From NCBI RefSeq assembly GCF_003018115.1, contig NZ_CP027457.1: 64,000 bases of DNA; one strand, written 5' to 3'. Made by a program: the position numbers and the translations under genes. Positions 1 to 64,000 of the stretch are shown here, piece by piece. How positions within the stretch are numbered: position 1 is the stretch's first letter; each line of letters begins with the position of its first letter. The DNA is from Escherichia coli (lineage in GTDB: Bacteria; Pseudomonadota; Gammaproteobacteria; Enterobacterales; Enterobacteriaceae). A model generated the notes under the pieces. It was given only the letters and a program-made list of their open reading frames with translations. It had not been told where the DNA came from and did no database searches.

Positions 1-235
1 GGACCTCTTTTGAAGGGTATTCAATCCAGCTAAAGACAACCTCTTCATTCTCTTCCGCTTTCACCGCCATACGAAAATCGGTCACTTTGCCATCCGGTAC
101 ATCGCTGGCCCAGCATTCGACAATACGAAGCGCGCCAAACTCTTTAAACAATGGCGCAGCCTTAGCGGCCATTTCCCGATAGGCATCCTTTTTATCGGCA
201 GGAACGGCAACCACAAAACCATCAACATACTTCAT
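1..235 (-). CDS. ybaA: DUF1428-family protein YbaA, C-terminally truncated by window edge
   Basis: Reverse-strand translation from ATG (complement of 233..235) reads [42 protein letters not shown]..., which I recognise as YbaA; the ORF runs off the window start. Confidence 0.8.
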
Positions 236-345
236 CAGACATACCTCCGAAGCGTACTGCGCAGCCAGACAATTCTTGCGACGTCAGTTGTGGTTAAAGT
301 TTAGCCATGTTGGGGTTTTTTGACGAAACGGTGGGAGGCAGAAAT

Positions 346-459
346 GGGTGGGGGCCCTGCCAGCTACATCCCGGCACACGCGTCATCTGCCTTGGCTGCT
401 TCCTTCCGGACCTGACCTGGTAAACAGAGTAGCGTTGCGGGAGAACCAACAGAGCCCCC
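346..459 (-). ncRNA. ffs: 4.5S RNA (signal recognition particle RNA)
   Basis: The reverse complement of 346..459 matches the 114-nt E. coli 4.5S RNA as I recall it (GGGGGCUCUGUUGGUUCUCCCGCAACGC...GGCAGGGCCCCCACCC), including the conserved GGAA tetraloop region. The six-frame ORFs 294..632 and 383..565 are explained by this RNA gene. Confidence 0.95.
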
Positions 460-535
460 ATTGAGAGCGTTGAGAACCAACGCGCAGGCGCATTATCACT
501 GCTGCCCCGGCTAATTGCAACCCATCGCGTGCCAG

Positions 536-925
536 ATGCTGGTTTCTTGCGCAATGCGACTTCACTCGGGCGTTTTTCCAGATTATGCTGAAAAATTACC
601 TCAGGAAGAAAAGATGGAAAAAGAAGATTCATTTCCCCAACGCGTCTGGCAAATCGTCGCCGCTATTCCCGAAGGCTATGTCACCACTTACGGTGATGTG
701 GCGAAACTGGCGGGATCGCCCCGCGCCGCGCGCCAGGTGGGCGGTGTGTTAAAGCGTCTCCCTGAAGGCAGCACCTTACCCTGGCACCGGGTGGTTAATC
801 GCCACGGCACAATTTCGCTAACCGGACCGGATTTACAGCGTCAGCGACAGGCATTACTGGCAGAAGGTGTGATGGTATCGGGAAGCGGGCAAATCGACTT
901 GCAGCGTTATCGCTGGAACTACTAA
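536..925 (+). CDS. atl: alkyltransferase-like DNA repair protein (Atl/YbaZ)
   Basis: Internal Met of ORF 515..925 gives a 129-aa protein MLVSCAMRLHSGVFPDYAEKL... matching K-12 Atl; position after ffs fits K-12 synteny. Confidence 0.85.
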   Translation: MLVSCAMRLHSGVFPDYAEKLPQEEKMEKEDSFPQRVWQIVAAIPEGYVTTYGDVAKLAGSPRAARQVGGVLKRLPEGSTLPWHRVVNRHGTISLTGPDLQRQRQALLAEGVMVSGSGQIDLQRYRWNY

Positions 926-955
926 CCCTCTCCGGGCGGAGAGGGTTAACGTCGC

Positions 956-1528
956 TTAATATTGCGTAGGAGCTGGAACTGCCGAAGACGGATTCACCTG
1001 AGTTGGTGAAGTCGAAGGTACGGTAGTCGTTGCACCACCGCTGGCCTGAACCGGCACGGCGGTTTGCTGCACCGGCACCAATGTCAGGTCGGCTTTAGTT
1101 CCGCCCTTGTTGATCACCGGCTGAACGGTATCGGTAATAAATACCAGTTTGTCATTCACGGTAATCGCCGCACTCAACAGAATACGCGCGTTCGGCTGAA
1201 CATCTGCCGGATTAAATGGCAGAACAAAGCTGAATGGTGACTGTTTACCTTCGGTACGCACCGCTTTCTGCGCCAGCACTTTTGACGGTGCATCGGCTAA
1301 CGACGCGTCAGAAAGTGTCACGGTCAGCACAGCATCAGGCGGCAGTGCGACTTTCTGCCGGATCCAGACGGTACCGGAGACATTCGGTTGCTGGATAGCA
1401 GGTTGTTGTGTTGCTGAAATAGACGTATTTGCAGCCGGGGCTGGCGTCTGAATATCCGCGCTTTTATCTGCGCAAGCCGCCAACGCAATCGCAACCGCTA
1501 AACCACTGGCCATGTGCACGAGTTTCAT
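956..1528 (-). CDS. ybaY: outer-membrane lipoprotein YbaY
   Basis: 190-aa ORF with signal peptide and lipobox (LAACADK); Pro/Thr/Ala-rich tail; synteny next to tesB. Confidence 0.9.
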   Translation of the reverse strand: MKLVHMASGLAVAIALAACADKSADIQTPAPAANTSISATQQPAIQQPNVSGTVWIRQKVALPPDAVLTVTLSDASLADAPSKVLAQKAVRTEGKQSPFSFVLPFNPADVQPNARILLSAAITVNDKLVFITDTVQPVINKGGTKADLTLVPVQQTAVPVQASGGATTTVPSTSPTQVNPSSAVPAPTQY

Positions 1529-1745
1529 TCATTTCTCCTTATTATCAATGCACCAGCGGGCTAACTTTCCTCGCCGGAAGAGTGGTTAACAAAATAGTAA
1601 CGTCAACAAGTGTGGCACACATCACGCATTTCTGCCTGTAATAAGCCCGTAATTCAGACCATTGCACCCATCGGACCAGTAGCAAATTTGCGTTATACTC
1701 AACTCACTTTGGCTTGCTGCGGCAGCTTTGTTACTGGAGAGTTAT

Positions 1746-2606
1746 ATGAGTCAGGCGCTAAAAAATTTACTGACATTGTTAAATCTGGAAAAAATTGAGG
1801 AAGGACTCTTTCGCGGCCAGAGTGAAGATTTAGGTTTACGCCAGGTGTTTGGCGGCCAGGTCGTGGGTCAGGCCTTGTATGCTGCAAAAGACACCGTCCC
1901 TGAAGAGCGGCTGATACATTCGTTTCACAGCTACTTTCTTCGCCCTGGCGATAGTAAGAAGCCGATTATTTATGATGTCGAAACGCTGCGTGACGGTAAC
2001 AGCTTCAGCGCCCGCCGGGTTGCTGCTATTCAAAACGGCAAACCGATTTTTTATATGACGGCCTCTTTCCAGGCACCAGAAGCGGGTTTCGAACATCAAA
2101 AAACAATGCCGTCCGCGCCAGCGCCTGATGGCCTGCCTTCGGAAACGCAAATCGCCCAATCGCTGGCGCACCTGCTGCCGCCAGTGCTTAAAGATAAATT
2201 CATCTGCGATCGTCCGCTGGAAGTCCGTCCGGTGGAGTTTCATAACCCACTGAAAGGTCACGTCGCAGAACCACATCGTCAGGTGTGGATCCGCGCAAAT
2301 GGTAGCGTGCCGGATGACCTGCGCGTTCATCAGTATCTGCTCGGTTACGCTTCTGATCTTAACTTCCTGCCGGTAGCTCTACAGCCGCACGGCATCGGTT
2401 TTCTCGAACCGGGGATTCAGATTGCCACCATTGACCATTCCATGTGGTTCCATCGCCCGTTTAATTTGAATGAATGGCTGCTGTATAGCGTGGAGAGCAC
2501 CTCGGCGTCCAGCGCACGTGGCTTTGTGCGCGGTGAGTTTTATACCCAGGACGGCGTACTGGTTGCCTCGACCGTTCAGGAAGGGGTGATGCGTAATCAC
2601 AATTAA
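1746..2606 (+). CDS. tesB: acyl-CoA thioesterase II
   Basis: 286-aa protein from internal Met [24 protein letters not shown]... recognised as TesB; the ORF-track start 1728 is an upstream in-frame ATG. Confidence 0.95.
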
Positions 2607-2644
2607 AAAAATAGCCGGAGGTGAAAACCGTCCGGCTGTTTTTT
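2604..2644. terminator. bidirectional rho-independent terminator between convergent tesB and amtB
   Basis: A-run (2604..2610), perfect 7-bp stem agccgga/tccggct with 11-nt loop (2613..2637), then T-run (2638..2644). Confidence 0.65.
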
Positions 2645-2654
2645 GCAGTGCTTG

Positions 2655-3941
2655 TTACGCGTTATAGGCATTCTCGCCGTGACTGTTGACATCCAGCCCT
2701 TCTCGCTCCTGCTCTTCCGGTACACGCAGACCAACCGTCAGATCCGCCAGTTTGTAGCCAATAAATGCCACCACACCGGACCAGACGATCGTAATGGCGA
2801 TGCTTTCCAGCTGTACCAGCAACTGATGGCCCATCGTCACACCTTCAGCGAAGCCCACGCCACCCAGCGAACTGGCGGCAAAAATCCCAGTCATGATACA
2901 GCCGACAATGCCACAAACGCCGTGCACACCGAAGACATCGCAGGGATCATCCACCCGCAGCAAGCGTTTGAGCATAGTAACGCCCCACAAGCCCGCCAGA
3001 CCAGCTACCACGCCGATAATCAACGCGCCGCCAACCCCAATGTAGCCACACGCTGGCGTCACGCCGACCAGACCGGCAATCGCGCCAGAACACGCTCCAA
3101 GCAGAGAAGGCTTACCACGCAGCGCCCATTCACCGAAGATCCAGCCAAGAATTGCCGCCGCCGTTGCGACCACAGTATTCACAAATGCCAGTGCCGCGAT
3201 TTCATTCGCCGTGCCCGCTGACCCGGCGTTAAAGCCAAACCAACCAATATAGAGAATGGCAGTACCGGTGAAGACCATTGGCAGGTTGTGCGGTTTAAAC
3301 GCCTCTTTGCCGAAGCCCACGCGTTTGCCTATCAGATACGCGCCCACCAGACCGGCGATTGCGGCGTTAATATGCACCACCGTGCCACCCGCGAAATCCA
3401 GCGCACCGTGAGAAGCCAGCAAACCACCGCCCCACACCATATGCGCAATCGGAATGTAAGAGAGCGTCAGCCATACCACCACGAAAATCAACACAGCTGA
3501 GAAGCGGATTCGTTCCGCCAGCGCCCCAACGATCAAGCCGACGGTAATGCAGGCAAACGAGCCCTGAAACGCCACGTGGATATACTGATAAATGCTGCCC
3601 ATCACCGCCGTCAGTTCGATGTTTTTTAGCATCAACCAGTTAATGTTGCCGAAGAAGTTGTTGCCCTCACCAAACGCCAGCGAGTAACCGTAAACCACCC
3701 AGAGAATACAGACCAGTGCAAACGTCACCGTCACCTGCGTCAGCATCGACAGCACGTTTTTGCCGCGAATCAACCCACCGTAAAACAGGGCAATCCCCGG
3801 AATAGTCATAAACAGCACCAGCGCAGTACAAATCATCATAAACGCATTGTCGGCTTTATCGGCCACCGCAGGTGCAGCCATTACCAGTCCCGGCAGCATC
3901 GCCAGTGAAGCAAGCCCAGTTTTTATCGTCGCTATCTTCAT
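2655..3941 (-). CDS. amtB: ammonium transporter AmtB
   Basis: 428-aa ORF with signal peptide and multi-TM Amt-family sequence; immediately downstream of glnK as in the glnK-amtB operon. Confidence 0.95.
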   Translation of the reverse strand: MKIATIKTGLASLAMLPGLVMAAPAVADKADNAFMMICTALVLFMTIPGIALFYGGLIRGKNVLSMLTQVTVTFALVCILWVVYGYSLAFGEGNNFFGNINWLMLKNIELTAVMGSIYQYIHVAFQGSFACITVGLIVGALAERIRFSAVLIFVVVWLTLSYIPIAHMVWGGGLLASHGALDFAGGTVVHINAAIAGLVGAYLIGKRVGFGKEAFKPHNLPMVFTGTAILYIGWFGFNAGSAGTANEIAALAFVNTVVATAAAILGWIFGEWALRGKPSLLGACSGAIAGLVGVTPACGYIGVGGALIIGVVAGLAGLWGVTMLKRLLRVDDPCDVFGVHGVCGIVGCIMTGIFAASSLGGVGFAEGVTMGHQLLVQLESIAITIVWSGVVAFIGYKLADLTVGLRVPEEQEREGLDVNSHGENAYNA

Positions 3942-3970
3942 TTTTCGTTCCTGTTGCTGTGTGCCAGAGA

Positions 3971-4309
3971 TTACAGCGCCGCTTCGTCGGCTTCGCCGGT
4001 ACGAATACGAATGACGCGTTGCAATTCAGCGACGAAGATTTTGCCGTCGCCAATTTTTCCGGTGTAAGCCGCCTTACTGACGATATCGATCACTTCATCG
4101 AGTTGGTCATCAGCAATCGCCACATCAATTTTTACTTTTGGCAGGAAGTTGACGCTGTATTCCGCCCCCCGGTACAGCTCGGCATGCCCTTTCTGACGCC
4201 CGAAACCTTTCACTTCGGTGACGGTCAGGCCCTGAATACCAATGGAAGATAACGCTTCACGAACGTCTTCCAGCTTGAATGGTTTGATTATCACGGTCAC
4301 CAGCTTCAT
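3971..4309 (-). CDS. glnK: PII nitrogen regulatory protein GlnK
   Basis: Internal Met of ORF 3971..4447 gives the 112-aa MKLVTVIIKPFKLEDVREAL...RTGEADEAAL, the PII family signature. Confidence 0.95.
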   Translation of the reverse strand: MKLVTVIIKPFKLEDVREALSSIGIQGLTVTEVKGFGRQKGHAELYRGAEYSVNFLPKVKIDVAIADDQLDEVIDIVSKAAYTGKIGDGKIFVAELQRVIRIRTGEADEAAL

Positions 4310-4360
4310 AGATCCCCTCCGGTCAGAATTCGGTAATGGTTCTGCTACACGAAGAAGGTA

Positions 4361-4377
4361 TTGCAAGCGGTGTGCCA
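4361..4377 (-). promoter_or_regulatory. sigma-54 (RpoN) promoter of glnK-amtB
   Basis: Reverse complement reads TGGCAC-accgc-TTGCA, an exact match to the -24/-12 sigma-54 consensus TGGCAC-N5-TTGCA, about 50 nt upstream of the glnK ATG. Confidence 0.7.
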
Positions 4378-4489
4378 GAAATGAAAAACGAGAAAGAGAG
4401 CAGGAAGTTAAGAAGATTGAAAATGAAAACGCACTATGACAGTGCACAGTGCGTTACATTTTTGCACCAACGATGAAATATTGCGCTAT

Positions 4490-8036
<3,547 letters not shown>

Positions 8037-8065
8037 GCGTTGTGTCCTGACCTGATTCTGGATAT

Positions 8066-8524
8066 TTATTCGATGGGTAAAGAAGTGGTGTATTTAATCT
8101 GTTCCATCGCGAAGCTGGAAGTGACGTCCGACAGCCCCGGCACGCTGTTTACCAGACGCTTATAAAACTCGTCGTAGCGTTTCATGTCGGCAACCTGGAC
8201 GCGCATCAGATAATCGTATTCACCGGCCATGCGCCAGAACCCCAGCACTTCTGGCATTTCGGTAACCACCGTGACAAAGCGGCAATACCATTCGCTGCTG
8301 TGATGTTGCGTTTTTATCAGCACAAAGGCGGTCAGGCCGAGGCCTATTTTTTCCGGATCCAGCAGGGCGACTTTGCCGATAAGGATACCGTCGTCCTCCA
8401 GCCGTTTCAGGCGCTTCCAGCAAGGGGTGGTTGTCAGATTAACGGCTTCAGCCAGTGCCTGCAAAGAGAGGGTGCAATCCTGCTGCAGTAAGGCCAGCAG
8501 CTTACGGTCAATTTTATCTAACAT
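8066..8524 (-). CDS. decR: Lrp/AsnC-family transcriptional regulator (YbaO/DecR)
   Basis: 152-aa protein from internal Met [48 protein letters not shown]...; Lrp/AsnC helix-turn-helix plus RAM domain. Confidence 0.85.
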
Positions 8525-8676
8525 AGCCCTTCCACAGAGAATTTTTTTCTCTTTTAATTCTATTTTAAAGGTGAAATCGCGACAATTTATTCTGTGCGGT
8601 TTAAACACCACGGCACAAAATGACAAATTCAACGCAAAAAAAACCGGGCAATTGCCCGGTGCTGGAAGGGATCTCG

Positions 8677-9495
8677 TTATTCGGGGGAATAAGGTAGATG
8701 TGGATAGTCCAGCCAGTGCGTCAAATAGTGAGAGACAGCCTGATTTCGACAATGTCCAATCACCGGTAAATGCGGGAGCTCCGCGCGTAGTTGCGGCATC
8801 GCATTGCCCATAATAAATCCGCTACCGACGCTGCCTAACATTTCGCGATCGTTCATCGCATCACCAAAGGCCATGCAATCGCGCAACGATAAACCTAAAT
8901 GTTGGGTCAGCACCGTCAATGCAGCGCCTTTATTGCAGCCCACCGGCAGCACTTCGAGGCAATCCGTGGCGGAAAAACACAAATGTGCACGCTCGCCTAA
9001 TGCTTCGTATAGCTGGATCTGCAAGCGTGTAAGATCGTCGTGATCGCCACAGAAGCAGATCTTGGTGACGCTGCCGAGTGGCATTTTTTTGACATCGATT
9101 ATCTGATAACGAAAACCGCTATAGACAAATGCCTGCAACAACGCAGGGATCTCTTTCCCGGTAAACCAACCGTCGTCATTGAAGATATGCATGCTGGCTC
9201 GGGTATCCCATTGCTGATACAGCACCAGCTCCGCGACATCCGCAGGTAAATCATCACGATGTAAAAGTTCACCTTCCAGAGAATGCACGCGCGTTCCGTT
9301 GCCGGTAATCAAATATGCATCCAGCGATAGCGCCCCGAGAATATGCTGCATCTCCAGCGCATGACGCCCCGTGGCAAAAGTGAGGGTAATGTCGCGTTCA
9401 CGCAGTCGCGCCAAAGTAGAGAGGGTTTTCTCACCTAAATGATGGTCAGGCATCAATAAAGTTCCATCCATATCAAATGCTGCCAGACGAGCCAT
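8677..9495 (-). CDS. cof: HAD-superfamily phosphatase Cof (HMP-PP phosphatase)
   Basis: 272-aa protein from [14 protein letters not shown] (HAD motif I DxDGT); synteny. Confidence 0.9.
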
Positions 9496-9594
9496 TTCTT
9501 TCTCCACTCTGTGACACGGTTAATGGTGATTGAGTATCACCTGATATATACGGAAGTAATAGTGAATAGTTAAATAATATTGTTCCGGGTTTAT

Positions 9595-11295
9595 ATGCGA
9601 CTGCTCAACCGTCTTAACCAGTATCAACGTCTGTGGCAACCTTCAGCCGGAAAGCCGCAAACCGTCACCGTCAGCGAACTGGCCGAACGCTGTTTTTGCA
9701 GCGAACGCCATGTTCGTACGCTGTTGCGTCAGGCACAGGAGGCGGGATGGCTGGAGTGGCAGGCGCAGTCAGGACGCGGAAAGCGCGGACAACTACGCTT
9801 TCTGGTCACGCCAGAATCGCTACGCAATGCGATGATGGAACAGGCACTGGAAACCGGAAAGCAGCAAGATGTGCTGGAGCTGGCGCAACTGGCCCCAGGT
9901 GAGCTGCGCACTCTGTTACAGCCGTTTATGGGCGGACAATGGCAAAACGATACGCCCACGTTGCGTATTCCCTACTATCGCCCGCTCGAACCGCTACAAC
10001 CGGGCTTTTTGCCCGGCCGTGCCGAGCAGCATCTCGCCGGACAGATATTTTCCGGCCTGACCCGCTTCGATAATAATACCCAGCGCCCGATTGGCGATTT
10101 AGCGCATCACTGGGAAACCTCTGCTGACGGGTTACGCTGGGACTTTTATCTTCGTTCAACCCTACACTGGCATAACGGCGATGCAGTAAAAGCCTCACAC
10201 TTACACCAGCGATTATTGATGCTGTTACAACTGCCAGCACTGGATCAATTATTTATTAGCGTGAAGCGTATTGAGGTCACCCATCCGCAGTGTCTGACCT
10301 TCTTTTTACATCGCCCTGATTACTGGCTTGCGCACCGGCTGGCGAGCTATTGCAGCCATCTGGCGCATCCGCAATTCCCACTGATCGGCACGGGTCCTTT
10401 TCGCTTAACACAATTCACAGCGGAGCTGGTGCGCCTGGAAAGCCATGATTATTACCATTTACGTCATCCGCTGCTTAAAGCGGTTGAGTACTGGATAACT
10501 CCGCCGCTTTTCGAAAAAGATTTGGGAACCAGTTGTCGGCATCCCGTGCAAATCACCATCGGCAAACCGGAGGAGCTGCAACGGGTCAGCCAGGTCAGTA
10601 GTGGCATCAGTTTAGGTTTTTGCTATTTAACGTTGCGCAAAAGTCCCCAACTCTCCCTCTGGCAGGCGCGAAAAGTAATCTCCATTATTCATCAATCCGG
10701 TTTATTACAAACGTTAGAAGTCGGAGAAAACCTGATCACCGCCAGTCATGCATTACTGCCAGGCTGGACTATTCCGCATTGGCAAGTACCGGATGAAGTC
10801 AAACTACCGAAAACCTTGACGCTGGTTTATCACCTACCGATAGAACTTCATACCATGGCAGAACGCCTACAGGCGACACTGGCAGCGGAAGGCTGTGAAC
10901 TCACAATTATTTTTCATAACGCAAAAAACTGGGACGACACGACCCTACTGGCACACGCAGACCTCATGATGGGCGACAGATTAATTGGCGAAGCACCGGA
11001 ATATACTCTGGAGCAATGGCTACGTTGCGATCCACTGTGGCCACATGTTTTCGACGCTCCAGCATATGCCCATTTGCAATCGACACTGGACGCGGTGCAA
11101 GTAATGCCTGATGAGGAAAACCGATTTAATGCCCTGAAAGCGGTTTTTAGCCAGTTAATGGCAGACGCGACGCTGACGCCGCTATTCAACTATCACTATC
11201 GCATTAGTGCCCCTCCCGGCGTGAACGGTGTGCGACTGACACCGCGCGGCTGGTTTGAATTTACCGAAGCCTGGCTTCCCGCGCCGTCGCAATGA
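9595..11295 (+). CDS. ybaE: uncharacterised protein YbaE (solute-binding-protein-like)
   Basis: Long ORF divergent from cof as in K-12; start chosen at the MRLLNRLNQYQ Met (recalled K-12 start), ORF-track start is 9580. Confidence 0.8.
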   Translation: MRLLNRLNQYQRLWQPSAGKPQTVTVSELAERCFCSERHVRTLLRQAQEAGWLEWQAQSGRGKRGQLRFLVTPESLRNAMMEQALETGKQQDVLELAQLAPGELRTLLQPFMGGQWQNDTPTLRIPYYRPLEPLQPGFLPGRAEQHLAGQIFSGLTRFDNNTQRPIGDLAHHWETSADGLRWDFYLRSTLHWHNGDAVKASHLHQRLLMLLQLPALDQLFISVKRIEVTHPQCLTFFLHRPDYWLAHRLASYCSHLAHPQFPLIGTGPFRLTQFTAELVRLESHDYYHLRHPLLKAVEYWITPPLFEKDLGTSCRHPVQITIGKPEELQRVSQVSSGISLGFCYLTLRKSPQLSLWQARKVISIIHQSGLLQTLEVGENLITASHALLPGWTIPHWQVPDEVKLPKTLTLVYHLPIELHTMAERLQATLAAEGCELTIIFHNAKNWDDTTLLAHADLMMGDRLIGEAPEYTLEQWLRCDPLWPHVFDAPAYAHLQSTLDAVQVMPDEENRFNALKAVFSQLMADATLTPLFNYHYRISAPPGVNGVRLTPRGWFEFTEAWLPAPSQ

Positions 11296-11359
11296 ATAGC
11301 TGGTCCGGGTTAATCGCAGGCGTTACCATAACGCTTTTATTGTTCAAGCAGGATTATCT

Positions 11360-12055
11360 ATGAAACGTGCTGTCGTTGTGTTCAGTGGAGGCCAGGATTC
11401 CACCACCTGTCTGGTGCAGGCATTACAACAATATGATGAAGTCCATTGCGTGACGTTCGATTACGGTCAGCGCCATCGCGCAGAAATCGACGTGGCACGC
11501 GAACTGGCGCTGAAACTGGGGGCACGCGCGCATAAGGTTCTTGATGTAACGCTGCTCAACGAGCTGGCGGTCAGCAGCCTGACGCGTGACAGCATTCCGG
11601 TGCCTGATTATGAACCTGAAGCCGATGGCATCCCGAATACGTTTGTCCCAGGGCGTAATATTTTGTTCCTGACGCTGGCGGCAATATATGCGTATCAGGT
11701 AAAAGCAGAAGCCGTAATTACCGGCGTCTGCGAAACGGATTTCTCCGGCTACCCGGATTGCCGCGATGAGTTTGTGAAAGCACTAAACCATGCCGTCAGT
11801 TTGGGCATGGCGAAAGATATTCGTTTTGAAACGCCGCTGATGTGGATTGATAAAGCGGAAACCTGGGCGCTGGCAGATTATTACGGCAAACTGGATTTAG
11901 TCCGTAACGAAACGTTGACCTGCTATAACGGCATTAAAGGCGACGGTTGCGGTCATTGTGCGGCATGTAATTTACGCGCCAACGGTTTGAATCATTATCT
12001 GGCCGATAAACCGACGGTGATGGCAGCGATGAAGCAGAAAACCGGGTTGAAGTAA
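11360..12055 (+). CDS. queC: 7-cyano-7-deazaguanine synthase QueC
   Basis: 231-aa [21 protein letters not shown] (PP-loop SGGxDS) with C-terminal Cys cluster CGHCAAC. Confidence 0.95.
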
Positions 12056-12069
12056 TTATTCCGGGTGTC

Positions 12070-12094
12070 GCCGGATGCGGCTTGAGCATCCGGC
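12070..12094. repeat. REP-like palindrome between queC and fadM
   Basis: gccggatgc-ggcttga-gcatccggc: perfect 9-bp arms, no adjacent U-run. Confidence 0.5.
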
Positions 12095-12106
12095 ACCACA
12101 AAACGT

Positions 12107-12505
12107 TTACTTAACCATCTGCTCCAGCTTTTCGCGCAATTCCCCTTCCAGAGCTAATGCTTTCTGCGTTTTAAGATCAATACAAACAAAGGTAATAAGC
12201 GCATCCGCTACTACCTGCCCTTCCGGCTCCAGTGTAATGACCTGGCTTAAGATGCCGCTTTTACCGTTTAATTGCTGTAACTGGCTCGTAATGGTTAACA
12301 AGTCGCTTAATACCGCCGGACGACGATAATTAATATTGATATTCACCACCACGAAAGCGATGTTATGGGCCGTCATCCAGTGAAAACTGTCGCTATTTTC
12401 CAACCCATCCCAGCGGGCTTCTTCGAGAAATTCAAGGTAGCGGGCGTTGTTTACGTGCTGGTAAACGTCGAGATGATATCCACGAACTTTGATTTGTGTT
12501 TGCAT
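12107..12505 (-). CDS. fadM: long-chain acyl-CoA thioesterase III FadM (YbaW)
   Basis: 132-aa ORF, hotdog thioesterase-like; synteny. Confidence 0.9.
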   Translation of the reverse strand: MQTQIKVRGYHLDVYQHVNNARYLEFLEEARWDGLENSDSFHWMTAHNIAFVVVNININYRRPAVLSDLLTITSQLQQLNGKSGILSQVITLEPEGQVVADALITFVCIDLKTQKALALEGELREKLEQMVK

Positions 12506-12558
12506 AGCGCAATAACCTTACGTTGTTTTTATAAAAACTGTTATAAGTACAGAGGTCA

Positions 12559-13025
<467 letters not shown>

Positions 13026-13026
13026 G

Positions 13027-15004
<1,978 letters not shown>

Positions 15005-15127
15005 GGTGTAACAACACTCCGCTGTAGATGACTGTGTACCTCACGCAACGTATCGATGCGCGCAAAGGCCTATTGTGACAAGAAACGGGGGCAATTGTCA
15101 GCCCACAAGACACAGAAAGTCACCGAA

Positions 15128-15160
15128 TACAAATAAAAAAGGCACATCAGTAGATGCGCC
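15128..15160 (-). terminator. rho-independent terminator of hupB
   Basis: On the minus-strand RNA: GC-rich 7-bp stem (gcgcauc/gaugugc, one G-U pair) followed by a U6 run. Confidence 0.55.
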
Positions 15161-15195
15161 CTTGAACTTCGTCACATCCCCACTGGGGACAACGC

Positions 15196-15468
15196 TTAGT
15201 TTACCGCGTCTTTCAGTGCTTTACCTGCACGGAAGCTCGGTACTTTAGCGGCAGCGATGGTGATCTCTTTACCGGTCTGCGGGTTGCGGCCAGTACGGGC
15301 AGCACGCTCTTTAACGGCAAAAGTACCAAAACCTACCAGTGCTACATCATCCCCTTCTTTCAGAGATTCAGTTACGGAAGCAATAATAGCATCTAACGCA
15401 CGGCCAGCCGCAGCTTTAGAGATATCAGCCCCTGCAGCAATCTTGTCGATCAATTGAGATTTATTCAC
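15196..15468 (-). CDS. hupB: nucleoid protein HU-beta
   Basis: 90-aa [43 protein letters not shown]..., canonical HU sequence. Confidence 0.97.
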
Positions 15469-15606
15469 TCTTCTCTTCCTCTTTATAATTTATATCGCAC
15501 TTGAATCCTTCAAGGTACGAACGCGCAGCAGTTATATCAGGCCAGCCATCCCCTTACAACACCCCTTAATAAGGGCAAGCCCGATCCGCCATCTAACTTA
15601 GCGAGA

Positions 15607-15655
15607 CAAAAAAAGGCTGGCAAGCCCGAATTAGCCTGCCAGCCCTGTTTTTATT
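15607..15655 (-). terminator. rho-independent terminator of lon
   Basis: aaaaaaa-ggctggcaag...cctgccagcc-ctgttttt: about 10-bp stem flanked by A and T runs (bidirectional form). Confidence 0.65.
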
Positions 15656-15676
15656 AGTGCATTTTGCGCGAGGTCA

Positions 15677-18031
15677 CTATTTTGCAGTCACAACCTGCAT
15701 GCCAGACGGTTCATTTTGCAGCGCCAGAGTCAGAACTTCCTCAATGCGCTTCACAGGATGAATGTCCAGATCGGCAATTACGTTGTCAGGAATCTCTTCC
15801 AGATCGCGTTTATTTTCGAACGGAATTAACACTGTTTTAATCCCGCCGCGATGCGCTGCCAGTAGTTTTTCTTTCAAACCACCGATCGGCAGTACCTGAC
15901 CACGCAGAGTGATCTCACCGGTCATTGCCACATCGGCACGAACCGGGTTACCGGTCAGGCAAGAAACCAGCGCGGTGCACATAGCAATACCAGCACTCGG
16001 ACCATCTTTCGGCGTCGCACCTTCCGGTACGTGGACGTGGATGTCGCGTTTTTCGTAGAAATCAGGGTTGATCCCCAGTTTTTCCGCACGCGCACGAACC
16101 ACCGTTAACGCCGCCTGAATGGACTCCTGCATCACTTCACCGAGCGAACCGGTATAGGTCAGTTTGCCTTTCCCCGGAACGCACGCGGTTTCAATGGTCA
16201 GCAAGTCACCGCCCACTTCCGTCCACGCCAGACCGGTTACCTGACCGACACGGTTTTCGTTATCCGCGCGTCCATAGTCAAAACGCTGAACACCGAGATA
16301 GTCATGCAGGTTATCGCCGTTAATTTCGATATGTTTTAATGACTTATCGAGCAGTAACTGCTTAACCGCTTTACGGCACAGTTTGGAGATTTCACGCTCC
16401 AGACCACGCACGCCCGCCTCACGGGTGTAGTAACGAATAATGCCGATAATGGCGCTATCGTCGACGGTCAGCTCACCTTTTTTCAGTGCATTACGTTCAA
16501 TCTGCTTCGGCAGCAGGTGACGTTTGGCGATGTTCAGTTTTTCATCTTCGGTATAACCGGAGAGGCGAATCACTTCCATACGATCCAGCAGCGGTGCCGG
16601 AATGTTCATGGAGTTCGACGTCGCGACAAACATCACGTCGCTGAGATCGTAATCCACTTCCAGGTAGTGGTCGCTGAACGCTACGTTCTGCTCTGGATCG
16701 AGCACTTCAAGCAGTGCAGAGGCCGGATCGCCTCGCATGTCAGAAGACATTTTGTCGATCTCATCGAGCAGGAACAGCGGGTTTTTCACGCCCACTTTCG
16801 CCATTTTCTGGATCAGTTTACCCGGCATAGAACCGATGTAAGTACGGCGGTGACCACGGATTTCCGCTTCATCACGCACGCCGCCCAGCGCCATACGGAC
16901 ATATTTACGCCCAGTGGCTTTGGCGATGGACTGACCCAGGGAGGTTTTACCTACCCCCGGCGGCCCTACCAGGCAGAGGATCGGTCCCTTGATTTTGTTG
17001 ACACGGCTTTGAACCGCAAGATACTCAAGGATTCGATCTTTCACGCGCTCCAGACCATAATGGTCGGTATCAAGGATTTCCTGCGCCTGACGCAGGTCTT
17101 TTTTGACCTTGCTGCGCGCATTCCACGGTACCTGTACCATCCAGTCGATATAACCACGCACTACGGTCGCTTCTGCCGACATCGGAGACATCATTTTCAG
17201 CTTCTGCAACTCTGCTTCCGCTTTCTCTTTTGCCTCTTTCGGCATCTTCGCCGCGTCGATTTTGCGCTTCAGGGCTTCGTTTTCGTCCGGCGCGTCGTCC
17301 ATTTCACCGAGTTCTTTCTGAATAGCTTTCATTTGCTCGTTCAGATAGTACTCACGCTGGGATTTCTCCATCTGCTTTTTAACGCGGTTGCGAATGCGTT
17401 TCTCAACCTGCAGCAGATCGATTTCCGATTCCATCATTGCCATCAGATATTCCAGACGTTCGTTAACGTCGGACATCTCCAGAACGGACTGTTTGTCAGC
17501 CAGTTTCAGCGGCATATGTGCAGCAATGGTATCCGCCAGACGCGCCGGATCGTCGATGCTATTCAGCGACGTCAGCACTTCTGGTGGGATTTTTTTGTTC
17601 AGCTTGATGTAGCCTTCGAACTGGCTGATTGCAGTACGCACCAGCACTTCCTGTTCTCGCTCATCAATGGTCGGCGACTCCAGATACTCCGCCTTCGCAG
17701 AAAAGTGTTCGCCATTGTCAGAGAGCGCAGAAATACGCGCGCGCTGTAACCCCTCGACCAGCACTTTGACGGTGCCGTCAGGCAGCTTCAGCATCTGCAA
17801 TATAGAGGCCACGGTCCCGACGGTGAAAAGATCGTTTACACCCGGCTCATCCGTTGAAGCTTCTTTCTGCGCGACCAGCATAATTTTTTTATCATGGTCC
17901 ATCGCCGCTTCCAGACAACGGATAGATTTTTCCCGCCCGACAAATAAGGGGATGACCATGTGCGGATAAACCACCACATCGCGCAGCGGCAATACGGGGA
18001 TTTCAATGCGTTCAGAACGCTCAGGATTCAT
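15677..18031 (-). CDS. lon: ATP-dependent protease Lon
   Basis: 784-aa protein from internal Met [26 protein letters not shown]...; Walker [10 protein letters not shown]; catalytic Ser motif PKDGPSAG. Confidence 0.97.
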
Positions 18032-18111
18032 AGAGCTCTCTCTTAGTTTAATTTCCGCCAGGTAATCAGATGACACGACTGTGCTTCACGCCATCTATTA
18101 ACATGTACGTC

Positions 18112-18146
18112 AGTATATGGGGATGTTTCCCCCACATTCAACGCCG
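18112..18146 (-). promoter_or_regulatory. sigma-32 heat-shock promoter of lon
   Basis: Reverse complement contains TTGAAT...CCCCATAT; the -10 CCCCATAT matches the sigma-32 consensus CCCCATnT. Confidence 0.55.
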
Positions 18147-18218
18147 AGAATAGAGGAAAAATTAAAGGGGAGATAAAATCCCCCCTTTTTGGTTAACTAA
18201 TTGTATGGGAATGGTTAA

Positions 18219-19493
18219 TTATTCACCAGATGCCTGTTGCGCTTCCGGCTTGCCATAAATCAGCAACGGTTTGCTTTGACCATCAATTACCGACTCGTCG
18301 ATAACCACTTTTTCGACATCTTCCATGGACGGCAGATCGTACATGGTATCGAGCAGTGCGGCTTCTACGATGGAACGCAGGCCACGGGCACCGGTTTTAC
18401 GCGCCATCGCTTTCTTAGCGATAGCATCCAGCGCCTCGTCACGGAATTCCAGATCCACGCCTTCCAGATTAAACAGCGCCTGATACTGCTTGGTCAGGGC
18501 GTTTTTCGGCTCTTTGAGGATCTGAATCAGAGCTTCTTCGCTCAGTTCATTCAACGTTGCGACAACCGGCAGACGACCAATGAACTCAGGGATCAGACCA
18601 AACTTGATCAGATCTTCCGGTTCAACCTGCGCCAGCAGCTCGCCTTCGCTTGCTTTGTCGGACTTCGCTTTTACCGTCGCGCCAAAACCAATGCCGGAGC
18701 CGGTTTCTACACGATGGGAAATCACTTTATCCAGACCGGCAAACGCACCGCCACAAATAAACAGGATCTTAGAGGTATCAACCTGCAAGAATTCCTGCTG
18801 CGGATGTTTACGCCCACCTTGCGGTGGAACAGCAGCTACCGTACCTTCGATCAGTTTCAACAGTGCCTGCTGTACGCCTTCACCGGAAACGTCACGGGTA
18901 ATAGACGGGTTGTCTGACTTACGAGAAATCTTGTCGATTTCATCGATGTAGACAATCCCGCGCTGCGCTTTCTGTACGTCGTAATCGCACTTTTGCAACA
19001 GCTTCTGAATGATGTTTTCAACGTCTTCGCCCACATAACCGGCTTCGGTCAGCGTGGTTGCGTCGGCCATGGTGAACGGGACGTCCAGCAGGCGCGCCAG
19101 CGTTTCAGCCAGCAGCGTTTTACCGGAACCAGTCGGACCGATCAGCAGAATGTTACTTTTGCCCAACTCGACACCATTGCTGGTATCGCCGTTGCGCAGA
19201 CGTTTGTAATGGTTGTATACCGCGACCGCCAGCACTTTTTTCGCCTGTTCCTGGCCGATAACGTAATCGTCCAGGTGGTTACGAATTTCATGCGGCGTCG
19301 GTAGCGCACTGCGTTCACGATGCGGTGCAACTTCTTTAATCTCTTCGCGAATGATGTCGTTACATAAATCAACACATTCGTCGCAGATATACACGGATGG
19401 ACCGGCAATCAGCTTGCGCACTTCATGCTGGCTTTTGCCGCAAAAAGAGCAATACAGCAATTTGCCTGAGCCATCTTTGCGTTTATCTGTCAT
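18219..19493 (-). CDS. clpX: ATP-dependent Clp protease ATPase subunit ClpX
   Basis: 424-aa ORF with N-terminal zinc-binding CSFCGK...CDEC and Walker A GPTGSGKT. Confidence 0.97.
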
Positions 19494-19618
19494 GGGTCAA
19501 AACCTCTTCTTTGTACTTTGTGCCGCACACGACGACGCAAATGCCATTCTCAGGCGCAAGCCGCTTACAGCGTTGTGCCGCCCTGGATAAGTATAGCGGC
19601 ACAGTTGCGCCTCTGGCA

Positions 19619-20242
19619 TCAATTACGATGGGTCAGAATCGAATCGACCAGACCGTATTCCACCGCTTCAGGGGCGGAAAGGAAGCGATCGCGCTCGGTA
19701 TCACGTTCAATCTGTTCTAATGATTGACCCGTATGAAGCGCCATAAGTTCATTCATACGCCCTTTAACTTTCAGAATTTCACGGGCATGAATTTCGATAT
19801 CGGTCGCCTGGCCCTGGTAGCCGCCCAACGGTTGGTGAATCATCACGCGCGAATTCGGCAGGCAAAAACGTTTACCTTTTGCCCCTGCGGTCAGCAAGAA
19901 AGCGCCCATCGAGGCCGCCTGGCCCATACAGATGGTGCTGACATCAGGCTTGATAAACTGCATGGTGTCATAGATAGACATCCCGGCAGTAATCACCCCG
20001 CCTGGAGAGTTAATGTACAGATAGATATCTTTTTCTGGGTTTTCTGCTTCCAGGAACAGCATCTGCGCCACAATCAGGTTAGCCATGTGGTCTTCAACCT
20101 GGCCAGTTAGAAAAATGACGCGTTCCTTAAGTAGACGAGAATAGATATCAAAAGAGCGCTCACCTCGTGAGGTCTGTTCAATGACCATCGGCACCAGCGC
20201 CATATGGGGTGCAAAGTTATCTCGTTCGCCGCTGTATGACAT
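19619..20242 (-). CDS. clpP: ATP-dependent Clp protease proteolytic subunit ClpP
   Basis: 207-aa ORF; active-site region GQAASMGA. Confidence 0.97.
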
Positions 20243-20315
20243 TTCCGTCTCCTGGATAAAATTGAAAAAACCTGCTGTACCGATTGTAACCTTATGGACG
20301 GATTATCAGCTAGTC

Positions 20316-20350
20316 CCTGTGTTATGGGTACGGCATCACCATATTTCAAG
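20316..20350 (-). promoter_or_regulatory. candidate sigma-32 promoter of clpPX
   Basis: Reverse complement reads CTTGAAA-N15-CCCATAAC, resembling the sigma-32 -35/-10 consensus; placed from the motif only. Confidence 0.4.
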
Positions 20351-20421
20351 CATAACAATCTTTTGTTGTTACGCTAACACCGAAAGAGGCTTTTCGCACG
20401 GTTCCATGCAAAATTCATGAC

Positions 20422-20453
20422 AAAAAAAAGCCCACCACCTGGCGGTGACGGGC
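20422..20453 (-). terminator. rho-independent terminator of tig
   Basis: Minus-strand RNA: 10-bp stem gcccgucacc/gguggugggc with 4-nt loop, followed by a U8 run. Confidence 0.75.
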
Positions 20454-20487
20454 CTTTGTGCGAATTTAGCGCGTTATGCTGCGTAAA

Positions 20488-21795
<1,308 letters not shown>

Positions 21796-22129
21796 TCAAA
21801 AAATCACAGTGCTCGGTCAACTCTTACCCCGCAAGCACAGGTTGTTGGCTTCGCGGAACCGGGATGTTCTTATAATCAATCACATTCCCTGTTACCAGAA
21901 TCATCCCGAAAGCATTCAAATAGGACGCGGCATTATAGCGGCATCACTTTTATGAGTCGAGAACGGTTATTGCGCGCTGTCGCGTATTTTTTCACAATTC
22001 CCGGGCAATTTTCGTCTGAATGCTGGGCAAAAAGCGCAAAATCCAGACAAAACAAAACGGCCCGCAGGCCGTTTTTCATAAAATCTTTAGCAACATACTG
22101 GAAAAGCGCCGACAGTTGCAAATGCGTTT

Positions 22130-22447
22130 TTACGCGATGCTTCCTGCTCCACGACAGGGAGGAGAGGCAAAGACGGTGTCCTGCAACCCTTCCCACTCCT
22201 TAATAGTGTAAGTATGCAGAGCCAGCGCATGAACGGTAGTAGAGAGTTCCTCCGCTAAAGTACTGTAAATCATTCGATGACGATTCAGAAAACGTTCACC
22301 CGTAAAACGATCGCTGACCAGCACAACTTTAAAATGGCTTTCAGAGCCGGCTGGGACATTGTGACGATAGCTTTCATCCACTACTTCGAGGAATACGGGT
22401 TGGAACGCCGCCCTTAATTTTTCTTCTATCCGCTCACGTATCATCAT
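22130..22447 (-). CDS. bolA: stress/morphogene transcriptional regulator BolA
   Basis: 105-aa protein from internal Met [32 protein letters not shown]... Confidence 0.9.
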
Positions 22448-22751
22448 GAAATATCTCCTCCGACAACGCTGAGATGTCATCCATCCCTTTAAATACTAGC
22501 CGCTTTTACCGTTTCCATTGCAGCTTAACAACAAATATTTAGGTTTCGTCCTGGTTTTTCCGTCAAGCGTATGAAGTTTACTGATTTAAAGATTGAAACA
22601 CAGGCCTCGCATCAGCGTTTCTTTTACCAGGGGCGATTATTTCGTCAACATGATGAATTTACATGCCTTACCTACTTCCCCTCGCCGTTGGCAATGTTAT
22701 GATGGCGGGAATTTTTACCAAACACGCTTAAGAGTCTCTGAGAGCCCGAAC

Positions 22752-23330
22752 ATGTTCAAAAAAATCCTCTTCCCGTTAGTTGCTCTGTTTATGCTTGCAG
22801 GATGCGCAAAACCGCCAACAACTATTGAAGTTTCCCCGACGATTACACTGCCACAGCAGGATCCAAGCCTGATGGGCGTCACCGTAAGCATTAATGGTGC
22901 CGATCAGCGTACCGATCAGGCGCTGGCAAAAGTCACCCGCGATAATCAAATCGTTACCCTGACCGCCTCCCGCGATCTGCGTTTCCTGCTGCAAGAAGTG
23001 CTGGAAAAACAGATGACCGCGCGTGGTTACATGGTTGGTCCGAATGGCCCGGTTAATCTGCAAATCATCGTTAGCCAACTGTATGCTGACGTGTCCCAGG
23101 GCAACGTGCGCTACAACATCGCTACCAAAGCGGATATCGCCATCATCGCTACCGCGCAGAATGGCAACAAAATGACCAAAAACTATCGTGCCAGCTACAA
23201 CGTTGAAGGTGCGTTCCAGGCCTCCAACAAAAATATCGCCGATGCGGTTAACAGTGTGCTGACCGATACCATCGCTGATATGTCTCAGGACACCAGCATT
23301 CACGAATTCATCAAGCAGAACGCGCGTTAA
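22752..23330 (+). CDS. yajG: lipoprotein YajG
   Basis: 192-aa protein from internal Met MFKKILFPLVALFMLAGCAKP (lipobox LAGC); upstream of ampG. Confidence 0.9.
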   Translation: MFKKILFPLVALFMLAGCAKPPTTIEVSPTITLPQQDPSLMGVTVSINGADQRTDQALAKVTRDNQIVTLTASRDLRFLLQEVLEKQMTARGYMVGPNGPVNLQIIVSQLYADVSQGNVRYNIATKADIAIIATAQNGNKMTKNYRASYNVEGAFQASNKNIADAVNSVLTDTIADMSQDTSIHEFIKQNAR

Positions 23331-23373
23331 TTTCTGCCCTCTGGCCCGGTGCAAGCCGGGCCTGTAGACGCCC

Positions 23374-24849
23374 ATGTCCAGTCAATATTTACGTATTTTT
23401 CAACAGCCGCGTTCAGCCATATTGCTGATCCTGGGTTTTGCTTCCGGGCTACCGCTCGCCCTGACATCCGGCACCTTACAGGCCTGGATGACGGTCGAGA
23501 ATATTGATCTCAAAACCATTGGTTTCTTCTCTCTGGTAGGCCAGGCTTACGTTTTTAAATTCCTCTGGTCACCGCTGATGGACCGCTACACGCCCCCATT
23601 TTTTGGGCGGCGGCGCGGTTGGCTGCTCGCCACGCAAATCCTGTTATTAGTCGCCATTGCGGCGATGGGTTTTCTCGAACCTGGCACCCAACTCCGCTGG
23701 ATGGCGGCACTGGCGGTGGTGATCGCTTTTTGCTCGGCCTCCCAGGATATTGTCTTCGATGCGTGGAAAACCGATGTGCTCCCGGCAGAAGAACGTGGTG
23801 CGGGCGCGGCAATCAGCGTGCTGGGTTACCGTTTAGGGATGCTGGTTTCCGGCGGCTTAGCCCTGTGGCTGGCAGATAAATGGCTGGGCTGGCAGGGCAT
23901 GTACTGGTTGATGGCGGCGCTGTTGATCCCTTGTATTATCGCGACGTTGCTTGCACCAGAACCGACCGACACCATTCCTGTGCCAAAAACGCTGGAACAA
24001 GCGGTTGTTGCACCTCTGCGAGATTTCTTTGGCCGAAATAATGCGTGGCTGATTCTGCTGTTAATCGTTCTGTACAAGCTGGGCGATGCTTTCGCCATGA
24101 GCCTGACAACCACCTTTTTGATTCGCGGCGTCGGATTTGATGCCGGCGAAGTGGGTGTAGTTAACAAAACGCTCGGTCTGCTGGCGACCATCGTCGGCGC
24201 ATTGTTCGGCGGAATTTTGATGCAGCGCCTGTCATTGTTCCGTGCGCTCATGATTTTCGGTATTTTACAAGGCGCGTCCAACGCAGGTTACTGGCTGCTT
24301 TCCGTGACTGATAAGCATCTCTACAGCATGGGCGCGGCCGTCTTTTTCGAAAACCTGTGTGGTGGGATGGGTACATCGGCGTTTGTAGCGCTGTTAATGA
24401 CTTTGTGTAATAAGTCATTTTCCGCCACCCAGTTTGCTCTACTCTCGGCGCTTTCTGCTGTAGGACGGGTTTATGTAGGACCAGTAGCTGGTTGGTTTGT
24501 GGAAGCTCACGGCTGGCCGACGTTCTATCTGTTCTCTGTTGCCGCCGCCATACCAGGACTTATTCTGCTGCTGGTCTGCAGACAGACGCTGGAGTACACG
24601 CGGGTCAATGACAATTTTATCCCACGTACCGAGTATCCATCAGGTTATGCCTTCGCCATGTGGACCCTTGCGGCGGGCTTCGGTCTTTTGGCCGTATGGC
24701 TATTGCTGTTAACGATGGATGCCCTGGATTTGACCCACTTCTCCTTCCTGTCTGCTCTACTGGAAGTCGGCGTTTTAGTCGCCCTGTGCGGTGTCGTGCT
24801 TGGTGGTTTACTGGATTACCTGGCGCTACGAAAAACGCATCTGACGTAA
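23374..24849 (+). CDS. ampG: muropeptide (anhydromuropeptide) permease AmpG
   Basis: 491-aa MFS-type multi-TM ORF; synteny. Confidence 0.95.
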   Translation: MSSQYLRIFQQPRSAILLILGFASGLPLALTSGTLQAWMTVENIDLKTIGFFSLVGQAYVFKFLWSPLMDRYTPPFFGRRRGWLLATQILLLVAIAAMGFLEPGTQLRWMAALAVVIAFCSASQDIVFDAWKTDVLPAEERGAGAAISVLGYRLGMLVSGGLALWLADKWLGWQGMYWLMAALLIPCIIATLLAPEPTDTIPVPKTLEQAVVAPLRDFFGRNNAWLILLLIVLYKLGDAFAMSLTTTFLIRGVGFDAGEVGVVNKTLGLLATIVGALFGGILMQRLSLFRALMIFGILQGASNAGYWLLSVTDKHLYSMGAAVFFENLCGGMGTSAFVALLMTLCNKSFSATQFALLSALSAVGRVYVGPVAGWFVEAHGWPTFYLFSVAAAIPGLILLLVCRQTLEYTRVNDNFIPRTEYPSGYAFAMWTLAAGFGLLAVWLLLLTMDALDLTHFSFLSALLEVGVLVALCGVVLGGLLDYLALRKTHLT

Positions 24850-25308
24850 ACTGTGAATATTATTTAGCTGTAGTAATCACCCGGCGTAATTATTACGGCT
24901 AAATAAACATCAGCATCGCTTATTAATATTTGTTCTTTTGTGCGGCTTAGCGTTTGGAAATTATTGGCGCCATTTATAAATTCTATTTTTCTTACACGAT
25001 TCAGCTAATGAGTCTTTATTTTCTCACCACCCAGTTGTCACTCCAATGATAATTATTTGTTAAATAATTGTTTTATTTCGCATTGGTTATACCAATTGCC
25101 CGCCCAGACTCCTTCTGCACTCCCCTTTTGTTATAACGCCCTTTTGCAACAGCTTCTTAAAATCAACCTGATATGTTTTGCAACATATGTGACCTGACAG
25201 CCAAATCCAAGTAACAGGAATTTAATCATGTTTACAGTAATGTAACCTTCCCGTAAAATGCCCACACACTTTAAACGCCACCAGATCCCGTGGAATTGAG
25301 GTCGTTAA
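24850..25308 (+). promoter_or_regulatory. cyoABCDE upstream regulatory region
   Basis: 460-bp AT-rich non-coding leader before cyoA; in E. coli this region is known to carry the cyo promoter with multiple regulator sites; individual sites not mapped here. Confidence 0.4.
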
Positions 25309-26256
<948 letters not shown>

Positions 26257-26265
26257 AGGGGTTGA

Positions 26266-29202
<2,937 letters not shown>

Positions 29203-29213
29203 GAGCGGCGGTT

Positions 29214-30104
29214 ATGATGTTTAAGCAATACCTGCAAGTAACGAAACCAGGCATCATCTTTGGCAACCTGATCTCGGTGATTGGGGGATTCCTGCTGGCC
29301 TCAAAGGGCAGCATTGATTATCCCCTGTTTATCTACACGCTGGTTGGGGTGTCACTGGTTGTGGCGTCGGGTTGTGTGTTTAACAACTACATCGACAGGG
29401 ATATCGACAGAAAGATGGAAAGGACGAAGAATCGGGTGCTGGTTAAAGGCCTGATCTCTCCTGCTGTCTCGCTGGTGTACGCCACCTTGCTGGGTATTGC
29501 TGGCTTTATGCTGCTGTGGTTTGGCGCGAATCCGCTGGCCTGCTGGCTGGGGGTGATGGGCTTTGTGGTTTATGTCGGCGTTTATAGCCTGTACATGAAA
29601 CGCCACTCAGTCTACGGCACATTGATTGGTTCGCTCTCCGGCGCTGCGCCGCCGGTGATTGGCTACTGTGCAGTAACCGGCGAGTTCGATAGCGGCGCAG
29701 CGATCCTGCTGGCTATCTTCAGCCTGTGGCAGATGCCTCACTCCTATGCCATCGCCATTTTCCGCTTTAAGGATTACCAGGCGGCAAACATTCCGGTATT
29801 GCCAGTGGTAAAAGGCATTTCGGTGGCGAAGAATCACATCACGCTGTATATCATCGCCTTTGCCGTTGCCACGCTGATGCTCTCTCTTGGCGGTTACGCT
29901 GGGTATAAATATCTGGTGGTCGCCGCGGCGGTTAGCGTCTGGTGGTTAGGTATGGCTCTGCGCGGTTATAAAGTTGCTGATGACAGAATCTGGGCGCGCA
30001 AGCTGTTCGGCTTCTCTATCATCGCCATCACTGCCCTCTCGGTGATGATGTCCGTTGATTTTATGGTGCCGGACTCGCATACGCTGCTGGCTGCTGTGTG
30101 GTAA
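29214..30104 (+). CDS. cyoE: heme O synthase (protoheme IX farnesyltransferase)
   Basis: 296-aa protein from [18 protein letters not shown]...; UbiA-family prenyltransferase. Confidence 0.95.
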
Positions 30105-30120
30105 CAAAACCTCTCTATTA

Positions 30121-30146
30121 AAAAGGTGCTACGGCACCTTTTTTCT
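30121..30146 (+). terminator. rho-independent terminator of the cyo operon
   Basis: aaggtgc-tacg-gcacctt stem-loop followed by tttttt. Confidence 0.65.
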
Positions 30147-30252
30147 TAGCATTAGAAACATATCCCTCTCGAAATATTTACTAAAAAATCCCCATGTTTA
30201 CCCCATTCGTTTGCCGCTTTACACTAGTCGTGAATTTAAAACAGAGGTGGTA

Positions 30253-31617
30253 ATGAACGATTATAAAATGACGCCAGGTGAGCGGCGCGCGACCTGGGGT
30301 TTAGGGACCGTATTCTCGTTGCGCATGCTGGGCATGTTCATGGTTCTGCCGGTTCTGACCACGTACGGCATGGCTCTGCAAGGTGCCAGCGAAGCATTAA
30401 TCGGTATTGCCATTGGTATTTATGGTCTGACTCAGGCCGTTTTTCAGATTCCGTTTGGCCTGCTTTCCGACCGCATTGGTCGCAAACCATTAATTGTCGG
30501 TGGGCTGGCAGTGTTTGCCGCCGGTAGCGTTATCGCTGCGCTTTCTGACTCCATCTGGGGAATTATTCTGGGCCGGGCGCTACAAGGCTCCGGTGCGATT
30601 GCCGCTGCCGTTATGGCGCTGCTTTCCGATCTCACGCGCGAACAAAACCGCACCAAAGCAATGGCGTTTATCGGCGTGAGCTTTGGCATTACCTTCGCCG
30701 TTGCGATGGTGCTTGGCCCGATCATCACTCACAAACTTGGGCTGCACGCGCTGTTCTGGATGATCGCTATTCTGGCAACGACCGGCATTGCGTTGACCAT
30801 TTGGGTTGTGCCCAACAGTAGCACTCACGTACTTAATCGTGAGTCCGGAATGGTGAAAGGCAGTTTCAGTAAAGTGCTGGCGGAACCGCGGCTGCTGAAA
30901 CTCAACTTTGGCATTATGTGTCTGCATATTTTGCTGATGTCGACGTTTGTTGCCCTGCCCGGACAACTGGCTGATGCGGGGTTCCCGGCGGCTGAACACT
31001 GGAAGGTCTATCTGGCGACAATGCTAATCGCCTTTGGCTCGGTCGTGCCTTTCATTATCTACGCTGAAGTTAAGCGCAAAATGAAGCAAGTCTTTGTCTT
31101 CTGCGTCGGGTTGATCGTGGTTGCGGAAATTGTGTTGTGGAACGCGCAAACGCAGTTCTGGCAACTGGTGGTCGGCGTGCAGCTTTTCTTTGTGGCGTTT
31201 AATTTGATGGAAGCCCTCCTGCCCTCACTTATCAGTAAAGAGTCGCCAGCAGGTTACAAAGGTACGGCGATGGGTGTTTACTCCACCAGCCAGTTTCTTG
31301 GCGTGGCGATTGGCGGTTCGCTGGGCGGCTGGATTGACGGCATGTTTGACGGTCAGGGGGTATTTCTCGCTGGCGCAATGCTGGCCGCAGTGTGGCTGGC
31401 AGTCGCCAGTACCATGAAAGAACCGCCGTATGTCAGCAGTTTGCGCATTGAAATCCCGGCGAACATTGCCGCAAACGAGGCGTTAAAAGTGCGTTTGCTA
31501 GAAACTGAAGGCATCAAAGAAGTGTTGATTGCAGAAGAAGAACATTCAGCTTATGTGAAAATCGACAGCAAAGTGACGAATCGCTTTGAGGTTGAACAGG
31601 CAATTCGCCAGGCATAA
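30253..31617 (+). CDS. yajR: MFS transporter YajR
   Basis: 454-aa protein from internal Met MNDYKMTPGERRATWGLGTVFSLRMLGMF...; 12-TM MFS plus C-terminal cytoplasmic domain. Confidence 0.9.
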   Translation: MNDYKMTPGERRATWGLGTVFSLRMLGMFMVLPVLTTYGMALQGASEALIGIAIGIYGLTQAVFQIPFGLLSDRIGRKPLIVGGLAVFAAGSVIAALSDSIWGIILGRALQGSGAIAAAVMALLSDLTREQNRTKAMAFIGVSFGITFAVAMVLGPIITHKLGLHALFWMIAILATTGIALTIWVVPNSSTHVLNRESGMVKGSFSKVLAEPRLLKLNFGIMCLHILLMSTFVALPGQLADAGFPAAEHWKVYLATMLIAFGSVVPFIIYAEVKRKMKQVFVFCVGLIVVAEIVLWNAQTQFWQLVVGVQLFFVAFNLMEALLPSLISKESPAGYKGTAMGVYSTSQFLGVAIGGSLGGWIDGMFDGQGVFLAGAMLAAVWLAVASTMKEPPYVSSLRIEIPANIAANEALKVRLLETEGIKEVLIAEEEHSAYVKIDSKVTNRFEVEQAIRQA

Positions 31618-31627
31618 AAGCGAGGCG

Positions 31628-31725
31628 AAATTGCCTGCTGCGCTACGCTTATCAGGCCTACTAAGTTCCTGATTTACAAACCTTTGTAGGCCGAACCAAG
31701 CGTTCATGCCGCATCTGACATGAAC
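31628..31725. repeat. REP/BIME-type palindromic element between convergent yajR and yajQ
   Basis: Contains gcctgctgcgctacgcttatcaggcctac and an inverted partner gtaggccgaaccaagcgttcatgccgcatctgaca, typical REP unit sequences. Confidence 0.6.
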
Positions 31726-31744
31726 AAAGCGCAGGTTGTCGCGA

Positions 31745-32236
31745 TTAATCGCGGAAGTTTTTGAACTGGAACGGCTGACCCAGATCGCCACCGCGCACCA
31801 TCGCCATGACAGCCTGCAAATCATCACGAGATTTGCCAGTCACGCGGATCTCATCGCCCTGAATTTGCGCCTGCACTTTCAGTTTGCTGTCTTTGATCAT
31901 CTTGACGATTTTTTTCTGAGTGGCGCTCTCAATGCCCTGTTTCAGTTTCGCTTCCACAAACCAGGTTTTACCGCTATGAACGATATTTTCCGGTACATCC
32001 AGTGAACTGCCTTCAATGCCGCGCTTCAGCAGCTTGGCACGCAGAATATCCAGCAACTGATTGACCTGGAAGTCGGACTCGCTCAACACTTTGATGGTTT
32101 TGCTGGCGTCGTTCAGCTCAAATGAGGCTTCAACGTTACGGAAGTCAAAACGGGACTCCACTTCGCGGCTCGCGTTATCGACCGCGTTACGTGCTTCCTG
32201 AAGATCAACTTCAGAGACAATATCGAAAGATGGCAT
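31745..32236 (-). CDS. yajQ: nucleotide-binding protein YajQ
   Basis: 163-aa protein from internal Met [37 protein letters not shown]... Confidence 0.9.
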
Positions 32237-32314
32237 CTTTTCCTCTCCCTTCATTTTTGATGCGAAGCATAATACCTGCAAAGTTAAATAACCAACAGTC
32301 CTGCACCAGGACGT

Positions 32315-32360
32315 ATCCCTTAATTGTGCATAGTCGCAACAGCATGCACAATTAAGGGAT
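32315..32360. promoter_or_regulatory. perfect 17-bp inverted repeat in the divergent yajQ-panE intergenic region
   Basis: atcccttaattgtgcat (32315..32331), 12-bp spacer, atgcacaattaagggat (32344..32360); perfect reverse complements. Confidence 0.4.
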
Positions 32361-32403
32361 AGCCTTATTGAACACCCGGAGTGGTTGCGGGTGAGGAGGA
32401 ACA

Positions 32404-33868
<1,465 letters not shown>

Positions 33869-33921
33869 TGTCGGATGCGGCAAACGTCGCATCTGACCAG
33901 ATGCGACGTAAAAACCACAAA

Positions 33922-64000: not shown

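Follow-up and report, generated by a model that had tools for sequence, protein, structure and literature searches.

Organization of the mdlB-glnK-amtB locus

The DNA analysed here, called the window below, is a 64,000-nucleotide stretch of the Escherichia coli genome. On its minus strand the gene order is mdlB, glnK, amtB, with mdlA further upstream (Table 1). Each of the three gene products scored above the cut-off of its NCBIfam equivalog model: GlnK reached 236.8 bits on NF007946 (cut-off 181), AmtB 880.5 bits on NF007947 (cut-off 657) and SmdB/MdlB 1184.9 bits on NF008056 (cut-off 746). An open reading frame call at 3971..4447 was rejected as a GTG-extended artefact of glnK, which occupies 3971..4309. 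The RefSeq annotation of the matching genome gives the neighbourhood as decR-mdlA-mdlB-glnK-amtB, with tesB on the other strand. glnK and amtB are the first and second genes of the operon under glnKp.

The gene mdlB is co-oriented with glnK, and its 3' end abuts the enhancer region. The mdlB TGA codon lies at 4492..4490 and the glnK ATG at 4309..4307, both on the minus strand, and positions 4310..4489 make up the whole intergenic spacer of 180 bp. From the end of mdlB to the predicted glnK transcription start the distance is 139 nt. Of 5426 complete E. coli genomes, 5423 contain the segment of 311 bp around the spacer, which is 100% identical in many of them; in 4750 the region is at least 99% identical.

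Table 1. Genes and regulatory features of the glnK region, in window coordinates
Feature	Position	Strand	Basis
amtB CDS, ammonium transporter	2655..3941	-	NCBIfam NF007947 equivalog; RefSeq
glnK CDS, PII-family regulator, 112 aa	3971..4309	-	NCBIfam NF007946 equivalog; RefSeq on identical DNA
glnK leader	4310..4350	-	Sequence; Shine-Dalgarno GGAGGGG at 4320..4314, region conserved
Predicted transcription start	4351	-	12 nt past the -12 C, -24/-12 rule
CT-rich CCTTCTTC, centre about -4, anti-Shine-Dalgarno 'insulator' of glnKp	4351..4358	-	Levy et al., bioRxiv 10.1101/086108
Sigma-54 (RpoN) core TGGCAC-ACCGC-TTGCA	4362..4377	-	Sole exact match in window; identical to OS03; conserved
Terminator-like hairpin AACGCACTGTG/CATAGTGCGTT (4455..4428) and tail TTCATTTTC (4427..4419)	4419..4455	-	Terminator scan, RNA fold
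Proximal NtrC-type dyad TGCACTGTCATAGTGCG, centre 4438 = -87	4430..4446 (minus strand reads 4446..4430)		Sequence and conservation
Distal NtrC-type dyad TGCAAAAATGTAACGCA, centre 4458 = -107	4450..4466 (minus strand reads 4466..4450)		Sequence and conservation
mdlB CDS, SmdB-family ABC exporter	4490..6271	-	NCBIfam NF008056; RefSeq

The sigma-54 core element

From 4377 to 4362 the minus strand reads TGGCACACCGCTTGCA. The GG at 4376/4375 corresponds to positions -25/-24 and the GC at 4364/4363 to -13/-12; the two dinucleotides are 10 bp apart and oriented toward glnK, as in a sigma-54 promoter. The initial annotation had described an exact RpoN consensus on the minus strand at 4361..4377, about 50 nt before glnK. 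The motif is indeed there and lies 52 nt from the glnK ATG, but the interval ran one base too far at its 3' end.

When both strands of the 64-kb window were scanned, the exact pattern TGGCAC-N5-TTGCA was found once, compared with a mean of 0.12 in shuffled windows, 12 out of 100 of which contained at least one exact match. One exact match in an entire window is therefore only slightly out of the ordinary. With up to two mismatches allowed, the window holds 24 sigma-54 motif matches against 27 expected, which is the chance level. The chance of an exact match on one strand of the 180-bp spacer is about 1.5e-4, as obtained by our scaling of the shuffle rate. A scan of 3900..4800 gave no sigma-70-like promoter, and no Rfam family was found in 4200..4600 at E values up to 1.

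Published evidence for glnKp

Occupancy of the element by sigma-54 is documented. In the ChIP-seq study of Bonocora et al. 2015 (PMC4591121), peak OS03 carries the motif CTGGCACACCGCTTGCA on the glnK strand, with a predicted start 42 nt from glnK; this 17-mer is identical to the window sequence and lies at the same 42-nt distance. The data confirm sigma-54 occupancy, while the start is only a prediction there, set 19 bp past the centre of the motif, and glnKp is flagged as 'Predicted in EcoCyc'. The same study found that most E. coli sigma-54 ChIP-seq sites are intragenic and of unclear function (PMC4591121).

Dependence on NtrC is likewise documented. Brown et al. 2014 (PMC4066584) assigned a 39.7-fold NtrC ChIP-seq peak to glnK-amtB and could not readily detect glnK mRNA in a glnG deletion strain, in which complementation restored it. 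Shimada et al. 2021 (PMC8743547) obtained gSELEX peaks between mdlB and glnK with the RpoN holoenzyme, with NtrC and with both together. Schumacher et al. reported that activated NtrC alone drives transcription from glnKp and that NtrC-specific activity at glnKp is 400-fold up in ammonium-starved compared with ammonium-rich cells. The core of the Salmonella ortholog, TGGCACATCCTTTGCAAT, binds sigma-54, and nitrogen limitation raised the activity of a Salmonella glnK promoter fusion from 1.1 to 1778 Miller units (ca. 1600-fold) in a sigma-54-dependent manner (PMC3844500). Cloned glnKp also responds to NtrC in synthetic enhancers, and a 2020 engineering paper describes it as a perfect match to the -12/-24 consensus.

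The identification of the element with the known nitrogen-regulated glnK promoter, made in the initial annotation, is supported by the identity of the 17-mer to the published sigma-54 site, the NtrC peaks, the glnG dependence and the Salmonella ortholog. The element is real, was read correctly and is already known, and it serves as a valid positive control for the annotation, as had been proposed.

Transcription start and leader

The -24/-12 rule places the transcription start at 4351, at the same 42-nt distance to glnK as in the prediction of PMC4591121. Mapping of the E. coli glnK start site under nitrogen starvation was not found in the accessible literature. An RNA beginning at 4351 would have a 42-nt leader and is predicted to fold weakly (-10 kcal/mol, z +1.3), leaving the Shine-Dalgarno sequence mostly unpaired.

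Levy et al. (bioRxiv 10.1101/086108) tested a 50-bp glnKp fragment in synthetic reporter constructs and found that it keeps read-through transcripts from being translated. The silencing was attributed to CT-rich anti-Shine-Dalgarno segments, the key one being centred at -4 (bioRxiv 10.1101/086108). As in these insulators, a CT-rich segment near -4 (CCTTCTTC) and an upstream, distal CT-rich stretch (4407..4383) occur here, whereas the published tests were done with the 50-bp fragment placed before reporters and the sequence considered here precedes the native leader. In the minimum-energy fold of the read-through RNA, CUUCUUCG (4357..4350) pairs with CGGAGGGG (4321..4314). The pairing is present, but the stability of the fold is no better than that of shuffled sequences (z +0.36), and we dropped it as support for anti-Shine-Dalgarno insulation.

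Upstream NtrC-type dyads

Upstream of the core promoter lie two dyads of 17 bp each with their centres 20 bp apart, in helical register and, at -87 and -107, inside the range of about 80-150 bp upstream of a sigma-54 promoter that is expected of NtrC enhancers. The proximal dyad has one mismatch to TGCAC-N7-GTGCA. Scored against the published 14-position NtrC consensus TGCACCAnnnTGGTGCA, it matches at 10 of the 14 positions (4 mismatches) and the distal dyad at 9 (5 mismatches). Matches with up to four mismatches occur 60 times in the window against 58 expected, and a looser NtrC dyad pattern is also found at chance level. We therefore dropped motif significance as an argument for the dyads: because matches this good are no more frequent than expected by chance, the sequence alone does not establish them, and the support comes from conservation. 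Orthologous dyads match the consensus better, for example TGCACCAGCATGGTGCG, which agrees at 13 of 14 positions. The half-sites are conserved against a diverged spacer, as sites bound by a protein would be, and we take this phylogenetic footprint as good evidence that the dyads form the NtrC enhancer.

The TGCAC-containing sequences at about 4440..4475 that the initial annotation had put forward as possible NtrC sites do exist. The interval takes in the distal dyad but stops short of the right half of the proximal one, leaving out its most conserved portion, GTGCG at 4434..4430; the guess that NtrC sites are located here is upheld by the phylogenetic footprint. The published 81-bp NtrC ChIP-seq interval 471741-471821, when anchored on the Bonocora motif centre, corresponds to window positions 4390..4310. 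This is the core promoter plus leader, 40-75 bp from the dyads, so the interval does not pinpoint them. No base-resolution NtrC footprint for E. coli glnKp was found in the accessible literature.

Two further NtrC-like sequences occur nearby. A third E. coli candidate, AGCGCCTGAATAGCGCA, lies over the mdlB stop codon with its centre at -139; it was rejected because E. albertii does not conserve it and because its register differs from that of the third site described below for other genera. Inside mdlB the minus strand carries GACACCATTCTGGTGCT at 4632..4648, centred some 289 bp before the glnK start. With 3 mismatches in 14 positions it is the best NtrC consensus match of the neighbourhood, and it may simply be coding sequence.

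Conservation and enhancer-promoter geometry

Upstream regions of glnK were compared in 15 Enterobacterales, using one genome per species, from the genera Escherichia, Citrobacter, Enterobacter, Klebsiella, Superficieibacter, Acerihabitans, Rahnella, Yersinia and Photorhabdus. The synteny mdlB-glnK-amtB is kept in 14 of the 15. All 15 loci have a -24/-12 element at the orthologous position, in which the TGGCA and TTGC columns are invariant, and the leaders predicted from it are 33-78 nt long. The mean column identity of the alignment is 42%, and only 18 intergenic columns are invariant. Fourteen of these belong to TGGCA, TTGC and the GTGCG of the proximal right half-site; the remaining four are one G of the Shine-Dalgarno sequence and the ATG.

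The proximal dyad is likewise present in every species, with the consensus tGCACt...aTgGTGCG at 60-80% or more and GTGCG invariant, and the spacer between dyad and promoter is unalignable and variable in length across the 15 species. A distal dyad with outer half-sites of the TGCA/CGCA type lies exactly 20 bp upstream of the proximal one in 12 loci and is absent from Klebsiella BIGb0407 and both Photorhabdus. A third dyad, gCACC-N5-tCAGGCA, was observed 62 bp upstream of the proximal one in Enterobacter, Superficieibacter, Acerihabitans, Rahnella and Yersinia (loci L003-L005 and L009-L012), an example being CGCACCATAATCAGGCA at about -203. Escherichia and Citrobacter have no third dyad, and their enhancer-promoter spacers are shorter by about 54 and 44 bp, respectively.

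The proximal dyad is centred at -87 in Escherichia, -97 in Citrobacter, -118 in Superficieibacter, -130/-131 in Klebsiella BIGb0407 and Photorhabdus, and -140 to -142 in the remaining species. The six distance classes share a helical phase (Rayleigh p of about 0.015 with a period of 10.5 bp and 0.006 with one of 11 bp), in a post hoc test with n = 6, and this phasing of the enhancer-promoter distances is only suggestive. The IHF core consensus WATCAANNNNTTR was absent between the E. coli enhancer and promoter when up to one mismatch was allowed, and for this reason we make no claim of IHF involvement.

Among more distant loci, most glnK loci of Pseudomonas and other Gamma- and Betaproteobacteria (L016-L080) have no strict TGGYAY-N5-YTGC within 300 nt, while a few distant glnK loci carry this pattern about 200 nt upstream. 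From these sequences, the promoter architecture of the distant loci appears to differ or to be situated further upstream.

A terminator-like hairpin after mdlB

The enhancer region can also be read as RNA. The segment AACGCACTGTG-CACTGT-CATAGTGCGTT, which begins 35 nt past the mdlB stop codon, can fold into a hairpin with an 11-bp stem, after which comes the tail UUCAUUUUC. In the stem, the right half-site of the distal dyad is base-paired with that of the proximal dyad. The calculated stability is -18.8 kcal/mol (z -3.6), and 0 of 200 shuffled sequences were equally stable. Among nine Enterobacteriaceae the T-run does not vary, and pairing is retained in 91.9% of cells. One pair covaries, being C-G in five of the nine and U-A in four. 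Its left member is located in the spacer between the dyads, and the covariation probably reflects a single evolutionary event; much of the stem is in any case constrained by the NtrC half-sites. The T-run is missing in Yersinia, Rahnella, Acerihabitans and Photorhabdus. Searches for a mapped RNA 3' end at the hairpin gave none, and mdlB was absent from the E. coli Term-seq supplementary data that were searched. It is possible that the hairpin is an intrinsic terminator of mdlAB that is embedded in the glnK enhancer.

Proposed mechanism

The mdlB-glnK spacer almost certainly holds glnKp, an enhancer-dependent sigma-54 promoter with NtrC dyads at -87 and -107 and a start near 4351. Sigma-54 RNA polymerase would wait on TGGCAC-N5-TTGCA as a closed, inactive complex. 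Upon nitrogen limitation glutamine would drop, NtrB would phosphorylate NtrC, and NtrC-P would oligomerise on the two dyads, which are expected to lie on one face of the helix because they are 20 bp apart. NtrC-P could then reach the polymerase via a loop of the T-rich DNA, ca. 50 bp long, that separates the proximal dyad from -24. ATP hydrolysis by NtrC-P would open the promoter, and transcription from about 4351 would yield the 42-nt leader followed by glnK-amtB. The NtrB/NtrC phosphorylation cascade and ATP-driven opening are established for the Ntr system and for sigma-54 activators; for this promoter, the motif and its uniqueness in the window, the gene identities, the conservation of core and dyads and, from published work, the in vivo occupancy and glnG dependence are observed, and we infer where exactly transcription starts, that NtrC binds these particular dyads and how the loop is arranged.

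Alternative explanations

That the exact TGGCAC-N5-TTGCA is a functionless chance occurrence has a negligible probability. A match somewhere in a window of this size is not exceptional, as the 12 of 100 shuffled windows with at least one hit indicate, but this one stands, correctly oriented, in the 180 bp ahead of a nitrogen-regulated operon, which we estimate at about 1.5e-4 by chance. Together with the invariance of TGGCA and TTGC in 15 species whose spacers are otherwise unalignable and the published sigma-54 occupancy, this effectively refutes the explanation already. It is also highly improbable that the site is real but transcriptionally inert, a poised sigma-54 complex, with glnK-amtB expressed mostly from transcripts that run on from mdlAB or from a sigma-70 promoter in the spacer that has gone unrecognised. 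Such an arrangement would fit with the intragenic location and unclear function of most E. coli sigma-54 ChIP-seq sites, with the end of the co-oriented mdlB just 139 nt before the predicted start, and with a glnKp start that is predicted, not mapped, in accessible sources. An inert site is nevertheless hard to reconcile with a -24/-12 element kept at the same position in 15 species, and a sigma-70 promoter with the outcome of the scan of 3900..4800. Read-through as the main source of expression is contradicted by the loss of glnK mRNA upon glnG deletion and by the Salmonella fusion, which is sigma-54-dependent and essentially off when nitrogen is not limiting; furthermore, there is a terminator-like hairpin after mdlB, and glnKp was found experimentally to silence translation of the read-through transcripts (bioRxiv 10.1101/086108).

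The upstream palindromes could alternatively serve as the mdlAB terminator only, with NtrC acting elsewhere, for example at the dyad inside mdlB at 4632..4648. This we consider very unlikely. The hairpin with its T-run does score as a terminator (z -3.6), the two dyads match the NtrC consensus at chance level, and the mdlB sequence is closer to consensus with its 3 mismatches in 14 positions. Against this, the primary sequence TGCAC...GGTGCG is kept and not just the pairing; it even persists in Yersinia, Rahnella, Acerihabitans and Photorhabdus, which lack the T-run. The second dyad 20 bp upstream in most species and the third at 62 bp in several would be needless for a terminator, and the distance to the promoter changes in roughly helical steps. 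The terminator and enhancer roles are mutually compatible. Keeping the dyads as the NtrC enhancer of glnKp, we tentatively suggest, as a possibility somewhat short of even, that the enhancer serves two functions: the mdlAB terminator hairpin and U-run would be encoded by the right half-sites of the dyads along with the intervening spacer, and the enhancer would have moved in approximately whole helical turns (-87, -97, -118, -130/-131, -141). If true, one stretch of ca. 40 bp stops incoming transcription as RNA and activates the next promoter as DNA. The overlap of enhancer and terminator and the helically phased spacing would, if real, be mildly new, minor additions to a well-studied promoter.

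Comparison with related promoters

In organism, locus, flanking genes, 17-mer and 42-nt distance the element corresponds to E. coli K-12 glnKp and is that promoter; within the element no difference was found, and the window runs in reverse to the K-12 coordinates. With E. coli glnAp2 it shares the -24/-12 core, tandem upstream NtrC dyads on one face of the helix, and looping of NtrC-P. The high-affinity NtrC sites of glnAp2 are at -108 and -140, whereas the dyads of glnKp number only two and lie at -87 and -107, a separation of 20 bp rather than 32. Unlike glnAp2, glnKp has dyads that both match the consensus poorly and no overlapping sigma-70 promoter. The literature describes glnKp as a 'simpler' promoter that is activated later, once NtrC has accumulated. 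The Salmonella Typhimurium glnK-amtB promoter (STM0462) has the orthologous position and the core TGGCACATCCTTTGCAAT, and experiments have shown it to be sigma-54-dependent and inducible by nitrogen limitation; the cores differ in the 5-bp spacer, which is ATCCT in Salmonella and ACCGC in E. coli.

Reading the raw sequence recovered a real, experimentally supported regulatory element, and the value of this is mainly calibration: since glnKp was read correctly from sequence, similar calls made in the same way merit some trust. The comparison also indicates the limit of motif reading, because the sigma-54 core was recognisable from the sequence while the NtrC dyads needed cross-species conservation.

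Other sites in the window

A second sigma-54 binding site of the window lies in the tig-clpP spacer, where TGTCATGAATTTTGCA occurs on the minus strand at 20407..20422, about 155 nt before clpP. It corresponds to the published sigma-54 ChIP-seq site OS02 (TTGTCATGAATTTTGCA, 154 nt from clpP; PMC4591121). Its -24 element is non-canonical, with GT in place of GG, and it has no known activator. A further sequence, TGGCACGTTGTTTGAA, is located on the plus strand at 37458..37473, inside dxs and in the sense orientation; it has one mismatch to the sigma-54 pattern and lacks the -12 GC. This dxs site is probably inert, as no sigma-54 ChIP-seq peak has been reported in dxs.

Between yajR and cyoE, the reference strain E2865 (L081, 9615..11986) carries about 2.4 kb that is missing from the window at about 30144..30243. 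The additional DNA of E2865 holds a gene for a TPR protein and what resembles a toxin-antitoxin pair, made up of a GNAT acetyltransferase and a DUF1778 gene; the difference looks like a strain-specific indel.

What the first reader, a model, noticed from the sequence alone, without database searches (positions are those of the whole stretch)
15607..20460. Heat-shock protease/chaperone cluster tig-clpP-clpX-lon-hupB-ppiD with recognisable sigma-32 promoters and strong terminators
The five-gene proteostasis cluster is intact on the minus strand. The lon leader has a CCCCATAT -10 element and the clpP leader a CTTGAAA-N15-CCCATAAC arrangement, both sigma-32-like. tig ends with a 10-bp stem plus U8 terminator and lon with a stem flanked by A/T runs. 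This is known biology, included because the elements are directly readable.
Basis: partly seen in the sequence, partly recalled or inferred. Interest (0 to 1): 0.15.

Follow-up and report, generated by a model that had tools for sequence, protein, structure and literature searches.

The report
E. coli clpPX-lon promoters and terminators
This is the textbook E. coli clpP-clpX-lon protease region.

Summary
The window is E. coli chromosome and is colinear with K-12 MG1655 (MG1655 position = 476919 minus window position). All four elements are at the stated places.

- **lon promoter:** GTTGAAT-N13-CCCCATAT, 18142-18115.
- **clpP promoter:** CTTGAAA-N15-CCCATAAC, which equals N14-ACCCATAA, 20350-20321.
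- **tig terminator:** 10-bp stem plus U8, 20453-20422.
- **lon terminator:** 11-bp stem plus U7, with an A-run upstream, 15644-15608.

Published transcription start sites lie 8 nt after each -10 element (window 18106 and 20314). That is the same geometry as dnaK P1. Published sigma-32 ChIP regions cover both promoters. A published 3' end falls inside the tig U-tract.

Across Enterobacterales species, TTGAAT-N13-CCCCATAT is exact in 76 of 76 clpX-lon spacers. The spacer length never changes although its sequence does. All three terminator hairpins stay paired; only the tig and clpX stems show changes on both sides of a pair.

Caveats:
- clpP has a stronger sigma-70-type start 28 nt upstream. 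Its sigma-32-type start was not flagged in the heat-shock sample.
- The lon terminator has no 3' end in the one table I could read.
- "Five genes" names six, and the coordinates span only clpP, clpX and lon.

Already known; low interest.

The parts
20422..20453 (-). tig intrinsic terminator: stem GCCCGUCACC/GGUGGUGGGC, loop GCCA, U8 tract 20429-20422
   Evidence: Sequence. Ranked among the top terminator-scan hits. Folds at -22.3 kcal/mol. Published Term-seq 3' end at MG1655 456492 = window 20427, inside the U-tract. Compensatory pair changes across 60 distinct sequences.
20349..20377 (-). Upstream clpP promoter, sigma-70 type: -35 TTAGCG (20377-20372) and extended -10 TGTTATGCT (20357-20349). 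The start site lies at 20342, outside this span.
   Evidence: Published start site 455801 (U00096.2) = window 20342, 3166 reads, seen in all four conditions. The hexamers were assigned by me from the sequence (inference).
20314..20350 (-). clpP sigma-32-type promoter: -35 CTTGAAA (20350-20344), 14-bp spacer, -10 ACCCATAA (20329-20322), start site at 20314
   Evidence: Sequence. Published start site 455829 = window 20314, 1303 reads, in the S and G samples. Sigma-32 ChIP region SigH_46 covers it. CTTGAA-N14-16-CCCA is present in 55 of 62 species.
19619..20242 (-). clpP coding sequence
19494..19618 (-). clpP-clpX spacer: nested inverted repeats (GTGCCGC...GCGGCAC inside GGCGCAA...TTGCGCC) and a minor clpX promoter (-10 TATACT 19595-19590, start site 19583)
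   Evidence: Folds at -48.1 kcal/mol, z -2.05. Published start site 456560 = window 19583, 75 reads. GCCGCTATA is conserved.
18219..19493 (-). clpX coding sequence
18157..18188 (-). clpX intrinsic terminator: AAAGGGGGG-AUU-UUAUCUCCCCUUU hairpin plus AAUUUUU tail. Read on the other strand it is the sraA terminator.
   Evidence: Published 3' end at 458758 = window 18161. Stem conserved, 57-68 of 68 paired.
18103..18198 (+). sraA small RNA, antisense to the clpX-lon spacer and spanning the whole lon promoter
   Evidence: Rfam RF02029, 106.7 bits against a gathering score of 56. Listed as gene G0-8861 in the Term-seq annotation.
18106..18142 (-). lon sigma-32 promoter: -35 GTTGAAT (18142-18136), 13-bp spacer, -10 CCCCATAT (18122-18115), start site at 18106. 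The spacer holds the palindrome GGGGG-AAACAT-CCCC (18133-18119).
   Evidence: Sequence. Published start site 458037 = window 18106, 1744 reads, in the S, G and H samples. Sigma-32 ChIP region SigH_47 covers it. TTGAAT-N13-CCCCATAT is exact in 76 of 76 species.
15677..18031 (-). lon coding sequence (ATG at 18031). The longer GTG-18076 ORF from the ORF lister is not the annotated start.
15608..15655 (-). lon terminator: A-run (15655-15646), stem GGCUGGCAGGC/GCUUGCCAGCC (15644-15615), U7 (15614-15608)
   Evidence: Best hit of the terminator scan. Folds at -30.1 kcal/mol, z -5.8. Stem paired in 72-76 of 76 sequences at most positions, and the T-tract is at least 95% conserved. No 3' end is listed in the Term-seq table read.

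Best explanation
The region is the E. coli clpP-clpX operon and the lon gene, with their known transcription signals.

RNA polymerase carrying the heat-shock sigma factor sigma-32 recognises GTTGAAT-N13-CCCCATAT upstream of lon and starts at window 18106. It recognises CTTGAAA-N14-ACCCATAA upstream of clpP and starts at 20314.

clpP also has an overlapping housekeeping promoter of the extended -10 type, starting at 20342. That promoter probably supplies basal expression (inferred).

Transcripts end at hairpin-plus-U-tract intrinsic terminators after tig, clpX and lon. This makes tig, clpPX and lon separate transcription units.

Shown here: the sequences, their positions relative to published start sites and 3' ends, sigma-32 ChIP coverage, and conservation. 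Inferred or from the wider literature: heat inducibility and the efficiency of the lon terminator.
For: - The window is 99.9% identical to E. coli chromosomes, and the region is present in 5419 of 5426 genomes. It is colinear with MG1655, and the three key intergenic regions are identical.
- Start sites from Cho et al. 2014 (PMC3923258, Tables S4 and S6) fall at window 18106 and 20314. Each is 8 nt after the -10 octamer.
- dnaK P1 in the same table starts 8 nt after CCCCATTT. The dnaK P1 scaffold used for the sigma-32 open-complex structure has CTTGAA at -35 to -30 (PMC10216364).
- Sigma-32 ChIP-chip regions SigH_46 and SigH_47 cover the two promoters.
- Term-seq 3' ends (PMC7815308) lie at window 20427 (tig U-tract) and 18161 (clpX terminator tail).
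- In the Enterobacterales species retrieved, the lon hexamers and the 13-bp spacing are invariant in 76 of 76 clpX-lon spacers, while the spacer sequence has 57 variants.
- The clpP motif is kept in 55 of 62 species, usually with a better -10.
- The terminator stems stay paired across species, with compensatory changes in the tig and clpX stems.
Against: - The motif alone is barely above chance in this window.
- The clpP sigma-32-type start is the weaker of two and was flagged only in the stationary-phase and glutamine samples. The heat-shock sample showed only the upstream start.
- No 3' end is listed for the lon terminator in the dataset read.
- I could not open the primary papers that established sigma-32 dependence. 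Heat induction itself therefore rests on my knowledge of the literature.
Confidence: 0.93

Rival explanations
1. The clpP motif is not the working heat-shock promoter. clpPX transcription, including during heat shock, comes from the upstream sigma-70-type start at 20342, and the CTTGAAA/CCCATAA match is incidental.
For: The upstream start has 3166 reads against 1303 and is seen in all four conditions, including heat shock. The 20314 start is flagged only in the S and G samples.
Against: - A start site exists exactly 8 nt after ACCCATAA, as at dnaK P1 and lon.
- CTTGAAA is the best-conserved block of the tig-clpP spacer, at least 95% conserved. The CCCA core sits at a fixed distance in 55 of 62 species, and most genera carry a closer match to the consensus.
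- A sigma-32 ChIP region covers the site.
- Start-site calls are thresholded, so absence from one sample is weak evidence.
Confidence: 0.06
2. The promoter-like motifs are chance matches to a short degenerate consensus.
For: With at most 2 mismatches there are 5 hits in the window against 2.4 +/- 1.4 expected. With at most 3 mismatches there are fewer than expected, 16 against 29.
Against: Both motifs sit in the right intergenic spacers, 8 nt upstream of mapped start sites. Both are conserved with fixed spacing across genera whose spacer sequences have diverged.
Confidence: 0.01
3. The hairpin after lon is conserved mainly because its 3' arm is part of the hupB promoter, not because it is an efficient terminator.
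For: - The strongest start site of the region (window 15587, 13333 reads) implies a -35 hexamer TTGCCA at 15623-15618, inside the 3' arm. The T7 tract would then lie in the promoter spacer (my reading of the sequence).
- No lon 3' end appears in the Term-seq table.
Against: - The 5' arm, which has no role in a hupB promoter, is equally conserved. Pairing is kept in 72-76 of 76 sequences, including G-C to A-U and C-G to U-G changes.
- The fold is very stable (-30.1 kcal/mol, z -5.8) and is followed directly by U7.
- The two roles are compatible.
Confidence: 0.15

Closest known systems
E. coli K-12 lon heat-shock promoter and clpPX heat-shock promoter (sigma-32 regulon)
   Same: The intergenic sequences are identical to MG1655. 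Start sites, sigma-32 ChIP regions and motif geometry all agree.
   Different: Nothing differs. The window strain has only synonymous-scale substitutions in the coding regions and one base change in the clpP-clpX spacer (window 19515).
dnaK P1, the reference sigma-32 promoter
   Same: It has CTTGAA at -35, CCCCATnT at -10, and a start 8 nt after the octamer. lon has the same 13-bp spacing.
   Different: lon has G instead of C at the first -35 position and T at the last. clpP has A instead of C at the first -10 position, A instead of T at the last, and a spacer one base longer.
Canonical intrinsic (Rho-independent) terminators
   Same: A G+C-rich hairpin is followed directly by a 7-8 U tract. 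A 3' end inside the U-tract was measured for tig and for clpX.
   Different: The clpX terminator has an interrupted tail (AAUUUUU) and works on both strands, since it is also the sraA terminator. The lon terminator has an A-run upstream, as bidirectional terminators do, although no gene converges on it.
SraA small RNA (Rfam RF02029)
   Same: Full-length match well above the gathering score, in the clpX-lon spacer where the family is described.
   Different: None. Its function is unknown, and it is not annotated in the RefSeq records inspected.

Membership tests
Sigma-32 (RpoH) dependent promoter | -35 element close to CTTGAA(A) | tested here: met
   lon has GTTGAAT (5 of 7). clpP has CTTGAAA (7 of 7). 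Consensus taken from PMC10216364.
Sigma-32 (RpoH) dependent promoter | -10 element close to CCCCATnT | tested here: met
   lon has CCCCATAT (all 7 specified positions). clpP has ACCCATAA (5 of 7). Other genera carry CCCCATAA, CCCCATTA or CCCCATCT at the clpP site.
Sigma-32 (RpoH) dependent promoter | Spacing of 13-14 bp between the 7-mer and the 8-mer, as at dnaK P1 | tested here: met
   lon has 13 bp, fixed in 76 of 76 species. clpP has 14 bp, and 13-14 bp in nearly all species.
Sigma-32 (RpoH) dependent promoter | Transcription start about 8 nt downstream of the -10 octamer | tested here: met
   Published start sites map to window 18106 and 20314. The dnaK P1 control has the same offset.
Sigma-32 (RpoH) dependent promoter | Sigma-32 holoenzyme occupancy in vivo | tested here: met
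   ChIP-chip regions SigH_46 and SigH_47 in Cho et al. 2014 Table S2 cover the two promoters. Their resolution is about 1 kb.
Sigma-32 (RpoH) dependent promoter | Transcription depends on sigma-32 and rises on heat shock | tested here: inconclusive
   The lon start site is seen in the heat-shock sample. The clpP 20314 start site is not flagged there. Sigma-32 dependence of lon and clpP is established knowledge that I recall but could not re-read.
Intrinsic terminator | Stable G+C-rich hairpin immediately followed by a U-tract | tested here: met
   tig: 10-bp core stem plus U8. lon: 11-bp stem plus U7. clpX: 11-pair stem plus AAUUUUU.
Intrinsic terminator | RNA 3' end within or at the U-tract in vivo | tested here: inconclusive
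   Met for tig (window 20427) and clpX (18161). No 3' end is listed for lon in PMC7815308. Other Term-seq supplements were not held.
Intrinsic terminator | Hairpin maintained in evolution, with compensatory changes | tested here: met
   The tig stem shows CG, GC, AU and UG at the same pairs. The lon and clpX stems are 84-100% paired.
SraA sRNA (RF02029) | Covariance-model score above Rfam's gathering threshold over the full model | tested here: met
   106.7 bits against 56, covering model positions 1-95 of 95.

The most novel reading that the evidence does not exclude
SraA, whose function is unknown, is transcribed across the entire lon sigma-32 promoter and shares its terminator hairpin with clpX. 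It could act as a built-in antisense or transcription-interference brake on lon or clpX expression. My evidence neither supports nor excludes this: I found no published sraA start site and no functional data.
Probability: 0.08. Interest if true: 0.35.

Novelty: already known. Interest (0 to 1): 0.05.

Why it matters
It matters little. These are among the earliest characterised heat-shock promoters in the best-studied bacterium.

The useful outcome is calibration. A reader working from raw sequence alone placed two sigma-32 promoters and two terminators to the base. The check also shows what such a reading misses: a second overlapping clpP promoter, the clpX terminator, an antisense sRNA, and the overlap between the lon terminator and the hupB promoter.

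Tried and rejected
- **Primary literature.** I tried to open Nonaka 2006, SaiSree 2001 and Cowing 1985. None is held.
- **Second Term-seq dataset for the lon terminator.** I tried PMC9023263, PMC12259150 and PMC6061677. No supplements are held, so the lon 3' end stays unconfirmed.
- **sraA start site.** I looked for a minus-strand start site for sraA in Cho et al. and found none listed.
- **Genomic SELEX paper.** PMC5493296 lists a tig/clpP spacer peak only in its RpoS section, and I found nothing there about sigma-32 binding at these promoters.
- **Chance.** I considered that the motifs were chance matches. This was rejected on position, mapped start sites and conservation.
- **Other sigma-32-like hit.** The only hit in the window with at most 1 mismatch (30168-30197, + strand) maps inside cyoE by the coordinate map and has an over-long spacer. 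I treated it as probably chance and did not pursue it.
Full report
**Identity of the region.** The 6-kb stretch around the finding is 99.9% identical to E. coli chromosomes and is present in 5419 of 5426 complete genomes. RefSeq annotation of the best match gives, on the window's minus strand:
- bolA
- tig, 20488-21786
- clpP, 19619-20242
- clpX, 18219-19493
- lon, 15677-18031
- hupB, 15196-15468
- ppiD, 13133-15004

The window is colinear with K-12 MG1655, with MG1655 position = 476919 minus window position. The tig-clpP, clpX-lon and lon-hupB spacers are base-for-base identical to K-12. Published K-12 maps therefore transfer directly.

**Check of the observation.** Reading the minus strand confirms each element.
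- lon promoter: GTTGAAT (18142-18136), 13 bp, CCCCATAT (18122-18115).
- clpP promoter: CTTGAAA (20350-20344), 15 bp, CCCATAAC (20328-20321). In the register of the consensus octamer this is 14 bp plus ACCCATAA.
- tig terminator: a 10-bp stem (GCCCGUCACC/GGUGGUGGGC, two G-U pairs), loop GCCA, then eight U.
- lon terminator: an 11-bp stem (GGCUGGCAGGC/GCUUGCCAGCC), an 8-nt loop, then seven U, with an A-rich run upstream.

The terminator scan ranks the lon, tig, clpX and hupB gene-end hairpins as its four best hits. The lon hairpin folds at -30.1 kcal/mol (z = -5.8) and the tig hairpin at -22.3 kcal/mol.

It wrote "five-gene" for six named genes. Its coordinates span only clpP, clpX and lon. It did not mention the clpX terminator.

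**Is it more than chance?** As patterns alone, hardly. My scan for CTTGAAA-N12-16-CCCCATNT found 5 hits with at most 2 mismatches in the window, against 2.4 +/- 1.4 in simulated sequence. The case rests on three independent lines.

*1. Published start sites.* Cho et al. 2014 (PMC3923258, Table S4) list start sites at U00096.2 positions 458037 and 455829. These correspond to window 18106 and 20314. Each is the eighth base after the -10 octamer. In the same table dnaK P1 starts eight bases after CCCCATTT. In the sigma-32 open-complex structure paper, the dnaK P1 scaffold places CTTGAA at -35 to -30 (PMC10216364).

*2. Sigma-32 occupancy.* The ChIP-chip regions SigH_46 and SigH_47 from the same study cover the two promoters.

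*3. Conservation.* I retrieved the locus from 80 Enterobacterales species. Synteny tig-clpP-clpX-lon-hupB is kept.
- TTGAAT-N13-CCCCATAT is exact in 76 of 76 clpX-lon spacers. The 13-bp spacer has 57 different sequences but never a different length. This is the signature of a two-element promoter.
- At clpP, CTTGAAA is the best-conserved block of the spacer.
- A CCCA core follows at fixed distance in 55 of 62 species.
- Most genera have a better -10 (CCCCATAA, CCCCATTA or CCCCATCT) than E. coli.

**Terminators.** The Term-seq tables of Adams et al. 2021 (PMC7815308) list 3' ends at three relevant MG1655 positions:
- 456492 = window 20427, inside the tig U-tract.
- 458758 = window 18161, in the tail of the clpX hairpin.
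- 461784, the hupB terminator.

No 3' end is listed at the lon hairpin. I could not obtain a second dataset. The lon terminator therefore rests on structure and conservation:
- The lon stem pairs in 72-76 of 76 distinct sequences at most positions, and the T-tract is at least 95% conserved.
- The tig stem shows true compensatory changes (CG, GC, AU and UG at the same pair).
- The clpX stem is 57-68 of 68 paired.

- *A second clpP promoter.* clpP has a second, more abundant start at window 20342 (3166 reads against 1303). It is seen in all four conditions, whereas the sigma-32-type start is flagged only in the stationary-phase and glutamine samples. The upstream start fits an extended -10 sigma-70 promoter, TGTTATGCT at 20357-20349. 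This overlaps the sigma-32 -35 element (my assignment from the sequence).
- *sraA.* Rfam finds the small RNA sraA on the plus strand at 18103-18198 (106.7 bits, gathering score 56). It is antisense to the whole lon promoter and uses the other face of the clpX terminator.
- *IS186 target.* The lon promoter spacer contains the palindrome GGGGG-AAACAT-CCCC, and the lon promoter is described in the literature as an IS186 insertion hot spot (PMC3045373, citing SaiSree et al. 2001); that this palindrome is the target sequence is from my memory of SaiSree et al. In 55 of 5424 E. coli genomes the 400-bp clpX-lon region is not intact. The one example inspected has an IS4/IS421-family transposase directly after clpX. 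The palindrome is present in only 3 of 76 sequences.
- *hupB promoter overlap.* The strongest start site of the region (window 15587, hupB, 13333 reads) implies a -35 hexamer TTGCCA at 15623-15618. That lies inside the 3' arm of the lon terminator.

**Mechanism.** Sigma-32 holoenzyme starts lon at 18106 and clpPX at 20314. A housekeeping promoter adds basal clpPX transcription from 20342. Intrinsic terminators after tig, clpX and lon separate the units.
- Shown here: the positions, the agreement with published maps, ChIP coverage and conservation.
- Not shown here: heat inducibility and sigma-32 dependence of each start. This is established knowledge I could not re-read. Also not shown: the in vivo efficiency of the lon terminator.

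**Verdict.** It is already known biology and of low interest.

Noticed in passing
window 18103-18198 (+): The small RNA sraA (Rfam RF02029, 106.7 bits) lies antisense to the clpX-lon spacer. It spans the entire lon sigma-32 promoter and shares the clpX terminator hairpin. It is not annotated in the RefSeq records inspected, and no start site for it appears in the Cho et al. table.
   Followed up: partly
window 18119-18133 (-); L003 2501-3873: The lon promoter spacer holds the palindrome GGGGG-AAACAT-CCCC, which as I recall from SaiSree et al. 2001 is the IS186 target (the held paper says only that the lon promoter is an IS186 hot spot). In 55 of 5424 E. coli genomes the 400-bp clpX-lon region is not intact. 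The one example inspected has an IS4/IS421-family transposase right after clpX and has lost lon. The palindrome occurs in only 3 of the 76 sequences.
   Followed up: partly
window 20342-20377 (-): A second, more abundant clpP start site lies at 20342. It fits an extended -10 sigma-70 promoter (TGTTATGCT) that overlaps the sigma-32 -35 element. In the published table the heat-shock sample flags this start and not the sigma-32-type one.
   Followed up: partly
window 15587-15623 (-): The major hupB start site (15587, 13333 reads) implies a -35 hexamer TTGCCA inside the 3' arm of the lon terminator, with the U/T tract in the promoter spacer. Terminator and promoter therefore overlap.
   Followed up: partly
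window 19494-19618 (-): The clpP-clpX spacer folds into nested hairpins (-48 kcal/mol). It contains a conserved GCCGCTATAMT block that matches a minor published clpX start site at 19583. It could be an attenuator or a processing site that sets the ClpP:ClpX ratio.
   Followed up: partly
window 30168-30197 (+): This is the best sigma-32 consensus match in the whole window (CTCGAAA-N15-CCCCATGT, 1 mismatch). By the K-12 coordinate map it falls inside cyoE, and its spacer is longer than usual, so it is probably chance.
   Followed up: no
window 15083-15109 (-): Upstream of ppiD there is a weaker sigma-32-like arrangement, CTTGTGG-N12-CCCCGTTT. From memory, ppiD is reported to be under sigma-32 and Cpx control. 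I did not check this against start-site data.
   Followed up: no
window 12419-12538: Colinearity with K-12 breaks at about MG1655 464381, in the ybaV-fadM spacer, which indicates a small indel there in this strain.
   Followed up: no

What the first reader, a model, noticed from the sequence alone, without database searches (positions are those of the whole stretch)
32315..32360. Perfect 17-bp inverted repeat in the yajQ/panE divergent promoter region
atcccttaattgtgcat / atgcacaattaagggat with a 12-bp spacer is an unusually long perfect palindrome for an intergenic region. It lies 44 bp upstream of the panE ATG and about 80 bp upstream of yajQ. It could be an operator for a dimeric regulator, or form a 5'-UTR hairpin in either transcript; it is not followed by a U-run, so it is not a classical terminator.
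Basis: seen in the sequence. Interest (0 to 1): 0.35.

Follow-up and report, generated by a model that had tools for sequence, protein, structure and literature searches.

The report
Known RNase III hairpin upstream of yajQ
The perfect palindrome between yajQ and panE in E. coli is real, but it is the already published RNase III cleavage hairpin in the long leader of yajQ mRNA (and it also carries a mapped transcription start), so it is an RNA-processing and promoter element, not an undiscovered repressor operator.

Summary
The arms are 18 bp and perfect (32314-32331 and 32344-32361) with a 12-nt loop. It is the longest perfect inverted repeat in the window, and it is single-copy and nearly invariant in about 5,400 E. 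coli genomes.

It is not new. Gordon, Cameron and Pfleger (mBio 2017) list an RNase III site at NC_000913.3 position 444573, which falls inside this hairpin. Both strands' transcripts were cleaved in vitro, and yajQ mRNA was about twice as stable in wild type as in an rnc mutant.

Published TSS maps show a yajQ promoter inside panE (window 32503, 267-nt leader) that transcribes through the hairpin. They also show a second yajQ TSS at 32316, inside the palindrome. That TSS is exactly where a TTGTGC-17-CACAAT promoter formed by the two arms predicts it. The mirror-image copy predicts the panE TSS at 32359; this is untested.

The element is a roughly 60-bp insertion found only in Escherichia and the Citrobacter freundii complex. 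In Citrobacter it is imperfect and pairs only in the panE-sense RNA, through G·U wobbles.

An operator role has little support: there is only an NtrC gSELEX peak nearby and an NtrC half-site. Verdict: real, functional, already known, of modest interest.

The parts
32314..32331 (.). Left arm of the palindrome (TATCCCTTAATTGTGCAT). On the plus strand it holds a -35-like TTGTGC (32324-32329). On the minus strand it holds the -10 CACAAT (32328 down to 32323) of the yajQ P2 promoter.
32332..32343 (.). 12-nt loop or spacer (AGTCGCAACAGC). It is identical in E. albertii.
32344..32361 (.). Right arm (ATGCACAATTAAGGGATA). It contains the published RNase III position NC_000913.3 444573, which is window 32346. 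On the plus strand it holds a -10-like CACAAT (32347-32352). On the minus strand it holds a -35-like TTGTGC (32351 down to 32346).
32316..32316 (-). yajQ P2 transcription start. It is Cappable-seq TSS U00096.2 443827, with relative read score 43.2. It lies 7 nt downstream of CACAAT, inside the palindrome.
32503..32515 (-). Distal yajQ promoter P3. The -10 TACAAT lies at 32515 down to 32510, inside panE codons Tyr-Cys-Ser, and the TSS is G at 32503. This gives a 267-nt leader that contains the whole hairpin. The functional -10 spelling is found only in E. coli and E. albertii.
32261..32274 (-). Proximal yajQ promoter P1. The -10 TATTAT is the complement of 32269-32274, and the TSS is at 32261, 25 nt upstream of the ATG. 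It is conserved across Enterobacteriaceae.
32298..32312 (-). Small hairpin GUCCUG-GUG-CAGGAC immediately 3' of the big hairpin in yajQ-sense RNA. It lies 4 nt from the 5' end of P2 transcripts and close to the 5' end left by RNase III. It overlaps the P1 -35 region. It occupies the position of the ancestral panE -10 (TATACT in Citrobacter, TGCACC here).
32359..32359 (+). Predicted panE transcription start, from the mirror-image promoter TTGTGC-17-CACAAT. It is not verified experimentally in the data I could read.
   Evidence: top-scoring plus-strand candidate; inferred from symmetry with the observed minus-strand TSS
32373..32393 (+). panE leader hairpin CACCCG-N9-CGGGUG, abutting the Shine-Dalgarno sequence. 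It is conserved across Enterobacteriaceae, with a C-G to U-A change and U·G intermediates.
31745..32236 (-). yajQ coding sequence
32404..33315 (+). panE coding sequence

Best explanation
The palindrome encodes an RNA hairpin of roughly 22-24 bp: 18 perfect pairs plus flanking pairs. This hairpin sits in the middle of the long (267-nt) 5' leader of yajQ mRNA made from the distal promoter P3 inside panE. RNase III cleaves the hairpin. That removes the part of the leader antisense to panE and leaves a shorter, more stable yajQ mRNA whose 5' end lies next to a small protective hairpin. The transcription map, the in-vitro cleavage, the rnc-dependent read depletion and the half-life difference are all shown in published work. 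How cleavage stabilises the mRNA is inferred. The same 48 bp also works at the DNA level. Its arms supply a -35 (TTGTGC) and a -10 (CACAAT) 17 bp apart, and the copy facing yajQ fires at a mapped TSS (32316). By symmetry, the copy facing panE probably provides the E. coli panE promoter (predicted TSS 32359). It would replace the ancestral -10 (TATACT in relatives), which has decayed to TGCACC in E. coli. This last point is inferred.
For: - **Published RNase III site.** Gordon et al. 2017 Table 1 lists 'Intergenic (panE-yajQ)' at 444573. Coverage was 96 reads in the rnc mutant against 2 and 3 in wild type. In-vitro cleavage was positive, 5' RACE found cut sites, and the yajQ half-life was about 6 min in wild type against about 3 min in the rnc mutant.
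- **Coordinate check.** Position 444573 lies in the arm spanning 444558-444575 of NC_000913.3.
- **The hairpin is transcribed.** A yajQ TSS at U00096.2 443640 (window 32503) appears in two independent datasets.
- **The hairpin folds robustly.** It forms in isolation (-30 to -31 kcal/mol; z = -5.4 in a 111-nt context) and in the full P3 leader, in both the MFE and the centroid structure.
- **TSS inside the palindrome.** A triphosphate-specific TSS at 443827 (window 32316) sits exactly 7 nt after CACAAT. A simple sigma-70 weight-matrix scan places all three mapped yajQ starts among the top six minus-strand candidates. It ranks the mirror promoter first on the plus strand.
- **Purifying selection.** There are no substitutions between E. 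coli and E. albertii across 32313-32403, against 24% third-codon divergence in the flanking genes. 5,384 of 5,415 E. coli genomes are identical over 32312-32363.
- **Co-occurrence.** The functional P3 -10 (TACAAT) and the perfect palindrome are both confined to Escherichia.
Against: - Gordon et al.'s RNA-seq was unstranded, so the in-vivo depletion cannot be assigned to the yajQ-sense or the panE-sense RNA.
- I could not confirm whether this site is among the 9 of 10 Gordon targets that Altuvia et al. re-found in vivo.
- The panE TSS was not in any dataset I could read, so the mirror promoter is untested.
- The hexamers are only moderate matches (7 of 12).
- Neither a hairpin nor a promoter spacer obviously requires the 12-nt loop to be invariant between species, so some constraint is unexplained.
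- The predicted relief of ribosome-binding-site occlusion after cleavage is small: P(unpaired) for the SD is 0.19 versus 0.25-0.31, and for the AUG 0.30 versus 0.53-0.62.
Confidence: 0.8

Rival explanations
1. The main selected function is at the DNA level. In this view the palindrome is a pair of mirror-image, fully overlapping divergent sigma-70 promoters, yajQ P2 and panE P. The -35 of each is the complement of the -10 region of the other, so RNA polymerase can occupy only one at a time. The RNA hairpin and RNase III cleavage are then a by-product of read-through from P3.
For: There is a Cappable-seq TSS at 32316, exactly 7 nt after CACAAT. TTGTGC-17-CACAAT is present on both strands and is the best plus-strand candidate in 360 nt. 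The ancestral panE -10 upstream of the element (TATACT) is destroyed in E. coli (TGCACC), so panE needs another promoter. The blocks conserved between E. coli and Citrobacter are ATTGT and ACAAT, which are the hexamer cores.
Against: No panE TSS data could be read. A promoter does not need 18 perfect pairs; only about 6+6 bp are constrained. The Citrobacter copies keep base pairing through G·U wobbles outside the hexamers, which points to RNA-level selection. The hexamer matches are modest.
Confidence: 0.35
2. The hairpin works mainly in panE mRNA, as a 5'-proximal stem-loop that stabilises or otherwise controls the panE-yajL transcript. This appears to be the case in Citrobacter, where the hairpin sits immediately after the -10 TATACT.
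For: In eight C. freundii-complex sequences the element lies directly downstream of GCTATACT. In the six that were folded and pair-counted, it folds at -25 to -33 kcal/mol in the panE sense against -7 to -22 in the yajQ sense. Those six have 2-7 G·U pairs per sequence on the panE-sense strand against 0-1 on the other. Nine wobble columns favour the panE sense and one favours the yajQ sense. The panE-sense in-vitro transcript was also cut by RNase III.
Against: In E. coli the upstream -10 is lost. The best predicted panE promoter starts transcription after the hairpin, so panE mRNA may not contain it. Gordon et al. saw a stability effect only for yajQ.
Confidence: 0.25
3. The palindrome is an operator for a dimeric DNA-binding regulator, for example NtrC, that controls yajQ and/or panE.
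For: An NtrC gSELEX peak of 41% intensity was mapped at 443,846, which corresponds to about window 32297 and is adjacent to the palindrome. A perfect NtrC half-site TGCACCA lies at 32303-32309, and the arms contain TGTGCA and TGCACA. The palindrome centre is at -76.5 relative to yajQ P1.
Against: There is no full 17-bp NtrC box (TGCACCAnnnTGGTGCA) on either strand, by reading the sequence against the consensus quoted. Arms of 18 bp whose centres are 30 bp apart are unlike known operators. The Citrobacter homologues are asymmetric at the DNA level yet keep RNA pairing. The gSELEX evidence is in vitro, at low resolution, and no gel shift is reported for this spacer in the text I read.
Confidence: 0.08
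4. The palindrome is a functionless remnant of a small palindromic insertion, either MITE-like or produced by a template-switch event, and it merely persists.
For: It is an insertion of about 60 bp relative to Salmonella, C. amalonaticus, C. farmeri and other Enterobacteriaceae. In Citrobacter it is bounded by TA...TA.
Against: It is single-copy in E. coli, and no copies in other contexts turned up in the metagenome scan. It has no substitutions against E. albertii where about 11 are expected. Cleavage, a stability effect and a TSS have all been published for it.
Confidence: 0.03

Closest known systems
RNase III processing hairpins in E. coli mRNA 5' leaders that raise expression or stability (adhE leader; ahpC and pflB sites; Gordon et al. 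2017, PMC5371410; reviewed in PMC9032294)
   Same: A long intramolecular duplex lies in an untranslated region. Cleavage is rnc-dependent, and the processed mRNA is more stable than the unprocessed one. This very site is listed in that paper.
   Different: Here the hairpin lies in a leader that is antisense to the neighbouring gene's 5' end, and the hairpin DNA itself carries a promoter. The stabilisation mechanism has not been established.
RNase III hairpins that contain a promoter (-35, -10 and TSS), at aceEF and pflBA, noted by Gordon et al. 2017
   Same: The hairpin forms only in read-through transcripts from an upstream promoter. Cleavage gives a 5' end close to that of the internal promoter's own transcript.
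   Different: For yajQ the authors did not report a promoter in the hairpin. The link rests on a Cappable-seq TSS and my hexamer scan. This palindrome is also perfect, so it could act in both directions.
Destabilising RNase III leader sites (rnc and pnp autoregulatory leaders)
   Same: A double-stranded stem in a 5' UTR is cut by RNase III.
   Different: In those cases cleavage triggers decay. Here cleavage is associated with a longer half-life.
5'-terminal stem-loop mRNA stabilisers (the ompA-type 5' hairpin; from general knowledge)
   Same: In Citrobacter the hairpin starts within a few nucleotides of the predicted panE TSS. In E. coli the small hairpin at 32298-32312 lies 4 nt from the P2 5' end.
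   Different: This was not tested here. The E. coli large hairpin is internal to the P3 leader and absent from P2 and P1 transcripts.
Bidirectional promoters arising from DNA-sequence symmetry (Warman et al. 2021; from memory, not read here)
   Same: Divergent transcription comes from one symmetric DNA segment.
   Different: In those promoters the two -10 elements overlap and the TSSs lie about 18 bp apart. Here each -35 overlaps the other promoter's -10, and the TSSs would be 43 bp apart.

Membership tests
E. coli RNase III intramolecular substrate | Continuous or near-continuous RNA duplex of about two helical turns (at least about 20-22 bp) | tested here: met
   There are 18 perfect pairs, plus 2 G-C pairs in the loop and 4 flanking pairs. 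Energies are -30.2 kcal/mol (panE sense) and -31.3 kcal/mol (yajQ sense).
E. coli RNase III intramolecular substrate | The duplex-forming sequence is transcribed in vivo on one RNA | tested here: met
   A yajQ TSS at window 32503 appears in two published datasets read here. The hairpin persists in the fold of the full leader.
E. coli RNase III intramolecular substrate | rnc-dependent cleavage in vivo, and cleavage by purified enzyme in vitro | not testable with these tools
   Published: 96 reads in the rnc mutant against 2-3 in wild type at 444573, in-vitro cleavage 'Y', and 5' RACE sites. I verified only that the coordinate lies in the arm.
Sigma-70 promoter | -35 and -10 hexamers with a 16-18 bp spacer, and a TSS about 7 nt after the -10 | tested here: met
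   TTGTGC-17-CACAAT is present on both strands. The minus-strand copy matches the Cappable-seq TSS at 443827, window 32316. The plus-strand copy has no TSS data.
NtrC operator | 17-bp box TGCACCAnnnTGGTGCA (core GCAnnAnnnTnnTGC) | tested here: not met
   Only the half-site TGCACCA at 32303-32309 is present. No full box was seen on either strand when the sequence was read against the consensus quoted. The gSELEX peak is nearby.
Intrinsic (Rho-independent) terminator | G+C-rich stem with a short loop, followed by a U-tract | tested here: not met
   The palindrome was not called by the terminator scan. Only the adjacent small minus-strand hairpin (32312-32298) with a weak U-rich tail was called, and one hit equals the shuffle expectation of 0.8.
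Dispersed palindromic repeat families (REP/BIME, ERIC, MITEs) | Many related copies per genome | tested here: not met
   In blastn word-11 mode there are exactly 2 places per genome, which are the site itself and its own reverse complement. No second-context copies were found in the metagenome scan.
Any Rfam RNA family | A covariance-model match | tested here: not met
   No match overlaps the region even at E-value up to 10.

The most novel reading that the evidence does not exclude
The perfect symmetry is maintained because the same 48 bp does three jobs. It is a sigma-70 promoter toward yajQ (observed TSS 32316). It is a mirror-image promoter toward panE, replacing the decayed ancestral -10. 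In read-through transcripts from the Escherichia-specific promoter inside panE, it is an RNase III hairpin. Cleavage at that hairpin trims the leader antisense to panE, converts P3 transcripts into P2-like mRNAs, and separates the yajQ ribosome-binding site from the CCUCCU sequence (the complement of the panE Shine-Dalgarno) that pairs with it. The element began as a panE-leader hairpin, the state still seen in Citrobacter where only the panE-sense RNA pairs. It became perfectly Watson-Crick in Escherichia when a synonymous TGC-to-TGT change in panE created the distal yajQ promoter and the opposite strand also had to fold.
Probability: 0.2. Interest if true: 0.5.

Novelty: already known. Interest (0 to 1): 0.25.

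Why it matters
The finding itself adds nothing new, because the hairpin is a published and experimentally validated RNase III site that stabilises yajQ mRNA. What this analysis adds is context that could be tested cheaply:
- A triphosphate TSS lies inside the palindrome, and the arms form a promoter on both strands.
- The element is a lineage-restricted insertion whose Citrobacter version is constrained on the opposite (panE) strand.
- The perfect form co-occurs with an Escherichia-specific promoter created by a synonymous codon change inside panE.

If confirmed, this would be a compact example of one DNA segment selected at once as a promoter in both directions and as an RNA processing site. 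It would also be a third case, after aceEF and pflB, of RNase III hairpins that enclose promoters.

Tried and rejected
- **Rfam.** A scan at E-value up to 10 found nothing at the site.
- **Terminator reading.** Rejected: there is no U-tract, and only a weak neighbouring hit was found, at chance level.
- **Repeat family or MITE.** Rejected for E. coli, where the only second match is the site's own reverse complement. A metagenome pattern scan (GTATCYYYTMATTGTACG) was mostly wasted. Of the 80 loci returned, 77 were chance matches, most of them in one conserved unrelated gene, and only 3 were the Citrobacter yajQ/panE locus.
- **NtrC operator.** No full box is present.
- **panE TSS.** I could not obtain it. 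Kim 2012 lists none. Mendoza-Vargas 2009 has none. The held part of the Cappable-seq GTF appears to contain plus-strand entries only. The SMRT-Cappable-seq supplements mention neither gene. Thomason 2015 is not held, and the Conway 2014, Altuvia 2018 and Belasco-lab supplements are not held.
- **Variant genomes.** I could not list the 31 E. coli genomes that carry a variant within the palindrome, because the tool shows only the top or evenly spaced rows.
- **Other Escherichia species.** Attempts to reach them through PanE clusters returned only E. coli-like contigs.
- **RBS occlusion.** Relief of ribosome-binding-site occlusion by cleavage has only weak support from base-pair probabilities.

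Full report
**Observation**

The window is an E. coli chromosome segment, 100% identical over the intergenic region to O157:H7, BL21 and many other strains. Gene order is yajR (+), yajQ (-, 31745-32236), panE (+, 32404-33315), yajL (+) and thiI (-).

The reported inverted repeat exists and extends one base further on each side. The arms are 32314-32331 (TATCCCTTAATTGTGCAT) and 32344-32361 (ATGCACAATTAAGGGATA): 18 nt, perfectly complementary, with a 12-nt loop.

It is the longest perfect inverted repeat in the 64-kb window. The runners-up are 12 bp, and in 30 dinucleotide shuffles the longest arm was 9-12 bp in 29 cases and 14 bp once. The arm sequence has no other copy in the window, even with 3 mismatches allowed.

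**Population and copy number**

The 167-bp intergenic region is found once per genome in 5,424 of 5,426 complete E. coli genomes. Over 32312-32363, 5,384 of 5,415 genomes are identical. By contrast, 302 genomes differ somewhere in the 84-nt stretch 32296-32379, and 2,229 differ somewhere in the whole spacer.

The two 84-nt-stretch variants I inspected carry a C-to-T change at 32307, outside the palindrome. Two genomes have IS3-family insertions: one inside the right arm after 32351, and one at about 32292.

A word-11 blastn search finds exactly two places per genome, namely the site and its own reverse complement. The element is therefore not a dispersed repeat. Rfam has no match.

**What is already known**

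Gordon, Cameron and Pfleger (mBio 2017, PMC5371410) compared RNA-seq coverage in wild type and an rnc deletion. They list 'Intergenic (panE-yajQ)' at position 444573 of NC_000913.3, with 96 reads in the mutant against 2 and 3 in wild type. Their further results for this site were:
- T7 transcripts of both the yajQ and the panE strand were cleaved by purified RNase III.
- 5' RACE found several cut sites 'near panE'.
- yajQ mRNA had a half-life of about 6 min in wild type and about 3 min in the rnc mutant.

They describe the site as a hairpin in the yajQ 5' UTR. They note that the complementary strand would fold similarly, and they propose that cleavage leaves a stabilising 5' structure.

I fetched NC_000913.3 444400-444800. 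There the palindrome occupies 444558-444575 and 444588-444605, so 444573 lies within an arm. In window coordinates it is 32346. Their RNA-seq was unstranded. A later in-vivo cleavage map re-found 9 of 10 Gordon targets, but I could not see which nine.

**Transcription map**

Published TSS tables place three yajQ starts on the yajQ strand:
- U00096.2 443640, which is window 32503. This gives a 267-nt leader, with the -10 TACAAT inside panE. It appears in Kim 2012 and in Cappable-seq with score 35.9.
- 443827, which is window 32316. Cappable-seq score 43.2.
- 443882, which is window 32261, at -25 from the ATG. Cappable-seq score 63.7, and directed 5' RACE with the -10 GGTATTAT.

Only the distal start (P3) produces RNA containing the whole hairpin. 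In a fold of that leader, the hairpin is kept in both the MFE and the centroid structure.

The middle start (P2) is the third-from-last base of the palindrome. Cappable-seq captures triphosphate ends, so this is a true initiation site and not an RNase III product.

**Promoter inside the palindrome**

On the yajQ strand the arms read TTGTGC, then 17 nt, then CACAAT, and the TSS is the A exactly 7 nt after CACAAT. A simple weight-matrix scan of 32200-32560 places the three mapped yajQ starts among the six best minus-strand candidates. This gives some confidence in the scan.

Because of the symmetry, the same TTGTGC-17-CACAAT exists on the panE strand. It is the top plus-strand candidate, with a predicted TSS at A32359 and a 45-nt panE leader. 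I could not find any panE TSS data to test this (see Tried and rejected).

**Evolution**

Eighty yajQ loci from different species show that the divergent yajQ/panE arrangement is conserved across Enterobacterales.

The perfect palindrome is present and identical, loop included, in E. albertii.

Several lineages lack it. Salmonella (125-bp spacer), C. amalonaticus and C. farmeri (113 bp), and Enterobacter, Kluyvera, Leclercia and others (about 121-144 bp) instead carry a conserved GCTATACT or GCTATAAT, a -10-like box about 45 nt before the panE ATG.

The C. freundii complex (werkmanii, youngae, the braakii cluster, and FP75) has a 174-bp spacer. In these species an insertion of about 60 bp, homologous to the E. 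coli element, sits immediately downstream of that TATACT box. In E. coli the corresponding box reads TGCACC and forms part of a small hairpin at 32298-32312.

The Citrobacter hairpins are imperfect, and they are strongly strand-asymmetric:
- They fold at -25 to -33 kcal/mol as panE-sense RNA but only -7 to -22 as yajQ-sense RNA.
- They contain 2-7 G·U pairs per sequence on the panE-sense strand against 0-1 on the other.
- Nine wobble columns favour the panE sense and one favours the yajQ sense.
- 87% of cells form standard pairs, against 34-51% when the partner columns are slid. The sequences are few and closely related, and full compensatory changes are rare (one pair).

This asymmetry is the signature of selection on an RNA, not on a symmetric DNA site. 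It points to a 5'-proximal panE leader hairpin in Citrobacter.

The distal yajQ promoter has a functional -10 spelling (TACAAT, using the Cys codon TGT) only in E. coli and E. albertii. Kluyvera has TACAGT, and all the other species compared have TGCAAT, TGCAGT or TGCAAA, which lack the critical A at the second position.

So the perfect, fully Watson-Crick form co-occurs with transcription of the opposite strand through the element. This fits a requirement that both RNAs, or the RNA and both promoters, work. With only two lineages, however, it is a correlation and not a test.

**Selection**

E. coli and E. albertii differ at 24% of third-codon positions in panE and yajQ. They differ at 5 positions in 32283-32312, but at none in 32313-32403. 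About 11 changes would be expected in the 48-nt palindrome alone, so the probability of seeing none is about 2e-6. The invariance of the 12-nt loop is not explained by either the hairpin model or the promoter model.

**Mechanism**

The following is shown in published work: transcription from P3 through the hairpin, RNase III cleavage of the hairpin in vitro, rnc-dependent depletion of reads in vivo, and a longer yajQ half-life in wild type.

The following is inferred:
- After cleavage, the mRNA begins just upstream of the small hairpin GUCCUG-GUG-CAGGAC. This may protect the 5'-monophosphate end, as the authors proposed.
- In the long form, CCUCCU (the complement of the panE Shine-Dalgarno) is predicted to pair with the yajQ SD and start region. 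P(unpaired) for the SD is 0.19 in the long form against 0.25-0.31 in the shorter forms, and for the AUG 0.30 against 0.53-0.62. Cleavage might therefore also improve translation. The effect is modest and untested.

**Rivals**

An operator role has little support. An in-vitro NtrC gSELEX peak of 41% maps to about window 32297, next to a perfect half-site TGCACCA, but no full NtrC box exists. The Citrobacter data also argue against DNA symmetry as the constraint. A terminator role is excluded. A selfish or neutral insertion is contradicted by the conservation and the published phenotypes.

**Verdict**

The element is an already published RNase III site, so it rates low for novelty. The promoter duality, the lineage-restricted origin and the strand switch between Citrobacter and Escherichia are modest new points that deserve a simple experimental check.

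Noticed in passing
window 32373-32393: A small hairpin, CACCCG-N9-CGGGTG, abuts the panE Shine-Dalgarno. It is conserved across many Enterobacteriaceae as CACCTG-N9-CAGGTG, a C-G to T-A change on both sides, with T·G intermediates in C. amalonaticus and Pseudescherichia. It is probably a structured panE leader element.
   Followed up: partly
window 32510-32515 (minus strand), inside panE codons Tyr-Cys-Ser: The -10 (TACAAT) of the distal yajQ promoter is created by the synonymous Cys codon TGT. Among the species compared, only E. coli and E. albertii have it; Kluyvera has TACAGT, and the others use TGC (TGCAAT, TGCAGT or TGCAAA). The long yajQ leader is antisense to the first 100 nt of panE and to the panE leader, so the two mRNAs could also form an intermolecular duplex.
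   Followed up: partly
window 32307: A C-to-T polymorphism was seen in both 84-nt-stretch variant genomes I inspected; 302 genomes differ somewhere in that stretch. It changes a G-C pair of the small hairpin to G·T on the plus strand. It also moves TGCACC toward the ancestral -10 TATACT (giving TGCACT).
   Followed up: partly
L084 (strain 13TMH22), insertion after window 32351; L085 (NZ_LT883142.1), insertion at about window 32292: IS3-family elements (IS1203-like) are inserted in the yajQ-panE spacer in two genomes. One splits the right arm of the palindrome with a 3-bp CAA duplication. Disruption of the hairpin is therefore tolerated in at least one clinical isolate.
   Followed up: partly
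window about 32297-32309: An NtrC gSELEX peak (Shimada et al. 2021; 443,846 in older K-12 coordinates) coincides with a perfect NtrC half-site TGCACCA inside the small hairpin. No second half-site lies at the canonical spacing.
   Followed up: partly
window 32398-32408 pairing with 32240-32249 in the minus-strand RNA: In the predicted fold of the 267-nt yajQ leader, the complement of the panE Shine-Dalgarno and start region pairs with the yajQ Shine-Dalgarno. The RNase III hairpin lies between the two partners.
   Followed up: partly
window 33884-33909 and 923-948: There are two other perfect 12-bp inverted repeats with 2-nt loops: ACGTCGCATCTG/CAGATGCGACGT between the convergent yajL and thiI ends, and TAACCCTCTCCG/CGGAGAGGGTTA. 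The first is likely a shared terminator. Neither was examined.
   Followed up: no
window 32332-32343: The 12-nt loop of the palindrome is identical in E. coli and E. albertii despite 24% third-codon divergence in the flanking genes. It is completely different in Citrobacter. Neither the hairpin model nor the promoter-spacer model explains this.
   Followed up: no
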